NCBI GenBank assembly: GCA_963736115.1
Contig: CAVTNR010000014.1
Location: forward strand, 208,371-272,370
Source: an uncultured bacterium
Lineage (GTDB): Bacteria > Zhuqueibacterota > QNDG01 > DTFT01
DNA: 64,000 nucleotides
Direction of reading: 5' to 3'
Positions 1 through 64,000 of this stretch are shown here, one piece after another. The notes beneath the pieces are model-generated. The model worked only from the letters and a program-made list of their open reading frames with translations, did not search any database and had not been told where the DNA came from. A program made the position numbers and the translations under genes. Positions within the stretch are counted from its first letter, which is position 1. Every line of letters starts with the position of its first letter.

Positions 1-297
1 GGATGCCCCGATCCTGTGTCGGATTCGGATGAGACGGACGTGTACCGGGGACGCGCCAGGCGCGTGTTCTTTCTCGGCATCCCGTGTTCAGGGGGGGACT
101 ACAACGCCGGAAGGGTCCGGTGCAGAAAAAAGAGCCTGACGATGGCGGCCCGGGCGCTGACGCGTCTGGCCCGGGCGCATCTTCGTGAAGTGCAGGCCGG
201 AAATCCGGCCCTGCGGAAGTTGCCCGGAGCGCCTGAGGGCGGAACCGGCCGGAGTCGCCGGACCATACGGACAGGCGCCCGCGGCCGTAAACGGTAA
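1..297 (+). CDS. 3' end of a hypothetical protein entering from outside the window
   Basis: Frame 1 is open from base 1 to TAA at 295-297; no recognisable family. Confidence 0.35.
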   Translation, partial: GCPDPVSDSDETDVYRGRARRVFFLGIPCSGGDYNAGRVRCRKKSLTMAARALTRLARAHLREVQAGNPALRKLPGAPEGGTGRSRRTIRTGARGRKR

Positions 298-459
298 TGG
301 ATATGGAACCGCGACCGGACGGCCGCGTCATGGCCGGAGGGACCGCCGGCCTTCCCGTTTTTCCCGTTGTATTTTTGATTTGATTTTCTTATCATTTCCG
401 GACAGTCCTGTCCGGCCGCGGCGAGCGGTATTATCGGGAAACCCCCGTTTCGGATAAAT

Positions 460-1818
460 ATGTTCTGGCCAGAGAAGAAAACACCGAAAAAAAAGCGAAA
501 AAAGGGGATCTCCCACTGGATCGTGCTGGGCGCATCCATCTGCACCATTTTCAGCTCCGTTCTCGTCTTCCTGCAGTACATCTATCCGGTCATGAAACAC
601 CGCGACGTCAGCAGTCCGCAATGGGTTTCCGGCGGCGGCCCCGCGTTTCCGGACGAAACGCTGATCCTGATTGCGGATTTCGAGGGCCTCGGGACACTGC
701 GTTTCGATGTACAGGACCGGATTGTGGAAACCCTCCGAAAGGAATTCCGTTCCTACCCGGGTATCCGCATCGAGACCTGCCCGTTGAAACTGCCGGACGA
801 AGAAACGGGTCCTGCCTACGACCTGGGCTGGCAGGCGGATGCCTGGATGCTGTTCTGGGGCCGTTACGACGATGCGGGCATTTTTCCAGTGTTCGCCATG
901 CCCCAGACGCTCGGCCGCTATCCGCCGGAAGCGTCGGATTCCCTGGCCATCCTGCAGATGCGGATCGCGGGAGAGATCGGCCTGACGGACCCGTCCGGCT
1001 CCGCTTTTCTTTTCAGGGATTTCCCGATGCAGGGCGCCGGGGTTCAGGAGACAGTGCGTGACCTGCTGCCCAGGCAGGCCGTTTTTCTCGTGTCCCTGGT
1101 GGCGGGGCTCCGGTATTTTCATGAAGGAGACACCCTGAACGCGCGGCGCGCGCTGGATCGGTGCATTTCCGGGTCCGGAAACGCGTCGATCCAGCTCGGG
1201 CTGTCCGCCGCGCATGCGGCACGGGGCCGGCTCCGGATCAGCCAGGGGCGGATTCAGGCGGCGGATGAGGATCTGACGTCGGCGCTTGCATCGGACGAGC
1301 GGAACACGACAGCGCGGCTGTACCGGGCATATGCCCGTTTTCAAAGGGGTGACTATGCGGCCGCTTCGGAGGACGGAATCCGGTCGATCGCTGAAATGAC
1401 GAAAACCGACTCGATCCTCCTGCCCGGTCCGGCGGACCGCGCATTTCTGCTGAGAATCACGGGACTTTCCGAGATCCGATCCGGCAGACCGGCAGCCGGC
1501 ATCCCCCGGCTCGAAGAAGGTCTGGCCCGCCGTGATTCATCCGACGGACGTCTGGTATCCGAAGGGTATTCCGACCTGGCGGCTCATTACACCGGGCTTC
1601 AGCGTTTTGCCCAGGCGGAACAGGCGTGCCGGGCCGCCATGGCAATCGATTCCAATGCGGCCTGGATTCATTACCGACTTGCCCTGCTGACCGCCGGGGC
1701 GCGGCAGGATACGCTTTCCGCCTGCCGGTTCCTGAATAAGGCGCTCACACTGCCGACCGACAGCGTTTTCCGGTCCACCATCCGGGAGCGGATGACGGAA
1801 TTCCGCTGTCCCCGATGA
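460..1818 (+). CDS. Membrane-anchored tetratricopeptide repeat protein
   Basis: Basic N-terminus, then one TM helix (WIVLGASICTIFSSVLVFLQYIY); C-terminal TPR-like helices (YRAYARFQRGDYAAA, AWIHYRLALL). Confidence 0.7.
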   Translation: MFWPEKKTPKKKRKKGISHWIVLGASICTIFSSVLVFLQYIYPVMKHRDVSSPQWVSGGGPAFPDETLILIADFEGLGTLRFDVQDRIVETLRKEFRSYPGIRIETCPLKLPDEETGPAYDLGWQADAWMLFWGRYDDAGIFPVFAMPQTLGRYPPEASDSLAILQMRIAGEIGLTDPSGSAFLFRDFPMQGAGVQETVRDLLPRQAVFLVSLVAGLRYFHEGDTLNARRALDRCISGSGNASIQLGLSAAHAARGRLRISQGRIQAADEDLTSALASDERNTTARLYRAYARFQRGDYAAASEDGIRSIAEMTKTDSILLPGPADRAFLLRITGLSEIRSGRPAAGIPRLEEGLARRDSSDGRLVSEGYSDLAAHYTGLQRFAQAEQACRAAMAIDSNAAWIHYRLALLTAGARQDTLSACRFLNKALTLPTDSVFRSTIRERMTEFRCPR

Positions 1819-1837
1819 ACCGGGGGAGAGACGGTTC

Positions 1838-2263
1838 ATGGAAGGAAATCCGCATATGCCCGACCATGCGTTCCTAGTTTTGCTCGGTGTGACCGCCGGG
1901 CTTTTCTTTCTTCTGGATGCGGCCTGGCTCGGACTGGCTGCCCGGACTTTTTACCGGAGACAGCTGGGGCATCTGATGGCAGAAGGATTCCGCTGGCCCG
2001 CGGCCGTTCTGTTTTATATTCTATTTCCCGCCGGTCTCCTCCGTTTTGTCATCCTGCCCATGGCCGGCGCGGGCTCAGCCGGTCAGGCCGCTCTCAACGG
2101 CGGCCTGTTCGGGCTGGTGGCTTATTCCACCTATGAACTCACCAATTTGGCCACGCTCCGGAAGTGGCCGGTTCTCGTCACGGTCGTGGATATTCTCTGG
2201 GGCATGACCCTGTCCTCCGCGGTTTCCATCGTCGGCTGGCGGATCAGCGGGGTCATCCGGTAA
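1838..2263 (+). CDS. DUF2177 family membrane protein
   Basis: LDAAWLG, GLVAYSTYELTNLATLRKWP and VDILWG motifs; start could be ATG 1856. Confidence 0.85.
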   Translation: MEGNPHMPDHAFLVLLGVTAGLFFLLDAAWLGLAARTFYRRQLGHLMAEGFRWPAAVLFYILFPAGLLRFVILPMAGAGSAGQAALNGGLFGLVAYSTYELTNLATLRKWPVLVTVVDILWGMTLSSAVSIVGWRISGVIR

Positions 2264-2400
2264 TATGATCCGGAGAAGGCGGGGGAGGAGTGACCGGGAA
2301 TCACGGATCGGAGAATGACGTTCATGAAGGCAGGGCGCCGGTGCGGGACAAACTGCCGTGCGTCAGGCCCGGCTGAAGGATCTCTGCGGCAGGAAGAATA

Positions 2401-2904
2401 TCAGGGATCCGATGGTCCCCCGTTTCGCTTCCCCCCGAAAAGCGCCATCCATTCCTGCATTTCCCGGTCCGACATGGGCCGGTCGGTCCGTGTGTTCGAA
2501 TCCGGAGGACCGGACTGACGTTCCATGGCCTGCGCGAACGTCTGCGAGTATTCGACCTTCACGCCGCAGAGACGCGCATAGTCGCCGATGTCCCGGTCGG
2601 ACGAAACAAGAATGAGTTCCTCCCCCTTTTTCCGCTCGGAAATCATCTTTTTGATTAGCGGATCGGCTTTCTCCGGTGGCCTGGAGAAGCGGACGCGGAC
2701 GGTTCTTTTTCGTGAAGGGGCCGGATCCGGCTCCCCGGATCCGTCGAACACCACGGAAACCTCCGCGCCTTTCGCGAGAGAAAAACCCGTGAGCCGCGCC
2801 AGCAGGGACTCTCGCGCGTTTTCCAGATCATATTCCATTTTCCGCCGCAGTTCCGGAAACTGGTGGAGAAGGTTGTAGCCGTCGACCAGGTAAACGCGTT
2901 TCAC
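2401..2904 (-). CDS. NYN/YacP-like PIN-fold ribonuclease
   Basis: YLVDGYNLLH, VVFDG and LVSSDR motifs; GTG start overlaps the dapF stop (GTGA). Confidence 0.8.
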   Translation of the reverse strand: MKRVYLVDGYNLLHQFPELRRKMEYDLENARESLLARLTGFSLAKGAEVSVVFDGSGEPDPAPSRKRTVRVRFSRPPEKADPLIKKMISERKKGEELILVSSDRDIGDYARLCGVKVEYSQTFAQAMERQSGPPDSNTRTDRPMSDREMQEWMALFGGKRNGGPSDP

Positions 2905-3737
2905 GGTAAGATGCTCCAGGAAGCCGGGCGCAGAACGCCTTCGAATACGGTGACCGCGGGTCCCGACAGCACGACGGTTTCCCATCGGGGATCGAAATCA
3001 ACGGTCAGAAGGCCGCCCCGGGTGCGCACGGAAACGGGCGGAGCGGCTTTTCCGACCGCGGACGCGATCAGGGCCGCCGCCGTGGAGCCTGTTCCGCAGG
3101 AAAGGGTTTCACCTTCGACGCCCCGCTCAAATGTGCGGACCCGGACTGCTCCGTCCGCGGTCCAGGCGGCGAAATTCACGTTGGTTCCCCCCGGGAAGGC
3201 CGGATGATGACGGTAGAAAGGCGCCTCGGCCTCGATGTCCAGGGCTTCAAGCGCGGCCTCGTCGTCCAGAAACAGGACGAGATGAGGAACGCCCGTGTTG
3301 ATGAATCCGGTTTCTCGGAAGCGGGGATCACATGCCACTGCGGGAGATCTCGTGAATGCACCGGGTTCGACCATGCGCAGGCGGACGGTTCCGGCCTGGA
3401 CTTCCATTTCATGGTTTCCGTCCGAAGCCTCAAGGATGAAGCGCCGCTCCTCCGTGAAGCCCTTTTCATAGGCGAATCGGGCCGCGCAACGGGCGCCGTT
3501 CGCGCAGAAGGCGGCCGCACCGCCGTCCGCGTTGAAATACCGCATCCGGACCGGAGCCGAGGCTCCCCGGTCCGCGAGAATGACGCCGTCCGCGCCGACC
3601 GAATGCCCCCTGCGGCAGACAGCGGAAAAGAATGCGGATTCATCACCCGTGAATCGACCGTCCCGGTTGTCAAAAACGACGAAATCGTTTCCCGTTCCGG
3701 ACATTTTCGTAAATGGAATGAGATCCGTCTCTTTCAT
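2901..3737 (-). CDS. dapF: Diaminopimelate epimerase
   Basis: FTKMSGTGNDF, FCANGARC, NTGVPH and ERGVEGETLSCGTG motifs. Confidence 0.95.
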   Translation of the reverse strand: MKETDLIPFTKMSGTGNDFVVFDNRDGRFTGDESAFFSAVCRRGHSVGADGVILADRGASAPVRMRYFNADGGAAAFCANGARCAARFAYEKGFTEERRFILEASDGNHEMEVQAGTVRLRMVEPGAFTRSPAVACDPRFRETGFINTGVPHLVLFLDDEAALEALDIEAEAPFYRHHPAFPGGTNVNFAAWTADGAVRVRTFERGVEGETLSCGTGSTAAALIASAVGKAAPPVSVRTRGGLLTVDFDPRWETVVLSGPAVTVFEGVLRPASWSILP

Positions 3738-4426
3738 GCCGCATCATCCTGCCGGCCGCGGTCGCGGCCGGACATGAACTTCCGCAGAACGTCCGGCGTT
3801 GCTTCCCGCTTCAGCGCTCCATAGAAACGGGTGAGCGGGAACCCCACCACATTGTAGTAGCAGCCTTCGATCCGGTCGACAAATAGCCCGCTCCGGTCCT
3901 GAATTCCATATGCGCCGGCCTTGTCCATGGGCGAGCCTGAGGTCACGTAATCATCGATCTCCCATTTCTCCAGGGACCGGAACGTCACGGCGGTGCGTTC
4001 GGTGTCCGAACAGCGCCTGCCGGACAGAGCCTGAATCAGCGTAAAACCCGTGAATACGTCGTGGGTTCTGCCGGAGAGCCGACCCAGCATTTCCGCCGCA
4101 TGGCCTGGGGAAGAGGGTTTCCCCAGTATCTCCCCATCCAGAACGACAACCGTGTCCGCTCCCACGATCCATCCATCCGGGGCAGCGCGCAACACCGTCT
4201 CCGCCTTTCCTGCGGACAGGGCGGAGACGAGCGTTCGGGGATCGCCGCGTTCCGGCATGTTTTCCTCGAGGCCCGGTTCCATAATGTCAAAGACGAAACC
4301 CATACGGCGGAGCAGTTCCGCGCGGCGCGGCGAACGGGAAGCCAGAATGAGCCGGGGCGCAGGCTCCGACGACCCGGGCCGGCCGTCTGCCGACGGAAAC
4401 GGAGCGGACGGAGATCGGGTGTTCAT
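3734..4426 (-). CDS. maf: Maf family nucleoside triphosphate pyrophosphatase
   Basis: LILASRSPRRAELL, GADTVV and DKAGAYGIQ motifs. Confidence 0.93.
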   Translation of the reverse strand: MNTRSPSAPFPSADGRPGSSEPAPRLILASRSPRRAELLRRMGFVFDIMEPGLEENMPERGDPRTLVSALSAGKAETVLRAAPDGWIVGADTVVVLDGEILGKPSSPGHAAEMLGRLSGRTHDVFTGFTLIQALSGRRCSDTERTAVTFRSLEKWEIDDYVTSGSPMDKAGAYGIQDRSGLFVDRIEGCYYNVVGFPLTRFYGALKREATPDVLRKFMSGRDRGRQDDAA

Positions 4427-4872
4427 GCGCCGTCCCGCGAATCCAGGATGACCGTGACCGGCCCGTCATTCACGAGTTCAACGTCCATGCGCGTGCGGAA
4501 TACGCCCGATGCGACGGAGAGACCGCTCTCACGAAGGCGGGCGATCAGCTTTTCGATCAGCGGTTCGGCCTCCTCCGGCCTGGCCGCGGCCGTAAAATCC
4601 GGCCTCCGTCCCCGGCTGCAGTCTCCCAGCAGAGTGAACTGGGATACCACGAGCGCCTCGCCGCCTGTTTCCATCGCGGATCTGTCAAAGCGGCCGGTCT
4701 CATTCTCGAAAATCCTCAGTTCGGAGCACTTTTTCCCCAGCCATTCGGCGTCCCGGTCCGTGTCGCCGCTCTCAACTCCGGCCAGAATCAGGAGGCCGTG
4801 TCCGATGGCCCCCGCGGGCCGGCCCTCCGAAAGAACCGAAGCGCGCCGGACGCGCTGAACGACGGCGCGCAT
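4423..4872 (-). CDS. dtd: D-aminoacyl-tRNA deacylase
   Basis: MRAVVQRV start, SQFTL and NDGPVT motifs; ATG overlaps the upstream TGA. Confidence 0.95.
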   Translation of the reverse strand: MRAVVQRVRRASVLSEGRPAGAIGHGLLILAGVESGDTDRDAEWLGKKCSELRIFENETGRFDRSAMETGGEALVVSQFTLLGDCSRGRRPDFTAAARPEEAEPLIEKLIARLRESGLSVASGVFRTRMDVELVNDGPVTVILDSRDGA

Positions 4873-5729
4873 CAGGGATTTCCGCCGAAGAAAACTGCGG
4901 CCAGACCGGCCAGCATATCCGCTTTCATCCAGACCGCAAGCCTGCCCAGATGGCCGGGCTCGGGCTTTCGCCACATGGAGACAATGAAAACGAATACCAC
5001 GGCATCCACACCGACGGCCACGATCCAGAGATAGGTTTTCGAGAACCAGCCGAGGCGGTAGGGAAGAACCGTGGCCGCGGCCAGGAGAAGAAGAACGACG
5101 GTGACGAGGACCAGGGAAGCCCGGATTCCGAACCGGATGGGAAATGTGTCCGCCCCCTGGGTCCGGTCGCCCTCCATGTCGTCCACATCCTTGAGTATTT
5201 CCCGGGCCAGGTTGTACAGGAACGAGAAGAGACCGACCACAGCCGCGTTCCGTATGCCGCCGACCGCGAGTCCGCCGTAAACCAGGGCGAGGCCGAGCAT
5301 GAAAGCCACTGTCAGGTTTCCCAGCAAAACCGTCTTTTTCAGGGAGCGGCTGTACAGGACAAGCAGGACCGCGGAAACCAGGGCGATTGAAAGGCAGACC
5401 GTATTGATGAACGCGGCCACCGCGATGCCGGCCAGAAATGCGAGGGTTGCGAAAATCCGAGCGTCCCTGCGGGTCAGGAGACCGGAAGGAAGTGGACGGT
5501 TCGGCTTGTTGATCCGGTCGATTTCAAGATCGTAATAGTCGTTGATCGCATTGGCGCCGGCGCCCAGGAATACGCCGGACATGGCCGCCAGCAGGAGGGG
5601 AATCCATTTCAGCTCGGCCCCGGAAACGAGGCCGCCGACAAGGATTGCTGGAAAAGCGATGGCGAGATTGTTCGGCCTCGCCAGAAGCCAGAAGCCCCGG
5701 ATCCGGTCCGGCCGGAAGGCGGCGTTCAT
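4872..5729 (-). CDS. UbiA-family prenyltransferase, digeranylgeranylglyceryl-phosphate synthase (DGGGPS)-like
   Basis: NDYYDLEIDRINKPNRPLPSG and REILKDVDDMEGD Asp-rich motifs; multiple TM helices. Confidence 0.85.
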   Translation of the reverse strand: MNAAFRPDRIRGFWLLARPNNLAIAFPAILVGGLVSGAELKWIPLLLAAMSGVFLGAGANAINDYYDLEIDRINKPNRPLPSGLLTRRDARIFATLAFLAGIAVAAFINTVCLSIALVSAVLLVLYSRSLKKTVLLGNLTVAFMLGLALVYGGLAVGGIRNAAVVGLFSFLYNLAREILKDVDDMEGDRTQGADTFPIRFGIRASLVLVTVVLLLLAAATVLPYRLGWFSKTYLWIVAVGVDAVVFVFIVSMWRKPEPGHLGRLAVWMKADMLAGLAAVFFGGNP

Positions 5730-6379
5730 TCGGACCGGAATCCCGCGGCCGTGTGTGAGCCGTCACAGAACGGATGGTTCTTTGAAGCGCCGCAGCGGCA
5801 GAGTACCGCGCGTTCGCCGCGGAAGCCGGAGCGGCCGTCGGAATCAGATATTTCCATCGGCCCGGAGAGGATTAAGGGGCCGTCCGGGGTCAGCCGGATG
5901 CGGAGAACGCCCTTCACTCCCGGATCGCCGATCATGTGTTCCCGGATGCGGCCGCGTTCCTCGAAATCCACGAGATCGTGACGGTTGTCGCAGAAGGGTT
6001 TAACCTTCGAAGCGCCGCACCGGCAGAGGCCGATGCGCGTGTCGCGGAACAAAGGCGTTCCGTTCGCGGCTTCGATCAGGAGATCGCCCCGGGCGTACAG
6101 GGGGCCGTTCTGCTCGACCACCAGCCGGTTTCGTTCCGGGACGGATTCTTCAGGCCCGCCGTCCAGTCTCTTGTAGTGGAGCGCGCCTGTGGGACACCGT
6201 TCGATCACTTCCGCGACTTCGTCGGGCGACGCCGCGTCCGGGGAAATCCAGGGCTGGCGTCGCGTGTCGAACACGTCCGGCAGCCCGATGAGGCATTCTG
6301 CGACGTGGGTACAGCGGTCAATGGTGAACCGGACAATGATTTGTCCGCCTCGATAGGGGATGATCCGTTCCCGGCGCAT
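5726..6379 (-). CDS. Divergent 4Fe-4S domain plus two CDGSH iron-sulfur domains
   Basis: CTHVAEC...CPTGAL, then LCRCGASKVKPFCDNRH and LCRCGASKNHPFCDGSH. Confidence 0.88.
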   Translation of the reverse strand: MRRERIIPYRGGQIIVRFTIDRCTHVAECLIGLPDVFDTRRQPWISPDAASPDEVAEVIERCPTGALHYKRLDGGPEESVPERNRLVVEQNGPLYARGDLLIEAANGTPLFRDTRIGLCRCGASKVKPFCDNRHDLVDFEERGRIREHMIGDPGVKGVLRIRLTPDGPLILSGPMEISDSDGRSGFRGERAVLCRCGASKNHPFCDGSHTAAGFRSE

Positions 6380-6517
6380 GCAGTGCTCCTAATGCTAAGT
6401 ATTTATAAATTAATACATTTTTTCCTTAAAATCAAGGATAGTAAGGGATCAAATAATGATTTCGAATCCGAAGTTTTTACACTATCTTACGGATAGCAGG
6501 CCACCTGCAGAAGGAGA

Positions 6518-8062
6518 ATGAACATGAACCGGACCATCTCTGACCGTTTTAATCCGGCGCTCAAGACCGTCCTATTTCTCATGAGAACCGTGATCGGCTG
6601 GCATTTCCTTGTGGAGGGAATTGCGAAGCTATATACACCGGGCTGGACTTCATCGGGATACCTGGAAATATCCAGATGGATTCTGAAGGACGGATTTCAC
6701 TTTATCACCGCGCATCCGGCCGTTCTGCATGTTGTGGACTGGATGAACATGCTGGGGCTGACGGCCATCGGTCTCGGCCTGATTCTCGGCGTCTTCGTCC
6801 GGACCGCGTCGGTCGCAGGCGCCGTCCTTCTGGCGCTCTATTACGTGGCGAATCCGCCCCTCCCGGGAATGGATTTCGGCGCTGTGACCGAGGGGAATTA
6901 CCTGGTGATCGACAAGAATGCGGTCGAATTCTTCGCGCTCTGTGTTCTGGTCTTTCTGCCGAAGGGCTTCCTGGCCGGGCTGGAGAACCTGGGGTCCTTT
7001 TCCCGAAAAGTGCGGAGGGATTCCGCGGAGAAGCCGTCCGAAAGCTGTTCCCCTCCGGTTCCGGAATCGCAAAGCCGCCGGGAATGGATCCGGAACTGTG
7101 CCGGGCTTCCTTTTCTCGGCGCCCTGGGATTCGCGGTTGCCGGGAAGAGAGCCTGGGAAAGCTACGAAGAGAGGAACCTCACCGACGCGACGACAAGCGC
7201 CACCATCCGGACGTTCAATTTTTCAGGTTTGAAAGAATTAAAAATGAAGGTCCCCTCCACGCGGATCGGGAATCTCGAAGTGAGCCGGCTGATCCTCGGC
7301 GGGAACTTGATCGGAGGTTGGGCGCATTCACGGGATCTTATCTACGTCTCCAGCCTCGTTAAGAAATACCACAGCCGCGACAAGGTGTTTGAAACCCTCC
7401 TCCTGGCTGAAAAGTGCGGCGTCAACACGCTTCTCACCAATCCCTCCCTCTGCCATGTGATCGAGGATTACTGGAGGCGGGATATCGGGAAGATCCAGTA
7501 CATCTCCGATCTCGGATATTCCGAGACAGTGTCCGGACTTGTCGAGTCCGTGAAGAAATCCGTCGATCGTGGAGCCAGGGCCTGTTATATACACGGCGGG
7601 ACGGCCGATTTCTTTCAGGCGAAGAAAAGGATCGCTGAATTGGGGCAGGTGGTTGAATTTATCCGCCGGACGGGTGTCCCTGCGGGCATCGGCGCCCATT
7701 CTCTCGATACCGTCCGGGATTGCGTGCGGGAAGGTGTCTTTCCCGATTTCTGGATGAAAACCCTGCATCACCACCGTTACTGGTCCGCCCGGATCCGCGA
7801 ACGAAACGACAGTGTTTTCTGTGAGACGCCTGAACGCGTGATCGAATTTATGCGGAAACGGCCGGAGCCGTGGATCGCCTTTAAAACTCTGGCCGCGGGG
7901 GCCATACCGCCCACGGATGGATTTGAATTCGCCTTCCGGAACGGGGCGGATCTGATCTGCGCCGGTATGTACGATTTTCAGATCGTCGAAGACGTGAATG
8001 CCGCGCAGGCCGCGTTCGCGGCCATACGCAGGGAGGGGAGGGAGAGGGAGTGGAGGGCTTGA
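6518..8062 (+). CDS. DoxX-family membrane domain fused to an aldo/keto-reductase-like soluble domain
   Basis: RTVIGWHFLVEGIAKL (DoxX); SRLILGGN and FKTLAAG (AKR-like); RBS AGGAG upstream. Confidence 0.75.
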   Translation: MNMNRTISDRFNPALKTVLFLMRTVIGWHFLVEGIAKLYTPGWTSSGYLEISRWILKDGFHFITAHPAVLHVVDWMNMLGLTAIGLGLILGVFVRTASVAGAVLLALYYVANPPLPGMDFGAVTEGNYLVIDKNAVEFFALCVLVFLPKGFLAGLENLGSFSRKVRRDSAEKPSESCSPPVPESQSRREWIRNCAGLPFLGALGFAVAGKRAWESYEERNLTDATTSATIRTFNFSGLKELKMKVPSTRIGNLEVSRLILGGNLIGGWAHSRDLIYVSSLVKKYHSRDKVFETLLLAEKCGVNTLLTNPSLCHVIEDYWRRDIGKIQYISDLGYSETVSGLVESVKKSVDRGARACYIHGGTADFFQAKKRIAELGQVVEFIRRTGVPAGIGAHSLDTVRDCVREGVFPDFWMKTLHHHRYWSARIRERNDSVFCETPERVIEFMRKRPEPWIAFKTLAAGAIPPTDGFEFAFRNGADLICAGMYDFQIVEDVNAAQAAFAAIRREGREREWRA

Positions 8063-8066
8063 AGCA

Positions 8067-8261
8067 GGTTCCGGGTTCCGAGTTCCGGATTGATGATCGA
8101 GGGGTGGTGTCATCCCCACATTCTTCAAGCGGGGATCCAGGGTGGGGTGGGAGATAACATATCCTTGCGAAAACGGGCATATTCAAACTTGCATCCTGGG
8201 ATCATGAACTGGAACTCGGAATCCGGAACACGTAACTCTTTTCTTCTTTGAACTTTGAACT
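8067..8261. repeat. Inverted heptamer tandem-repeat cassette (RGTTCCG)n ... (CGGAACN)n with an internal hairpin
   Basis: GGTTCCG GGTTCCG AGTTCCG at 8067-8087; TGGAACT CGGAATC CGGAACA CGTAACT at 8210-8237; TTGAACT x2 at 8248-8261; GTCATCCCC...GGGGATCCAG hairpin at 8109-8140. Confidence 0.6.
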
Positions 8262-8279
8262 CAAATACGCGGAGTCTTT

Positions 8280-9257
8280 ATGCGTCTTTTTTGGATCCTG
8301 TTCCTGACTTTCCTCTTCGCCGCAGGTGCGGCCCGATCCGTCGAACGGCAGAAAGTGATCCTCGACTGCGACCTGGGCGGGGATATCGACGATGCGTTCG
8401 CGGTCGGACTTCTTCTGGCGAGTCCCGAATTCGAGATACTTGGGCTGGTCATGGACCACGGCGACACGCCGGGACGCGGCAAGATCGCCTGCCGGCTTCT
8501 GCATGAAACAGGAATGGAATCAGTTCCGGTGATCCTCGGAAGGCCTACGCCCGTGATCGTCGGCGTGGACACCGTTCCGGCGGGGCCTTCGCACCAGTTT
8601 TCCTGGGCCGAGGGATTCAACCGGCTCCGGCCGCGAAAGGGCGACGCGGCGAATTTCATTCTGCGGGCGTTGAACCGATATCCCGGCGAGGTGACCATGT
8701 TCACGGTGGGTCCGGTCTGCAACATCGCGGACCTGCTCGACCGGGATCCGGGCGCGCTCAGAAAGGCTCGCCGGGTCATCTCGATGTTCGGTTCCTTCTT
8801 CGTCGGATATGACGGAGGCCCAACGCCGGACGCGGAATGGAACGTGCGCGCGGATGTGCGGTCCGCTCGCCGGCTTCTCGCGTCGGGCGCCGACCTCACT
8901 CTGGCCGGGCTGGATGTCACGGTCATGGTTCAGCTGGGGGAGGCGGACCGGCAGCAGATCTTTCTCCGAAGGTCTCCGCTGACGGACGCGTTTTCGGGCC
9001 TGTACAGCCTGTGGCGTTTCGAGACCTGGTCACGGCCGGATCCGACGCTTTTCGACGTGTCTGCGGTCGGCATGGCGCTCTGGCCGGAGCTCTTCACCAC
9101 GCGGGAGGCCCGTGTGGAAGTGACGGATACGGGACATACGGTGATCGACGAATCCGGTCCACCCAATTGCAGGATCGGCGTCACGGTGGATCACGAAGAA
9201 TTGAATCGACGGATGAAGTATCGGCTTCTGCACCAGAATATGGGGCGTCGACCGTAA
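8280..9257 (+). CDS. Inosine/uridine-preferring nucleoside hydrolase family protein with signal peptide
   Basis: DCDLGGDIDDA, GPVCNIA, AEWNVRAD and GLDVT motifs; hydrophobic N-terminus. Confidence 0.85.
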   Translation: MRLFWILFLTFLFAAGAARSVERQKVILDCDLGGDIDDAFAVGLLLASPEFEILGLVMDHGDTPGRGKIACRLLHETGMESVPVILGRPTPVIVGVDTVPAGPSHQFSWAEGFNRLRPRKGDAANFILRALNRYPGEVTMFTVGPVCNIADLLDRDPGALRKARRVISMFGSFFVGYDGGPTPDAEWNVRADVRSARRLLASGADLTLAGLDVTVMVQLGEADRQQIFLRRSPLTDAFSGLYSLWRFETWSRPDPTLFDVSAVGMALWPELFTTREARVEVTDTGHTVIDESGPPNCRIGVTVDHEELNRRMKYRLLHQNMGRRP

Positions 9258-9445
9258 GGGATAGGTTAAATCAGAATTTAGATATCATGCTAGGCTGTAA
9301 TTTTGCCTATTTTACAACATCGAACAAATCCATCGGTTTCTCCAGAGCTTTAAATTCCCGAACTCGAAATTCCAGGCCGGCACAGTCGATAAGCGCAGCC
9401 TGAAGGCTACGGCTGCCAACACATATAAACACGCATTCCGGAACC

Positions 9446-11130
<1,685 letters not shown>

Positions 11131-11214
11131 ATTCGAATTCGCTCCTTCGTCTGTGAACGGAATCGGGATGTGAGAGAACCGGCGTCCGGGTTCGAGGCCG
11201 GAGCGGGTCGGGCG

Positions 11215-11727
11215 TTATCCGGCGGACGGGCCGTTGCGTCCGAGTTTGTTGCGGACCTGGAGGATCAGACCGCCGGCGTCGAGGATCTCCATGACCATTG
11301 GCGGAAGGGCCGGAAAGCGGAGTTCGACATCCCGCGTCCGGATCAAGCCGGCTTCGAAATCCACGGAAAGAACATCCCCGGTTTGAATCCGGTCCGGGGC
11401 GTCAGTGCTTTCGACAAGCGGGAGCCCCAGGTTGATGGCGTTTCGGAAGAAAATTCTCGCGAAGGATTTCGCCACGACGCAGGCCACGCCCGCCTGCTTC
11501 AGGCAGGTCGCCGCCTGTTCCCGGGACGAACCGCATCCGAAATTGGAGCCGGCCACCAGAATGTCGCCTGGCTGAAGTTTTTCCGGAAATCCGGGATCCA
11601 CGCCTTCGAGGGCATGACGGGCCATTTCAGCCGGATCGAGAATCGGAAGGTACCGGCCCGGATAAATGACATCCGTATCCACCTGGTCGCCGAGTTTCCA
11701 GACCCGGCCTTCAAAATGCTTGTTCAT
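11215..11727 (-). CDS. leuD: 3-isopropylmalate dehydratase/homoaconitase-type small subunit
   Basis: [21 protein letters not shown] and [14 protein letters not shown] motifs; ATG overlaps the GT2 stop. Confidence 0.85.
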
Positions 11728-12605
11728 CTGTTTTTCCCCGGATTGGTTTTCAGAAGGCTCAGTCCGGAACGAAGGACAGCCGTCAAAATCAGGAGCCATC
11801 CGAGCACCGGGAGCAGCGGCCGTTGCTGGCCGGATGCGCCGTATTTCGAGAAATAACGGTAGAAGCCCTGGTGGCTTCTCCAGATTTTGAGAAAGGGCTC
11901 CTGGTTCACGCTGGCGCCGCGGATGTGTTCCACGGAGGCATCGGGGAGAAAGACGATGCGCCATCCGGCCGTCCGAATGCGCCGGCACCAGTCCACGTCA
12001 TTGAAAAACAGCGGAAATCGTTCGTCCATCGGCCCGACCGCATCGATTACGCGGCGCCTGAGGAGGAGGCACGTCGCCTCCGGCTGTTCCACATCGGCGG
12101 TCCGGTCATGCCGGAAATCGGGCATCTTCCATCGGGGCGTGAATCGGGATGGCCACAGCCGCGGCAGTCCGCTCATTTCCAACAGCACGTCCCGTAATAC
12201 GGGGAAGCGCCGGCAGGATGGAAGGGTGAGGCCCTCGGCGTCCGTCAGCCGGGGGGCCGTGACGCCGACGCCGGAATGACGTTTCAGGAAACGGATCATC
12301 CGTTCCAGGGAACCACGGCCCATCCGGGTGTCCGGGCCGAGCAGGCATATCCAGTCGCCCTTGCAGGAACGGAGGCCGAGATTGACGGCCGCGGCATAAC
12401 TCTTCGGTTCGCGGCCCGGAATGACGCGGACGCGGCGGCCTTCCAGACCGCGCGTGAAGATCCCGATGCGGGCCCGTGTTTCAACGGACGGACCGTTGTC
12501 CACTACGCAGACTTCGATCCCTCCGTCCGCCGTCCCGGGCAGGGAAGCCAGGCAGGGGCGGATATGACGTTCACTGCGGTAGGTGACGATCAGGACGGAT
12601 ATCAT
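11724..12605 (-). CDS. Glycosyltransferase family 2
   Basis: [12 protein letters not shown] and [15 protein letters not shown] motifs; alternative start 12659. Confidence 0.88.
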
Positions 12606-12677
12606 GGCCGCTGGTTGTCCGGGTCGCGGGGCAATGGGATCGGGCCGGCAGATGGTCAACGCCAGCCGGCAGGCATT

Positions 12678-14159
12678 TCATTTTCCGGATGATTCCTTCA
12701 GTCTCTTTTGCAGGTCCGTGATTTTGTCCTTGTACCGTGTTTCATTGGGCGATTTTTCTAGAAGGGCTTCATAGACTTCGATCGCCTTTTCGAACTGGCC
12801 CTGTGCGGCGTATATCTCGCCGAGGGTGGAAGTCACGATCTTCAGGTCGGAACGGTCATCCGCCTTCGGGGGCGGCGCGGACTCGGCTGTTCCGGCGGCA
12901 GCCGCTGCTTCCAATCGCGGGGGAACAGCCGGGATCTGCGGAGCCGTGGGCGGCGCGGTCGGGCCGGATTGTTTCTCGGCCTTGAACCAGGGAACGGGCT
13001 TGGCGGACTCCGGCGCCGGTGTATTCCGAGGGGGTTCCGGCGCAGGCGGATTCACAGGCGGTTCCAGTTCAGACGGGCTCAGGAACCCCTCAGGCTCCTT
13101 CTTTTCGAACAAGGCAGGCGCCTGCGGTTCCGCCGGTCGGGGCGGAGTTCCGGCCTCGTCCCCGGATGCCGGCGCCTCGAACTCCAGGATTTCAAGCTCG
13201 AGGTCCCGTGATTTTTCGTCGGCCGGGTTTTCCTCGGTCTTCTCCTCCTCCGGGTTGTCGAACGAGGACAAATCGAACCAGTTCTGGGTGAAATCCACCA
13301 TTTCTTCGGCGTTTTTAACCGGTTCAGGCACTGCCGCGGCCGGTGGACCGTCCAGGGCGGAAGGCACCGGCGTTTCCTCGAGGTCCGGAAGAAGGGATTC
13401 GAGTTCGTCGATAGAATCCGTTTCCTCCGCGGCCGGCTGCAGGGCCGTTTCCTCGGTTCCGGGACCAGTCAGCAAATCCACGGGAGGGGCCGAAAAATCG
13501 GGACGGCCGGCTGTCATCGGGACCGGCAGATCAATGTCTTCCGGGCTGAATTCCCGTATCTGTTCGGTCCAGTCAGAGTCAGAGTCCGAGTCATCGGAGG
13601 GAACCGGGACAATCGATTCCCTTTCCGGGGTCGGCATGACCGGCTTGACCGGCGGCGCGGCGGGTTCGGCGTCCGGTTCCTCCAGGGAAGGCGGCTCCGG
13701 TTCAGGCAGTGCAGTCGGTTCCGGGATGGAGACGGGCTGGGGTTTCGGACGGTCCGCGGGCACGGAGTACCGTTTCATCAGATCGCGGACTTTATCCTCC
13801 ATGGGATCGGCGTCGATCACGCTGGCGTAATGTTCGGAGGCAGCCGCTTCCCAGCCGGTCTTGACGAGTATGTCGCCGAGCAGTTTCTGCGCGGACAGGT
13901 ATTGCTGGTCATGCGACAGCACTTTTTTAAGGGCCGCTTCCGCCTTGTCGTATTCCTTGCGGAGAACGTGGGTTCTGGCCAGCAGGAAGTATCCGGTGGT
14001 GTAATAGGGGTGATGTTTCACGCCCTCGGTGCAGAGAACCAGCGCGTCGTCCGAATTGCCGCGCTTCAGGTACTGATCGGCCAGCCGCGCGAACAGAAGC
14101 GATTTCGGGTTGTCCCGCAGACGGGACTCCAGATAGTCGAACAATTCGTCTTTTTCCAC
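12678..14159 (-). CDS. TPR protein with a long acidic, Pro-rich disordered linker
   Basis: N-terminal TPRs (FARLADQYLKRG), a P/E/D-rich middle and a C-terminal TPR (TLGEIYAAQGQFEKAIEVY). Confidence 0.8.
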   Translation of the reverse strand: MEKDELFDYLESRLRDNPKSLLFARLADQYLKRGNSDDALVLCTEGVKHHPYYTTGYFLLARTHVLRKEYDKAEAALKKVLSHDQQYLSAQKLLGDILVKTGWEAAASEHYASVIDADPMEDKVRDLMKRYSVPADRPKPQPVSIPEPTALPEPEPPSLEEPDAEPAAPPVKPVMPTPERESIVPVPSDDSDSDSDWTEQIREFSPEDIDLPVPMTAGRPDFSAPPVDLLTGPGTEETALQPAAEETDSIDELESLLPDLEETPVPSALDGPPAAAVPEPVKNAEEMVDFTQNWFDLSSFDNPEEEKTEENPADEKSRDLELEILEFEAPASGDEAGTPPRPAEPQAPALFEKKEPEGFLSPSELEPPVNPPAPEPPRNTPAPESAKPVPWFKAEKQSGPTAPPTAPQIPAVPPRLEAAAAAGTAESAPPPKADDRSDLKIVTSTLGEIYAAQGQFEKAIEVYEALLEKSPNETRYKDKITDLQKRLKESSGK

Positions 14160-14282
14160 GTCAGAGCTCCGGCCGGTTTCGGTGAATGTTCTTTCCGGCG
14201 CGCGTCCTCCGGCAGTTTCAGCGGAGGCGCACCGCGGGCGCGATTAAATATAACAAAAAACGGATTTTAATTCAACCGGTTT

Positions 14283-14831
14283 CTACCAGGTCGAAACCAT
14301 CCGGTTGACGATTTCCGTTTTCAGCTTGTCCACGGCTTCGTCGATTCCCTCATTGCGGTCTTCCGAATAGTTGCCGAATGCGGTGAACGGGCCCTGCCAG
14401 ATCACGACGCGCTTCCGCATATCCTCGAAGACCGCCTGGACGGACAGCGTAATCCGGAACGTGGACGCCTCTTCATTCTGGTTGTATTGGCCGGCCCTGT
14501 CCTCGACGCGGTTCAAGGTGCACCGCAGGATGCAGTCGGCGGATGCGGGTTCCGCGATCTTGAGCGTATTGTCACGGGTCACGGCATCGATCACCGCGTC
14601 CGTCAGCGTCTGATCGATGCCGAATTCCGGAGTCCGGTTCTCGAACAGGGGGATGGCGACCGTTTTCAGATGCGGCGGGAGGGATGCCCCGGAAAAACTG
14701 TAGGACCCGCAACGGCTCAGCGCGGCCGCAAGCGCGAGAACCGCCGTGGCCCGGACCGTCCGGGAGAGGGGGGAAACGCGGCGGGAAAGGGCCTTCCGCT
14801 CCGGTGTCGCGGCCCGGTCATTCAATTCCAT
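14283..14831 (-). CDS. lptE: LptE-family lipoprotein (LPS assembly)
   Basis: Lipobox-like LSRC followed by GSYSFSGASLPPHLKTVAIPLFENRT; C-terminal W. Confidence 0.78.
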   Translation of the reverse strand: MELNDRAATPERKALSRRVSPLSRTVRATAVLALAAALSRCGSYSFSGASLPPHLKTVAIPLFENRTPEFGIDQTLTDAVIDAVTRDNTLKIAEPASADCILRCTLNRVEDRAGQYNQNEEASTFRITLSVQAVFEDMRKRVVIWQGPFTAFGNYSEDRNEGIDEAVDKLKTEIVNRMVSTW

Positions 14832-15960
14832 ACTCCTTCAGTTTCCGGTACAGGGTGCGTTCCCCGATACCCAGCGCTTTCGCCGCCTTTCTCCGGTTTC
14901 CGGCGAACCGATCAATCGCGCGCTCGATCTGCTGTTTCTCCAGCTCCTCCAGATTGAAGTCCCTCGGGAGGGTTTCCACAACAGGCGCCTGTTCCTGCGG
15001 CACGGGCGTGAGCGGGGTCCTGACTCCGGAGCCGCGGACCAGCAGGCGCCGGATCTCCTCGATGGCCATCCGGATGTCCAGCAGCGCGCGGACCAGAAGC
15101 TCCCGTTCCGCCTGTTCGGCGCTCCTGTGCGTGACGACCGGAAGGTTGCGTTCGAATTCAAGCCCTTCGCCGAGATGGCTTTCGAGCCGGGCGCGATCGA
15201 TGCGCTGTCCCTTTTCCAGAACGATCACGCGTTCGATCACGTTCCGCATCTCGCGGACGTTTCCGGGCCAGGAATAGCTTTCGAGCAGTTCCAGCGCGTC
15301 CTCGGTGAACCCCTCGAAGGGGATGTGGTTGCTGCTGCACACCGCATCGGCGAATTGGCGCGCGAGTTCGCGGATGTCCGGGCGGCGCTCCCGAAGGGGA
15401 GGCACAACAATTTTCACCGCGTTCAGGCGGTAGAACAGGTCGCGCCGGAATTCGCCGCGGGAGACGGCCGAATCCAGATCCTTGTTCGTGGCCGCGATCA
15501 CGCGGACATCCACACGTTGCAGGCGGCTTCCGCCCACGCGCATGAATTCCATCGTCTCGAGCACGCGGAGAAGCTTGACCTGCGTACCGAGGGGCATTTC
15601 CCCGATCTCGTCGAGGAACAGGGTCCCGCCGTCCGCCAGTTCAAAGTAACCCCGTCTGGCATCGGTCGCGCCCGTGAAAGAGCCCTTTTCATGCCCGAAC
15701 AGCTCGCTTTCCAGCAGGCCCTCGGGAATCGCGCCGCAGTTCACGTTCAGGAGCGATTTCTCCCTGCGCGGGCTCATCGCGTGAAGCGCCCGGGCGACCA
15801 TGTCCTTGCCGGTTCCGCTCTCTCCCGTGATGAGCACCGTGATCTGCGTCGGGGCAACCTGCTTGACCAGCTCCCAGACCTGGAGAAAGGCCTCGGAACG
15901 GCCGACGAGGCCGTGATCCTCCGGACGGATTTCAGGCTGTTGTGGCTGTGTCTGGCTCAT
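14818..15960 (-). CDS. Sigma-54-dependent Fis-family transcriptional activator lacking a sensory domain
   Basis: GESGTGKD, ESELFGHEKGSFTGA, WPGNVRE motifs; C-terminal HTH. Confidence 0.92.
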   Translation of the reverse strand: MSQTQPQQPEIRPEDHGLVGRSEAFLQVWELVKQVAPTQITVLITGESGTGKDMVARALHAMSPRREKSLLNVNCGAIPEGLLESELFGHEKGSFTGATDARRGYFELADGGTLFLDEIGEMPLGTQVKLLRVLETMEFMRVGGSRLQRVDVRVIAATNKDLDSAVSRGEFRRDLFYRLNAVKIVVPPLRERRPDIRELARQFADAVCSSNHIPFEGFTEDALELLESYSWPGNVREMRNVIERVIVLEKGQRIDRARLESHLGEGLEFERNLPVVTHRSAEQAERELLVRALLDIRMAIEEIRRLLVRGSGVRTPLTPVPQEQAPVVETLPRDFNLEELEKQQIERAIDRFAGNRRKAAKALGIGERTLYRKLKEYGIE

Positions 15961-15975
15961 GATCCGGAGTCCAGC

Positions 15976-16893
15976 CTACCGGTCCCTGAAATAATCAACC
16001 GTGCGTTTCAGACCTTCCTCAAGCCCGACGCGAGGTTCCCAGCCCAGGACGTCCTTGATTTTCCGGTGGCTGATCACGCTGCGGATCTGTTCCCCCGGCT
16101 TGGCGGGGCCATGCTGTTCGGAGGCCTTTCCGCCGGTGTGGCGGTTCAGAAGATCGAATATCCGATTGACGTCCGTTTCGACGCCCGTGCCCACGTTGAA
16201 TGCGTCATTCTCCGTGTGTTCGAGCGCCTTGAGATTGGCCTGCACCACGTCGCCGACGTAGACGTAGTCCCTCGTCTGTTTTCCGTCTCCGTTGATGACG
16301 GGCTGTTCTCCGGAAAGCAGGCGGCTGGCGAATATGGCAACCACACCGGCTTCACCGTGCGGATTCTGGCGGGGGCCGTAGACATTGGCGAACCGGAGCA
16401 CGGTGTACTTCAGGCCGAATTCCAGGGCGTAATAGAAGAGGTACTTTTCAACGCACAGCTTGGTGATGCCGTAGGGCGACACGGGTTGGGTCGGATGGGT
16501 TTCGTCGCACGGGAAGACTTCCTGCTCGCCGTACACCGCGCCGCCGGTCGAGGCGAAGACCACTTTTTTAACGCCCGTCCGGACCGCGTTCCGGATCAAA
16601 TTCAGGGTGCCGAGGACATTCACGCCCGCGTCAAAAATGGGATCTTCCACGGACCTGCGGACGTCCATCTGGGCCGCCAGGTGGAAGACCGCATCGAACC
16701 GGCCGATGTCGAAAACCTTCTCGATTTCCGTCGCCCGGATGTCCATCAGGTAAAATCGAGCGGCTTTCGGCACGTTTTCCATGCGGCCCATCAGCAGGTT
16801 GTCGACGACGGTCACGTCGTGTCCCTTTTCGATGAGCGCTTCCGCGATGTGGGATCCGATGAATCCGGCGCCGCCGGTGACTAAGATTTTCAA
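15976..16893 (-). CDS. NAD-dependent epimerase/dehydratase (UDP-glucose 4-epimerase-like)
   Basis: TGGAGFIGSH, YGITK and NVYGPRQ motifs; TTG start with AGGAGG RBS. Confidence 0.92.
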   Translation of the reverse strand: MKILVTGGAGFIGSHIAEALIEKGHDVTVVDNLLMGRMENVPKAARFYLMDIRATEIEKVFDIGRFDAVFHLAAQMDVRRSVEDPIFDAGVNVLGTLNLIRNAVRTGVKKVVFASTGGAVYGEQEVFPCDETHPTQPVSPYGITKLCVEKYLFYYALEFGLKYTVLRFANVYGPRQNPHGEAGVVAIFASRLLSGEQPVINGDGKQTRDYVYVGDVVQANLKALEHTENDAFNVGTGVETDVNRIFDLLNRHTGGKASEQHGPAKPGEQIRSVISHRKIKDVLGWEPRVGLEEGLKRTVDYFRDR

Positions 16894-16915
16894 CGAAGCC
16901 TCCTGATTTTGCTTG

Positions 16916-17039
16916 AGTTCATAGTTGATGGTTCATTGTTCATAGTTAAATACGTAATCTGGAGTTTCATTTATTCTTTTTCAAACTATGAACCATGAAC
17001 TATGAACCATGAACTTTTTTTATCTATGAACTATGAACT
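16916..17039. repeat. Inverted heptamer tandem-repeat cassette (NGTTCAT)n ... (ATGAACY)n
   Basis: Five NGTTCAT-like units at 16916-16950; ATGAACY x4 at 16988-17015 and x2 at 17026-17039. Confidence 0.85.
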
Positions 17040-17938
17040 TCTTTGACGACTTGATTCCTCAGCGTCCCCAGACCGTCGATCTCGATTTCGATCACGTCGC
17101 CCGGGCCGATGGGGGAGACGCCTTCGGGCGTACCCGTGGCGATCACGTCGCCGGGCTGAAGCGTCATATACTTTGAGACAGCGGAAACCAGGCGTTCGAC
17201 CGGGAAAATCATGGAAGCGGTGCTGGCCTGTTGTTTGGTCTCTCCGTTCACCGTGAGGCGGATGTTCAGCCGGTTGGGATCGGGCACGTCTTCGGCAGGC
17301 ACGAAATAGGGCCCCATTGGGCAGAATGTGTCGATGCTCTTCGACCGGAACCACGGGTTCCCGGCCGCGATATCCTCCTTCTGCAAGGCCCTGGCGGTGA
17401 CGTCGTTGACGATGCTGTATCCGGCGACATAATCAAGCGCTTCCGCTTCCGAAACGTTCCGGCACGGTTTTCCGATGACGAGCGCCAGCTCCGCCTCGTG
17501 ATCGACTCGGGAATCGAGCCAGTCGGGAATGACGATGCCGGTTTCGTGCGGGATGAGCGCTGAAGGCGACTTGCAGAAAAAAACGGGCTCGGTCGGGATT
17601 TCGTGCTGAAGTTCCCGTACATGGGCCAGATAGTTGCGGCCGATGGCCACGATCTTGGATGGACGCTGGATCGGAAGACCGAATTCGAATTCCTGCGGCA
17701 GGCGGAGATCAGCGGATTTCGCGCGGACCCACGGATCTTCCATGATTTTGCGGATGGCGGAGGCGGATCCGTAACCCAGTTCCACCATTACCTGGATAAA
17801 AGCGAAGGTAACCGGCTGTCTGACCCGTTTGGCCTGTTGGTAAATCTCAAAAGCGGCGGTGAGATTGAACGGTCCTTCCGGTGTTTCAACCCCGATACCG
17901 AATGAGCCATTGGGCAATTGGAAAGAAAAGAGTCGCAC
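17024..17938 (-). CDS. Fumarylacetoacetate hydrolase family protein
   Basis: IGRNYLAH, DHEAELA, NDVTAR and GDVIATGTPEGV motifs. Confidence 0.9.
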   Translation of the reverse strand: MRLFSFQLPNGSFGIGVETPEGPFNLTAAFEIYQQAKRVRQPVTFAFIQVMVELGYGSASAIRKIMEDPWVRAKSADLRLPQEFEFGLPIQRPSKIVAIGRNYLAHVRELQHEIPTEPVFFCKSPSALIPHETGIVIPDWLDSRVDHEAELALVIGKPCRNVSEAEALDYVAGYSIVNDVTARALQKEDIAAGNPWFRSKSIDTFCPMGPYFVPAEDVPDPNRLNIRLTVNGETKQQASTASMIFPVERLVSAVSKYMTLQPGDVIATGTPEGVSPIGPGDVIEIEIDGLGTLRNQVVKEVHSS

Positions 17939-17970
17939 GGTTTCCTCGTGATAACTTATATAATTTCAAT

Positions 17971-17999
17971 ATTATAACAAATTTGGCGGAAATATGCAA
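17971..17999 (-). promoter_or_regulatory. Sigma70-type promoter for the FAH gene
   Basis: TTGCAT-17 nt-TATAAT on the minus strand. Confidence 0.65.
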
Positions 18000-18029
18000 G
18001 TCTAAAAATGCAATTTTGGCAGAAATACC

Positions 18030-18048
18030 TGCGAAAACGTTTTTTGCA
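18030..18048. promoter_or_regulatory. Candidate LacI-family operator
   Basis: TGCGAAAACGTTTTTTGCA; palindromic core AAAACGTTTT with central CG, between divergent promoters. Confidence 0.55.
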
Positions 18049-18056
18049 TTTATTGC

Positions 18057-18085
18057 TTGATTTCCAGGATTATTATTCATATCTT
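18057..18085 (+). promoter_or_regulatory. Sigma70-type promoter for the lacI-family operon
   Basis: TTGATT-17 nt-TATCTT. Confidence 0.45.
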
Positions 18086-18146
18086 GCTATATCGGTTTAA
18101 CAAACATATAAATATTCGATCGTAAACACTTGATTTAAAAGAAAAT

Positions 18147-19262
18147 ATGATAAATCAAAACCGTTTTAAAGAAAAAGTGACTATCGATGACGTTGCTCGT
18201 CTGGCGGGTGTTTCCAAATCAACGGTCTCGTTTGTTCTGAACAACCGCCCGAGCATTTCAGCCACCACACGGGACCGCGTGCGGGAAGTCATCCGGAAAC
18301 TGAATTATCAGCCGAATCAGATCGCCCGATCGCTTTCTTCGCGCCAGACCCGGAGCATCGGACTGGTGGTGAAACAGATCGACAATCCGTATTTCACCAA
18401 GATCATGCGCGGCGTATTCGAATATTTCAGCGGATGCGGATACACGGTCCTGCTCGGCAGTTCGGAGCTCCAGCCGGACCGTGAAAAGAGCAGCATCGAA
18501 GCCCTTCTCCGTCAGCGCGTCGACGGTCTGATTCTATCTCCGCTTCAGGGGGCGGATGCGGATATGTCGCATCTCTCACTGATCTCACAGAACCAGGTGC
18601 CCCTCGTCCTGCTCGAGAAAGTGGCCAATATCGCGGCCAATGTCGTCGATATCCGGAATGAGGGCGCGGCATGCGAGGCGGTTTCCTATCTCATCGGTCT
18701 CGGACACCGCCAGATCGCCTATTATTCCGGTCCGGACTATTCCATGCACAACCGGGAGCGTTTGACCGGCTACCGGAGGGCCATGATGGAACACGGACTT
18801 CCGTTCTCCGCGTCCGGTATCCGGCCGGCGGGCGTTTATCTCGCCGACGGGTACGCAGCCGCGAAGGCGCAGTTTTCCGGAGCGGGCGAGCGGCCCACGG
18901 CCGTTTTCTGCTTCAACGATCTGGTGGCCATCGGCGTCATGAATGCGCTGATGGAACTGGGCGTCCGCATCCCGGAGGACGTGTCGGTCATCGGTTTCGA
19001 TGACATCGAATTCTGCGGATCCGTCCGCGTTCCGCTGTCCTCGATCCGGGTGCCCGCTTATGAAATGGGGAAGGCGGCCGCGGATCTGCTGATGCAGCAG
19101 ATCGGCAAAACCGATTCCATGATCCGCAAGACGGTGGAGCTGGAGGCGACTCTGATCCCCCGGGCGTCCTGCGCGAGAGCGGACGGCAGGCCGGCGGGCG
19201 GCACCCAGAAGAAAAAAAACACGAGTCCGGACGGACTCCGAACGGCAGGAGGCATGACATGA
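18147..19262 (+). CDS. LacI family transcriptional regulator
   Basis: TIDDVARLAGVSKSTVSFVLN HTH; IPEDVSVIGFDD. Confidence 0.95.
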   Translation: MINQNRFKEKVTIDDVARLAGVSKSTVSFVLNNRPSISATTRDRVREVIRKLNYQPNQIARSLSSRQTRSIGLVVKQIDNPYFTKIMRGVFEYFSGCGYTVLLGSSELQPDREKSSIEALLRQRVDGLILSPLQGADADMSHLSLISQNQVPLVLLEKVANIAANVVDIRNEGAACEAVSYLIGLGHRQIAYYSGPDYSMHNRERLTGYRRAMMEHGLPFSASGIRPAGVYLADGYAAAKAQFSGAGERPTAVFCFNDLVAIGVMNALMELGVRIPEDVSVIGFDDIEFCGSVRVPLSSIRVPAYEMGKAAADLLMQQIGKTDSMIRKTVELEATLIPRASCARADGRPAGGTQKKKNTSPDGLRTAGGMT

Positions 19263-20035
19263 ATGTGCAGGATTGGTTCGGATTGAAGGGAAAGACCGCG
19301 GTGGTCATCGGCGGGGGCGGCGTTCTTGGAAGCACCATGGCTGAGGGCCTCGCCGGTGCGGGAGCCGACGTGGCGATTGTGGATCTGGACAGAGAAAAAG
19401 CCGAGGCCGCGGCCGGCCGTGTCGAAAAGTCCGGTGTCCGCGGTCTGGCGGTTGCGGCGGACGCTTCGTCCAGGACAGAACTGGAACGCGCGGACTACGA
19501 AATCGCGGCCGCGTTCGGCGGCGCCGATATCCTGATCAACGCGCCGGGCGTGAACTCCGCCACCCCTTTCCTCGACATCGCGGAATCCGAATGGGACCGC
19601 ATTCTCAACATCAACCTGAAATCCATGCTGTTCGCGTGCCAGATATTCGGCCGCCGCATGATCGACCGGAAAAAGGGCGGCAGCATCATCAATATTTCCT
19701 CGGCTTCGTCCGGACCGCCCCTGTCCAAAGTTTTCACCTACGGCATCTCGAAGGCCGGCGTCAACAGCCTCACCCAGTTTCTGGGCCGCGAATGGGCCCA
19801 GCAGGGTGTCCGGGTGAACGCGCTTCTGCCCGGATTCTTCCCCGCGGAGCAGAACCGTAAACTTCTCACGCCTGAGCGCACGGCTTCGATTCTCAATCAC
19901 ACGCCGATGGGACGCTTCGGAAACGCGGATGAACTCGTGGGCGCCGTCGTCTGGCTCGCTTCGGAAAAGGCTTCCTCCTTTGTCACGGGCGCGTTGATCC
20001 GGGTGGACGGCGGGTTTTCAGCGATGACGATTTGA
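19259..20035 (+). CDS. SDR oxidoreductase (D-mannonate oxidoreductase/gluconate 5-dehydrogenase-like)
   Basis: GGGGVLG, YGISKAG, RVNALLPGFFPAEQNR and TPMGRFG motifs. Confidence 0.85.
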   Translation: MNVQDWFGLKGKTAVVIGGGGVLGSTMAEGLAGAGADVAIVDLDREKAEAAAGRVEKSGVRGLAVAADASSRTELERADYEIAAAFGGADILINAPGVNSATPFLDIAESEWDRILNINLKSMLFACQIFGRRMIDRKKGGSIINISSASSGPPLSKVFTYGISKAGVNSLTQFLGREWAQQGVRVNALLPGFFPAEQNRKLLTPERTASILNHTPMGRFGNADELVGAVVWLASEKASSFVTGALIRVDGGFSAMTI

Positions 20036-20044
20036 AAAGGTTCT

Positions 20045-20142
20045 GGTTCATAGTTTCATTGTTCATAGTTAAAAAAAATTATCGGCTTTCCCGACCCTTC
20101 TTTTTCTATGAACTATGAACAATGAACTATGAACTGTGAAAG
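20045..20142. repeat. Second copy of the (NGTTCAT)n ... (ATGAACN)n inverted heptamer cassette
   Basis: GGTTCAT AGTTTCAT TGTTCAT AGTTAAA at 20045-20073; ATGAACT ATGAACA ATGAACT ATGAACT at 20108-20135. Confidence 0.85.
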
Positions 20143-20184
20143 ATCTTCCGGAATACTGATGTTTATACCAGTAAAGGGACTCCA

Positions 20185-21597
20185 ATGAGCAAGAAAGACA
20201 TCGGCATCGTCGGCCTGGGCGTGATGGGCGAGAACCTGGCCCTCAATTTCTCCAACCACGGCTATTCGGTAGCCGGCACGGACCTGGACGCGGGCAAGCG
20301 GAACCGTTTCGCGGAACGCACCGCCGGACGGAACGCAGCGGCGCATCCGGACCTTGCGTCCTTCTGCGTCGACCTGTCCGTGCCGAAAAAAATTTTGATG
20401 ATGGTTCCGGCCGGAAAAGCCGTGGACCAGCTGATCGACCAGTTGAAACCGCTTCTGAAACCGGGAGATGTTCTGATCGACGGCGGTAATTCCCTGTTCC
20501 TGGACACGGAGCGGCGGATCCGCTCCCTGGAGGGCACAGGGATCCTCTATGTCGGCACCGGGGTCAGCGGCGGGGAGGAAGGAGCCCTCAAAGGGCCCTC
20601 CATCATGCCGGGAGGCAATCCGGACGCCTGGCCGGTCGTCAAACCCCTTTTTCAGGCCATTGCGGCGAAAACGCCGGACGGCACGCCCTGCTGTGAATGG
20701 ATCGGGTCCGGAGGCGCGGGCCATTTCGTGAAGATGGTGCACAATGGCATCGAGTACGGCGATATGCAGATGATCGGGGAATCCTTCGCCCTTCTTGAAA
20801 CCCTGCTCGGCATGAAAACGGAGGAGATGGCGGGCGTTTTCGACGAGTGGAACCGCGGCGACCTGAACAGTTATCTCATCGAGATCACGGGCCGGATTCT
20901 GAAGCAGAAGGACCCGGAGACCGGGAAGCCCATGGTCCATGTCATACTCGACGCGGCCGGCCAGAAGGGAACGGGAAAATGGACAAGCCAGACCGCGCTG
21001 GATCTGGGCGCTCCGGCCCAGACTATCGCTGAGGCTGTTTTCGCCCGGTGCCTGTCGGCGTTGAAGGATGAACGGGTCGCGGCCTCCGGAATACTCGCTG
21101 GTCCTTCCAGCCGCTTTTCCGGCGATCGCGCGGTTTTCGTCGGAAACGTGCGGGAAGCCCTGTATGCCTCGAAAATCTGCTCCTACTCGCAGGGCTTCCA
21201 ACTGCTCCGGGCCGCGGACAAGGAGTACAAATGGCGCCTGAATTTCGGCGCCATCGCCCTGCTCTGGCGCGCGGGATGCATCATCCGGGCCCAGTTCCTC
21301 GACAAAATAAAGGAGGCGTTCGACGCCGAACCCGGACTGAAAAATCTGCTGCTTGCGCCGTATTTCCGGTCCGTGATGGCCGGCTGCCAGGATTCCTGGC
21401 GGACCGTGGTCAGCGAAGCCGCGAAGACCGGCGTTCCGGTCCCGACCTTCTCGAGCGCGCTCGCCTATTACGACGGCTACCGGTCCGCGGTTCTGCCCGC
21501 GAACCTGCTCCAGGCCCAGCGGGATTTCTTCGGCGCGCACACGTATGAGCGCACGGACCGGCCGCGCGGACAATTCTTCCATACGGAGTGGACATGA
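20185..21597 (+). CDS. gnd: NADP-dependent 6-phosphogluconate dehydrogenase (decarboxylating)
   Basis: GLGVMG, VSGGEEGA, VKMVHNGIEYGDMQ and QAQRDFFGAHTYER motifs. Confidence 0.97.
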   Translation: MSKKDIGIVGLGVMGENLALNFSNHGYSVAGTDLDAGKRNRFAERTAGRNAAAHPDLASFCVDLSVPKKILMMVPAGKAVDQLIDQLKPLLKPGDVLIDGGNSLFLDTERRIRSLEGTGILYVGTGVSGGEEGALKGPSIMPGGNPDAWPVVKPLFQAIAAKTPDGTPCCEWIGSGGAGHFVKMVHNGIEYGDMQMIGESFALLETLLGMKTEEMAGVFDEWNRGDLNSYLIEITGRILKQKDPETGKPMVHVILDAAGQKGTGKWTSQTALDLGAPAQTIAEAVFARCLSALKDERVAASGILAGPSSRFSGDRAVFVGNVREALYASKICSYSQGFQLLRAADKEYKWRLNFGAIALLWRAGCIIRAQFLDKIKEAFDAEPGLKNLLLAPYFRSVMAGCQDSWRTVVSEAAKTGVPVPTFSSALAYYDGYRSAVLPANLLQAQRDFFGAHTYERTDRPRGQFFHTEWT

Positions 21598-22850
21598 CCG
21601 CCGTCGCCATGCGCCGCGAGACCGGGCCCGGCCTCGGCCGGCCGGACCTGGAGGATTTCTGCCGGCGGACTTTCGAAGGCCGGTCCGTGGAAGGCAGGCG
21701 GCTCCTGTTCGTCGTGCCGGATTCCACGCGGACCTGCCCGGTCGGGGACCTGTTCCGCATCCTTCATGATCTTCTCGGACCGAGCGCGGCCGCCCTGGAT
21801 TTCCTCATCGCGCTCGGCACGCACCCGGCCATGCCGGAAGAATGCATCCTGCGGCATTTCGGAATCGACCGTTCCGAGCGGGAGGGACAGTTTGCTAAAG
21901 TCGGGATATTCAACCATGAATGGAACAACCCGGACGCCCTGACCGAGGTCGGGGTGATTTCCGGACGCGAGCTGGCCGGTTTATCCGGGGGCCGGATCGA
22001 CCGGGATGTGCCCGTCCGGGTGAACCGCCGTCTGTTCGACTACGATCTTGTGACCGTGGTGGGCCCGGTTTTTCCGCATGAAGTGGTCGGATTTTCCGGC
22101 GGCAACAAGTACTTTTTCCCGGGGGTCGCGGGAGCGGAAATTATCGACACCTTCCACTGGCTGGGCGCGTTGATCACCAACCGGGAGATCAACGGCACCC
22201 GCGACACGCCTGTGCGGCGCGTCATCGACAGGGCCGCATCCCTGCTGCCGTTCGAGAAGCTCTGCCTGGCGCTCGTCATGGAAGGGAAGACGGTGCGGGG
22301 CGTTTTCTCCGGATCTCCGGAGGACGCTTTCCATGAAGCGGCCGGACTGTCTGACCGCGTCAATGTGCTCTACAAGGAGAAGCCCTTCCGCCGCGTCCTG
22401 TCCTGCGCGCCGGAGATGTACGACGATCTCTGGACCGCGGGCAAGTGCATGTACAAGCTGGAACCGGTGGTTGCGGACGGCGGCGAACTGGTGATCTACG
22501 CGCCGCACGTCAAAGAAGTGTCAGTCACGCACGGCGCGATTCTGCGCAGAATCGGCTATCATGTGCGCGACTATTTCACGGCCCAGCCCGGCCGTTTTGA
22601 CGATATCCCGGGGGGCGTCATGGCCCACTCGACCCATGTCAAGGGCGTCGGGACCTATGCGGACGGCGTTGAAACGCCCCGCATCAAGGTAACCCTGGCC
22701 ACCGGCATACCGGAATCCGTATGCCGGGAAATCAATCTCGATTACCTGGATTGGAGAAGCGTCCGCGTCGATGACTGGAAAGACCGTGAACAGGAAGGCA
22801 TCCTGCTGGTTCCGAAAGCCGGAGAAGTCCTGTTCAAGCTGAAGCCGTGA
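21594..22850 (+). CDS. LarA (nickel-pincer lactate racemase) superfamily racemase/epimerase
   Basis: PDSTR, IALGTH and PHEVVGFSGGNK motifs; ATG overlaps the gnd stop. Confidence 0.85.
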   Translation: MTAVAMRRETGPGLGRPDLEDFCRRTFEGRSVEGRRLLFVVPDSTRTCPVGDLFRILHDLLGPSAAALDFLIALGTHPAMPEECILRHFGIDRSEREGQFAKVGIFNHEWNNPDALTEVGVISGRELAGLSGGRIDRDVPVRVNRRLFDYDLVTVVGPVFPHEVVGFSGGNKYFFPGVAGAEIIDTFHWLGALITNREINGTRDTPVRRVIDRAASLLPFEKLCLALVMEGKTVRGVFSGSPEDAFHEAAGLSDRVNVLYKEKPFRRVLSCAPEMYDDLWTAGKCMYKLEPVVADGGELVIYAPHVKEVSVTHGAILRRIGYHVRDYFTAQPGRFDDIPGGVMAHSTHVKGVGTYADGVETPRIKVTLATGIPESVCREINLDYLDWRSVRVDDWKDREQEGILLVPKAGEVLFKLKP

Positions 22851-22955
22851 ACCGGATTTACGGCGTCGGCTCCCCGGCAGACAGCCCGCCGCGAGTCCGG
22901 CCGAGTCAACAACCGCTCGCGAAGTGCGGAGTTGAAAGTTCATTCAAAATCACAC

Positions 22956-22990
22956 GTAGGGCGCCCGTGAAACGGACGCCCTATTTCTTT
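22956..22990 (+). terminator. GTAG-REP-like hairpin, probable terminator of the sugar-acid operon
   Basis: GTAGGGCGCCCGT-GAA-ACGGACGCCCTA followed by TTTCTTT. Confidence 0.55.
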
Positions 22991-23012
22991 ACAATTGTTT
23001 ACATTAAATGAA

Positions 23013-23041
23013 TTGACAAGAAATCCTTTTTCCCGTACTTT
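23013..23041 (+). promoter_or_regulatory. Sigma70-type promoter for GH3
   Basis: TTGACA-17 nt-TACTTT. Confidence 0.6.
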
Positions 23042-23156
23042 GATCGGGGACAGAAGCGTTCCCGGATGGGATGAGCGGTCAGGATTCGGGGGCAGGGAAG
23101 AGCCGGCGCCTCAGGCCGCCGGCCCGCTGGACGCATCGATTGAAAGGGAACCCGAT

Positions 23157-25337
23157 ATGCGTATGTTCGGAATGAGAGTCACGGCGGTCGTGGTTGGACT
23201 GATCTTCGGAGCCCCGTTGTCCCGGATCGCCGGTCAGCCGTCTTTTCCCTTTCAGAATCCGGATCTCCCCGTTCAGGAACGGGTGGAGGACCTGGTCTCG
23301 CGTATGACCCTCGAGGAAAAAGCCTCGCAGATGCAGGACTGGTCGCATGCGGTCCCCAGGCTCGGTATTCCGGAATACGGATGGTGGAATGAATGCCTGC
23401 ACGGCGTGGCCCGGGCCGGGATCGCGACGGTTTTTCCCCAGGCCATCGGTCTCGCCGCTACGTTCGACACGGACCTGATGCTTCAGGTCGCGACCGCGAT
23501 CTCGGACGAGGCGCGCGCCAAGCACCATGAATTCGTCCGCAACGGCAAACGGAAACGGTATCAGGGACTGACCTACTGGTCGCCCAATGTCAATATTTTC
23601 CGGGATCCCCGGTGGGGAAGGGGCCAGGAGACATACGGAGAGGATCCCTACCTGGCGGCGCGGATGGGCGTGGCGTTCGTTGCCGGGCTTCAGGGGGACG
23701 ATCCGGAATACCTGAAGCTGGTGGCCACACCCAAACACTTCGCCGTGCACAGCGGACCCGAACCGGAAAGGCACCGTTTCGACGCGGCCGCGGATCGCAG
23801 GGATCTCTATGAAACCTATCTGCCGGCCTTCAAAGCCGCTGTGACCGAAGCCGGGGCCTGGTCGATCATGGGCGCTTACAATCGCACCAACGGCGAGGCC
23901 TGCTGCGCGCACCGGCAGCTGCTCGGCACTATTCTGCGCGGCGAGTGGGGATTCAGGGGCTACGTCGTCTCCGATTGCGGCGCCATCGAGGACATCTGGC
24001 GGGGACACCGCCTCGCGCGGACCGAGGCTGAGGCTTCCGCTCTGGCCGTGAAAATGGGCTGCGATCTCGACTGCGGCCGGGAATACCATTCCCTGACGGA
24101 GGCCGTGAAAACCGGGCTGATCCAGGAGGCGGAAATCGACGTCGCGGTCAAGCGGCTCTTCGAGGCGCGTTTCAGACTCGGACTATTCGATCCGCCGGAA
24201 CGCGTGGCCTGGGCGCGGATTCCCTATGAAAAGAACGACAGTCCCGAACACCGGAGCCTCGCGCTTCAGGCAGGCCGCAAATCCATCGTTCTGCTGAAGA
24301 ACACGGACGGCCTGCTGCCGCTTTCCAGGAGCCTGAAGCGTGTTTTGGTGACCGGACCCAATGCGGACGAGGCTTCGGTGATGTACGGCAATTACAATGG
24401 CACACCCTCCTCCGCCGTGACACCCCTCGAGGGAATCCGCCAAGCTGCGTCTCCCGGCACGACCGTGATGTACGCGCCCGGATGCGACTGGACGCGTGAA
24501 GACGCGGCCGCGGCTGCCGCGGCCGTCAATTCCGCGAAGAAAGCGGACGTGGTTGTTTTCGTCGGCGGCATTTCACCCCGGCTGGAAGGCGAGGAAATGC
24601 GCGTGGACGCGCCGGGATTCCTGGGTGGCGACCGCACGGACATCCGTCTGCCGGCGGTTCAGACCGGCCTGCTCCAGGCGATTGCCGCCACTGGCAAACC
24701 CGTGGTGCTCGTTCTCCTGACCGGCAGCGCGATCGCGATTCCGTGGGAGCACGATCACCTGCAGGCCGTTCTGGTGGCCTGGTATCCGGGCCAGGCCGGC
24801 GGAACAGCACTGGCCGACGTCCTGTTCGGGGACACCAATCCAGCCGGACGGCTGCCCGTCACATTCTACCGCTCCAACGAACAATTGCCGCCGTTCGAAG
24901 ACTACCATATGGAGGGCAGGACTTACCGGTATTTCAAAGGCGAACCGCTGTATCCGTTCGGATTCGGACTGAGCTATACGACTTTCGAGTATGCCGGGCT
25001 CGCGGCGCCGAAAACAGCGGTGCCCGCGGGACAGAATGCCGAGATAGCGGTGTCCGTACGCAACACTGGGAAGGTCGCGGGAGAAGAGGTGGTCCAGTTG
25101 TATCTGAAGGACATCGAAGCAAGCACGCCCAGGCCCATTCGGTCCCTGAAGGGGTTCCGTCGCGTGCATCTGAATCCGGGCGAGTCGAAAACCGTCTCCT
25201 TCGCGATCACGCCCGAGGATCTATCCATGATCGACGCTTCCGGCAGATGGACCGTGGAGCCCGGCGTTTTCGAAGCAGCTGTCGGGCCTTCCTCCGCGGA
25301 CCTGCGGCTCAAGGCCGAATTCACGGCAGGGGAATGA
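23157..25337 (+). CDS. Glycoside hydrolase family 3 (beta-xylosidase/glucosidase) with Fn3-like domain
   Basis: WWNECLHG, RDPRWGRGQETYGEDP, KHFAVH and VVSDCGA motifs; signal-like N-terminus; start placed downstream of the promoter. Confidence 0.93.
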   Translation: MRMFGMRVTAVVVGLIFGAPLSRIAGQPSFPFQNPDLPVQERVEDLVSRMTLEEKASQMQDWSHAVPRLGIPEYGWWNECLHGVARAGIATVFPQAIGLAATFDTDLMLQVATAISDEARAKHHEFVRNGKRKRYQGLTYWSPNVNIFRDPRWGRGQETYGEDPYLAARMGVAFVAGLQGDDPEYLKLVATPKHFAVHSGPEPERHRFDAAADRRDLYETYLPAFKAAVTEAGAWSIMGAYNRTNGEACCAHRQLLGTILRGEWGFRGYVVSDCGAIEDIWRGHRLARTEAEASALAVKMGCDLDCGREYHSLTEAVKTGLIQEAEIDVAVKRLFEARFRLGLFDPPERVAWARIPYEKNDSPEHRSLALQAGRKSIVLLKNTDGLLPLSRSLKRVLVTGPNADEASVMYGNYNGTPSSAVTPLEGIRQAASPGTTVMYAPGCDWTREDAAAAAAAVNSAKKADVVVFVGGISPRLEGEEMRVDAPGFLGGDRTDIRLPAVQTGLLQAIAATGKPVVLVLLTGSAIAIPWEHDHLQAVLVAWYPGQAGGTALADVLFGDTNPAGRLPVTFYRSNEQLPPFEDYHMEGRTYRYFKGEPLYPFGFGLSYTTFEYAGLAAPKTAVPAGQNAEIAVSVRNTGKVAGEEVVQLYLKDIEASTPRPIRSLKGFRRVHLNPGESKTVSFAITPEDLSMIDASGRWTVEPGVFEAAVGPSSADLRLKAEFTAGE

Positions 25338-25537
25338 CCGTGCCGGCCGGGCCCGCCGCGGAAAAACAGGAATCAGGCAGTTGACCTCACAGCCGCCGCG
25401 GACGCTCCGCTGGCGGCTGTTTATTTCCGGCTTGAAATTCATTGCGTCTTTCAGGCGCGTTGTTTATATTGAACGTTGGGCATGCGCAAAGCGCTCTCCC
25501 ATCCGGAACCCGTCATTTATCAAGAGAAGGAAACCCC

Positions 25538-26239
25538 ATGAACGGCAAACGGCTCATCGCGCTCGTCTTTCTCTGCGCCGCGTCCCTTTTCGGCGGAGAA
25601 CGGAATGTTTACTACCTGCATACGGGCACCTCCATGCCTCTGGCACCTGAGGCTTTCAAGGACTCCTACTCCCAGGGTTTCAACGTCGGTCTGGCGGCCG
25701 GAAGGCGCCTGACCCGCAGCTTCGAAGTCCAGACCATGCTCCATCTGAACAGCGCCGCTTTTGACAACCGGGGCTACATGAACGCAGACCCGGACATTGT
25801 CGCATTCACGGTCGCAAACGGCGCGGATCCGGATGTGGATATAGAAGGAGGCGACGCCACGGTCTGGAACCTGACTTTCAACGCCAAGCTGGCTTTTCCG
25901 TCCGGAAGCGGCGGCAAGGCGGAGCCTTACATCATGGCCGGCGCCGGTCTGTTCGGCCTGCGCAAGGGGAAGATCGAAATCAACGATTACCAGCAGCAAC
26001 TGCCCGAATCGACCGGACGCATCGTACGCCCGGCGGCAAGCGAAACGGTTCTCGGCGTCACCGCCGGCTTCGGCGTCGAGGTGATGCTCGACCGCCGTTC
26101 GAACTTCTTCTTCGAGCTGTCGCCCTGTATCGGGTTTACGTCCGGGGATCCGACCGTCCTGGTCCCCGTGAAATTCGGAATCTCGGTTCACGGAAAAACC
26201 GCGGTCGGCATCCAGGTGACGAATCCGGACTATCCATGA
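25538..26239 (+). CDS. Outer-membrane beta-barrel domain protein
   Basis: Signal peptide; alternating amphipathic strands (PYIMAGAGLF, GVTAGFGVEV, VPVKFGISV). Confidence 0.6.
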   Translation: MNGKRLIALVFLCAASLFGGERNVYYLHTGTSMPLAPEAFKDSYSQGFNVGLAAGRRLTRSFEVQTMLHLNSAAFDNRGYMNADPDIVAFTVANGADPDVDIEGGDATVWNLTFNAKLAFPSGSGGKAEPYIMAGAGLFGLRKGKIEINDYQQQLPESTGRIVRPAASETVLGVTAGFGVEVMLDRRSNFFFELSPCIGFTSGDPTVLVPVKFGISVHGKTAVGIQVTNPDYP

Positions 26240-26280
26240 CGTCGAAGTCCGACACGCACCCATTCGGAAAGGCCATTGCC

Positions 26281-27966
26281 ATGTCGAAGAACATCGCTTT
26301 TTTTGCGGCGTCGATCTTGATGGCTGCCGCAGTCATGTTCCTGTCCGTTTCCGCCGTCGGCCAGACCCGCCTGACCTGCGTCGGCAACAGCATCACTGAG
26401 GGAGCCGGTTTGAGCAATCCCCAGACGGACAGTTATCCGGCCCAGGCCGCGGCCATGCTGGGTTCGACCTGGTCCATCCGTAATGCGGGCGTCTCCGGCC
26501 GCACCATGCTGAAGCAGGGTGACTATCCCCTCTGGGTGGAAACCAAGTTCAATCAGGGGCTGAACTTCAATCCCGACACAGTCACCATCTGCCTCGGGAC
26601 CAATGACAGCAAACCGTACAACTGGGTCTACAAGGACCAGTTCACCGCCGACTATGCGGCGATGATCGATACCTTCCGGGCGCAACCCGCCGGTCCGCTT
26701 GTCTATGTCTGCATCCCGCCCCCGGCTTTCAGCCCGGCATACGACATCAGCGACTCGGTTCTCACGAACGACATAATCCCCATGATCCGGCAGACCGCCG
26801 CAGACAAGGACTGCCCGATCATTGATTTCCGCGCGCCCCTGCTGGGCCGTCCGGATCTGCTGCCGGACGGGATCCATCCCAATATCGAGGGATCCGGGAT
26901 CATGGCCAAGGTGCTCTGGGAAACGATGACCGGACGGAGCATCGTACGGGTGAAGGACGAAGACGCGGCCGCGGGCCGGCCCGTTGCTGCAAGCGGCTCC
27001 GTCGATCCGGCTCTATACGGCGCTGCCAACCTGGTGGACGCAGATGACCGGACTTTCTGGGTCGCAGTCGGATTCCCCTCGCAGGTCGTGGTGGATCTGG
27101 GTTCCGTCCAGACGGTCGACCTGTTCCGGGTGGGATTCGGTGACGCGGCCGGAACGGGTCTCGGCTACACGGTCGAAACCGCCGTCGCATCCGGCGTCTG
27201 GTCCGAAGCCGTGGACCGGTCCTCGCGGACCGACACCGCGGCCGTGGCGCTCGACCAGACGGATCCGGTCCAGGCTCGGTACGTGCGGCTCACCGTGACC
27301 GGCGCGTCCCATCCGGACGGCGACACGGTCCGCGTATCGGACTTCCGTGTGCTCAAGGAGAACGGAAGCGCGCATGCGCCTGTGTTCTACACCCGCCGGA
27401 CGTCCACGACGGCCACGACCATGAAATTCGATGTTCATCTGGTTTATCCGAACGGGGCGGATGGATGCAGCATGTTCTTCAAGCAGGCCGGGGAGGACGC
27501 GGCATACACGGCGCTGTGGGGATTCAAAGCAGGCGCTGACTACCGGTACCGGGACACGATCCGGCTCGGCAAGAAGAACGGATATTTCGCGATCTCCTTC
27601 CGCGACGGCGTGGAGGTGGTTTCGGACACGGTCTGGGCGGAAGCCAGGACGAGCGGCGTGGAGGAGAGCCGGGAGAGCTCGAAGCCGTCCCGATGCGTTC
27701 TGCACGAAGCCTACCCCAATCCCTTCAACCCCAGCACAACCGTGACCTGGGAACTCCCGCGTCCTGCGGATGCGTCTGTCCGCGTATTCGATGTGAGCGG
27801 TCGTGAGGTGGCGGCTCTGGCGAACGGGCCCGCGGATGCAGGCAGACACCGTACGATATGGAACGGACAGGATGCATCCGGACATCTCGTCCCAGCGGGC
27901 GTTTACATTGTGCGTTTGTTTGCGGACGGAGCTGCGCAAAGCAGGAAAATCGTACTGGTGAAGTAA
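26281..27966 (+). CDS. Secreted SGNH/GDSL esterase + discoidin (F5/8, CBM32-like) + FlgD-Ig/T9SS-like C-terminal domain
   Basis: GNSITEG, NAGVSG, LGTND, DGIHP; ARYVRL; YPNPFNP...RKIVLVK tail. Confidence 0.88.
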   Translation: MSKNIAFFAASILMAAAVMFLSVSAVGQTRLTCVGNSITEGAGLSNPQTDSYPAQAAAMLGSTWSIRNAGVSGRTMLKQGDYPLWVETKFNQGLNFNPDTVTICLGTNDSKPYNWVYKDQFTADYAAMIDTFRAQPAGPLVYVCIPPPAFSPAYDISDSVLTNDIIPMIRQTAADKDCPIIDFRAPLLGRPDLLPDGIHPNIEGSGIMAKVLWETMTGRSIVRVKDEDAAAGRPVAASGSVDPALYGAANLVDADDRTFWVAVGFPSQVVVDLGSVQTVDLFRVGFGDAAGTGLGYTVETAVASGVWSEAVDRSSRTDTAAVALDQTDPVQARYVRLTVTGASHPDGDTVRVSDFRVLKENGSAHAPVFYTRRTSTTATTMKFDVHLVYPNGADGCSMFFKQAGEDAAYTALWGFKAGADYRYRDTIRLGKKNGYFAISFRDGVEVVSDTVWAEARTSGVEESRESSKPSRCVLHEAYPNPFNPSTTVTWELPRPADASVRVFDVSGREVAALANGPADAGRHRTIWNGQDASGHLVPAGVYIVRLFADGAAQSRKIVLVK

Positions 27967-28118
27967 AGCACCAAGCACAAAGCATAGAGCTTCAGTCAGT
28001 GATTTGAAGAATATCTGAGAGTTGGGATTGCTTCGATCGGGAGTCCAGAAGCCTGGTCATTCTGGTTCCAGTTTTCCTGGATGATCGAAGATTGGGTTTC
28101 TGACCGCTCCGACGGGTC

Positions 28119-28328
28119 GGATTCTCCGGCCCCGCGATGCGGGAACAAGCTGCAGATGCGGGCTAATGAAGACTTCGCCGGACCCAGTAATGAGATTTGT
28201 TCATTAGTGAAGGCCCTCCGCTTGTCTTCAACAAGCAGGGATATAATAGCTTGATCCCGCAAAGCGGGGCCTTCAAACAGAAGCCATATAAAAGATTGGT
28301 CCCGCGAAGCGGGCGACGGAGTTCTTCA
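28119..28328 (-). mobile_element. GCAAGC-hairpin element carrying four nested ~44 bp mini-units
   Basis: Removing units 28270-28313, 28225-28268 and 28125-28213 (itself containing 28130-28172) leaves TGAAGAACTCCGTCG-C-CAAGCGGAGGG-GAATCC, similar to the 5' end of the element at 50161. Confidence 0.6.
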
Positions 28329-28380
28329 TTATCGAAAGGCCTGGATTCGGATTGGATCGGATCCGGGCCTTTTTATGTGT

Positions 28381-30090
28381 TTACCGCGCCGTTTTCCCTA
28401 TCACCCGGAAATTGAATTCGTACGAGAGACTGCGGCTCCAATTTTCGTCGAACAGCGTGTTGAACCGCGTCCCGTCATTGGGGCCCACGGGCTTGCCGTA
28501 CGTGAAGAACCAGTTGATCACCGGGCTTCCTGAATAGCACAGCACCATCCAGTACCGTCCGGCCGCCAGTTCCGGGGCGCGCCCGGAGAAAGCGAAATCC
28601 ATCCAGTCGTAGCCCGCGGCCGGTTTCATGGATCCGACAGGGATCAGGTCGCTCGTTTCAATGAGACCGCCGGGTTTTCCCGCTCCGTCGTCCCGAAGCA
28701 CTTCCAGCCAGAGACTGCCCGATCCCCCGAACGGGTGCAGGGCGAGTCCGATTTGCTCGATCCGCATGGGCCGGTTCAGAATAAAGGTCTGTGCGTACCG
28801 CTCGCCGCGGCCGGTGACGTATTCCGCGGTTTCCACCACGAAGCTCCGGTTGATTGTGAACTCATCGTCCGAGCCGGAACCCCGGGCCTGCCGGAATCCG
28901 GAGAAATCCTCGCCCCTGGGATATTCCAGATTGCCCGTCGTGTCCGGCATGCTAAAATCCGGACGATCGGCCGGAACCGGTTCCGCGACCGGAGCGGCTT
29001 CCTGTTCGGGGACGAATGCGACATTTTCGAACCCGGCTTCGACGGCCGGTGAGAATAGCAGTTTTTTCGGACCGTAGGACTGCCGCGCGGCGAAGAGATC
29101 CACCCGGTCCTGAACGAACTCGGCGTCCACAATCTCCTGGAACAACGGCATTTGAAGGCTGCCGGGGGAGCGTTTCCAGCGGATGGAACCGTCATTGACG
29201 GTCTCTTCGTTGTCCAGGCCGGTTTCCACCCGGATGAAACGGTTGCTCACGAACAGTTCGCTCTGCTGGGGGTCGAAGGGCACCCACCCGAGGTCCGGGA
29301 AATACACCTCGATCCAGGAATGCCGGCCCTGGGCCATGCGCATGGCGAATGTCCCGCCGGACATTTTCATATCATAGGGTTGTTTCAGCGTCACGCCGTT
29401 CACGATCCGGACGGGAATGCCGACGGCGCGCATCATCGTCGCGGCCAGATGGCTGTAGTTCTGGCAGTTGCCTTTTCCTGTTTTCAGGGACCAGACGGCG
29501 TCGTAACGCTCCGGATTCTGGACGTAATTCACGCGGTCCACGAGCCAGGAGAGAATGCGCTGGACCGCGTCGAATTCGGTCCGGCTGGATGCGGTCAGGC
29601 GGCGCGCCTGCTTCAGAATTTCCGGGTGCGCGCTGGGTATCATCTTGGTGGGTTGAAGGTAAGGCCGGACATCCGGAGCGAGGCCGGTCAGGGGAAAGGG
29701 CGCCGACGCCTTCAGGGGTTTCAGGTCCGTCCGATTGACGGCTGTGCAGGTCAGGGTCGCGCGGACCGTGTTCCGCGGATTTTCCCATTCCACTTCAAGG
29801 ATCTCATTGCCTCTTGAATCGATCCGGTTTTTCCTCGAAGACGGCGGGACCGAGAAACGGATATCAAAATCCCGGATGACCTGGGTATAGCCGGGGGAAG
29901 TAAAACTTTTCGGCGTCACATAACTCATCACGAGCCGCGATACGCCGTCTCCCGGCATGAAATTCTGGGTCATGACATAGCGGATCTCGGAGGACTGACC
30001 GCCGTTGAGAAGATACTGCTCGGCATATCCTGCGGAGCAGAACGCGAGCATCCAGGCTATCAGCAGGTTCAGTCTCATGGGGTCTCCCAT
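28381..30090 (-). CDS. Secreted transglutaminase-like domain protein
   Basis: GNCQNYSHL, GIPVRIVNG and HSWIEVYFPDLGWVPFDP (Cys-His-Asp); signal peptide; start may be 30078. Confidence 0.88.
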   Translation of the reverse strand: MGDPMRLNLLIAWMLAFCSAGYAEQYLLNGGQSSEIRYVMTQNFMPGDGVSRLVMSYVTPKSFTSPGYTQVIRDFDIRFSVPPSSRKNRIDSRGNEILEVEWENPRNTVRATLTCTAVNRTDLKPLKASAPFPLTGLAPDVRPYLQPTKMIPSAHPEILKQARRLTASSRTEFDAVQRILSWLVDRVNYVQNPERYDAVWSLKTGKGNCQNYSHLAATMMRAVGIPVRIVNGVTLKQPYDMKMSGGTFAMRMAQGRHSWIEVYFPDLGWVPFDPQQSELFVSNRFIRVETGLDNEETVNDGSIRWKRSPGSLQMPLFQEIVDAEFVQDRVDLFAARQSYGPKKLLFSPAVEAGFENVAFVPEQEAAPVAEPVPADRPDFSMPDTTGNLEYPRGEDFSGFRQARGSGSDDEFTINRSFVVETAEYVTGRGERYAQTFILNRPMRIEQIGLALHPFGGSGSLWLEVLRDDGAGKPGGLIETSDLIPVGSMKPAAGYDWMDFAFSGRAPELAAGRYWMVLCYSGSPVINWFFTYGKPVGPNDGTRFNTLFDENWSRSLSYEFNFRVIGKTAR

Positions 30091-30479
30091 TGCATTTATT
30101 GCACCGGGTTTCGCGTCGGATCGGATGCCGGATGATCATTCGACCGTCCAATGGAGCAGGACGGTGCGTATCGACGCGTTTTATCCCGTAGATTACACAT
30201 TCATGGACATTTTCGCAAGCCGTTTGTTCGTCTTCGACCGCCAATCTGTATTTTAATCTGGCATTTGTGACGAATTTTAACTATATTTTCAGGATAATAA
30301 CGGCTTTATGCGTCTTTTCGCATCGCGTTTCTCCGGACTCAGGGACGGCTGCGGACAGGGTATGTGCATTGGGCCGCTGGATCCCACGCTCCGCAAGGCG
30401 GCGCGGCGTCCGGCAAACGGTTCTTTCGGGCGGTGCGTTCCGCCATCACAGTCCAGCGGCGTTCCGGTTCCCGGCAGGA

Positions 30480-30606
30480 TTGAAGCTGCCCGCGGCCCGT
30501 CCCGCATCGCGGGGCCGGGGAATCTTCTATCTGTAGAGAACAGACTATTTATATTCGCTCGCTTACCCCGGGGCAAGCCCCGGGGTAAGCGCTCGCTGAC
30601 AGATTC
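30480..30606 (+). mobile_element. MITE-like two-hairpin element (copy with intact second hairpin)
   Basis: Shares TTGAAGCT, GAATCTTCTATCTGTAGAGAA, ATATTCGCTCGCT and GCGCTCGCTG.CAGATTC with 50161-50409; CCCCGGGGCAAGCCCCGGGG at 30566-30585. Confidence 0.75.
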
Positions 30607-30644
30607 AAGGAGGGAGGCCTTGACCAGCGGACGCGGATGGAAGG

Positions 30645-31628
30645 ATGATGATGATACGAGGTTTGTCAGGAAGGGCCGCGGCGATCGTCTGTCTGCAGGC
30701 GCTTCTGCTCCTGTCCGGATGCGGAGAATCGCCCCGACGCATTCTCTATCTCAATTCCTATCATGAAGGATACGCGCCGAGCGACGAGAAGATGCTCGCC
30801 GTCCAGCAGGCCGTCGCCGCCCGGCCCGACCTTGTCCTGAAGATCTTCTTCCTGGATGCCCAGAGACAACGAGACGAAAAACACCTTGAGGCCAGGATCC
30901 GGGAAGCGCTGGAAACCGTGGAGGAGTTTAATCCGGATGTGCTGATAGCGGCGGACGACGACGCGGTGAAGCACATCATCGCGCCGCATTTCAGGAAAGG
31001 CCGCATCCCCGTTGTTTTCTGCGGCGTGGATTGGACCTGCCAGCAGTACGGGCTGCCGACCGCGCAGGTGACGGGCATTCTTGAGATCCCTCCCGTCCGA
31101 GAGACCGTTCGCGCGCTGCGGGACAATGTCCCCTCGGTCCGTAACTGTTTCGTTCTTTCCGGAAATTCCGTGAGCGATCGTAAAAATGCCCGGACCCTCG
31201 AAACCCTTCTCCGGGGGGAGGGGCTCCATTCGGAAACGCTACTGGTGAATGATTTCAACGAATGGAAAAGACACTTTGACGCGGCCAACAACACCGCCGA
31301 CGCCGTGTTCCTTCCCTCCATGGGCGGTATCGACGGCTGGGACGACACGAAAGCCTTTGAATTCGTATTCCGGACCATCCGCAAGCCGGTCTTCACCTGC
31401 GAACGGTCCATGATGCGTTACGCGGTCTTCGGTTTCACCATGGTCGAAAGCGAGCAGGGACAGTGGGCGGCCCGGACCGCGCTGGAGATCCTGTCGGGCA
31501 AATCGCCCGTCGATTTTGCCGTGGCCGTGAACCGGGAGACCCGCGGGTACATCAATCCGGTCCTCGCCGACAGGATCGAACTGAAATTCAATCCGCAAAC
31601 CCTGGCGCGGCTGGAGCCGGTGAAGTGA
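30645..31628 (+). CDS. ABC-transporter substrate-binding-like lipoprotein
   Basis: Lipobox LSGC; ILYLNSYHEGY, PDVLIAADDDA and PVVFCGV motifs. Confidence 0.8.
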   Translation: MMMIRGLSGRAAAIVCLQALLLLSGCGESPRRILYLNSYHEGYAPSDEKMLAVQQAVAARPDLVLKIFFLDAQRQRDEKHLEARIREALETVEEFNPDVLIAADDDAVKHIIAPHFRKGRIPVVFCGVDWTCQQYGLPTAQVTGILEIPPVRETVRALRDNVPSVRNCFVLSGNSVSDRKNARTLETLLRGEGLHSETLLVNDFNEWKRHFDAANNTADAVFLPSMGGIDGWDDTKAFEFVFRTIRKPVFTCERSMMRYAVFGFTMVESEQGQWAARTALEILSGKSPVDFAVAVNRETRGYINPVLADRIELKFNPQTLARLEPVK

Positions 31629-31785
31629 CGGCCGTGTCCGTCGCCGGCTCCCTCATCCGTCATCCGGACGGACGGCCGCGGGCTGGGATCAGACGGAGGG
31701 GCCTGTCCTTGCGTGCCGGGGATAGGCCATCCGGATCGGCGGCCTGCAGCGCCGCGTCACCCAATGCGTGAGCCGGAGCCTTTTC

Positions 31786-32106
31786 ATGCACATCATCCAG
31801 CCTGAAACGGTGCGTCGGGTCATTGCGCTCGCGGAAGCGATGGAGACCCGGAGCGCCCCGGATGACGGAATGCCCGGGCCCTCGGAAGCACTGGAGGCGG
31901 CTCTTGCCGGCATGCCCCACCACGAGATCGTGGAACTGGTGGCCATGATTTCCGTGGGGCGCGGGGATCCGGGATCGGACCGTTTCGAATTCATCCTGGG
32001 GAACATCTATATGACCAAGGAGAAAGCGATCCGGTATCTGATGGATAAGCAGCATCTGGCGGAGTATCTGAGCAAGGCGATGATCAAGCTCGGCATGGAA
32101 ACCTGA
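31786..32106 (+). CDS. DUF3775-like protein
   Basis: ELVAMISVGRGD and YLMDKQHLAEYL motifs. Confidence 0.6.
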   Translation: MHIIQPETVRRVIALAEAMETRSAPDDGMPGPSEALEAALAGMPHHEIVELVAMISVGRGDPGSDRFEFILGNIYMTKEKAIRYLMDKQHLAEYLSKAMIKLGMET

Positions 32107-32154
32107 CCGTTCCGCCGTCCGTAGATGCCGTTTCACAATCGATTGGGGCTTCCC

Positions 32155-33735
32155 ATGTCAGCCGAAAAAGAACGCGTTCTGGTCATGGACACCACCCTGC
32201 GGGATGGTGAACAGATGAAGAACGTCAGCTACCCGCCCGACGAGAAACTCGCCATCGCCAAGATGCTTCTGCGGGCGGTGGGCGTGGACCGCGTGGAAAT
32301 CGCCAGCGCGCGCGTCAGCAAGGGCGAGGAAGCGGCCGTGCGCCGCATCATCGAGTGGGCGAAATCGGAGGGCCTTGACGACCGCGTCGAGATTCTCGGC
32401 TTCGTGGACGGCGGCAAATCGGTCGACTGGCTGGTTTCCCAGGGCGCCCGGGTGATGAACCTGCTCGCCAAAGGGTCCCTGAAGCACTGCGTCAATCAGC
32501 TGAAGAAAACCCGGGAGGAGCACGTCCGGGACATCCGCGATACGCTCGCGTACGCCGCTTCCCGGGGGGTGGCCTGCAATCTGTACCTCGAGGACTGGTC
32601 CAACGGCATGCTGCACTCCCCGGAGTACGTCTATTTCCTGCTGGAACAACTCGACGGATCCACCGTGAAGCGGTTTCTCCTGCCGGACACGCTCGGCGTT
32701 CTGTATCCCCGCCAGGTGTTGACATTCGCTTCGGATGTCGTCAAACGATTCCCCGGCCTGTGCTTCGATTTTCACGGGCACAACGATTACGGACTCGCCG
32801 TGGCCAACACGCTGGCGGCCGTGGAGGCGGGAATCCGATGCGTTCATTGCACGGTGAACGGAATGGGGGAAAGGGCGGGGAACACGCCGCTCGACGAGAC
32901 CGTGATCGGCATCCATGATTTTCTCGGCCTCTCCACGAACGTGGACGAGAAAGAGCTGTTCCGCGTCAGCCAGGCCGTCGAGGCCTATTCCGGATGCCGC
33001 GTTCCGTTCAACAAACCCATCTCCGGATCGAATGTGTTCACCCAGACGGCCGGCATCCACGCGGACGGCGACAAGAAGGGCAATCTCTACCACACCCGGC
33101 TCATGCCCGAGCGGTTCGACCGGAAACGCCAGTACGCGCTGGGCAAGCTCAGCGGAAAATCCAGCCTGGATTACAACCTGGAAAAGCTGGGCATCACCCT
33201 GACCCCGGAACAGAAGCGGACGGTGCTGGACCGCATCGTGGAGCTCGGCGACCGCAAGGAAAGCATCACGGACGACGATCTCCCGTACATCGTCACCGAC
33301 GTGCTCGACACGCCGGAGGAGAAGCGGTTCACCTTCCGGTCCTGCGTCATCGTCACCAGCATGGACCTCAAGCCCATGGCCACGATCAAGGTCATTGTCC
33401 GCGACCCGGATGACGGGAGCGAACAGGAGCTCGAGTCCAGCGCCCAGGGCGACGGGGGATACGACGCGTTCATGAACGCCCTGCACGGCGTGGCCCACCG
33501 GATCGCCTTCCCCCTTCCGAAACTGGTGGATTACGCGGTGTCCATCCCGCCCGGCGGGAAAACGGACGCGCTGGTCCGGTGCGCCATTACCTGGCGCAGT
33601 GGCGAGGCGCTGTTCATGACGAAGGGCGTCAATTCTGACCAGGTCATGGCCGCGATCGAGGCCACCGAGAAGATGATGAACCTGACCGCTCTGCAGAAGG
33701 GGAAAACGGATGGGAGGAAACAGCCGGCGCCCTGA
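32155..33735 (+). CDS. cimA: (R)-citramalate synthase (Leptospira/Bacteroides type, DRE-TIM family)
   Basis: DTTLRDGEQ, VDRVEIASARVSKGE, NLYLEDWSNGM and HGHND motifs; C-terminal regulatory domain. Confidence 0.82.
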   Translation: MSAEKERVLVMDTTLRDGEQMKNVSYPPDEKLAIAKMLLRAVGVDRVEIASARVSKGEEAAVRRIIEWAKSEGLDDRVEILGFVDGGKSVDWLVSQGARVMNLLAKGSLKHCVNQLKKTREEHVRDIRDTLAYAASRGVACNLYLEDWSNGMLHSPEYVYFLLEQLDGSTVKRFLLPDTLGVLYPRQVLTFASDVVKRFPGLCFDFHGHNDYGLAVANTLAAVEAGIRCVHCTVNGMGERAGNTPLDETVIGIHDFLGLSTNVDEKELFRVSQAVEAYSGCRVPFNKPISGSNVFTQTAGIHADGDKKGNLYHTRLMPERFDRKRQYALGKLSGKSSLDYNLEKLGITLTPEQKRTVLDRIVELGDRKESITDDDLPYIVTDVLDTPEEKRFTFRSCVIVTSMDLKPMATIKVIVRDPDDGSEQELESSAQGDGGYDAFMNALHGVAHRIAFPLPKLVDYAVSIPPGGKTDALVRCAITWRSGEALFMTKGVNSDQVMAAIEATEKMMNLTALQKGKTDGRKQPAP

Positions 33736-33781
33736 TCCCGGTGTCTGATCGGGGCGGCCTCTTTCGGGGGCGAACGGCTAC

Positions 33782-33818
33782 AGCCTCACGGACCCATGCG
33801 GTTCCGGGAGGCTTTTTT
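33782..33818 (+). terminator. Probable intrinsic terminator between convergent genes
   Basis: AGCCTC...GAGGCT imperfect stem followed by a T run. Confidence 0.45.
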
Positions 33819-33820
33819 GT

Positions 33821-35248
33821 CTAGAAGAAAATCCAGGAGGTGAGGATGAATACCGGGATCAACACAACCAGGGAATAGCCCATGTATCCGAAGAAACTCG
33901 GCATGCGGACGCCGCTTTCCTCGGCGATGGAGCGCACCATGAAATTCGGCGCGTTTCCGATATAGGTGTTGGCGCCCATGAATACGGCGCCGATGGAGAT
34001 GGCTTTCAGGTATTCGGCATTCTCTGAAATGAGCCGGCCGACTGCCAGAGGCTCCGGCATTCCGGGCGCAAAACGGCCGATGGCCGTATTGAAAAAGGTC
34101 AGGTATGTCGGGGCATTGTCGAGAAAGCTGGACAGGAGGCCGGAGGCCCAGAAATAGTGCGCGGGTGTACGCACGGCCCGGATCAGGCCGGCCAGGGCTC
34201 CCTGTTCCCCGGCTTTCAGAATGGCCACGGCCGGTATGATCGTGACAAAAATGCCCGCGAAAAGGATAGCCACTTCACGGATGGGGCCCCAGGTGAATTC
34301 ATTCCGGGTGCGGATGTCCCGTGATGTGGTCATCCAGGACAGAAAGACAATCAGGAGCAGAAGGCCGTCGCGGATCAGATTCTGAAGGGGGATGTGCACG
34401 CCGGCAACATTCACTTCCGCGAGATGCCAGAAACCGCTGACCAGAACCGCGGCGACGATGCCTGCCAGGTAGATGAAATTGTGGCCGCCGGAAAGCCTGA
34501 GGCCGGCCGGGCGGCCCTGGTCCGGCGGCACGGTGTCCGTTGGGAGATCCTTTTTCTCTCTCCGCCACAGCCGGGTGTCCCAGAGAAAGAAAACTGACAG
34601 CAAGATCACGGTTACAAAAGCCATTTCAGGAAAGAGTCCAAGGGTCCAGAAAAACGGGACGGAATGCAGAAAACCGAGAAACAGGGGCGGATCTCCCAGC
34701 GGCGTGAGAGCGCCTCCGATGTTGCTGACCAGAAAAATGAAGAAAACCACGATGTGGGCTTTCGATTTCCGGTTCGCATTGGCCCTCAGAACGGGACGGA
34801 TCAACAGCATGGACGCGCCCGTGGTGCCGGTCCAGGAAGCGATGGCGGTTCCGGCCAGGAGGAGAATCGAATTGAGCAGGGGCGTGCCCGTCAGATTGCC
34901 TTCCAGACAGATACCCCCGGATACAGTGAAAAGTGCCCAGAGCAGTATGATAAAAGGAAGAAAATCGACCAGAATGACATGTTTTAATTCGATCCAGGCA
35001 GAGGAACCGAAGGCGGCGAGCATGGGAATAGTCAGACAGGCAGCCCAGAAGAGTGAAATTTTCGGGAAATGATGGTGCCAGAACCGGGGTTTAAAAAGGG
35101 GCAGTAAAGCAATTGAAAGCAGGATCCCGACGAATGGAATAATGCTCCAGACCGGCAAAGAGGAACCGAGAGAAGCATTTACGGGTTCGGATGAAAACAA
35201 TGGCGATGTTAACGTAAACAACGAAAAAACAACAGATTTACGTTTCAT
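33821..35248 (-). CDS. Putative Na+/H+ antiporter (ion transporter superfamily)
   Basis: GTTGASMLLIRP, NIGGALTPLGDPPL, LDNAPTYL and YIGNAPNFMV motifs; many TM helices. Confidence 0.85.
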   Translation of the reverse strand: MKRKSVVFSLFTLTSPLFSSEPVNASLGSSLPVWSIIPFVGILLSIALLPLFKPRFWHHHFPKISLFWAACLTIPMLAAFGSSAWIELKHVILVDFLPFIILLWALFTVSGGICLEGNLTGTPLLNSILLLAGTAIASWTGTTGASMLLIRPVLRANANRKSKAHIVVFFIFLVSNIGGALTPLGDPPLFLGFLHSVPFFWTLGLFPEMAFVTVILLSVFFLWDTRLWRREKKDLPTDTVPPDQGRPAGLRLSGGHNFIYLAGIVAAVLVSGFWHLAEVNVAGVHIPLQNLIRDGLLLLIVFLSWMTTSRDIRTRNEFTWGPIREVAILFAGIFVTIIPAVAILKAGEQGALAGLIRAVRTPAHYFWASGLLSSFLDNAPTYLTFFNTAIGRFAPGMPEPLAVGRLISENAEYLKAISIGAVFMGANTYIGNAPNFMVRSIAEESGVRMPSFFGYMGYSLVVLIPVFILTSWIFF

Positions 35249-35434
35249 TTGGGTCCTTGATTTTATTGATATGCATTTTAATAAAATTGCAGGGTGAAAT
35301 CAATCAAAAATTATTGTCAATAGATTCAGAACGGTTTATAGAATTTTTTAAAATTTTGATATTTTACAATAAAGGCATGGAATTTGCTAGGATTGTGTCT
35401 AAATGTTCATACTCTCGGAAAAGGAACATTTCTC

Positions 35435-35463
35435 TTGACATTGATTTAATAAATATATAGATT
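35435..35463 (+). promoter_or_regulatory. Sigma70-type promoter
   Basis: TTGACA-17 nt-TAGATT in an AT-rich intergenic region. Confidence 0.6.
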
Positions 35464-35545
35464 AAACCATAATTCAGGAAATCTCCTGTTTTATTTTATG
35501 TATTATAGACGTATTCCGAAACGAAACCATTGGGAGGTAAGTCCC

Positions 35546-36697
35546 ATGAAAAAACTGTTAATGGTTCTGTTCGTACTGTTGTTCGCGGTGAGCAGTTACT
35601 CGGCCGTGAACATGCGGCTGGTTAAGACGTTTCATTCTGATGATGGAACGAATGGAGTCATCCGGGTGGCGGTTCAGGCTTATGCGTCATTCGGTTATAA
35701 TATCTACCTGTTCTCAGGTCAGTTCTATGTCGGGGACGACCTTCGGGATCTCACTCCGACTGTGATTCAGAATGACCCGGATTATTTTCCGGATGGTGAT
35801 TATTTGAAGAACAGCGGTTACGATGACGGCATCTGCTATTTTGAATTCATTTCCGCCTATGATGACGGCACGTTCCTGAAGAAAATTTCCAAATCCACCT
35901 GGGAAACGATTTATACCTATGAATATCAGTATTCATGCACTCCGGGTTTCAGGACCACATTCGAATGGTCCTCTGACGGCTCCTTCCCTCTCTGGGAAGT
36001 CGATGCATGGAATTCCGTGCTCGGCGAACCCTACATCCAGACCGGAACCCGCGCATCCATCCCCGCGGATCTGACCGATGTCTCCCTTCCCGTCCAGATG
36101 CAGCGTTTCATCGGCGAGTACGCTTACGATGCGGGCGTGAAACTCAACTGGACCACGCAGAGCGAAGTGAATTCCGCCGGATTCCACATCCTGCGCAGTG
36201 AAAATCCGGACGCCGAAATCGGCTCCTGGAAGCGTGTTTCAGGCGCCATGATCCCCGGACAGGGCAACAGCTCTTCCGCCATGGAGTATGCCTTCAGCGA
36301 TCCCAATGTGGGATGGGACAAGACCTATTACTACCAGATCCATGAAATTTCCACGGTGTTCGGCGACACCAGCAAGTCCTACTACGGCCCGCTGGCTGTC
36401 ACCACCAAAGCGGCGCCTCAGGGCTTCCGCCTGTCGCAGAACTATCCGAACCCCTTCAACCCAACGACTCAGTTCGATTACGAAATCCGTGACGCGGCCC
36501 AGGTGAAGATCACGGTCTTCAACCTGCTGGGCAAGGAAGTCGCCACTCTGGTGAACGGCCACAGGCCCGCCGGCATCTACACGGTTTCGTGGGACGGCAG
36601 CGATGCGGCCGGGCGGCAGACGGCATCCGGCATCTATTTCTACCGCATCCAGGCGGGGGACCGGACCGACATCCGCAAGATGACGAAGATGAAATAA
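35546..36697 (+). CDS. Secreted protein with LPV-junction Ig module and FlgD-Ig/T9SS-like C-terminal domain
   Basis: GGAGG RBS; signal peptide MKKLL...; SLPVQMQRF...LNWTTQSEVNSAGF; QNYPNPFNP...RKMTKMK. Confidence 0.85.
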   Translation: MKKLLMVLFVLLFAVSSYSAVNMRLVKTFHSDDGTNGVIRVAVQAYASFGYNIYLFSGQFYVGDDLRDLTPTVIQNDPDYFPDGDYLKNSGYDDGICYFEFISAYDDGTFLKKISKSTWETIYTYEYQYSCTPGFRTTFEWSSDGSFPLWEVDAWNSVLGEPYIQTGTRASIPADLTDVSLPVQMQRFIGEYAYDAGVKLNWTTQSEVNSAGFHILRSENPDAEIGSWKRVSGAMIPGQGNSSSAMEYAFSDPNVGWDKTYYYQIHEISTVFGDTSKSYYGPLAVTTKAAPQGFRLSQNYPNPFNPTTQFDYEIRDAAQVKITVFNLLGKEVATLVNGHRPAGIYTVSWDGSDAAGRQTASGIYFYRIQAGDRTDIRKMTKMK

Positions 36698-36717
36698 GCC
36701 TCATCCAAAGGCAGTTC

Positions 36718-36749
36718 AAAGGCCGGTTCAAACGAACCGGCCTTTTTTT
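36718..36749 (+). terminator. Intrinsic terminator
   Basis: AAAGGCCGGTTC-AAAC-GAACCGGCCTTT followed by more T. Confidence 0.85.
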
Positions 36750-36769
36750 ATCCAAACTCCAGAAAACGC

Positions 36770-36798
36770 TTGACGAAGCGCTTTTTTTTCCCTATTTT
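36770..36798 (+). promoter_or_regulatory. Sigma70-type promoter for trpR-trpB2
   Basis: TTGACG-17 nt-TATTTT. Confidence 0.5.
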
Positions 36799-36834
36799 GC
36801 TACTATGAATAGAAACAAACGGGAAAGAGGGGGC

Positions 36835-37116
36835 ATGGAGGACCGCGAGCTGATCGAAGTGTTCGCGGCCATCCGCGATCCGGCGACCATGCGCCGGTTT
36901 TTCCGGGAAATCTTCACCCGGTCGGAAATCGCGGATCTCTCCCTGCGCTGGAAGCTCATGAAGATGCTGAAATCCGGCATGCCCCAGAGGCGGATCGCGC
37001 AGGAACTGGGCGTCAGCCTGTGCAAGATTACCCGGGGCGCGCGGCTCATCAAGGATGCGTCCACCGTCACCAACCGCTACATCGGAAAACCGAAGTCCAG
37101 GAGGAAACATGCGTGA
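36835..37116 (+). CDS. trpR: Trp repressor family protein
   Basis: [13 protein letters not shown] and [22 protein letters not shown]; GAGGGG RBS. Confidence 0.8.
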
Positions 37117-38473
37117 TGAGAAGAAGATATTCCTGACCGAGAAGGAGATGCCCGGTCAGTGGTACAACATACAGGCGGATCTGCCGAAACCGCTTCCGCC
37201 GGCCCTTCATCCCGGAACCGGCAAGCCGATCGGGCCGGACGATCTCGCTCCGATATTCCCCATGGGGCTCATTCAGCAGGAAGTCAGCCAGGAGCGGTTC
37301 ATCGACATACCGGAGGAAATACAGGACATTTACCGGATCTGGAGACCCTCGCCCCTGGTCCGGGCCCGGAACTGGGAAAAAGCCCTCGATACGCCCGCGA
37401 AAATCTATTATAAATGGGAAGGCACCAGCCCGGCGGGCAGTCACAAGGTCAACACCTCGGTTCCCCAGGCCTATTACAACATGAAGGAGGGCGTGAAGCG
37501 CATCGCCACGGAAACCGGGGCCGGCCAGTGGGGCAGCGCCCTGGCTTTTGCCTGCAACCTGTTCGGGATCGAGTGCAAGGTGTACATGGTCAAGATCAGC
37601 TTCAACCAGAAACCCTACCGCCGTCTGCTCATGGAAACCTGGGGCGCTAAATGCATACCGAGCCCGAGCACGGAAACGGAATCGGGACGGAAAATCCTCG
37701 CGGAATATCCGGATTCCCCCGGCTCCCTCGGCATCGCCATCAGTGAAGCCGTCGAGGACGCGGCCAAACGCGATGACACGAAATACTCCCTGGGGTCGGT
37801 TCTGAACCACGTCATGCTGCACCAGACGATTATCGGGCTCGAGGTCAAGAAACAGTTTGAAAAAATAGGGGAGTATCCGGACATCCTGATCGGATGCGTG
37901 GGAGGCGGATCCAATTTCGCCGGTTTCAGCATCCCCTTCGTGCGCGATAAGATCGTGGACAAGAAAAAGACGCGCATCATCGCCGTCGAACCGCTTGCCT
38001 GTCCGTCCCTGACCAAGGGCCTGTACCGGTACGATTTCGGCGACTCCGCGGGAATGACCCCGCTTCTTCGCATGTTCACGCTGGGCCACAATTTCATGCC
38101 GGCCCCGATTCACGCGGGCGGGCTCCGGTATCACGGAATGGCGCCGATCGTCAGCCACCTGTACGATCTCAAGCTCATCGAGGCGGTGGCCGTGCATCAG
38201 CGGCCGGTATTCGAAGCCCTGATCAGCTTCGCCCGCACCGAAGGCCATGTGCTGGCGCCCGAAACCGGCCATGCCGTCCGTACCGCGATGGATGAAGCGC
38301 TGAAATGCAAACAATCCGGAGAGAAGAAGGTGATTGTTTTCAACGCCAGCGGACACGGGCACTTCGATATGGGATCCTACGAGCGCTACCTCAGCAACAA
38401 TCTCGAGGATTATGAGTACCCGGACGAACTGGTCAAAGAGGCGCAGAAGAGCCTTCCTGTTGTGGCGGAATAA
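37109..38473 (+). CDS. trpB2: TrpB2-type tryptophan synthase beta (PLP-dependent)
   Basis: [31 protein letters not shown] and [10 protein letters not shown] motifs. Confidence 0.93.
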
Positions 38474-38496
38474 GCAATCTCGGAAATAGAATCATT

Positions 38497-38528
38497 AAAA
38501 AGCCCCTTCGCGATGAAGGGGCTTTTTT
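38497..38528 (+). terminator. Intrinsic terminator
   Basis: AAAAAGCCCCTTC-GCGAT-GAAGGGGCTTTTTT. Confidence 0.85.
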
Positions 38529-38654
38529 CTATTTCAGACTGTCGTCGACGGCGGAACAGGCCGGCTGAACAACTCCGGCGGCCGGTTCGGCGACAGCCGG
38601 GATGGAACAGTTGAAGGCTGTTGGTTTTTTCGAAAAACCGCCCTAACTTACCGT

Positions 38655-39515
38655 ATGATTCTCAAACCATCGATTCCCGAACGATCCGCATGGTCCGAAA
38701 TTCAGCCGCTCAAGGTGATATCCGCGAGCCGCAGAACGGAAATGCCGGGATTTTTTTCGGACCGGCTGGTCCGCATGCTTGAATCCCGCTGTCCTTCGGA
38801 ACGCGTGCAGTCCGTGGTACTGTGGTCCAAGCGGCCGGGGCCCATTCTGGAAAACCGCGATCTGGCCCGATGCCTCGGACGGTATGGACAGATTTTTCTG
38901 CACCTCACCATCACAGGCATGGGCGGCAGTTTCCTGGAGCCCGGTATTCCGCGGGCGGACGACGTGCTCCGCATGTTACCGGAACTGGCCGGCCGGCTCG
39001 GAACGGCCCGCAGACTGACGATCCGTTTCGATCCGATCGTTCATCTGCGTCTTCCGGGCGGTGAACGGTACAGCAATATCCGTCATTTTCAGAGGGTGGC
39101 AGAGACAGCCGCGGCATGCGGAATTGAAAGGATGGCGGTCAGCTGGATGCAGTCGTACGCGAAAGTCATTTCCAGGCTGGAACGACTCGGCATCCGGCCG
39201 GAGGAGCCGTCCGACGCGGAAAAGGAAGCGGAAACAGGACGCCTGTCCGAAACCGCGGGCGGACTGGGCCTGACACTGAACGGCTGCTGCGTACCCTGGC
39301 TTCCGGTTTCGGCCTGCATCGACGGCGGGCTCCTGTCCGATCTGCATCCGACGCGGAAACCGGCTTCAATAAAAAAAGCAGCCGGGCAGCGGCCGGCCTG
39401 CGGTTGTACGGAAAGCTGGGACATCGGGTGGTATTCTCCATGCCCGGGCGGATGCCTGTACTGCTATGCCAGGCCTGAGACCGCGCTCCGCCTGATCGGA
39501 CCTCCTCCCGAATGA
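38655..39515 (+). CDS. DUF1848 family protein
   Basis: ISASRRTE, VLWSK, RFDPI and CGCTESWDIG...CPGGCLYCYA motifs. Confidence 0.85.
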   Translation: MILKPSIPERSAWSEIQPLKVISASRRTEMPGFFSDRLVRMLESRCPSERVQSVVLWSKRPGPILENRDLARCLGRYGQIFLHLTITGMGGSFLEPGIPRADDVLRMLPELAGRLGTARRLTIRFDPIVHLRLPGGERYSNIRHFQRVAETAAACGIERMAVSWMQSYAKVISRLERLGIRPEEPSDAEKEAETGRLSETAGGLGLTLNGCCVPWLPVSACIDGGLLSDLHPTRKPASIKKAAGQRPACGCTESWDIGWYSPCPGGCLYCYARPETALRLIGPPPE

Positions 39516-39623
39516 CTGCGGCGATGCGCCTGCCCCGGGTCGCGTAGTGGGATCGGCGTTCATCGCCGCGATCCGTAAAGAATGCCGGGAACCGGCCCGG
39601 GAGTCCGGATCCGGTCCCCTGAA

Positions 39624-41270
39624 CTAGTAAATCCCCTTCATCGCGATGGGCATGCGCCGGCCCGATCCGAAGGCCTTGGGGAAGAGTTTGAGGCCGGGCG
39701 CGGCTTGCCGCCTTTTGAATTCACTTGCCGTAATCGCGGTCATGACCCACCGGACCGTCTCCGGAGCAAAGCCTTTTAAAATTATTTCGGATCCGGACAG
39801 GCCTTCCTCCAGGACATGATGCAGAATCGCATCCAGGGTCTCGTACGGCGGAAGCGTGTCCTGATCCTTCTGGCCGGGCCGGAGCTCGGCGGACGGAGGC
39901 CTTGTGAAGCAACGGCGCGGGATGATCTCCCGCTTTCGGTTCACATATTCCGCGAGACGGTACACCCGGGTTTTGGGGACATCCGCGATGACGGAAAGCC
40001 CGCCGCTCATGTCTCCGTATAATGTGCAGTATCCGACGGACAATTCGCTCTTGTTGCCCGTGGACAAGGTGAGGTGTCCGAACTTGTTGGAGAAAGCCAT
40101 GAGCAGATTTCCGCGTATCCGCGCCTGGATGTTCTCCTCGGCCGGACCGGACGTCGTGCCGTGGAACGGTTCCGAAAGGGCGTCCTGATACGCGCGGACC
40201 AGGCCGGAGATCGGAATCACCCGGTATTCCACGCCGAGGCCGGTTGCGAGCAGTCGCGCGTCCTCCTCGCTGTCCGGAGAGGAATAATCAGACGGCATGG
40301 CGACGCCGAGCATATTCTCCGGTCCGAGCGCCTCGGCGGCCAGACTGCACACCAGCGCCGAGTCAATGCCGCCAGACAGGCCGAGAACCGCTTTCCGGAA
40401 GCCGCATTTGTTGAGGTAATCGCGGATGCCGAGAATCAGGGCGTCGTGCATGGAGGAGACGGAATCCGGGGGGACGAAATCGCCGCAGCGGCCGGCTGTC
40501 GTCGAATCCACCACGGCCAGGTCCTCTGAAAAACCGGCCAGCTCGGCCATGAGTCTCCCGTCCGGGGAAAGGGCCAGGCTGCGGCCGTCGAAGATCAGTT
40601 CGTCGTTGCCGCCGACCTGGTTGACCAGAAAGAAGGGAAGCCGGTGCCGCATCGCATGTCCCCGTGCCAGTTCCCATCGCGCGGTTTCCTTGCCGATGTA
40701 GAAAGGGGACGCCGACAGGTTGATGAGTATGGTGGCGCCCTTTCCGGCCAGCCGCCGGACCGGGTCCAGCGGGTACGTCCGGCCGCCGGGCAGGGCCGTT
40801 TCGCACCAGGCATCCTCGCATATCGTGATGCCGAGCGTTTCCCCGTCCATGCGGAAGACATCGGTGTCCGCGGCCGGTTCGAAATAACGGCTTTCGTCGA
40901 AAACATCGTATGTGGGGAGGAGTGTTTTATCCTGCCGGAATTGGACGCCGCCGTTGCGGATCAGGAAGGCGGAATTGGTAAGGGGCTTTCCCGTCTTTTT
41001 CAGGGAACGGCCGACGGATCCGATCAGCAGACCGGTATCCGGAAAATTCCTGGACAGAACACAGCAGGCGGCCAGCGCTTTTTCCGAAGCTTCGAGAAAA
41101 GCGCCCCGTTCCAGCAGATCCCTCGGCGGATAACCGGTCAGGCACAATTCCGAGAAAACAACCAGCTGCGCGCCGGCCGCGGCCGCGCGTTCGGCCGCAT
41201 CCCGGATCCGTGCCAGGTTGCCCTCCATGTCCCCGACCGTCGGATTCAATTGGGCCAGGCCGATATTCAC
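39624..41270 (-). CDS. nadE: Glutamine-dependent NAD+ synthetase
   Basis: Nitrilase domain (ELCLTGYPP, LPTYDVFDE, ICED) plus SGGIDS, TGNKSE and PSAELRP. Confidence 0.95.
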   Translation of the reverse strand: MNIGLAQLNPTVGDMEGNLARIRDAAERAAAAGAQLVVFSELCLTGYPPRDLLERGAFLEASEKALAACCVLSRNFPDTGLLIGSVGRSLKKTGKPLTNSAFLIRNGGVQFRQDKTLLPTYDVFDESRYFEPAADTDVFRMDGETLGITICEDAWCETALPGGRTYPLDPVRRLAGKGATILINLSASPFYIGKETARWELARGHAMRHRLPFFLVNQVGGNDELIFDGRSLALSPDGRLMAELAGFSEDLAVVDSTTAGRCGDFVPPDSVSSMHDALILGIRDYLNKCGFRKAVLGLSGGIDSALVCSLAAEALGPENMLGVAMPSDYSSPDSEEDARLLATGLGVEYRVIPISGLVRAYQDALSEPFHGTTSGPAEENIQARIRGNLLMAFSNKFGHLTLSTGNKSELSVGYCTLYGDMSGGLSVIADVPKTRVYRLAEYVNRKREIIPRRCFTRPPSAELRPGQKDQDTLPPYETLDAILHHVLEEGLSGSEIILKGFAPETVRWVMTAITASEFKRRQAAPGLKLFPKAFGSGRRMPIAMKGIY

Positions 41271-41298
41271 GTCTGTCCGCTCCGGACTGCCTGCAGGC

Positions 41299-42063
41299 TC
41301 ATGACTGCTTCACCTCATTCCAGACCGCGTCCATTTCCTCGAGCGTGCGGCTTTCCAATGAAAGCCCCTTCTCCCGGAAAACGGCCTCCATCCGTCTGAA
41401 CCGGTCCATGAATTTGTCCACAGCAGCGGACAGGCATTCTTCGGGGTGGAGGCGCAGGAAACGGGACAGGTTGACCATGGAAAAGAGAAAGTCACCGAAT
41501 TCCTCATGGATGCGGTCCGGACGGCCCGACTCCATTTCCGCCTCGAGCTCGGCCAATTCCTCCCGGACCTTGCCGAGGACGGGTTCCGGGGATTTCCAGT
41601 CAAATCCGACTGTCGCGGCTTTCTGCTGGACCCGGTAGGCGCGGAGCAGGGCAGGCGCGGTCCTGGGCACGCCGTCCAGCACGGAGAATTTGCCTTCCTG
41701 TTTCTTGATCTTCTCCCAATGACGGGTCTGCTCCTCAGCGGTCCGGATGTCCGCCTCAGCGAACACATGCGGGTGGCGCCGGACGAGTTTCTCGTTGATG
41801 CCCCGGATCACGTCGGTCATTGTGAATCCGCCTTTTTCCTCCGCGAGGCGGGAGTGAAAAACGATTTGCAGGAGAAGATCGCCGAGTTCTTCGGCCAGGC
41901 CTTCGCCGTCCGGCCGGTCGATGGAATCGAGCACCTCGTAAGCCTCTTCCAGCAGGTACGGTTTCATGGACGCATGGGTCTGTTCTCGGTCCCAGGGGCA
42001 TCCTTCAGGGCCGCGGAGGATGGATACGATTTCAACCAGTCTTTCGAATTCCTTTTGAGCCAA
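41299..42063 (-). CDS. mazG: Nucleoside triphosphate pyrophosphohydrolase MazG
   Basis: GCPWDREQTH, EELGDLLLQ, RRHPHVF and EEFGDFLF motifs. Confidence 0.95.
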   Translation of the reverse strand: MAQKEFERLVEIVSILRGPEGCPWDREQTHASMKPYLLEEAYEVLDSIDRPDGEGLAEELGDLLLQIVFHSRLAEEKGGFTMTDVIRGINEKLVRRHPHVFAEADIRTAEEQTRHWEKIKKQEGKFSVLDGVPRTAPALLRAYRVQQKAATVGFDWKSPEPVLGKVREELAELEAEMESGRPDRIHEEFGDFLFSMVNLSRFLRLHPEECLSAAVDKFMDRFRRMEAVFREKGLSLESRTLEEMDAVWNEVKQS

Positions 42064-42236
42064 GCGGATCTCCGAAAAATGAAGAGAGCGTGAAGGGGCC
42101 GGTTTCAGGCGGAATATAACCCAACCGGAGGAGAGCGCGGCATGCTTGAGACTGTTCGCTCCAGCCTGATGTCAATTTCGCTAAAATCGCACCGGATTGC
42201 AAGCGGATTTTGACCTTGTTCTATGCGGAATGCGGC

Positions 42237-42265
42237 TTGATTCTTTGCAAGGACTTGTTTATATT
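42237..42265 (+). promoter_or_regulatory. Sigma70-type promoter ending 6 nt before the ATG (possible leaderless mRNA)
   Basis: TTGATT-17 nt-TATATT, then GGGTTG, then ATG at 42272. Confidence 0.5.
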
Positions 42266-42271
42266 GGGTTG

Positions 42272-42910
42272 ATGAAAAGGCGGAAGCAAGACAGCCCGGT
42301 GCGCCAGTGCATGGCCTGCAGGAAACACGATTCGAAGCCGAACCTGCTCCGCATCGTACGCAGACCGTCCGGAGTGATTGAGTTTGACCCGGAACAGAGC
42401 CAGGACGGCCGCGGAGCGTATGTATGCGCTGAAGCGCGGTGCCTCTCCGGATCGCGCGAAGCCGGCCTGATCGGCCGGCACCTCAAGCGGCCGGATGCGG
42501 CCGCCGTGTATCTGGCGGCGGCGGAGCATCTAAAAAAGCGCAGGCCCGTATCCGCGGAAAGCCTCATCGGGTTCGCGGTCCGTTCCGGCAGTTGTTCCTT
42601 CGGTGTCGAAGCCGTGGAAATCGAAGCCGCGCGAAACAAGATCCGTCTGTTAGTGCTGTGCCCGCACGCGGGTTCAGACACGCGCCATAAAATGCAATCA
42701 CTCGCTGAGCGCGGCTCCGTTCCGCTGATCTTTTTCAACGGGAAACGGACGCTCGGCGATTCTGTCGGAAAGCCCAATTGCCGGATTCTCGGCGTCCGCG
42801 ATTCCGGATTCGCGAAGGCCATTCTGGCGGCCGCTTCCGCTCCTGTTCCGGGTAAAAAACCGATCCAGGACCCGGTCCGGGAGCGCGATGAAAGGTCCGA
42901 TGAACGGTAA
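42272..42910 (+). CDS. YlxR/DUF448 fused to an L7Ae-like RNA-binding domain
   Basis: PVRQCMACR and GRGAYVC (DUF448); LIGFAVRSG...LGDSVGK...ILGVRDSGFA (L7Ae/YlxQ-like). Confidence 0.8.
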   Translation: MKRRKQDSPVRQCMACRKHDSKPNLLRIVRRPSGVIEFDPEQSQDGRGAYVCAEARCLSGSREAGLIGRHLKRPDAAAVYLAAAEHLKKRRPVSAESLIGFAVRSGSCSFGVEAVEIEAARNKIRLLVLCPHAGSDTRHKMQSLAERGSVPLIFFNGKRTLGDSVGKPNCRILGVRDSGFAKAILAAASAPVPGKKPIQDPVRERDERSDER

Positions 42911-44609
42911 AATCCACATCCTTCCCGAACAGGTCATGAAGCGCATCGCGGCCGGGGAAGTCGTGGAGCGTCCGGCCTCCGTGGTCAAAGAACTGGTTGA
43001 GAACGCCCTGGACGCAGGCGCCTCGTCCGTGACCGTCGTGCTCAAGGGCGGAGGCCTGGAACGCATCCAGGTCACGGATGACGGCGAAGGCATGAGCGAG
43101 GCGGACGCCATGGCCTGCACCCGGCGGCACGCCACCAGCAAAATCACCAGGGCGGAAGATCTGGAGGAGATCCGCACACTGGGTTTCCGGGGGGAGGCCC
43201 TGGCCAGCATCGGGTCCGTCTCGCGAATGGAAATCGTCACGCGCACGGAACCGGACGAGGAGGCCACACAGGTCGTGCTCGAAAACGGCGAGATCCGGGA
43301 CGTCCTCAAGGCGGGAGCGCCGCGAGGAACATCAGTCATTGTCAAGGATCTCTTCGCCTTTGTCCCGGCCCGGCGGAAATTCCTGAAAAGTCCGCCCGCC
43401 GAACTGCGACATGCGGTGACGGCGGTGCGCCGTCTCGCGCTTTCGCACCCGGCGACCGGGTTCTCCCTCTTCATCGAGGGGGACAAGGTGCTTGACGCGG
43501 CTCCGGAATCCCTGCGTGATCGGGTGCGGCGCATGCTGGGAGAGGAGAAGGCGGCGCGCCTCGTCCCGGTGCGGGGCCAGTCGCCCGGCCTCGGCCTCGA
43601 GGGCTTCGTGCACAAACCGGGCATGGGAGGCCGGACCCGGGATGATCAGTTTTTCTTCATCAACCGGCGTTTTTTTCAGAGCCGCAACCTGCTGCATGCC
43701 GTATCCTCCGCGTACGGGACGCGGCTTTCACAGGGCGAATTCCCCTTTTTCATCCTTTTTCTGGAGATGGAACCGTCGCGGTTCGATGCGAACGTCCATC
43801 CGACGAAAATCGAGGTCCGGTTCGCGGACGAACGCTTTCTGCATGACCAGGTCCGGCATTGGGTGGAGGAGGCGCTGAAGACGCCTGAATCCGCGGCTGA
43901 ACTGCGCCTGGTCACCGGACTCCGCGGCTTTCCGCAAGCCGGACGGCGTCCGGCCGCTCCGACCGACTACGGACAGCTCTCCCTGGCCGTTCAGGCGCAG
44001 ACTCCGGCCCCCGCCGGCGAGAAACCCGGCCGGACCGAGGAGCCCTCTTTCTGGCAGATTCAGAACCGCTATATTCTGTCCCGCATCCGAAGCGGATTGA
44101 TCCTCATCGACCAGCACGTCGCTCATGAACGCATCCTCTATGAACAGGCGATGAAATCCATGTCCGAGCGCGAGGGGCTTTCGCAGCAGTTGCTTTTTCC
44201 GACCACCGTCGAGCTCGCTCCGGATGACTATCTCGCCTTGACCGAGATCCTGCCCGCACTCCAGCGCATCGGTTTCGGGATACGGGAATTCGGAAGAAAC
44301 ACCGTGGTGATTGAATCCGTGCCCGTGGAGGTGCGCGGCGGGGACGAAAAGTCTCTGCTCGCGGAGTTGATCGCCCAATACCGGGAGGAAGCGGCATCCG
44401 GAGAGCCGCTTTACGAGCGCATCGCCAAGGCTTATTCCTGCAAATCGGCGGTGAAAGCGGGGGAGAAGCTCAGCGCCGTTGAAATGGAGTCCCTGGTCGA
44501 CCGGCTGTTCGCGGCCGAAAACCCCTATTTCTGCCCGCATGGCCGGCCGGTGGTCGTGAACCTGACCGTCGAGGAGATCGACCGGCGTTTCGGCCGGAAT
44601 CCGCAATGA
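42900..44609 (+). CDS. mutL: DNA mismatch repair endonuclease MutL
   Basis: IAAGEVVERP, GFRGEAL, DQHVAHERILYE and CPHGRP motifs. Confidence 0.97.
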   Translation: MNGKIHILPEQVMKRIAAGEVVERPASVVKELVENALDAGASSVTVVLKGGGLERIQVTDDGEGMSEADAMACTRRHATSKITRAEDLEEIRTLGFRGEALASIGSVSRMEIVTRTEPDEEATQVVLENGEIRDVLKAGAPRGTSVIVKDLFAFVPARRKFLKSPPAELRHAVTAVRRLALSHPATGFSLFIEGDKVLDAAPESLRDRVRRMLGEEKAARLVPVRGQSPGLGLEGFVHKPGMGGRTRDDQFFFINRRFFQSRNLLHAVSSAYGTRLSQGEFPFFILFLEMEPSRFDANVHPTKIEVRFADERFLHDQVRHWVEEALKTPESAAELRLVTGLRGFPQAGRRPAAPTDYGQLSLAVQAQTPAPAGEKPGRTEEPSFWQIQNRYILSRIRSGLILIDQHVAHERILYEQAMKSMSEREGLSQQLLFPTTVELAPDDYLALTEILPALQRIGFGIREFGRNTVVIESVPVEVRGGDEKSLLAELIAQYREEAASGEPLYERIAKAYSCKSAVKAGEKLSAVEMESLVDRLFAAENPYFCPHGRPVVVNLTVEEIDRRFGRNPQ

Positions 44610-45553
44610 CCCGGGCGGGCCTGCGTCGACCGGCCGTCCCGATCATCGTTGGACCCACGGCCTCGGGTAAAACCGGGTTGTCTCTGATGGTGGCGCGGCG
44701 GATTCCCGCGGAGATCGTGTCCGCGGACTCGCGCCAGGTGTACAGACGGATGGACATCGGGACGGCCAAACCGGATCCGGACGCCAGGCGCATCGTTCCG
44801 CATCACTGCATCGACATCGCGGATCCTTCCGAGTCATTCAACGCGGGACGGTTCGCGGACGCAGGGCGGGCCATAGTGGCCGATATCCTGTCCCGGCAAC
44901 GTCTGCCCGTGGCTGTCGGCGGGTCGGGTCTTTACCTCCGGGCGCTCGTGGACGGGCTGTTCGACGGCGGGTTCCGGGATCACGGCCTGCGGAGCCGGCT
45001 GACCCGCGAGGCGGCCGAATCCGGAACAACCGGGCTTCACAACCGTCTTCGCATCGCCGATCCGGAAGCGGCGGAGAGAATCCATCCGAACGACCTCAAG
45101 CGCATCGTCCGTGCCCTGGAAGTGGCGGAACTGTCCGGCCGGCCGATGTCCCGGATTCAGCGGGAGGAAACCCGGCCCGCTGATTTCAACGCGCTCTGGT
45201 ACGGAGTCCGTTGGCCGCGAGACGATCTCAACCGGCGTATCGACAGGCGTGTCGACCGGATGATGGAGGCCGGTTTTCTCGAAGAGGTCCGCGGCCTCCT
45301 GGCATCCGGCCTGACTGCGGCGGATCCTGCCATGGATGCGCTCGGGTACCGGGAACTGACGGCCCATCTTCAGGGCCGTCTGACTTTGGACGATGCGGTG
45401 GAGGAGATCAAAAAGCGAACCCGTCAGTTCGCGAAACGGCAGATGACCTGGTTCAGGCCGGACGGCCGTATCCGCTGGTTCGATGTAAATGACGAATCGG
45501 ATTTCGAGGCATTGGCGGAAATCATCGTGCGTGAAGCCGGCCGATCCGGCTGA
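44606..45553 (+). CDS. miaA: tRNA dimethylallyltransferase
   Basis: GPTASGKT, DSRQVYRRMDIGTAKP and AKRQMTWF motifs. Confidence 0.97.
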   Translation: MTRAGLRRPAVPIIVGPTASGKTGLSLMVARRIPAEIVSADSRQVYRRMDIGTAKPDPDARRIVPHHCIDIADPSESFNAGRFADAGRAIVADILSRQRLPVAVGGSGLYLRALVDGLFDGGFRDHGLRSRLTREAAESGTTGLHNRLRIADPEAAERIHPNDLKRIVRALEVAELSGRPMSRIQREETRPADFNALWYGVRWPRDDLNRRIDRRVDRMMEAGFLEEVRGLLASGLTAADPAMDALGYRELTAHLQGRLTLDDAVEEIKKRTRQFAKRQMTWFRPDGRIRWFDVNDESDFEALAEIIVREAGRSG

Positions 45554-45660
45554 ACGGAAACGGGCTGGTACGGCCCGAAAAAACCGCCGGACCGACTGTG
45601 ATTGCGCGGTGTCCTGCGGTGTTTGGAAAAACGGACAGTCATCTTAATGAGAGGTGTGCC

Positions 45661-47736
45661 ATGAAAACCGTCATGGGTAAAATCCGGTATTTCGCGGTGC
45701 CGGCCTTCCTGATCCTCTTCCTGCCCTGTGTCGCGGACGAGGGGATGTGGTCATTCGACAATCCGCCGCTCAAGCCGCTCAGGGAAAAATACGGTTTTGA
45801 CGCCGGCCAGGAATGGCTCGACCACGTGCGCCTGGCCAGCGTGCGGTTCATGGACGGCGGGTCGGGATCTTTCGTGAGCCCGAACGGGCTGGTGCTGACC
45901 AATCACCACGTCGCGGTCGGACAGCTCCAGAAAATGTCCACGCCGGAGAAGGATTTCGTATCCGTCGGCTTCTACGCCGAGAAGCCGGAGAATGAATCGC
46001 CCTGTCCGGACCTCGAGGTCAACGTGCTGGTCTCCATGGAAGACGTCACCGGACGCGTCCGTTCCGCTGTCTCGGACGGGATGAACGCCGAGCAGGCGCT
46101 GAAGGCACGGGAGGCCGAAATCGCGGCCATTGAAAACGAGTGTCAGGAGAAAACCGGTTTAAAGCCCGAAGTGGTTCGGCTGTACCACGGAGGGGAATAC
46201 TGGCTCTACCGCTATAAAAAATACACCGACATCCGCCTCGTCATGGCGCCGGAGCGCATGGCGGCTTATTACGGCGGAGACTCGGACAATTTCACCTTTC
46301 CCCGTTACGATCTGGATATGGCCTTCTTCCGCGTTTACGAGAACGGACAGCCGGTGCGTCCGGAGGCCTGGCTGAAATGGAACGCTGCCGGCGCAGGCGA
46401 GGAGGAGCTGGTGTTCGTGTCCGGGCATCCGGGCTCGACCGACCGGCTCTACACACTGGCCCAGCTCGAGTATCAGCGGGATCTGCAATATCCGATGACC
46501 CTCACGTACATCGGCCGCCGCATCGACATCCTGCACGAATACATGAAAGCCGGACCGGAACAGCACCGCCGCGGGTTGATCCAGCTTTTCGGCCTGGAGA
46601 ATTCGAAAAAGGCGCTCACCGGGGAATACCAGGGACTGCAGGACCCGTCCTTATTCGTCAAGAAAAAGGCGGAGGAGGACGCGCTCCGGAAAACGGTCGC
46701 GTCCAGGCCGGAATGGAAGAAAGCGTATTCCGGCGCATGGAAAAACATCGAAAAAGCCGTCTCCAAACAGAGGGAAAGGGCGCGATTCAACTTTTACAGG
46801 AGGATTTTCGGATCCCGCATGTACGGAATCGCGAATCAGATTGTTTTTTATGCCGGCGAAACCGTGAAACCCGAATCCGAGCGTCTGGACGGATATCATG
46901 CGTCCCAGCTGGAGGAACTGAAATTCCATCTCTTCTCTCCTGCTCCGGTTTACAGGGACCTCGAGGAGGCGAACCTGGCCGGATGCCTGAAGCTGTCCCT
47001 GGAGGAGCTCGGACCGGACGATCCGTTTTTAAAGATCGTGCTGAACGGTCAAACTCCGGAGGCGGCCGCTTCGGATCTGATCCGCGGGACCGGATTGGAA
47101 TCCGTGGAAATGCGCAGACGGCTCATCGAAGGGGGCCGGTCGGCTGTGGATACCTGCCGGGATCCCCTCATCGTCCTGGCCCGCAAACTCGAGCCGACCG
47201 CCCGTGAAGGCATTCAATGGCGGAAAAAGAACGTTGAAAGCGTTATGTCCGCGGGCACGGAACTGATCGCCCAGGCCGTGTTCGCGGCTTACGGCAAGGA
47301 CCAGTATCCGGACGCGACTTTCACATTGCGTCTTTCCTACGGAGCCGTCCGCGGATTCCCGATGAATGGCACGCTCGCGCCCTATAAAACGACGCTTTAC
47401 GGACTGTACGACCGCGCGCTCAGTTTCGACCGCAAGGGCGATTTCGATCCGCCCATCCGCTTCTGGGAGCGTCGAGACAGTTTGAACCTGGCCACACCCG
47501 TGAATTTTGTCTCCACATGCGACATTATCGGCGGCAATTCCGGATCGCCTGTTCTGAACCGCTCCGGAGAGCTGGTTGGGCTGGTTTTCGACGGGAACAT
47601 CGAGAGCTTGGTCGGACGTTTCGTGTACGACGACGCGAAGAACCGCACCGTGGCGGTTCACTCGGCTTACATCATCGAGGCTTTGCGAAAATTGTACGAC
47701 GCCTCCATCCTGGCCGATGAAATCGAGGGTCGATGA
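45661..47736 (+). CDS. Peptidase S46 (dipeptidyl-peptidase 7/11-like)
   Basis: Signal peptide, then ADEGMW, LTNHHV, PDATFTLRLSYG and DIIGGNSGSPV. Confidence 0.92.
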   Translation: MKTVMGKIRYFAVPAFLILFLPCVADEGMWSFDNPPLKPLREKYGFDAGQEWLDHVRLASVRFMDGGSGSFVSPNGLVLTNHHVAVGQLQKMSTPEKDFVSVGFYAEKPENESPCPDLEVNVLVSMEDVTGRVRSAVSDGMNAEQALKAREAEIAAIENECQEKTGLKPEVVRLYHGGEYWLYRYKKYTDIRLVMAPERMAAYYGGDSDNFTFPRYDLDMAFFRVYENGQPVRPEAWLKWNAAGAGEEELVFVSGHPGSTDRLYTLAQLEYQRDLQYPMTLTYIGRRIDILHEYMKAGPEQHRRGLIQLFGLENSKKALTGEYQGLQDPSLFVKKKAEEDALRKTVASRPEWKKAYSGAWKNIEKAVSKQRERARFNFYRRIFGSRMYGIANQIVFYAGETVKPESERLDGYHASQLEELKFHLFSPAPVYRDLEEANLAGCLKLSLEELGPDDPFLKIVLNGQTPEAAASDLIRGTGLESVEMRRRLIEGGRSAVDTCRDPLIVLARKLEPTAREGIQWRKKNVESVMSAGTELIAQAVFAAYGKDQYPDATFTLRLSYGAVRGFPMNGTLAPYKTTLYGLYDRALSFDRKGDFDPPIRFWERRDSLNLATPVNFVSTCDIIGGNSGSPVLNRSGELVGLVFDGNIESLVGRFVYDDAKNRTVAVHSAYIIEALRKLYDASILADEIEGR

Positions 47737-48797
47737 AGCGCGGAAAGGCCGCTGAACAGAAGAAACGGCCCTTCGCCGGCCGGCGCCCGACGCCGGCCGG
47801 CCGCAGGGCATTCCGGCCTGATCCCGTCCGTTACGAAAAAACGGTCTACCGTGCCTGCGGCCGCAGCGGACTGAAACTGCCGCCGGTTTCCCTCGGATTG
47901 TGGCACAACTTCGGGGACGTGGACAAGTCCGCGGACGGACGGCGGATCGTGCTCCGGGCCTTTGATCTGGGCGTGACGCATTTCGACCTGGCCAACAACT
48001 ACGGCCCGCCTCCCGGATCAGCTGAGACGAACTTCGGCCGCATCCTGAAGGCGGATCTGGCTTCGCATCGCGATGAGCTGATCATTTCCACGAAAGCGGG
48101 ATACCGGATGTGGCCCGGACCCTACGGAGAATGGGGTTCGCGCAAATACCTGCTGGCCAGTTTGGACCAAAGTCTGGGACGTCTGAGTCTGGAGTACGTC
48201 GACATCTATTATTCCCACCGGTACGATCCGGAAACGCCGCTGGAGGAGACCGCTTCAAGCCTGGCCCAGGCCGTCCGCTCCGGAAAGGCGTTGTACGCAG
48301 GCATATCGAATTACCCGCCAGGCCCGACTAAAGCCATCGCGTCAATGCTGAGATCCGAGGACATCCGCCTGCTCATCCATCAGATGAAATATTCCATGTT
48401 CGTCCGTGAGCCGGAATCGGGTCTTTTCGGAGCGCTCGAATCAGAGGGCATCGGCGGCATCGCCTTTTCGCCACTGGCCCAAGGGCTCCTGACCGACCGG
48501 TACCGGACGGGCATTCCGGCCGATTCGCGCGCCGCAAAGCCGCACGGTTTTCTTCACGAATCGGACATCACTCCGGAGCGCCTGGAGAGCATCCGCAGCC
48601 TGAACGCGATCGCGCAAAGGCGCGGCCAAACCCTGGCCCAGATGGCCATCGCCTGGGTGCTCCGTCAGCCGGTCGTCACCTCCGCCCTGATCGGCGCGAG
48701 CCGTGTGGAACAGCTTGAATCCAACCTGAAAGCGACGGAGAATCCATCCTTCGGAGAGAACGAACTGGCGGAAATCGACGGCATACTCGGTTCCTGA
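47733..48797 (+). CDS. Aldo/keto reductase (L-glyceraldehyde-3-phosphate reductase, YghZ-like)
   Basis: SLGLWHNFG, FDLANNYGPPPGSAE and FSPLAQGLLT motifs. Confidence 0.92.
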   Translation: MKRGKAAEQKKRPFAGRRPTPAGRRAFRPDPVRYEKTVYRACGRSGLKLPPVSLGLWHNFGDVDKSADGRRIVLRAFDLGVTHFDLANNYGPPPGSAETNFGRILKADLASHRDELIISTKAGYRMWPGPYGEWGSRKYLLASLDQSLGRLSLEYVDIYYSHRYDPETPLEETASSLAQAVRSGKALYAGISNYPPGPTKAIASMLRSEDIRLLIHQMKYSMFVREPESGLFGALESEGIGGIAFSPLAQGLLTDRYRTGIPADSRAAKPHGFLHESDITPERLESIRSLNAIAQRRGQTLAQMAIAWVLRQPVVTSALIGASRVEQLESNLKATENPSFGENELAEIDGILGS

Positions 48798-48929
48798 ATG
48801 TCTCCCCGCAGGCGGCCCGGACAGCCCGCGAAACCGCGGTCCGTTCTTCGCCGCGGGCCAACTTTTTTCCCGTTATTCCGTATATATTGAGAGACAAGTC
48901 ATCTCACAAGGCAATTCAAGGAGAGCGGG

Positions 48930-49880
48930 ATGAAACATTCAGGAACGGAAAAACGGATTCGAACGGCCGTGGCCGTGGCCGCGGTACTGGCCGTGTCCAT
49001 GGCTTTCAGCGCGGACGAAACAGTAACGCGGTCGTTCACCGCTGAGCCGGGCGGTCGCCTGGTGGTGGACATGGACATGGGACGGATCGAATTGCAATCG
49101 CACTCCTCGAATGAAGTGCGCGTAGACGCGGAATTCGAAAAGGAAGGCTGGAGCCGGGACCGGATACACCGGTTCATCGAAGATTTCGGACTGGAGTTCA
49201 GCCACTCCGCTGGCACCGTGACGGTGCGTTCGGATTACGGTCTGGGGAACGGGAGATCCTGGTTTTCAAGTCAAAAGCATCCGAATATCCGCATCCGGAT
49301 TCTGGTTCCGGCTGTATTCGACGCGGAACTGCGCACGTCCGGCGGATCGGTCTCGGTGGGCGATTTGCAGGGACGGGTGGACGCGAAGACTTCAGGCGGC
49401 GGTCTTGAATTCGGCAGCATCCGCGGCACCGTGAACGGCAGGACGTCGGGCGGGTCCGTGACTGTGGGGGACTGCAGCGGAGATGTGGATGTGCAGACCT
49501 CAGGAGGCAGTATCCGCGTGGGCCGCACGGAAGGGAACGTCCGCGTCCGGACTTCTGGCGGTTCCATCACGCTGGAGTCGGTTTCAGGGGATGTGACCGC
49601 GAAAACTTCGGGTGGCTCCATACGCGCGGTACTCACGAAGAACCCGACCGCCGACTGCTTTTTCGAGACATCCGGAGGCGGCATCACGGTGACCGCGCCT
49701 GCCGGTTTGAAGGCCGACATTGATGCCGGCACCAGCGGCGGACGGGTTTTCACTGATTTTCCGGTCACGGTGATTGGAGAAATCGATCCCCACCGGCTGT
49801 CGGCCCGGATCAACGGCGGCGGTCCGCAAATGATTCTGCGCACATCGGGCGGGGGAATCCGGCTGGAAAAGACGCCCTGA
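48930..49880 (+). CDS. DUF4097 family beta-strand repeat protein
   Basis: Signal peptide; about nine TSGG repeats. Confidence 0.85.
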   Translation: MKHSGTEKRIRTAVAVAAVLAVSMAFSADETVTRSFTAEPGGRLVVDMDMGRIELQSHSSNEVRVDAEFEKEGWSRDRIHRFIEDFGLEFSHSAGTVTVRSDYGLGNGRSWFSSQKHPNIRIRILVPAVFDAELRTSGGSVSVGDLQGRVDAKTSGGGLEFGSIRGTVNGRTSGGSVTVGDCSGDVDVQTSGGSIRVGRTEGNVRVRTSGGSITLESVSGDVTAKTSGGSIRAVLTKNPTADCFFETSGGGITVTAPAGLKADIDAGTSGGRVFTDFPVTVIGEIDPHRLSARINGGGPQMILRTSGGGIRLEKTP

Positions 49881-49982
49881 AGCAACGGCGGGTGATATCA
49901 TGCCTTCCATCCGCGCCTTTTGACAGCATCCGACCGGGCGGCTCGGTTTTTTTTACAGGAAACTCTGGGCAACCCTTCCGCG

Positions 49983-50125
49983 GTCGGCCGGCCGACAGAT
50001 CTTCAGACTCCGCGCGAAGCTCGGAGTCTGATAATCTAAAACAGGTCGGCACCGGAGTGCCGACTCGTTGATCAGCGGCCTATGGCCGCTGATCAACGCC
50101 ACCCGCTTCGCGGGTGGTAGTTTAC
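49983..50125. repeat. Cluster of five REP-like palindromes
   Basis: Hairpins at 49983-49996, 50003-50031, 50045-50064, 50066-50098 and 50099-50117; the last is followed by TAGTTTAC. Confidence 0.7.
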
Positions 50126-50160
50126 TCCGGAGCGGGTGAGCCGAAGTCTTCGCGCGCGCA

Positions 50161-50409
50161 TTGAAGCTCCCCGCCGCCCGCTGCGCGGGACCAATTTATT
50201 ATATTTTTAGAGTATTGAAGGCAAGCGGCGGGCCTTCAATAGTGAACAGATCAAATAACTTGGTGCCGCTTTGCGGCGAATCTTCTATCTGTAGAGAAGA
50301 GACATCTGATATTCGCTCGCTAACCCCGCGGCCCGCTGCGCGGGATCAAGCGATCATATTTTCGAATTATTGAAGACAAGCCGCGGGGAATGCGCTCGCT
50401 GTCAGATTC
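50161..50409 (+). mobile_element. MITE-like two-hairpin element with three nested 45 bp mini-units
   Basis: Homologous to 30480-30606; units at 50177-50221 (+), 50233-50277 (-) and 50332-50376 (+); deleting them restores two perfect GCAAGC hairpins. Confidence 0.8.
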
Positions 50410-50436
50410 TCCGGACAACTCATACGGAAAGACCTA

Positions 50437-51411
50437 TTGAAATTTCCGATCCGAAAAAGCCGGCTTTTTCTTGTCCTGAAGCTGTTGATCACGGCCGTGG
50501 TGATGCTGGTCCTGGTCCGCGCGGTGCATGTCCGGGAGATTCTCGGGGCGCTCCGTAATCCCGCTCAACCCGACTGCCTGGCCGCGGCCGCGATTCTGCT
50601 CGTTCCGAACCTCCTCCTGCAGTGGATCCGCTGGCATCTCCTGCTCCGGCTCATCAACCCGGACACTCCGGTTTCAGATTCCGTCGCTTCGCTCTTCGGC
50701 GGCATGGTGGCCGGGTTCGTCACCCCCGGCCGCATCGGCGAAATCGGCCGCACGCTGTTTCTGAAGCATGAGGACCGTCTTCAGGCCGTGGGTTTGATCG
50801 TCATTGACAAACTGTACGCATTCTTTCCGGTCGCGGCCGCCGGCTTCTGGGGGCTGGTCCTTCTGCTGTCCTACCAGTACGGGTATGCCCCTTTTCTGGT
50901 CTGGCCGCTGTTCTTCGGCGCCGCTTTTTTCACGGTCATTTCCCTGACCGTGATTCTGCATCCCGAATGGATCCGCTCTTTTCTGTATTACCTCTCCATG
51001 CTGATGCCCGCCCGGGAGAAGCTGAAACGCATCATTTCGTGCATCGATCGTTTCGGCCGACCGGACGCTCTTGTGCAGACCGGACTTGCTGTGTTGCTGT
51101 ACACAGTGTACATTCTTCAGTTCTGTCTGCTGGCGTTCGCATTTCAGCACATCCCGTGGACTACGGCGCTCACCGCAACCACATCGGTGATTCTCGTCAA
51201 GACGATACTGCCCGTTTCCATCGGGGATCTCGGAATCCGGGAAGGCGCGTCCATCTATTTTTTCACCCGTTTCAACGTGGAACAAGCGACGGCTTTTAAT
51301 GCCTCTCTTATGCTCTTCGTGCTCAATGTTCTGGTTCCCACAATACTGGGGCTCATTTTCATCCCGCGTATGGGATGGCCGGAGAGGAAAGATGTGAACC
51401 GGGACAAATAA
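50437..51411 (+). CDS. Lysylphosphatidylglycerol synthase TM-domain (flippase-like) membrane protein
   Basis: RWHLLL, FVTPGRIGEIGR and PVSIGDLGIRE motifs; multiple TM helices. Confidence 0.85.
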   Translation: MKFPIRKSRLFLVLKLLITAVVMLVLVRAVHVREILGALRNPAQPDCLAAAAILLVPNLLLQWIRWHLLLRLINPDTPVSDSVASLFGGMVAGFVTPGRIGEIGRTLFLKHEDRLQAVGLIVIDKLYAFFPVAAAGFWGLVLLLSYQYGYAPFLVWPLFFGAAFFTVISLTVILHPEWIRSFLYYLSMLMPAREKLKRIISCIDRFGRPDALVQTGLAVLLYTVYILQFCLLAFAFQHIPWTTALTATTSVILVKTILPVSIGDLGIREGASIYFFTRFNVEQATAFNASLMLFVLNVLVPTILGLIFIPRMGWPERKDVNRDK

Positions 51412-51539
51412 ATACAACCTCAATATTCACATATTTTTAAGTGGCGGCATGATTATTGCGAATATAAATCATGCCGTTTGTTGTTTAGCAGGACCATTTT
51501 TGTGTATTCAATCGTCTGTCACAGTATCAGAAAAGGAGG

Positions 51540-52280
51540 ATGCCTATGGGTCTTTTCAGAAGGAAAAAAACCTTGAAACCCGCTGTAAATAAAGGCAAAA
51601 AGAAGATTTCCGGCCCACGACCCGATCCTCTGAGTCTGGGCATGGTATTGCTTGCGGTCATCGTTGTCGCCGGCAGTTATATCAATTACCGGATCTCGCA
51701 TGCCCGTATGGAAAAACTGAGCCAGGACGTGATCAATCTCCGTTCAGCGATGAACATCGACAGTGTCCGGCAGTATGAGATCCAGAAAGTCATGAAGATC
51801 ATCGATCTGCACAACAAGAATCTATCCGCCATTGAATCGTACGATATCGCCAATGAAATTTATGAGCTGTCGCAGAAATATCCGAATCTCAATACCGAGC
51901 TGATCTGCGCGATGATCACGCATGAGAGCGCGGGCACCTGGAGTCCAACCGTCGTGTCCAAAGCCAATGCCATGGGTCTGATGCAGATCATGCCCGTGAC
52001 CGGCTATTTCCTCGCGGGATACGAGGGTATCGCATGGGATTCCGCGGAGAATGTGCTATTCAATCCCATCTACAACCTCAGAATCGGAACCCGTCTGATG
52101 TCCACGCTGATCACGCGTTACGGACTCGACGGCGCTCTGGCCGCCTACAATGGAGGGGAGAAACAGGCCGCGGTCTGGCTCGCCAACGGCCGTGATGACA
52201 AGTATCTGTTCACCGAAACGCGCGGGTATGTGCCGGCTGTCCAGAGGCTGTACGCCCTGTACCAGTCTCAGCGTTTATAG
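51540..52280 (+). CDS. Membrane-anchored lytic transglycosylase (SLT domain)
   Basis: AMITHES, AMGLMQIMP, ALAAYNGG and ETRGYV motifs; AGGAGG RBS. Confidence 0.9.
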   Translation: MPMGLFRRKKTLKPAVNKGKKKISGPRPDPLSLGMVLLAVIVVAGSYINYRISHARMEKLSQDVINLRSAMNIDSVRQYEIQKVMKIIDLHNKNLSAIESYDIANEIYELSQKYPNLNTELICAMITHESAGTWSPTVVSKANAMGLMQIMPVTGYFLAGYEGIAWDSAENVLFNPIYNLRIGTRLMSTLITRYGLDGALAAYNGGEKQAAVWLANGRDDKYLFTETRGYVPAVQRLYALYQSQRL

Positions 52281-52301
52281 CGACTCTCATCAGAGGAAAA
52301 T

Positions 52302-52334
52302 AAAAAGGCCCGGGCGGACAGCCTGGGCCTTTTT
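52302..52334. terminator. Bidirectional intrinsic terminator
   Basis: AAAAAGGCCCGGGC-GGACA-GCCTGGGCCTTTTT. Confidence 0.75.
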
Positions 52335-52385
52335 CGTGCGCCGGAGCGTGTCCGGCGGCGGTGTCCATAATCCCATTGAGAGCGG

Positions 52386-53452
52386 TCAGGGACCTGCCTG
52401 GCGGATGCGGGGAAGGGCGTTCATCAGGCCGCGGATCACCGTTTCCGCGTGGCGGTCAAAGGAAGGATCCGGCGAATCGAACGAGGCGCTCCAGACGACC
52501 GCGCCGGTCTCCGGTACGATGAGGCGTATCCGGGAGGAATGGATGACGGGCTCCTCGCCGTAGGTCCGGATGGCGTACTGGACGCCTGTCTCAATGACCG
52601 CGTCGAGCGGCTGAATGGCAGCGGCATGGAAAGCCAGCTCGGAAACGGAAAGTGAATCCGTGTAAAGACGGTTGAGGAAGGCCTTTGGATTCGCGGCTTT
52701 CGCTTCGGAACGCAGGCGGTCGTCCACGGAAGTCTTCAGCTTGTCCCAGCTGATCACGTCGATTCCGTCACGGATCAGGGCGGACTCGATCGCGGTGTTG
52801 AAGCGCATGGACACATCATCGGTTCCTCCCACGACCACGGCGGACCGGACGCCGGATCGTGCCGCCTGTGACATGCGGTCCCCGGACGGCGACGGCGCGT
52901 CTCCGGCCGACAACCGACGGTTCCGGGACGGACGCAGGCCGAGTCCCATGCCGGCATAGAAGAAACGGGCGTTCTTCCGCGGCTGGAGACTCCGCCTTTG
53001 AGGATCAGCGAATGAACATCGAGGAAGGGAACGGATATTCCGGCTTCGCCACGGAATTCGCCGTGAAACAGCTCGGATGACTCGAATCGGTAGGATTCTC
53101 CTCCGGTCCATATCTGCCTGCGCTCGGTCGTGGTCGCGAATCCGCATCCGGACTGCAGGAAAAACCGGCCGATCGGAAGCCGGAGCATGGGAACGAGGGA
53201 GACCCGCGTGAAGTGCCGGTAGTCACCTGGCGAGATCCGCGGGGCGTGTAGGCCCCAACCGAGGCGTCCGCGCCGATGCTCAGCCATTTCCAGCCGGCCG
53301 CGAGTCCGGCGGCCGGAGCCATCACCCAGCCTTCCTTGAAATCGTAATTGCAGACAATGGCTTCCGCGCGCCATTCCGCTGCGGATAATGGCCTGCTTGC
53401 GAAGACATGCGAGCCCGAGAATCAGGCGGATGGTCGGACGGCAGAGCCTCAT
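52386..53452 (-). pseudogene. Exported beta-strand-rich hypothetical protein broken by about three frameshifts
   Basis: Protein-like segments continue across ORFs 52775-53689, 53005-53325 and 52386-53147, with frame changes near 53400, 53260 and 52980. Confidence 0.5.
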
Positions 53453-53466
53453 GATGACCTCCTCAT

Positions 53467-54246
53467 TCAATCCTTTTCCAATCGGCGCTGATGCCATGTC
53501 CGGAGAGCGCGTAATCCGGCTTCGAGAACGGCGTCCGGGGACAGGCTTGCCTCCGGTCCCCGCGGCAGGGAAGGCCGCCATTCGCCGCCGGTCAGTGAAT
53601 CCCGGGCGGTCAGCAGACCGGCAATCCTGCATCCTCTGGATTTCGCGACCGAGAACAGGGCGGCGCTCTCCATGTCCACGGCTTCGCATCCTTCGGCCAG
53701 CAGGCGCCGGATCTTTCCCGCGGTCTCGCGGTACGGGGCGTCCGTGGTCCAGACCGAAGTCTCGCGGAAACGCAGACCCCGGGCGGTCAATGAATCGCGG
53801 AGCGCGGCGAAGAGTTCCAGATCCGGCAGGGAGAAGCGGGACGGCGGCTCGTAATGGAAGGACGTTCCCTCGTCACGCACGGCGCGGAGCGGCAGGATGA
53901 GATCATTGCGCAGAATACCGTCCGTCAGGGCGCCGCATGAACCGGTGAACAGGCAGACTTCGGCCCCCAGTTCGAAGGTTTCTTCGAGGACCATGGCTGA
54001 CACGGGCGCGCCGATGCCGCAGTCGATGTAGGCCATGGGGACTCCCTCGAATTGGAACAGAAGATAGGGATGACCGGGCCGTATGCTGAGCGTGGAGCAG
54101 GACGGGAATTTCCGTTTCAGCCGCTGGTAATGGGCCGTTTCGAATCCCATCAGGCAATACCGCGGCAATCGATTGACAGCATCCGAAGTTCTGCCGAGAC
54201 GGTGCCGAATGAAGCTGCGCGGCAGTGAAAACAGCAGGTTCTTCAT
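53467..54246 (-). CDS. Nucleoside phosphorylase (PNP/UDP family 1)
   Basis: GIGAP, FTGSCG, AVRDEGTSFHY, WTTDAPYRET and AVDMESAA motifs. Confidence 0.88.
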   Translation of the reverse strand: MKNLLFSLPRSFIRHRLGRTSDAVNRLPRYCLMGFETAHYQRLKRKFPSCSTLSIRPGHPYLLFQFEGVPMAYIDCGIGAPVSAMVLEETFELGAEVCLFTGSCGALTDGILRNDLILPLRAVRDEGTSFHYEPPSRFSLPDLELFAALRDSLTARGLRFRETSVWTTDAPYRETAGKIRRLLAEGCEAVDMESAALFSVAKSRGCRIAGLLTARDSLTGGEWRPSLPRGPEASLSPDAVLEAGLRALRTWHQRRLEKD

Positions 54247-54394
54247 GGGAGCCACGGAGCAGTTCAATTGATTCCATGACGGTTTCTTGACATCGGATAA
54301 GCGATCACTGTATTGGGCTTCAAAATAATAAAATACATAAAAATCACCTTGGTTCAAAGAGGATTTTAAAAACCTGTTATTTTGATGAAAAAGC

Positions 54395-54423
54395 TTGACT
54401 TTAAAGGATTAAACCGATAAATT
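54395..54423 (+). promoter_or_regulatory. Sigma70-type promoter candidate
   Basis: TTGACT-17 nt-TAAATT in an AT-rich gap. Confidence 0.4.
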
Positions 54424-54637
54424 TTAACATTCCTTCACAAATGAAAAATTTCCGGCCGGTTTTATAGCAGGAATTGCCTTAAGGCAATGGAAGATCGTAT
54501 GTGATAGTTATTTGTAAATAAATGAATTAATGGCAAAACATTCAATTTCCTTTTAAGTTATTGGCAAAATCTTTGCAACATTGGATTCGTGAAGCATTGT
54601 CACTGAATTGGTTATACAGCCTTTGGGAGGTCATTTC

Positions 54638-56006
54638 ATGAAGAGAATCACCGTGTACGCGTCGCTCGCCGTTCTTATAACGGTGTGGTCTGGATTGCTT
54701 CCCGCCCAGGGATTGCAGTTGAGCCAGCCGGACCAGTTCGGCGTCTCTTTCACAGCCATGCATCCCGATGTGGAGAGACTCAAGTCCAGCGCGATGCGGG
54801 CCCGGAGTCGAAGTGTACGCCAAGTACAAGCTGTCTCCGACGTTCGCGGTTTCAGCGGGCACCGGTTACAGTACGGCCATGAGCAAGTCCTTGTGTCCTG
54901 GGAATACCTCGAGCAACTGGACTCTTTTCCCGACTTTCGAGCTCAAGGCCATACTCCAGCCATCCCAGAACAACGTGATCACGCCCATGGCCTTTGCCGG
55001 ACTGAATGCGTTCGGGTGGAAGTCGACCTTCAAGCAGGGCACCCAGACGACATTGAAACTGACACGTATTACGACGGCGCATTCGTGATCGGCGCGGGTC
55101 TCCAGTTCGCGCTGAACGAGAAAACATCGTTCGTGGTTTCCGGAGACTACCGTTATCACGTTCACGGCCGAAGGGGATGAGAAGCCCAAATTCTGGGCCG
55201 CGAAAGCCGGATTGGCCTTCTCCATGAAGCCGCCTTCGCGTTCCTTCCGGAAGGAAGACGAAATCGAATACCCGATGGGCGAACAGGAACTCGCGACTCT
55301 GGACGATCTCTTCAGGGAGGACTCGCCCAGCGGTTCGAGCGACGACGACGCGCTTTCCCTTCTGTTCCAGCCGGAGCAGAGCGCCGCATCCGGATTGGAC
55401 GAAACCGGAGACGAGGATCTTGCCGATCTCTTCGGGGAGGATACCGAAGAGGGCATATCCGCGGCGGAGCAGGGCGAATCGTCCGGATACCCGGACACGG
55501 ATATCGGTCAGCTCATGGCCAAGGTGGATCGTCTGAAAACGGAAATGGATCAGAGAACCAGGCAGATCGACGAGCTTCAGGCCAAGGTCGGGGAAGGCGT
55601 TCCGGCCGGCGGTTCGGCGGGCCCGGCGCTCGGCGATTCCCAATTTAAATCGGGTTACGAGGCCGCCCTGAATCAGTTCCACATGCGCAACTACCGGGAC
55701 GCGATCTCCCGCTTCCAGACGCTGGCCGCCTCCAATCCCAGACACACGCTGGCAAGCAACTGTCATTACTGGATCGGCGAGTGCTACAACGCCATGGGCG
55801 ACTACCGGTCCGCGCTCAACGCGTTCAAGACCGTTCTCTCGTATTCCTCCTCCTACAAACTGGACGACGCGCTCATCATGAGCGGCCTGTGCCACCTCAA
55901 GCTGGGCGACAGCAGCACGGCGCGGACCCAGTTCCAGGAACTCGTCAGCCAGTATCCACAGAGCGAATACGCGCCGAAAGCCATGCGCTATCTCGGCACG
56001 CTCTAA
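54638..56006 (+). pseudogene. Outer-membrane beta-barrel + acidic linker + CpoB/YbgF-like TPR protein, frameshifted
   Basis: GGAGG RBS and signal peptide at 54638; barrel strands split over ORFs 54608-55180 and 54768-55088; TPR part 55212-56006 (ASNCHYWIGECY, FQELVSQYPQSEY). Confidence 0.6.
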
Positions 56007-56026
56007 GCGTTCCTTCCGCGGAAATC

Positions 56027-56059
56027 AAAAGCCCCGGCTCTTCGGCCGGGGCTTTTTTT
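56027..56059. terminator. Bidirectional intrinsic terminator
   Basis: AAAAGCCCCGGC-TCTTCG-GCCGGGGCTTTTTTT. Confidence 0.85.
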
Positions 56060-56897
56060 ATGACGACCCGGATTTGCGGCGCGGCTTCGGATCGGGTTTT
56101 GCCGAGGGACTGCTTCGCAGCTTTTTCCCGTTTTCAGGACCGGCGGTCCCGGCTTCTCCCGCCAGTCTGCGGCGGTATGCGACAGCGGCCACGAGTATGC
56201 TGATTTCGTAGAGAATGAGGAGGGGAACGGCGAGCAGAATCTGGTTCAGGGGATCGGGCGTGGGCGTGACCACGGCCGATAAAACGAAAATCACGACAAT
56301 GCTGTACTTGCGGATGCGCCTGAGCAGTGCCGGCGTGACCAGGCCGATCCGGGCCAGAAAAAAGGCGGCCACGGGCAGTTCGAACACCAATCCCGTGAGC
56401 AGGATCAGGCGCATGAGGAAGGACGCGTATTCATTGACATTGATCACGGCTTCGATGGAATCCGTGCCCATGCCGTACAGGAAAGGCAGGATGGCCGGAA
56501 TCATGACGCCGTATGCGAATGCGGCCCCCGCGGTGAAGCACAGGATGGCGCTGAACAGAAGGGGCGGGAACAGTTTCCGTTCGCGCGAGAGAAGGCCGGG
56601 CGCGATGAACTGCCAGAGCTGGTACAGGACCACGGGAAGGGCGACGGTCAATCCGGCGACAATGGCGATTTCCATGCGGAGCATGAGCATGCCGGCAGGC
56701 TTGAGAAAGATCAGGCGCGCGGGATCGGGAAGCCGGTCGTTCGGCAGGGTCAGGATGTCGAGGATGCGGCCGCTCAGCGGAAACGCGGTCCCGGCCGCGA
56801 CCACGACCGCGACCAGAGATTTGAGGATGCGCCATCGGAGTTCCTCAAGATGGTCGAGGAAGGGCATTTCATGGTTCTTGTTCTTTCCGCGTTTCAT
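56058..56897 (-). CDS. tatC: Twin-arginine translocase subunit TatC
   Basis: MPFLDHLEELRWR, QLWQFIAPGL, GLVFELP and TPTPDP motifs. Confidence 0.95.
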   Translation of the reverse strand: MKRGKNKNHEMPFLDHLEELRWRILKSLVAVVVAAGTAFPLSGRILDILTLPNDRLPDPARLIFLKPAGMLMLRMEIAIVAGLTVALPVVLYQLWQFIAPGLLSRERKLFPPLLFSAILCFTAGAAFAYGVMIPAILPFLYGMGTDSIEAVINVNEYASFLMRLILLTGLVFELPVAAFFLARIGLVTPALLRRIRKYSIVVIFVLSAVVTPTPDPLNQILLAVPLLILYEISILVAAVAYRRRLAGEAGTAGPENGKKLRSSPSAKPDPKPRRKSGSS

Positions 56898-57934
56898 GAC
56901 ACTCCCTGCGGGCCGTCCGGGCTCCGCGGCGGCCGGATCGGTCTCCGGCGGGACAGGAGGGCGTGGATGCCGTTCATGAGCAGGAGCGCGATCCCGGCGC
57001 CTTCCGGCCAGGGGCCCCAGAGACGGAGCAGGACCATGAGGCCTCCGAATCCGGCACCGAACAGCCAACGGTTGACCGGCCGGACCGGGGAGGTTACTGG
57101 ATCCGTGGCCATGAAAAACAGCATGAAAAGAAATGCGCCGTGCGGGAGAAAGAGAAGCGGATCCCCGGAGAAAGCGCCGTCCGTTCCCCCGAATGCCCAG
57201 GACAGCAGAACCGATGACAGCAGACCGGCGATCGGGATTTTCCATCCGATGACCCTTCGGTACAGCAGAATTCCGGCGCCGAACAGGACGAGCAACATCG
57301 AGGTTTCAGCCAGGCAGGAACCGGGATGGGCCACGAAACGTCCGGGCAGGGTTTCGATGAGCCTGGATAGGGTCATGGTCGCATCGGCGATGCGGTCCGC
57401 GGACTGGGATTCGGGGCGCATCAGAACGGTGTAGCCGGCGCGCCACCGGATCAAGGGAGAGGCTGCGGTGAGGCTGTCCGGCGCCAGCCAATCGGAAGTG
57501 AACGCGGCGGGATAAACAAGCATGAGCATGAGGCGTCCGAATAGCGCGGGATTCAGGGGATTCCGGCCCAATCCGCCGAAAACCTGCTTGCCGAGCACAA
57601 CCGCCAGTACGGCTCCGGCCGCGGGCATCCACAGTGGAGCGGGAACCGGCAGACTCAGGGAGAGAAGAAGTCCGGTGAGAAATGCGCTTCCGTCCGAGGG
57701 CGGCGGCGTCGTCAACGGCCTTCGGCGGAGACTTTGAGCCGCCCATTCTGCGGCGAATGCGGCCGTCACGGCGGAACCGATGAACCATGCGGCGCGAAAG
57801 CCGTAAGTCCAGACCGACGCGGCGGCCAGCGGGGCCAGAGCCGCGGCCGTGGTCCACATCATTTTCCGAACCGAGTCATTGTCCCGGATAAAGGGGAAGC
57901 TTTCCCTCAGAAAACGTACGTTTCCGGACGTCAT
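56894..57934 (-). CDS. rnfD: RnfD/NqrB-family membrane subunit
   Basis: GKQVFGGLGRNPLNPA, AETS and FMATDPVTSP motifs; ATGA overlap with rnfC. Confidence 0.85.
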   Translation of the reverse strand: MTSGNVRFLRESFPFIRDNDSVRKMMWTTAAALAPLAAASVWTYGFRAAWFIGSAVTAAFAAEWAAQSLRRRPLTTPPPSDGSAFLTGLLLSLSLPVPAPLWMPAAGAVLAVVLGKQVFGGLGRNPLNPALFGRLMLMLVYPAAFTSDWLAPDSLTAASPLIRWRAGYTVLMRPESQSADRIADATMTLSRLIETLPGRFVAHPGSCLAETSMLLVLFGAGILLYRRVIGWKIPIAGLLSSVLLSWAFGGTDGAFSGDPLLFLPHGAFLFMLFFMATDPVTSPVRPVNRWLFGAGFGGLMVLLRLWGPWPEGAGIALLLMNGIHALLSRRRPIRPPRSPDGPQGVS

Positions 57935-59295
57935 CCGGCCTCCCGCCCGGAAGCCGGGACCGGCGGAAAGATGCGGACCAGCGGCCGTGCGGCCGGACAG
58001 ATGTAGGCGCATGCGCCGCAACGGATGCAGGATGCGAGGCCTTCCAGCCGGGCCAGGTCGGTCCTGCCGCTGCGCATGAAGGCTTCGATCCGATAGGGGG
58101 CCAGCCCCACGGGACAGCAGTCCGAGCAGCGGCCGCAACGAATGCAGGCGGTTTCCGGATCGACTGCGAAGCCGCGGCCGTCCAGAACCGTCAGACCGGT
58201 TGTCCACGCCGTAACCGGCGCTGTATCGCAGGAAAGGGCCATTCCGGACATAGGACCGCCGTGGAGGAGCAGAACCGTGTCCGACGTGTAACCGCCGCAG
58301 GCCGAGACGCATGCCGAGATCGGGGCGCCCAGAGGCACGGAGAGATTGCGGGGATTCCGTATGCCGTCCCCGGCCACGGTCAGGACGCGCCTGGTCTGGG
58401 GCAGGCCCCGTGTCACCGCATCCGTCACAGCCAGAGTCGCGGTGACGCTCTGCACGTGAACCCCCGTTCTTCCGTCCCGTTTTGATCCGGAGAAGGCCGT
58501 CCTGAGTCCGAGGGAGGCCAGCAGCGCGGTTTCATTGTGGCCGGGATACTTCGAGTCGAGATAGAGAATGGAGACGGACCGGAGCCGACGCACCGCCTTC
58601 CGCAGAGACCGGAGCGGACCGCGGTCATCAGACGGAACCGCGAAAATGCCTTTGCGGCTCCCGGTCATCCGCATGGTGAGGCGCAGACCGAGAACGATGT
58701 CAACGGAACGTTCGATCAGGAGGCGGTGGTCGGAGGCGAGATAGGGTTCGGATTCCATGGCATTGACGACCACGGTGTGGCTCGCGCCCCGCGGTCCGGA
58801 GGGGAATGCGCTCGCTGACAGATTCAGGCGTTCGGCCGGAAAGCCGGCATCTGCTGCCGAATCCGTCACGCCGGCTTCCAGAACGCGTTGACGCAGTTCT
58901 TCCGGCGGTTTTTCCAGAAAGGATTCGGTTCCGTGTTCCTGAAACGCGTCCGTCCGGCCCGCGGTGTCCGGTTCGTCCGGGGTTCCGATCTTATCCGAGA
59001 CGCGGAGTACGAGGGATCGGACTTCAGGGCCGACCGGAAAAGGCCGCGGGCCGATCGCGGAGATGACACCGGAGGCCGAGGCGTGGAGGGGGAAGCCGTC
59101 CGCGGTCCGCGCCACGATCTGGCCGGTGCGGACCCGGTCGCCCTTTTTGACCAGGGGGAGGAATACGGTTCCCGGAGGATGCTCCAGCGGCCAGATCATC
59201 TGGTCCGGAAGCGGAAGATCGGTGATGGCGCAATTCTGCGTTTCCGATTTCCGGCGCGGCGGATGTACGCCGCCCCGGAAGGTGAGGCGGGCCAT
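57931..59295 (-). CDS. rnfC: RnfC/RsxC-like electron transport subunit (divergent)
   Basis: TFRGGVHP, VKKGDRV, HASASG, ESEPYL; two 4Fe-4S motifs CIRCGRCSDCCP and CIRCGACAYICP. Confidence 0.85.
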   Translation of the reverse strand: MARLTFRGGVHPPRRKSETQNCAITDLPLPDQMIWPLEHPPGTVFLPLVKKGDRVRTGQIVARTADGFPLHASASGVISAIGPRPFPVGPEVRSLVLRVSDKIGTPDEPDTAGRTDAFQEHGTESFLEKPPEELRQRVLEAGVTDSAADAGFPAERLNLSASAFPSGPRGASHTVVVNAMESEPYLASDHRLLIERSVDIVLGLRLTMRMTGSRKGIFAVPSDDRGPLRSLRKAVRRLRSVSILYLDSKYPGHNETALLASLGLRTAFSGSKRDGRTGVHVQSVTATLAVTDAVTRGLPQTRRVLTVAGDGIRNPRNLSVPLGAPISACVSACGGYTSDTVLLLHGGPMSGMALSCDTAPVTAWTTGLTVLDGRGFAVDPETACIRCGRCSDCCPVGLAPYRIEAFMRSGRTDLARLEGLASCIRCGACAYICPAARPLVRIFPPVPASGREAG

Positions 59296-59297
59296 GC

Positions 59298-59777
59298 CTA
59301 CTCCTGGGGGGGGTCCTGCTCCGGACCGGTTCCGTCCTGCCGGAGCCCGTTGAGCTCGCGCAGGAATTCATCCTTGTCCCTGAAATTCCGGTACACGGAC
59401 GCGAACCGGACATAGGCCACTTCGTCAATCCGCCGCAGGGACTGAATGACCCCCTCCCCGATACGGCGGCTGTCGATTTCGTTCATGAATTCCATTCCCG
59501 CCTCGATGTCGTCCGCGATCCGCTCGACCGTCTCGAAGGAAATGGGGCGTTTGGTACAGGCGATCTGAATGCTGCGGATGAGCTTTCGGCGGTCATAGGG
59601 CTCGCGGCGGCCGTCGCTCTTGATGACGGAGACGGATTTATCCTCGATTGCCTCGACCGTGAAGAACCGGCGTCCGCATCTGAGGCAGTGGCGTTTCCGG
59701 CGCACGGCTTTTCCGTCCTGCACCAGCCGGGTGTCGACCACCCGGTCCTCGTCAATGCCGCATGCGGGGCATTTCAT
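59298..59777 (-). CDS. nrdR: Transcriptional repressor NrdR
   Basis: MKCPAC...RRKRHCLRC zinc ribbon, ATP cone and [12 protein letters not shown]. Confidence 0.95.
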
Positions 59778-60268
59778 GACGGAACCGCGTCCGGTTCCCC
59801 GGCGCGGAAGAGCCGCGCATTCAGGCCGCCTTCAGAGGCCATTTCCATGGCCAGCCCGTCCGGATAACCCTCCGCGAAAATCACATCCCGGATCGAGGCA
59901 TTCAGGATCATCTTCATGCAGAGCACGCAGGGGTAATGGGTCGTGTAGAGGACGCATCCCTCGATACTGGTTCCCGATGTGGCGGCCTGGATAATTGCGT
60001 TCTGTTCCGCGTGCAGTCCCCGGCAGAGCTCATGCCGTTCTCCCGAGGGGATTTTCAGCTTGTCGCGGAGGCATCCGACATCGAGACAATGCGGGAGCCC
60101 CTTCGGAACGCCGTTGTACCCGGTGGCGAGAATGCGCTTGTCCTTCACCATGACAGCCCCGACTTTTCTCCGCAGGCAGGTCGACCGGCTGGACACCAGC
60201 CGGGTGATCTGCATGAAATAGTCGTCCCAGGAAGGGCGGCCGCCGGATCCGGTCAGGGGCGCGGTCAT
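59774..60268 (-). CDS. Deoxycytidylate (dCMP) deaminase
   Basis: [21 protein letters not shown] and PCVLC motifs. Confidence 0.92.
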
Positions 60269-61563
60269 GGACGGCAGCCGCCCGGCAGGGGGAAGGCGCC
60301 GCAAAGCTCGGCTGACTCGGCCCGGATCGCGGCCAGGGCGGATTCGTCCGAAACCGCTGAAAGCGCCCGGTGGATCAGGTCCGCGATCCGGCGCATTTCC
60401 GGCTCCTTCATGCCGCGGGTGGTCATGGCGGGCGTGCCGACCCGGATGCCGCTCGTGATTGCGGGGCTCTGTGTGTCGAAGGGAACCATGTTCTTGTTCA
60501 CCGTGATGCCGGCCTGGTCGAGCGCGATGGTGGCGGCCTTGCCGGTGACGCCCCGATTGGTCAGGTCGAGCAGGAGCAGGTGGTTGTCCGTTCCGCCGGA
60601 CACGAGCGTCACGCCGTGTTCGGTCAGGCGTTCGGCCATGGCTTTCGCGTTCCGGATGATCTGCTCGCAGTAGGAACGGTACTCGGGTTCCAGGTTTTCA
60701 CCCAGGGCGACGGCCTTGGCCGCGATGACGTGCATGAGCGGACCGCCCTGCATGCCGGGCATGACCGAGCCGTCGATGACCTCGGACAGTTTCTTGACCC
60801 GGCCCGATTTGGCCGCTTTGAGCCCCATCGGATTCTCGCGGTCCTTCCCGAGGAGAATCATGCCGCCCCGGGGGCCGCGCAGGGTTTTGTGGGTCGTCGT
60901 GGTCACAATGTCGCATATGGGAAGCGGATCCGGGTGGAGGCCCGTGGCCACCAGACCCGCCGGATGGGCGATATCGGCCATCAGAAGCGCGCCGACCCGG
61001 TCGGCGATTTCACGGAACCGGGCGAAATCGATGTGCCGGGGATAGGCGCTGGCGCCGGTGACGATGAGCCTGGGCTTGTGCTCGAGCGCCTGACGCAGGG
61101 CCAGATCGTAATCAATGGTGCCGGTCTCCTTCCGTACGCCGTAGGAGACGAACCGGTAGAGTTGACCGGAGAAGTTGACCGGACTGCCGTGCGTGAGGTG
61201 TCCGCCGTGGGCCAGGTCCATGCCGAGCACCGTGTCGCCCGGCTTGATGAACACCATGTAGGCGGCCATGTTCGCCTGCGAACCCGAATGGGGCTGGACA
61301 TTGGCGTATTCGCACCGGAAGAGCTTCCGGGCGCGTTCGCGGGCCAGATTTTCAGCCTCGTCCACGAATTCGCATCCGCCGTAGTAGCGGGCCCCGGGGT
61401 AGCCTTCGGCGTACTTGTTCGTCATCACGCTGCCCATGGCCTCGAGCACGGCCGCGCTGACGAAGTTCTCGGAAGCGATCAGTTCCAGCGTGCCGGCCTG
61501 ACGCTCCGTCTCCCTGCGCAGGGTTTCCGCGACGGCCGGGTCGGATTGTTTCAGGGATTTCAA
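60265..61563 (-). CDS. glyA: Serine hydroxymethyltransferase
   Basis: [28 protein letters not shown] and SGGTDNHL motifs. Confidence 0.97.
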
Positions 61564-61572
61564 GGAAGGCTC

Positions 61573-62016
61573 CTATTTGCCTGTGAGTTGACGGATTTTG
61601 TCGACCCTGCGTTCATGGCGGCCCCCCGATTCGAAGCCGGTTTCCAGAAAAGCGTCCGTGATCGCGGCCGCCAGATCGGGTGGCGTGAAACTGCCGGACA
61701 GTGCCAGCACATTGGCGTCGTTGTGGCGCCGCGAGAGGCGGGCGTCCTCGTCGGTCCGGCACAGCGCCGCGCGCACGCCGGGCACCTTGTTGGCGGCGAT
61801 GGACATGCCGATGCCCGTGTGGCAGATGAGAACCCCGCGGTCGGCCTTTCCCTCGGACACGGCCCGCGCCACGGCGACGCCGATGTCCGGATAATCCACC
61901 GAATCCTTCGAATGGGTTCCGAAATCCTCGACCGCGATTCCCTCCGACACCAGCCGCGCCTTCAGCGCCTCTTTGAGCGCGAAACCCGCGTGATCCGCTC
62001 CGATCGCTATTTTCAT
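61573..62016 (-). CDS. rpiB: Ribose-5-phosphate isomerase B
   Basis: GADHAG, DYPD, CHTGIG, HNDANV and GGRHERRV motifs. Confidence 0.95.
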   Translation of the reverse strand: MKIAIGADHAGFALKEALKARLVSEGIAVEDFGTHSKDSVDYPDIGVAVARAVSEGKADRGVLICHTGIGMSIAANKVPGVRAALCRTDEDARLSRRHNDANVLALSGSFTPPDLAAAITDAFLETGFESGGRHERRVDKIRQLTGK

Positions 62017-62041
62017 GCACAGACCCGTCTCATCGATGCCG

Positions 62042-63313
62042 TTATCTCCGTGTGAACCATTTCTCCGCGAGTGAGGCGGAAACGCTCACGCGGACGAAGT
62101 TCTCCTCGAAACCGTTGTCCGAAAGGCCTCCCCGCCGGCCGATTGCGACAGCCGCGTCCATCCGCGAAGCCGCGGTGCCGAGCGGCAGGCCGGCGCCCAG
62201 CGTGGCCGCGATCTCGCGAACCGAACCGTCCTGGCTGTCGGTGAGGTAAAAGCGGCCGATGGAGAACCCGGCCCGGTAGGCCGTCCTTTTGAAAAAGCCG
62301 TCGGTGGGGAGCAGGCCGGGGAGCCATTCCAGGCCGAAGGCCAGGCGTTCCGCGTCCGCCAGATGGGGCGCGGAACGGCCGTTGACGGTCATCCGGCTCC
62401 ATTCCTCCATCGAATATTCAGCCGCGGCCAGAAAACCATTCGGCAGTATCCCGTGCAGTCCGACGCCCCAGACCGCGGGCATCGTGATTTTTCCCGTATG
62501 CAGGGCCGGCAACCCGGACAGGGGATCGGCGTAGCGTTCCACCTCCGTATCGACATCGAATCCCGGCCTATAGGTCGCGCCCACGGACAGCACGCGAAGC
62601 GGATGCAGGATGCACCCGGCGGTGAAGGAGAAGCCTTTCATCCGGCTGGACAGCAGGTCCGTGGTGCCGGTGAAGCCCGTGCCGTTGAACATGATGCGCC
62701 AGGTCTCGTCGAGCTTGCCGAAGAAGTAATGGGCCTTCAGTCCGAAATCGGCCCAGTGTTTGATGCGGAAGGCGAATGCGGCGTCCGCGCTGTTCAGCCC
62801 GCCCGACGCCGCGACCGATTTGTTGAAGGTTTCCCCGGCCAGGGAATCGGGATAGGAGAGCCGGTAATCGGCGCGCGTGCAGGGCGACAGGCCGAAGGCG
62901 GCGGAAAGGCCGCGTCCGAACGGCAGGGCCAGCGTGAATCCGTTGAAATTGGAATACGGGGACCGGGATGACCCGGAAGCGTCCTTGAATGTGTTGTTCT
63001 CTGAAACGTATTCAATGTCCAGCCGCGTCAGCCGGATCTCGGCCAGAGAAGCGGGATTCCGGGAACCGGCGGAAGACGGATCGGCGAGGGAAATCGAAAC
63101 GCCCCCCATTCCCGCATACCGTGCTCCCGCAAGCCCGGCCGGATAACCGACTCCGCCGGAGGACAGAACCGAGGCCCCGCAGGTCGGGACGGACGGGCCC
63201 GCCGAGTGGATCAGGAGGGCGGCCCACACCGGAACCGGAAGCCTGAAAGCCGCCCGGAGCAGGGTCCAGGCGGACAATGACGCAGTGTTTTTTCGACGTC
63301 GGAGGAGGATCAT
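62042..63313 (-). CDS. FadL/OmpP1-like outer-membrane protein
   Basis: ARYAGMGG...NPASL hatch motif; amphipathic strands; C-terminal EKWF. Confidence 0.7.
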   Translation of the reverse strand: MILLRRRKNTASLSAWTLLRAAFRLPVPVWAALLIHSAGPSVPTCGASVLSSGGVGYPAGLAGARYAGMGGVSISLADPSSAGSRNPASLAEIRLTRLDIEYVSENNTFKDASGSSRSPYSNFNGFTLALPFGRGLSAAFGLSPCTRADYRLSYPDSLAGETFNKSVAASGGLNSADAAFAFRIKHWADFGLKAHYFFGKLDETWRIMFNGTGFTGTTDLLSSRMKGFSFTAGCILHPLRVLSVGATYRPGFDVDTEVERYADPLSGLPALHTGKITMPAVWGVGLHGILPNGFLAAAEYSMEEWSRMTVNGRSAPHLADAERLAFGLEWLPGLLPTDGFFKRTAYRAGFSIGRFYLTDSQDGSVREIAATLGAGLPLGTAASRMDAAVAIGRRGGLSDNGFEENFVRVSVSASLAEKWFTRR

Positions 63314-63333
63314 ATGTTCTTCCTATCTGTGCT

Positions 63334-64000
63334 CTAGAACCTGGACGTGGGCGGCAGAGAATAGAACAGTTCCAGTCTGGGGATGAGGCTGCTGTCCGGC
63401 GCGGAACGGGAATAGGGGGAACACCCGGCGGGATCGGATGTTTCCATCGCTCCCTTGAGCATCAATCCTCCGTTCCGGACCACGCCGGATGTCCACCGTT
63501 GCACCAGGGAGGTGAGCGAAACCGCGGTCGAATCAGACGAGAAGACGCCGCCGACCGAGCGGGTCGAGTCCAGAGTCGCGGGGGGGACGGTCCAGGGTGA
63601 ATCGGTTACGGGATACACGTAGAAAGAGAAATCCGGATCAGAAGAGGGGAAAACGCTGTCGCCGTCGTTGTGCAGGATGAGCCGGGCGCGGTTGATCGTG
63701 GCTTCGCGGGGAATGACCGAGACATCGAAAAACAGGAGGATGCGCTCGGCCGTACCGTTCTGCATCCGCAGGCGTCCTTCGGCCGGCGGCGTTCCGTTGC
63801 GGACCGTAAAGGCGTCTTTGCGCGTCCGGACGGTCACCGTGTCCGCGGTGTCTCCTGCCGCGATGAACAGAAGAACGGGGGACGAGGTTGCGCCTGCTTC
63901 GCGGCTGAAGAGCCTGAACACGCAGTCCGGATCGCCGGTCAGGAGCGAAACCCCCGGTCGTGCGGACCCGGTATCCGGATTCACCAGGGAGAGGGCCAGA
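63334..64000 (-). CDS. C-terminal part of an exported hypothetical protein (DUF4270/DNRLRE-like), truncated by the window edge
   Basis: Frame open to 64000; FDVSVIP.EATINRARL, LTSLVQRW...NGGLML and PRLELFYS. Confidence 0.55.
   Translation of the reverse strand, partial: LALSLVNPDTGSARPGVSLLTGDPDCVFRLFSREAGATSSPVLLFIAAGDTADTVTVRTRKDAFTVRNGTPPAEGRLRMQNGTAERILLFFDVSVIPREATINRARLILHNDGDSVFPSSDPDFSFYVYPVTDSPWTVPPATLDSTRSVGGVFSSDSTAVSLTSLVQRWTSGVVRNGGLMLKGAMETSDPAGCSPYSRSAPDSSLIPRLELFYSLPPTSRF

What the first reader, a model, noticed from the sequence alone, without database searches (positions are those of the whole stretch)
28119..28328. Second locus of the same mini-element: four units, tandem and nested inside each other
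Seen in sequence: units at 28270-28313 (-) and 28225-28268 (-) are stacked, 1 nt apart, at the CAAG site. Unit 28125-28213 (+) is inverted at GGG^GAATC, and its own hairpin TCCGGC-TTC-GCCGGA is split by a fourth unit, 28130-28172. The two insertion positions match those at 50.2 kb. The cores are diverged relatives rather than unrelated spacers: GTAATGAGATTTGTTCATTA matches the 50233-50277 core at 15 of 20 positions. Inference: repeated, hairpin-directed insertion over time, including into the unit's own hairpin.
Basis: partly seen in the sequence, partly recalled or inferred. Interest (0 to 1): 0.75.

Follow-up and report, generated by a model that had tools for sequence, protein, structure and literature searches.

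The report
Nested hairpin-homing 44-nt mobile repeats
This intergenic block is a Russian-doll stack of tiny (42-45 nt) hairpin-carrying repeats that insert into the loops and feet of other DNA hairpins, an unusually small mobile element whose enzyme is still unknown.

Summary
The repeated DNA runs further left than reported, spanning 28032-28328.

The unit is YCTTCAA, an AT-rich core, CTTGRT, then a 5-bp GC hairpin. A relaxed scan finds 134 copies in this 3.3 Mb genome against 1 in a reversed-genome control. A strict pattern finds 34-85 copies in each of the four genomes of the genus, 1-15 in five other genomes of the order, and 0 in 32 others.

After excising units, 66 of 135 junctions lie at the 3' edge of a hairpin loop and 22 at a hairpin's 3' foot. 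The mirror orientation gives 9 and 3. There is no target duplication and there are no terminal inverted repeats.

Unfilled sites exist:
- 55 hairpins with an empty CTTG loop in this genome.
- An exact 44(+1) nt gap in copies of a host element in a different family's genome.
- Both window loci lack the mosaics in the congeners.

Three sub-lineages each use their own kind of site, and this locus contains all three.

Cores are diverged relatives, not spacers. My best reading is a non-autonomous, structure-directed single-strand DNA element moved in trans by an HUH-type enzyme. That enzyme was not identified.

The parts
28032..28124 (+). Base module 'B2', with a long-range GC helix. It is the 5' part of the host element that ends in the CTTG-loop hairpin.
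   Evidence: 39-44 paralogous alignments cover 28036-28128. A motif count finds 44 copies. Examples appear.
28125..28213 (-). Host unit, sub-lineage iii (CCGGC-type hairpin). It lies at the hairpin-foot site between GGG and GAATC. Its own hairpin, 28125-28130 paired with 28177-28182, is interrupted.
   Evidence: Paralogs without this unit join GGG directly to GAAT, for example the flank of C9:39656. In one search, 15 of 17 CCGGC-hairpin units and 6 of 6 GCCGC-hairpin units are at foot sites.
28131..28172 (-). Inner 42-43 nt unit, sub-lineage ii (ATCTG core). It is inserted after GAAG in the loop of the host unit's hairpin. Its head and tail are slightly degenerate.
   Evidence: 21 alignments end at 28128 and 22 start at 28173. 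The empty form of this hairpin is visible at C14:~125940. In one search, 21 of 27 units of this sub-lineage lie in NNAG loops.
28214..28224 (+). 5' arm plus CTTG loop of the base element's hairpin. This is the insertion site.
   Evidence: One search finds 55 empty hairpins of this kind in the genome.
28225..28269 (+). Unit of sub-lineage i, T...A type, 44 nt plus 1 nt. It is the first of two units stacked in the CTTG loop.
   Evidence: 48 alignments end at 28268.
28270..28313 (+). Unit of sub-lineage i, C...G type, 44 nt. It is the second unit of the stack.
28314..28330 (+). 3' arm of the base hairpin (CGACGGAG, paired with 28216-28220), followed by the TTCTTCAT tail that ends base elements.
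   Evidence: Repeat coverage ends at 28328.
28335..28372 (.). GC hairpin next to a T-run. It looks like a terminator serving both convergent genes, and is not part of the mosaic. It is conserved in the congeners and marks the boundary of the insertion.
   Evidence: inverted repeat I3. One search shows the same hairpin in L005 and L006.
50160..50409 (-). Sister locus: a 'B1' base element with two loop-site units and one foot-site unit.
   Evidence: It is absent from the orthologous intergenic region in all three congeners.
30500..30607 (-). A third base element (B1) in the window. One of its CTTG/CAAG hairpins is empty, giving an in-window example of an unfilled site.

Best explanation
The block is a mosaic of non-autonomous mini mobile elements nested in one another.

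Shown:
- A 42-45 nt unit behaves as one discrete insertion module. It consists of the head YCTTCAA, an AT-rich variable core, CTTGRT, and a 5-bp GC hairpin with a 3-nt loop.
- It always enters in one polarity, head next to the loop, at one of two places. One is the 3' edge of a GC hairpin loop, after YTTG or NNAG. The other is the 3' foot of a hairpin, between GGG and GAAT.
- It makes no target duplication and has no terminal inverted repeats.
- Three sub-lineages each prefer one kind of site, which produces the nesting.

Inferred:
- The unit moves as single-stranded DNA.
- Its own hairpin is the handle that a trans-acting HUH-type nuclease/ligase recognises. That enzyme would be a RAYT-like Y1 enzyme or an IS200/IS605- or IS91-like one.
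- The enzyme cuts 3' of a G-ending motif exposed in an extruded hairpin, and joins the unit there.
- Position 1 (Y) and the R of CTTGRT are held complementary. This may bring the unit's 5' end to the foot of its hairpin, where the 3' end also lies.

The responsible gene was not identified. Composites, once formed, are also copied as wholes.

The confidence given covers the whole statement. I put the shown part, discrete hairpin-directed mobile units, at about 0.85. I put the HUH single-strand mechanism at about 0.4-0.45.
For: Copy number and specificity:
- 134 units against 1 in the reversed genome.
- Strict pattern counts of 85, 53, 50 and 34 in the four congeners; 15, 4, 4, 1 and 1 in five other genomes of the order; 0 in 32 genomes. 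All controls give 0.

Discreteness:
- 121 of 129 TTGRT-plus-hairpin tails carry a head.

Unfilled sites:
- 55 hairpins with an empty CTTG loop. By my reading of the list, about 48 lie in the same base-element contexts as the filled ones.
- Breakpoints at 28128 and 28173.
- In G026, from another family, three copies of a roughly 400 nt element lack exactly the 44 nt unit plus one G. They show no duplication (alignment A1).
- The mosaics are absent from the orthologous sites at 28 kb in 2 of the 2 congeners with an intact locus. They are absent at 50.2 kb in 3 of 3 congeners.

Structure-directed targeting and polarity:
- 66 of 135 excision junctions lie at a loop's 3' edge and 22 of 135 at a 3' foot.
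- At random genome positions the figures are 234 and 189 of 3000.
- In the mirror orientation they are 9 and 3 of 135.

Many kinds of host hairpin are used, which argues against simple copying of composites:
- the hairpins of base elements;
- the hairpins of other units;
- the loops of two REP families that flank RAYT genes.

Sub-lineage and site:
- Units of 43 nt or less: 21 of 27 in NNAG loops and 0 in YTTG loops.
- Units of 44 nt or more: 59 of 103 in YTTG loops and 32 of 103 at feet.
- CCGGC or GCCGC hairpins: 21 of 23 at feet.

Covariation of position 1 with R: C..G 80, T..A 46, T..G 4, C..A 2, and 2 others, out of 134. Identical cores occur in both states.

Selfish-DNA signature:
- 86 of 115 units are intergenic in a genome that is 87% coding by a heuristic gene call.
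- There is no bias towards gene direction (29 against 31) or towards any gene arrangement.

HUH precedent: passages read in PMC13181058 state that IS91-family elements make no target duplication. They insert next to 5'-CTTG or 5'-GTTC, have subterminal palindromes, and use a single-stranded circle.

Three RAYT genes score above the NCBIfam cut-off in this genome. One of them has 70-77% identical orthologues in all three congeners.
Against: No enzyme is linked to the units.
- None of the 3 RAYT genes here has a unit within the fetched locus of about 1.5 kb on either side. Of the 30 RAYT loci fetched from five relatives, one has a unit, and it is nested in a REP. Each RAYT is flanked by its own GTAG-type REP.
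- No TnpB was found.
- No Y2 (IS91-type) transposase was found in any of the four genus genomes. Its presence elsewhere does not follow the units.
- No paralogous gene family with transposase features recurs within 1.5 kb of units.

The genomes are incomplete (76-96%), so absence is not shown.

Units as a whole show no replication-strand bias (p = 0.85-1.0). I recall that IS200/IS605 elements do show such a bias.

The unit has only one hairpin. IS200/IS605 and IS91 ends carry palindromes at both ends.

The polarity of CTTG relative to the element could not be matched to IS91 from the text I read.

No within-population polymorphism was recovered.

Part of the copy number comes from composites copied whole.
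Confidence: 0.55

Rival explanations
1. Enzyme-free spread. Units and modules are shuffled by replication template-switching or illegitimate recombination between similar GC hairpins, and whole composites are then duplicated. On this view there is no dedicated transposition reaction.
For: Host and unit hairpins share GC-rich stems, which would favour strand switching. Composites clearly recur: the base module with host unit and inner unit appears, and the same pair of units with a 65-nt gap appears 8 times. No transposase could be linked to the units.
Against: Boundaries are exact to within 1 nt across more than 130 copies and across genomes of different families. Polarity is strict: 66+22 against 9+3. 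The unit's hairpin usually differs in sequence and loop from the hairpin it interrupts. Head and tail are conserved across the order while cores drift. That pattern suggests recognition of the ends by a conserved factor.
Confidence: 0.15
2. RNA-mediated spread. Units are transcribed, and their RNA or a cDNA is inserted at hairpins. I recall this being proposed for the cyanobacterial small dispersed repeats.
For: The resemblance is to very small, precisely inserting repeats. PMC4390886 (passage read) cites the precise insertion of SDR5 inside the HIP1 octamer. That those repeats nest, and the RNA proposal itself, are recalled from Elhai et al. 2008, which is not held.
Against: No RVT_1 reverse transcriptase was found in this genome, which is 87% complete. 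The AT-rich part shows no fold beyond shuffled cores (-1.98 against -1.60 kcal/mol, p = 0.15). It shows no strand asymmetry in G-U pairing either (p = 0.5). Unit orientation ignores gene direction.
Confidence: 0.08
3. Functional, host-selected modules rather than mobile DNA. Candidates are terminators or RNA-stabilising hairpins, promoters carrying the TATAAT-like cores, or protein-binding sites.
For: The units are intergenic. Their hairpins are GC-rich and many cores contain TATAAT-like strings. REP elements are known to be put to such uses, which I recall rather than tested.
Against: There is no orientation bias towards neighbouring genes and no preference for convergent, tandem or divergent gaps. 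Units are absent from the orthologous sites in congeners. Nesting inside other units is hard to explain by function. The distance from the TTCAA-like hexamer to TATAAT is about 9 nt by my own reading, too short for a sigma-70 promoter. There is no Rfam match.
Confidence: 0.05
4. Guide or spacer array. The variable roughly 20-nt cores would be target-matching guides, as in CRISPR, omega-RNA or bridge-RNA systems.
For: There is a variable segment between conserved flanks and a hairpin.
Against: Cores are copies of one another: 117 of 130 fall in one cluster, identical cores recur up to 4 times, and cores are 66% AT. Units are dispersed and nested rather than arrayed. No effector gene lies nearby and no TnpB was found. 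The genome's real CRISPR array is elsewhere and looks different. The block has no phage or plasmid match, though that test has low power for 20-mers.
Confidence: 0.02

Closest known systems
REP / BIME elements with RAYT (Y1 HUH) transposases, including REPINs
   Same: Both are short, extragenic, hairpin-bearing repeats present in about a hundred or more copies and assembled into mosaics. The genome encodes RAYTs. The motif just 5' of the unit's hairpin (CTTGGTCC...) resembles the GTAGGTCC... start of the REP that flanks the genus-conserved RAYT. That comparison is my own reading.
   Different: The GTAG tetranucleotide is missing. About 31 nt of each unit lie outside the palindrome. Units do not flank any RAYT gene. 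They are not inverted doublets with matching arms. They insert inside the loops of other hairpins, including the REPs themselves.
IS200/IS605-family elements and their miniature derivatives (PATEs)
   Same: Neither has inverted terminal repeats or target duplications. Both show strand polarity and insert 3' of a short specific motif, and both rely on hairpins as recognition handles. The Y...R covariation next to the hairpin foot recalls the guide-to-cleavage-site pairing of that family, which I recall rather than tested.
   Different: The unit has one hairpin, not two. No TnpB, and no Y1 gene with matching ends, was found. Units show no overall replication-strand bias. Their targets are defined by hairpin structure as well as by a motif.
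IS91 family (Y2 HUH, rolling-circle)
   Same: Both lack target duplications and inverted repeats and have two dissimilar ends. The 5'-CTTG target, with T at position 2, lies next to one specific end. Both have a subterminal palindrome, and IS91 uses a single-stranded intermediate (PMC13181058, passages read).
   Different: No Y2 transposase was found in 0 of the 4 genus genomes. The unit is 44 nt against about 1.5-2 kb. The polarity of CTTG relative to the element was not resolved. The hairpin-loop context is not a described requirement for IS91.
Cyanobacterial small dispersed repeats (SDR; Elhai et al. 2008)
   Same: Both are very small dispersed repeats with precise insertion points. The SDR5 insertion in HIP1 is cited in PMC4390886. 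Self-nesting and an unknown enzyme are features I recall for the SDRs.
   Different: The phylum and the sequences are different. These units are 42-45 nt, against a recalled 21-27 nt. They carry their own GC hairpin, and their target is a hairpin loop or foot.
Elements that home to hairpins: IS1111/IS110 elements in REPs, and group IIC introns behind terminators and attC sites
   Same: Both choose targets by stem-loop structure and with a fixed orientation. This is recalled. A paper on REPs as IS targets appears in the reference list of PMC3116915.
   Different: Those elements are autonomous, kilobase-sized, and encode their own recombinase or reverse transcriptase. These units encode nothing.

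Membership tests
REP/BIME (RAYT-associated) | A conserved GT[AG]G tetranucleotide at the 5' foot of the palindrome | tested here: not met
   All units carry (C/A)TTGRT before the hairpin. The genome's true REPs beside its RAYT genes do carry GTAG.
REP/BIME (RAYT-associated) | Copies flank the cognate RAYT gene | tested here: not met
   0 of 3 RAYT loci in G000 contain a unit. Of 30 RAYT loci in five relatives, 1 contains a unit, and it is nested in a REP. Each locus covered only about 1.5 kb on either side.
REP/BIME (RAYT-associated) | Short extragenic palindromic repeats in high copy number, combined into mosaics | tested here: met
   134 copies. 86 of 115 are intergenic. Mosaics of up to about 375 bp.
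IS200/IS605-derived miniature elements | No terminal inverted repeats, no target duplication, insertion 3' of a fixed short motif | tested here: met
   Flanks. Exact indel. In one search, the 5' flank is YTTG in 59 of 130 units, GGG in 34 and NNAG-type in 26.
IS200/IS605-derived miniature elements | Subterminal hairpins at both ends, matching a full-length element with TnpA or TnpB in the genome | tested here: not met
   The unit has a single hairpin at its 3' end. No TnpB domain was found. The only Y1 genes are RAYT-type and have other flanks. The genome is 87% complete.
IS200/IS605-derived miniature elements | Orientation bias relative to replication (a recalled property) | tested here: not met
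   Units against GC skew: p = 0.85-1.0. Orientation follows the host hairpin instead. The base modules are biased.
IS91 family derivative | Target tetranucleotide 5'-CTTG or 5'-GTTC next to one end, with no duplication | tested here: met
   51 of 134 units follow CTTG. In G026 the flank is TTTG before the unit and GTTC after it. The family property comes from PMC13181058.
IS91 family derivative | A Y2 HUH transposase present to act in trans | tested here: not met
   PF04986 was found in 0 of the 4 genus genomes. It is present in 13 of 41 relatives, with no link to unit counts. Genome completeness is 76-96%.
Classical MITE | Terminal inverted repeats and target-site duplication | tested here: not met
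   Neither is present.
CRISPR-like or guide array | Regular repeat-spacer array with unique spacers and a linked effector | tested here: not met
   Cores are related and repeated. Units are dispersed and nested. No gene is linked.
Cyanobacterial SDR families | Membership of the named SDR1-8 sequence families | not testable with these tools
   The defining paper is not held. The likeness is in behaviour only.

The most novel reading that the evidence does not exclude
The units are a previously undescribed class of ultra-small mobile DNA that homes to structure rather than sequence. Each is a 44-nt single-hairpin element that integrates, in one polarity, at the 3' side of hairpin loops or at hairpin feet. 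Sub-lineages have different site specificities. An enzyme shared across an order of uncultured FCB-group bacteria would move them, and it would be neither a canonical REP-flanked RAYT nor an IS200/IS605 or IS91 transposase. It might be a domesticated or still unrecognised single-strand nuclease/ligase. The Y1-R pairing would act as a built-in device that brings both element ends to the hairpin foot.
Probability: 0.3. Interest if true: 0.8.

Novelty: new variant of a known kind. Interest (0 to 1): 0.6.

Why it matters
These would be among the smallest elements with direct evidence of discrete insertion. That evidence is empty and filled sites within one genome and across families.

They also offer a clean natural system for studying how a DNA hairpin can serve as both handle and target. 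There are three sub-lineages, three kinds of site, and a covarying base pair that can be mutated.

Identifying the enzyme could yield a compact, structure-guided single-strand DNA integrase.

On the practical side, such mosaics account for about 1.3% of this genome as high-copy 14-mers, although that figure also includes a CRISPR array and coding repeats. They are therefore likely to break MAG assemblies and blur intergenic comparisons in this lineage.

Tried and rejected
- Rfam scans of the locus and of six related loci gave no family. The only hit was a chance match at E = 0.62.
- Phage and plasmid collections gave no match to 28032-28328. This test has low power for 20-nt cores.
- Sequencing runs: only small-share DNA holders were listed, and no RNA holder. 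The contigs laid from 4 runs were fragments of relatives or of paralogous repeats. They gave no information on polymorphism at this locus.
- AT-rich core as a hairpin: not better than shuffled cores, with no strand asymmetry.
- An alternative parsing in which only the head and core move, and the CTTGRT-hairpin belongs to the target. I rejected it because tails without heads are almost absent (8 of 129, mostly in coding DNA) and the empty sites are plain hairpins.
- REPIN-like doublets: 17 head-to-head pairs with an 11-nt gap exist. Their cores belong to different subfamilies, and the gap is half of a host hairpin. They are therefore nested insertions.
- A unit-like 44-mer lies inside an integrase ORF beside an IS91-type transposase in G026. 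A 76% identical homologue has the same length, so this is not an insertion.
- A search of G000 for the conserved blocks of the larger G026-type element found nothing convincing.
- My first two unit scanners were faulty and were replaced by the scanner. The first junction classifiers were too strict, and I use the fold-based test.
- Elhai et al. 2008 is not held.

Full report
**The observation**

The finding lies in the gap between two convergent genes. One is a GDSL-lipase with a C-terminal sorting domain that ends at 27966. The other is a transglutaminase-like protein on the minus strand that ends at 28381.

Reading the sequence and the repeat finder confirm the four units.
- Two units lie head to tail at 28225-28268 and 28270-28313. 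They are 1 nt apart and sit directly after CTTG.
- A third unit lies on the opposite strand. Its TCCGGC/GCCGGA hairpin is split by a fourth unit of 42-43 nt at 28131-28172.

BLAST of 27950-28420 against the whole genome places alignment breakpoints on these edges:
- 21 alignments end at 28128 and 22 start at 28173.
- 25 alignments start at 28214.
- 48 end at 28268 and 25 start at 28269.

The same search shows that the repeated DNA spans 28032-28328.

**The unit**

The consensus is YCTTCAA, then an AT-rich core of 17-21 nt, then (C/A)TTGRT, then CCCGC-NNN-GCGGG. Some copies have CCGGC or GCCGC stems, and some carry one extra 3' purine.

Copy numbers:
- A strict regex finds 92 copies.
- A relaxed two-anchor scan finds 134, against 1 in the reversed genome.
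- A strict pattern across 41 genomes finds 85, 53, 50 and 34 copies in the four genomes of the genus. It finds 15, 4, 4, 1 and 1 in five other genomes of the order and 0 in the remaining 32. The backwards control gives 0 everywhere.

Across genera the head, tail and hairpin are conserved while the cores differ.

Within this genome the cores form a continuum of relatives: 117 of 130 fall in one single-linkage cluster at edit distance 5 or less. Cores are 66% AT in a genome that is 60% GC. They are not unique spacers.

**Evidence that the unit is a discrete insertion**

1. Of 129 TTGRT-plus-hairpin tails, 121 have a head at the right distance.

2. The genome holds 55 GC hairpins with an empty CTTG loop. 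By my reading of the list, about 48 sit in exactly the same base-element contexts as the filled hairpins. Base elements occur with 0, 1 or 2 filled hairpins. One with an empty hairpin lies in the window itself at 30500-30607.

3. The host of the inner unit occurs without it in about 21-22 paralogous alignments. An example is at C14:~125940.

4. In G026, a genome of another family, the unit sits in a roughly 400 nt dispersed element. Three copies of that element lack exactly the 44 nt plus one G, with no duplication. The flank reads TTTG before the unit and GTTC after it (alignment A1; flanks).

5. At both window loci the congeners lack the mosaics.
- At the 28 kb locus, G002 and G003 keep the flanking genes (93-94% protein identity for the transglutaminase-like gene) and the GC hairpin next to the gap. 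They have no repeat units in that gap. Between that hairpin and the lipase stop codon I count 371 nt here and 85 nt in G003. The difference roughly matches the 297-nt mosaic.
- At 50.2 kb the intergenic gap is 87-164 nt in G001-G003, against about 550 nt here.
- The intergenic DNA has diverged too far to fix the boundaries to the base. No partial states were found at these two loci.

**Where the units go**

I removed all units and folded the junctions as DNA. 66 of 135 junctions lie at the 3' edge of a hairpin loop and 22 at the 3' foot of a hairpin. For random genome positions the figures are 234 and 189 of 3000. Read in the mirror orientation, the same junctions give 9 and 3. Insertion therefore depends on structure and has a strict polarity.

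The hosts are varied:
- base-element hairpins with CTTG loops;
- the GNA loops of other units;
- the loops of two REP families that flank RAYT genes.

Three sub-lineages differ in the sites they use:
- 44-45 nt units with CCCGC hairpins sit after YTTG in loops. This holds for 59 of the 103 units of 44 nt or more.
- 42-43 nt units with an ATCTG core sit after NNAG loops (21 of 27, and none in YTTG loops).
- Units with CCGGC or GCCGC hairpins sit at the GGG^GAAT foot (21 of 23).

The finding's locus contains one foot-site unit, one NNAG-loop unit inside it, and two YTTG-loop units. It is thus a complete example of the three-tier scheme.

Composites also spread as wholes. The left composite of this locus recurs at C8:~100342 and C12:~423470. 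A unit pair with a 65-nt gap recurs 8 times. The four units here therefore need not reflect four separate events at this site.

**Other properties**

Position 1 and the R of CTTGRT are complementary in 126 of 134 units: C..G 80, T..A 46, T..G 4, C..A 2, and 2 others. Identical cores occur in both states. In the other genera, 24 of 25 units also fit this rule by my reading.

The AT-rich part is not detectably structured and shows no strand asymmetry.

By a heuristic gene call, 86 of 115 units are intergenic in a genome that is 87% coding. They show no preference for gene direction (29 against 31) or for convergent, tandem or divergent gaps.

Units as a whole show no GC-skew bias, but the base modules do (p = 0.04, 0.0016 and 0.015). 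Unit orientation follows the host hairpin: loop-site units split 28:17 and foot-site units 9:21.

**The search for the engine**

- The genome has three RAYT-type Y1 genes above the NCBIfam cut-off. Each is flanked by its own GTAG-type REP and none by these units.
- Of 30 RAYT loci fetched from five relatives, the only one with a unit is a REP that carries a nested unit.
- One RAYT (C19) has 70-77% identical orthologues in all three congeners. A second has an orthologue only in G001, and the third has none.
- No TnpB domain, Y2/IS91 transposase or RVT_1 reverse transcriptase was found here. There is one IS110-family gene, not near any unit.
- Y2 transposases are missing from all four genus genomes. 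They occur in 13 of 41 relatives with no relation to unit counts.
- No gene family with transposase features recurs within 1.5 kb of units. The only recurrent families are large paralogous groups of secreted proteins and signalling proteins.
- All of these genomes are incomplete (76-96%).

**Mechanism**

The shown properties are:
- one fixed polarity;
- no duplication;
- two dissimilar ends;
- a hairpin at one end;
- insertion 3' of a short G-ending motif exposed in a hairpin;
- sub-lineage-specific sites.

These fit single-strand cut-and-join by an HUH nuclease best.

IS91-family elements share the 5'-CTTG target, the lack of duplication, the subterminal palindromes and a single-stranded circular intermediate (PMC13181058, passages read). 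I recall that IS200/IS605 and REP/RAYT systems share the hairpin handle and insertion 3' of a motif.

My inferred model is that the unit's hairpin is bound by a trans-acting enzyme. The Y1-R contact would bring the 5' end to the hairpin foot beside the 3' end, and extruded host hairpins would present the target. The enzyme is unidentified, so this step remains inference.

**Comparison and novelty**

The system is not a member of the REP/BIME group, because it lacks GTAG and is not flanked by a RAYT gene. It is not a classical MITE, because it has no TIR and no TSD. It is not a CRISPR-like array.

It works like miniature HUH-mobilised elements. It also resembles the cyanobacterial small dispersed repeats in size and precision. 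The precise SDR5 insertion is cited in PMC4390886, and the nesting of those repeats is recalled.

I rate it a new variant of a known kind. It is a very small, self-nesting element that targets hairpin loops and feet in an uncultured lineage. Named relatives are unclassified MAGs, with Calditrichia as the more distant hits.

Noticed in passing
window 30500-30607: A third base element ('B1') in the window. One CAAG/CTTG hairpin is empty. The other holds only a solo CCCGC-ATC-GCGGG hairpin, which may be the remnant of a 42-nt unit.
   Followed up: partly
window 16916-17043 and 20055-20136; also 8067-8140: Other repeat families: inverted arrays of heptamers (TATGAAC-like; GTTCCGA-like) that flank short AT-rich or hairpin centres. 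They are unrelated in sequence to the units.
   Followed up: no
window 49997-50130: Several further perfect or near-perfect GC hairpins lie just upstream of the 50.2 kb mosaic, for example 15-nt arms at 50066-50098. This stretch is also missing from the shorter intergenic regions of the congeners.
   Followed up: partly
G000:C17:75009-75746, C2:71373-71915, C19:57396-57902 (L001-L003): Three RAYT genes, each flanked by its own REP family. Two have GTAG-type feet. The REP loops are themselves hit by 42-nt units elsewhere in the genome.
   Followed up: partly
G000 base modules B1, B2 and B3, genome-wide: The base modules, unlike the units, are oriented non-randomly relative to GC skew (p = 0.04, 0.0016 and 0.015). 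This hints at replication-linked insertion or selection.
   Followed up: partly
G026 loci L066-L088; also G023, G005 and G028 (L064-L077): In other genera the unit sits in a conserved, dispersed intergenic element of about 400 nt. That element has a long-range GGCCTTTTTG/CAAAAAGGCC helix and conserved GGGGTGGGCAT and GGTGGAT blocks. It has no Rfam match, and its neighbours are unrelated housekeeping genes. A second GC-rich hairpin block is also present or absent between copies.
   Followed up: partly
L091:205-260 (G026:C248): A 44-nt sequence with a unit-like head, the unit's exact CTTGAT tail and its CCCGC hairpin lies inside the N-terminal coding region of a tyrosine-recombinase ORF. That ORF is just upstream of an IS91-type transposase. 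A homologue in G020 has the same protein length, so this is not a simple insertion. The resemblance is unexplained.
   Followed up: partly
G000:C10:188996-190318: A CRISPR array with 36-nt repeats and unique spacers of about 30-37 nt. It is unrelated to the units.
   Followed up: no
G000 genome-wide: Among ORFs within 1.5 kb of units, the largest paralogous group (18 members) consists of large secreted proteins like the lipase next to this locus. This probably just reflects the size of that family.
   Followed up: no

What the first reader, a model, noticed from the sequence alone, without database searches (positions are those of the whole stretch)
50161..50409. A ~45 bp mini-element nested at fixed positions in GCAAGC hairpins, with no target duplication
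Seen in sequence: three 45 bp units at 50177-50221 (+), 50233-50277 (-) and 50332-50376 (+). Each has the layout 5 bp GC stem/3 nt loop - A[CT]CA - 21 nt AT-rich core - TTGAAG[AG]. Deleting them exactly restores two perfect host hairpins, CCCCGCCGCAAGCGGCGGGG and CCCCGCGGCAAGCCGCGGGG, with no duplicated bases. Two units sit immediately 5' of the CAAG loop; one is inverted at GGG^GAATC. Established: IS200/IS605 (HUH Y1) and IS110-family elements insert without target duplication, and some IS110 members (e.g. IS621) target REP palindromes. Inference: this is a very small non-autonomous element that parasitises another repeat's hairpins and is mobilised in trans. An alternative is a cassette of small structured RNAs.
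Basis: partly seen in the sequence, partly recalled or inferred. Interest (0 to 1): 0.85.

Follow-up and report, generated by a model that had tools for sequence, protein, structure and literature searches.

The report
Tiny repeat nested inside hairpin repeats
A 42-46 base DNA module, too small to encode anything, is scattered about 170 times through this uncultured bacterium's genome and sits precisely inside the hairpins of other repeats and of its own copies, so it behaves like a very small mobile element whose moving enzyme is still unknown.

Summary
Three 45-nt units lie at 50177-50221(+), 50233-50277(-) and 50332-50376(+), and removing them restores two perfect 20-nt hairpins.

The unit is a real family. 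It gives 126 pattern hits against 1 in the reversed genome, and 166 nhmmer hits at E<1e-3.

The hairpins belong to a ~118-nt two-hairpin repeat ("type I") that is itself present or absent at orthologous sites. In this genome 50 such CAAG-loop hairpins are empty and 44 are filled.

Three clean orthologous filled/empty pairs exist for single units. Units also sit in a second repeat ("type II"), in GTAG-type REP loops and in the hairpins of other units.

The base two positions after the hairpin covaries with the last base: C:G 131, T:A 91, other 9 (controls). The next base is C in 212 of 231 units.

The family was found in only one order of an uncultured lineage. None of 43 transposase loci inspected carries these ends. 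Rfam gave nothing.

Best reading: a tiny non-autonomous mobile element, probably handled as folded single-stranded DNA. Its mobility is well supported; the mechanism is inferred.

The parts
50160..50409 (+). Type I host element (ATTGAAGCT - hairpin 1 - 45-nt spacer - hairpin 2 - AATGCGCTCGCTGTCAGATTC) carrying three units
   Evidence: Read. Unit-free copies of the same ~118-nt element exist elsewhere, e.g. G000 C27:116635-116752. nhmmer with that copy matches window 50272-50409.
50169..50278 (+). Host hairpin 1, split: 5' arm 50169-50176 (CCCCGCCG), loop plus 3' arm 50222-50232 (CAAGCGGCGGG), last G at 50278
   Evidence: The uninterrupted form CCCCGCCGCAAGCGGCGGGG occurs 16 times exactly in the genome, both strands counted.
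50177..50221 (+). Unit 1 (45 nt, ACCA...G type) inserted between the 5' arm and the CAAG loop of hairpin 1
   Evidence: nhmmer E 1.6e-10
50233..50277 (-). Unit 2 (45 nt, GCCGC-AAA-GCGGC head) inverted at the 3' foot of hairpin 1 (GGG^G). On its own strand the site reads GATTC^CCCGCCG.
   Evidence: E 3.2e-08. It forms a 73%-complementary inverted pair with unit 1 (I1).
50279..50323 (+). Central spacer of the type I element (AATCTTCTATCTGTAGAGAAGAGACATCTGATATTCGCTCGCTAA)
   Evidence: conserved in other copies
50324..50388 (+). Host hairpin 2, split: 5' arm 50324-50331 (CCCCGCGG), loop plus 3' arm 50377-50388 (CAAGCCGCGGGG)
   Evidence: The uninterrupted form occurs 14 times exactly, both strands counted. 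Logan contigs of other metagenomes show forms that skip exactly 50332-50376 (table 5).
50332..50376 (+). Unit 3 (45 nt, ATCA...A type) inserted between the 5' arm and the CAAG loop of hairpin 2
   Evidence: E 4.2e-11
28033..28330 (-). Second composite in the window: a type II host element with four units in three nesting levels. A 42-nt unit at 28131-28172(+) sits inside the hairpin of the unit that ends at 28213(+). Further units lie at 28225-28268(-) and 28270-28313(-).
   Evidence: (C14:236501-236683)
30480..30606 (+). Type I element without a complete unit, absent from the orthologous site of three congeners
   Evidence: The empty sites read ...GGGCT|CAAGG...

Best explanation
The 42-46-nt unit is a very small non-autonomous mobile DNA element.

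Anatomy:
- a 5-bp GC hairpin with a 3-nt loop at its 5' end;
- then A-[C/T]-C-A;
- a poorly conserved AT-rich core;
- the 3' end TTGAAG[G/A].

It is found without target duplication immediately 5' of a C, in three kinds of place:
1. On the 5' side of the apical C-N2-3-G of GC hairpins. These are the CAAG loops of the type I and type II host repeats, the loops of GTAG-type REPs, and the loops of other units.
2. At T-rich|CCCG junctions at the 5' foot of GC hairpins, including the head of another unit. This gives inverted or tandem pairs.
3. At TGAAG words, overlapping its own end.

If the unit's ends are joined (as a circle or a tandem), they read TTGAAG-R-hairpin-AYCA. That is the same module as the 5' end of the type I and type II hosts (TTGAAG-N2-hairpin-(A/T)ATC). 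It resembles a REP (a tetranucleotide tag 0-2 nt 5' of a hairpin foot) with GAAG in place of GT[AG]G.

The last two bases (G-R) can pair with the Y-C that follows the hairpin.

My inference: the unit is handled as folded single-stranded DNA by a hairpin-binding HUH (Y1, RAYT-like) enzyme supplied in trans. The 3' cleavage site would be positioned by that 2-bp pairing, much as guide and cleavage-site tetranucleotides pair in IS608 ends, and the unit would be re-joined at another hairpin.

Shown: discreteness, abundance, nesting, filled/empty polymorphism, covariation, target rules.
Inferred: single-strand chemistry, a joined intermediate, the enzyme class.
For: Family and chance:
- 126 hits against 1 in the reversed genome.
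- 166 nhmmer hits at E<1e-3.
- 85 strict matches against 0 for the reversed pattern.

Discreteness:
- 50 empty against 44 filled CAAG-loop hairpins.
- 19 of 58 type I clusters and 29 of 46 type II clusters carry no unit.
- One unit subfamily (core AGCTATTATATGCCTTCTGG) sits in type I hairpin 1, type I hairpin 2 and the type II second hairpin.
- Units also sit in GTAG-REP loops, in other units and at solitary sites.

Orthologous single-unit filled/empty pairs:
- G000 C27:13896-13939 is filled and L063 is empty, in the loop of an orthologous type II element; the gap is exactly 44 columns.
- L029:4166-4210 is filled and G000 C8 is empty.
- L032:264-308 is filled and G000 C22 is empty.

Covariation of position 15 with the last base:
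- C:G 131, T:A 91, other 9, of 231 units.
- Both states occur within 4 of 9 core clusters.
- On 142 distinct sequences: CG 72, UA 65, UG 3, AU 1, other 1. No shuffle of 500 reached the observed scores, and the covariation score was 0.215 against at most 0.071 for slid partners.

Junctions: the base after the unit is C in 212 of 231.

Strand bias: type II elements lie 35:11, type I 31:17 and loop units 39:14 on the locally C-rich strand.

Enzymes in the lineage: three RAYT genes pass the NCBIfam REP-associated tyrosine transposase cut-off in this genome, and there are many more in relatives.

Mechanistic precedent for guide/cleavage-site pairing and for the REP definition: passages of PMC6006769.
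Against: - No enzyme is linked to the unit. None of 43 Y1/RAYT/IS110/Y2 loci from 10 genomes has a unit, type I or type II element beside the gene. Each RAYT examined is flanked by its own, different REP.
- The geometry differs from IS608 and REP. There is one hairpin, not two. The pairing partner lies 3' of the hairpin, not 5'. The left flank is not a fixed tetranucleotide: the last flank base is C 98, G 66, T 65, A 2 of 231.
- Unit subfamilies go with target type: the CCCG, CAAG and CTTC classes are separate core clusters. Part of the pattern could therefore come from co-amplification of composites rather than independent insertion.
- The 2-bp pairing is weak. The unit alone folds only into its 5-bp hairpin (z -0.5 to -2.7).
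- Strand bias is confounded with gene orientation: GC skew and gene-strand bias correlate at r = 0.51.
- The comparisons cannot tell gain from precise loss.
- The genome is 87% complete.
Confidence: 0.5

Rival explanations
1. The units, and the type I and type II hosts, move as double-stranded DNA. A site-specific recombinase or an RNA-guided (IS110-type) recombinase would act in trans, crossing over within a short core shared by the joined element ends and the target.
For: Host-element junctions show short overlaps between the element ends and the empty site.
- Type I has TT at both ends and a single TT (once a single T) in the empty site, in 7 site pairs.
- Type II shows overlaps of 1 to 5 nt with the joined end GAT|TGAAG, in 6 sites.
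- Units in GTAG-REP loops share TGAAG with the target.
- One IS110-family gene is present.
Against: - The single IS110 copy is AT-rich, has no such ends and is absent from 2 of the 3 congeners that hold 35-50 units.
- Loop insertions share only one base (C) with the unit.
- This model does not need the internal covarying pair.
- No recombinase gene was found next to any element, but I did not search systematically for tyrosine or serine recombinases.
Confidence: 0.15
2. The units are not transposed. The composites would be mosaics, like BIMEs, shuffled by recombination, gene conversion or replication slippage among related hairpin modules.
For: - There are many module combinations.
- Foot units are strongly tied to loop-filled hairpins: 16 of 44 against 2 of 50.
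- Subfamily and context are linked.
- Head-only remnants occur in some loops.
Against: - Exact 42-46-nt presence/absence occurs at orthologous sites that lie outside any host repeat or in unrelated repeats.
- Junctions are precise to one base in 44 filled hairpins.
- The same subfamily occurs in unrelated hosts.
- G026 holds 15 near-identical copies on different contigs.
Confidence: 0.12
3. The units are functional modules selected in place: small structured RNAs, protein-binding sites, or promoter or terminator cassettes. They would not be selfish mobile DNA.
For: - One covarying base pair and a conserved hairpin.
- Location almost always between genes: 149 of 166 units lie outside crude ORF calls.
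- An AT-rich core in a 60% G+C genome.
Against: - No Rfam match at E<=10 for the finding region or E<=1 for 8 host copies, other than chance-level microRNA and snoRNA models.
- No structure beyond the 5-bp hairpin.
- No sigma-70-like promoter, and no T-run after the hairpins.
- Orientation relative to flanking co-directional genes is even, 59:61.
- The core is poorly conserved.
- Whole composites are dispensable at orthologous sites.
Confidence: 0.08
4. Local misassembly of a metagenome-assembled genome created the nested pattern.
For: - The genome is a 31-contig MAG.
- No public run holds the whole stretch, and Logan contigs break in the repeat.
Against: The same nested architecture recurs at dozens of loci in this genome and in independent assemblies of at least 8 other genomes.
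Confidence: 0.01

Closest known systems
REP / REPIN elements with RAYT (TnpA-REP) enzymes
   Same: - Short GC-rich extragenic hairpins in about a hundred or more copies.
- Frequent inverted doublets.
- Confined to one lineage.
- Several RAYT genes in the same genomes.
- In joined or foot-inserted form the unit places a GAAG word 1 nt 5' of a hairpin foot. REPs are defined by a tetranucleotide 0-2 nt 5' of the foot (passage of PMC6006769).
   Different: - The tag is GAAG, not GT[AG]G, and in the integrated unit it lies at the opposite end from the hairpin.
- The stem is 5 bp, where that paper's search rule asks for 7-20.
- A ~30-nt AT-rich tail belongs to the unit.
- Units sit inside other hairpins.
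- No RAYT is flanked by units: 0 of 43 loci.
IS200/IS605 family (IS608, ISDra2) and their protein-less derivatives (PATEs; the name is recalled)
   Same: - No target duplication.
- Hairpin-based ends.
- Cleavage site set by pairing with bases next to the hairpin foot; the 15:last-base covariation is analogous.
- Strand bias.
   Different: - One hairpin instead of two.
- 42-46 nt in all.
- The pairing bases lie 3' of the hairpin.
- No fixed tetra- or pentanucleotide on the left flank.
- No TnpA with these ends, and no TnpB in 5 genomes.
Small dispersed repeats (SDR) of heterocyst-forming cyanobacteria (Elhai et al. 2008, Genome Res 18:1484)
   Same: Very small dispersed repeats proposed to be mobile, with no known enzyme. 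I saw the reference and one-line descriptions only, in PMC3116915 and PMC2884548. That they are 21-27 nt and often nested is recalled, not read.
   Different: - A different phylum and a different sequence.
- Here the unit has a defined hairpin head, a covarying end pair and defined positions in hairpins.
- The paper itself is not held, so a feature-by-feature comparison was not possible.
Insertion sequences that target REP hairpins (IS1397 into palindromic units; IS621 and other IS110 members)
   Same: Another mobile element uses the hairpins of extragenic repeats as landing sites. IS1397 and the Tobes & Pareja paper on REPs as IS targets are listed in the references of PMC3116915. The IS621 detail is recalled.
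   Different: Those are full-length elements that encode their own transposase. Here the invader is 45 nt, and it also invades copies of itself.
MITEs (Correia, RUP, Nezha; recalled)
   Same: Small, non-autonomous, intergenic, high copy number.
   Different: The unit has no terminal inverted repeats, has no target-site duplication, and is 2 to 5 times smaller.

Membership tests
REP/REPIN-RAYT | Short GC-rich extragenic hairpin in high copy number | tested here: met
   166 copies at E<1e-3. 149 of 166 lie outside crude ORF calls. The hairpin is conserved.
REP/REPIN-RAYT | Conserved GT[AG]G tetranucleotide 0-2 nt 5' of the hairpin foot (definition read in PMC6006769) | tested here: not met
   The base 5' of the unit hairpin is host sequence and varies: C 98, G 66, T 65, A 2 of 231. 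The conserved word is GAAG at the 3' end. It lies 1 nt 5' of a hairpin only in tandem, joined or foot-inserted forms.
REP/REPIN-RAYT | A RAYT gene flanked by copies of the same repeat | tested here: not met
   0 of 43 Y1/RAYT/IS110/Y2 loci from 10 genomes have a unit, type I or type II element beside the gene. The one full unit hit (L133) lies about 1.4 kb from the gene. The genomes are 76-96% complete.
REP/REPIN-RAYT | Inverted doublets (REPIN form) | tested here: inconclusive
   16 of 44 loop-filled hairpins carry an inverted second unit 11 nt away. In the window the two arms are 73% complementary. The two units belong to different subfamilies.
IS200/IS605-derived mini-element | Insertion without target duplication | tested here: met
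   Excision restores perfect hairpins. Orthologous empty sites match. One C is ambiguous.
IS200/IS605-derived mini-element | Insertion 3' of a fixed tetra- or pentanucleotide | tested here: not met
   Left flanks differ by context (GCCG, GCGG, ATTC, CCGT ...). Only the base after the unit is conserved: C in 212 of 231.
IS200/IS605-derived mini-element | Subterminal hairpins at both ends | tested here: not met
   There is a single 5' hairpin, and no further structure in single-strand DNA folds.
IS200/IS605-derived mini-element | Cleavage site paired with guide bases next to the hairpin | tested here: inconclusive
   Position 15 covaries with the last base. The partner lies 3' of the hairpin, and only 2 bp can form.
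IS200/IS605-derived mini-element | A full-length element with the same ends that encodes TnpA (Y1) | tested here: not met
MITE | Terminal inverted repeats and a target-site duplication | tested here: not met
   The ends CCCGC... and ...TTGAAGR are not inverted repeats, and no duplication is seen.
IS110 / bridge-RNA elements | A DEDD transposase gene within an element that has the same ends | tested here: not met
   One AT-rich IS110-family gene in G000 and two in G001, none in G002-G004; no unit-like ends.
Known RNA families (Rfam 15) | A match to a curated covariance model | tested here: not met
   Nothing near any gathering score for window 49800-50600 or for 8 host copies.
Cyanobacterial SDR elements | The features defined in Elhai et al. 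2008 | not testable with these tools
   The paper is not held. I saw only citations of it.

The most novel reading that the evidence does not exclude
The unit would be a circularly permuted REP: a self-contained 45-nt single-strand DNA parasite. Its joined ends would rebuild a GAAG-tagged hairpin. That hairpin would be both the excision signal and the homing device, letting one HUH enzyme swap it into the apex or the foot of any similar GC hairpin, its own included. Repeated rounds would build three-level nested repeats. The ~118-nt type I and ~180-nt type II elements would be larger relatives that use the same 5' module. If so, this would be the smallest transposable unit with defined ends and an internal guide-like pair, and a new mode of hairpin-in-hairpin targeting.
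Probability: 0.3. Interest if true: 0.8.

Novelty: new variant of a known kind. Interest (0 to 1): 0.62.

Why it matters
How REP-like repeats spread, and how small a mobile element can be, are long-standing open questions. This family offers unusually clear handles:
- exact borders;
- many empty and filled sites;
- a covarying end pair that points to a folded intermediate;
- defined positions in hairpins;
- self-nesting;
- apparent recent bursts (15 near-identical copies in one relative).

If the enzyme is found, the unit would be a minimal substrate for studying structure-guided single-strand DNA transposition, and possibly a compact tool for inserting DNA at hairpins. It also explains why intergenic regions of this lineage differ by hundreds of bases between congeners, and why its metagenome assemblies break at these sites.

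Tried and rejected
**RNA and signal scans**
- Rfam at permissive thresholds gave only chance-level hits, on the finding region and on 8 host copies.
- A promoter/terminator scan of 49800-50600 found 0 promoter-like sites. It found 3 terminator-like sites against 1.2 expected. Only the one at 49932-49948 has a real T-run, and it belongs to the upstream gene.

**Search for the moving enzyme**
- Y1_Tnp: 3 loci in G000.
- REP_Tyr_transpos: 24 matches in 5 relatives.
- Y1_Tnp: 34 matches in 5 more relatives, 12 fetched.
- IS110: 3 matches in 5 genomes.
- TnpB zinc-ribbon domain: 0 in 5 genomes.
- IS91 Y2: 0 in the genus and 1 in G026. The partial 'unit' near it is a chance match inside an integrase gene.
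- None of these is flanked by units or hosts.
- A self-megablast of the genome found no multi-copy transposase-sized repeat. The 1.5-1.8-kb repeats are outer-membrane protein paralogues.
- A head-without-tail search for long elements found only 6 decayed units.
- The viral contig scan gave 0 matches.

**Reads**
- No listed run holds half or more of the stretch, and no RNA holder was listed.
- Logan contigs of 4 runs are short and break in the repeat, so I could neither confirm nor refute the assembly of this locus.
- They do show copies with and without the 45 nt of hairpin 2. These come from unknown loci and organisms.

**Orthologous comparisons that were too diverged or too rearranged to read as single events**
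- L047, L019 and the second hairpin of L063.
- L020 and L034.

**Literature**
- Elhai et al. 2008 is not held.
- A search for loop-inserting miniature elements without duplication returned nothing relevant: 3 papers listed, all on other topics.
- Supplementary files were not consulted.

**Not attempted or closed**
- I did not determine the phylum name. Record titles say only 'bacterium' or 'uncultured bacterium'.
Full report
**What is in the window**

The region 50160-50409 lies between two co-directional genes: ORFs 48930-49880 and 50437-51411, both on the + strand. One search shows it reads as follows:

- ATTGAAGCT
- CCCCGCCG
- [unit 1, 50177-50221]
- CAAGCGGCGGG
- [unit 2 inverted, 50233-50277]
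- G AATC...(45-nt spacer)...
- CCCCGCGG
- [unit 3, 50332-50376]
- CAAGCCGCGGGG
- AATGCGCTCGCTGTCAGATTC

Each unit has a perfect 5-bp GC stem with a 3-nt loop. This is followed by A[C/T]CA, a 21-nt AT-rich core and TTGAAG[G/A]. Removing the three units leaves two perfect 8-bp hairpins with CAAG loops.

**It is a family, not chance**

- A looser pattern that requires a perfect 5-bp stem matches 126 times, against once in the reversed genome.
- A profile finds 188 copies at E<=0.1 and 166 at E<1e-3.
- Lengths cluster at 42 nt (21 copies), 44 nt (49) and 45 nt (44).
- By crude ORF calls, 149 of 166 copies are intergenic. Of these, 120 lie between co-directional genes, in either orientation (59 same, 61 opposite).

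**The hosts**

The hairpins are parts of larger repeats.

- Type I is about 118 nt: ATTGAAGCT, hairpin 1, a 45-nt spacer, hairpin 2, then a 3' tail ending CAGATTC.
- Type II is about 180 nt: TGAAGGA, a hairpin, TATCACAAGAAACTTGGATGATGGAC, a second hairpin, then a long imperfect stem ending CCCGATTGA.
- nhmmer with one unit-free copy of each gives 58 type I clusters, 19 of them without a unit, and 46 type II clusters, 29 without a unit. Interrupted elements are partly split by this crude clustering.
- Counting hairpins directly, 50 CAAG-loop hairpins of this type are empty and 44 hold a unit at the same position.
- The inverted 'foot' position is occupied in 16 of the 44 loop-filled hairpins but in only 2 of the 50 empty ones.
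- A second composite in the window (28033-28330) is a type II element with four units in three nesting levels.

**Units are not confined to these hosts**

By the crude test, 97 of 178 units (E<=0.01) lie outside detected type I or type II elements. Many of those are in heavily interrupted hosts. Others lie elsewhere:

- in the loops of two GTAG-type REP families, the ones that flank the RAYT genes on C2 and C19;
- in the loops of other units, with flanks such as CCGG(T)^CTTCGCCGG;
- head-to-tail behind another unit (at least 4 pairs);
- at solitary sites.

The same unit subfamily, nearly identical in core, occurs in three different host positions.

**Orthologous comparisons: whole composites**

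- The finding's own locus is about 370 bp shorter in three congeners. They lack the whole cluster of repeats.
- Of 52 syntenic gaps with units compared between this genome and 80 loci of related MAGs, 16 have a repeat cluster on one side and at most 13 nt on the other. I read 12 of these, plus three more sites.
- Type I elements have TT at both ends, and a single TT followed by CA in the empty site (once a single T). This held in 7 site pairs.
- Type II junctions overlap the empty site by 1 to 5 nt of the joined-end word GAT|TGAAG, in 6 sites.

The hosts are therefore themselves gained or lost precisely.

**Orthologous comparisons: single units**

Three comparisons are clean:

1. An orthologous type II element has a 44-nt unit in its first hairpin loop in this genome (C27:13896-13939) and an empty loop in L063.
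2. L029:4166-4210 has a unit at GTCAT(T)C^CCCG, where this genome has none.
3. L032:264-308 has a unit inside a REP arm at CCTT^CCGGAGCG, where this genome has none.

Other comparisons were too diverged to read (L047, L019, L020, L034).

**Anatomy and rules**

I pooled 231 strict units: 123 from this genome and 108 from the 80 related loci.

- The base after the unit is C in 212 of 231.
- The base before it varies: C 98, G 66, T 65, A 2.
- Position 15, the second base after the hairpin, covaries with the last base: C:G 131, T:A 91, other 9.
- Four of nine core-sequence clusters contain both concordant states, so the double change happened repeatedly.
- On 142 distinct sequences the pair counts are CG 72, UA 65, UG 3, AU 1, other 1. 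None of 500 shuffles reached the observed scores. The covariation score is 0.215 against at most 0.071 when partners are slid.
- The 5-bp stem in that alignment was imposed by my selection pattern, and the neighbouring C:G pair was fixed by it. Only the 15:51 pair is informative.
- Target type goes with subfamily. Separate core clusters sit before CAAG (loops), before CCCG (feet) and before CTTC/CTAC/CTGC (loops of units and REPs).

**A shared module**

This paragraph rests on sequence reading, not on a test. If the unit's ends are joined they read TTGAAG-R-CCCGC NNN GCGGG-AYCA. The 5' ends of type I (TTGAAG-CT-hairpin-AATC) and type II (TGAAG-GA-hairpin-TATC) have the same layout. A foot insertion places the unit's TTGAAGG directly before a host hairpin and recreates that layout. 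A tetranucleotide 0-2 nt 5' of a hairpin foot is how REPs are defined in the passages I read of PMC6006769. There the word is GT[AG]G; here it would be GAAG.

**Orientation**

Relative to local GC skew (30-kb windows), elements lie preferentially on the C-rich strand: type II 35:11, type I 31:17, loop units 39:14. Foot units show the reverse, 11:33, as expected for inverted partners. Skew correlates with gene-strand bias (r = 0.51). The bias therefore fits a replication-strand preference, but it does not prove one.

**Distribution**

- The strict pattern occurs in 9 of 151 sampled genomes of the phylum. All 9 are among the 31 sampled genomes of one order, and none of the 120 outside that order has it.
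- Copy numbers are 85, 53, 50 and 35 in the four genomes of the genus, 15 (nearly identical copies) in G026, and 1-4 in four others.
- The reversed-pattern control gave 0 everywhere.
- Public records with matches are titled only 'bacterium' or 'uncultured bacterium' MAGs.
- There were no matches in viral contigs.

**Search for the enzyme**

- This genome has three RAYT genes that pass NCBI's curated cut-off. Each is flanked by its own distinct REP.
- Relatives have up to 11 Y1/RAYT matches per genome. Every flank I inspected carries other palindromes.
- None of the 43 loci has a unit or host element beside the gene.
- The one IS110-family gene is AT-rich and unrelated to these ends.
- No TnpB domain was found in 5 genomes, and no IS91-type gene in the genus.
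- No long element with unit ends exists in this genome.
- The genomes are 76-96% complete, so a missing gene cannot be excluded.

**Alternatives**

- Rfam gives nothing.
- The unit folds only into its 5-bp hairpin.
- The composite folds well as single-stranded DNA (-53.1 kcal/mol, z -4.2), because host stems close around the units and units 1 and 2 pair with each other.
- No promoter-like site or T-run terminator is associated with the units.
- Reads could not be used to verify the locus.

**Conclusion**

The unit is a discrete, repeatedly and precisely inserted (or excised) 42-46-nt element with defined positions in hairpins. I regard that much as well supported.

Its movement as folded single-stranded DNA through an HUH/RAYT-type enzyme, with a joined-end intermediate that rebuilds a GAAG-tagged hairpin, is my preferred inference (about 0.5). 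It rests on five points:

- the hairpin-centred anatomy;
- the covarying end pair;
- the lack of duplication;
- the strand bias;
- the wealth of RAYTs in the lineage.

The absence of any linked enzyme weighs against it. So does a geometry that differs from both IS608 and canonical REPs.

I file it as a new variant of the small non-autonomous hairpin repeats (REP/REPIN- and IS200/IS605-like), not as a member of either family.

Noticed in passing
window 50040-50135: Other palindromes lie just upstream of the composite: 50040-50069 (13-bp arms), a perfect 15-bp palindrome at 50066-50098, and CACCCGC-TTC-GCGGGTG at 50100-50116 followed by ACTCCGGAGCGG. That last word recurs next to the RAYT on C17. 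All of these belong to the ~370 bp that the three congeners lack at this locus.
   Followed up: partly
L001 (G000 C17:75006-75746), L002 (C2:71370-71915), L003 (C19:57393-57902): Three RAYT genes, each flanked by its own REP family: GGGAGT-GCCGCGC-N4-GCGCGGC, GGTAGCCGCAGCC..., and GTAGGTCCGAAATGCC... Relatives carry up to 11 Y1/RAYT matches with still other REPs, so the lineage is unusually rich in REP-RAYT systems.
   Followed up: partly
window 30496-30514; also L020:~5270-5345 and G000 C27:~13990-14020: Some host hairpin loops hold only a unit-like hairpin head (e.g. CCCGT-CCCGCATCGCGGG-G) without the AT-rich tail. These could be decayed units or footprints of loss.
   Followed up: no
L156 (G000 C14:86661-90077): An IS110-family transposase gene (355 aa) sits in a stretch of much lower G+C than the genome, next to AT-rich sequence. 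It looks foreign.
   Followed up: partly
G000 contig ends: C16:13420-21129 / C7:38567-46278; C24:14206-21790 / C27:1-7590; C13:1-5686 / C31:1-5655: Pairs of contig ends are 97-99% identical over 5.7-7.7 kb. This suggests strain-level redundancy or unresolved overlaps in the assembly.
   Followed up: no
G000 C19:73517-75154, C27:129253-130913, C27:137852-139340: There are three ~91% identical copies of an outer-membrane beta-barrel gene. Each lies next to a gene that ends in a type IX secretion-like C-terminal sorting domain. The naming is by eye from the translations, not by a family search.
   Followed up: no
G026 (listing): 15 strict unit copies on different contigs are nearly identical to one another (all ATCA...A with a CCCGC-ACA-GCGGG head). 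This points to a recent burst in that species.
   Followed up: no
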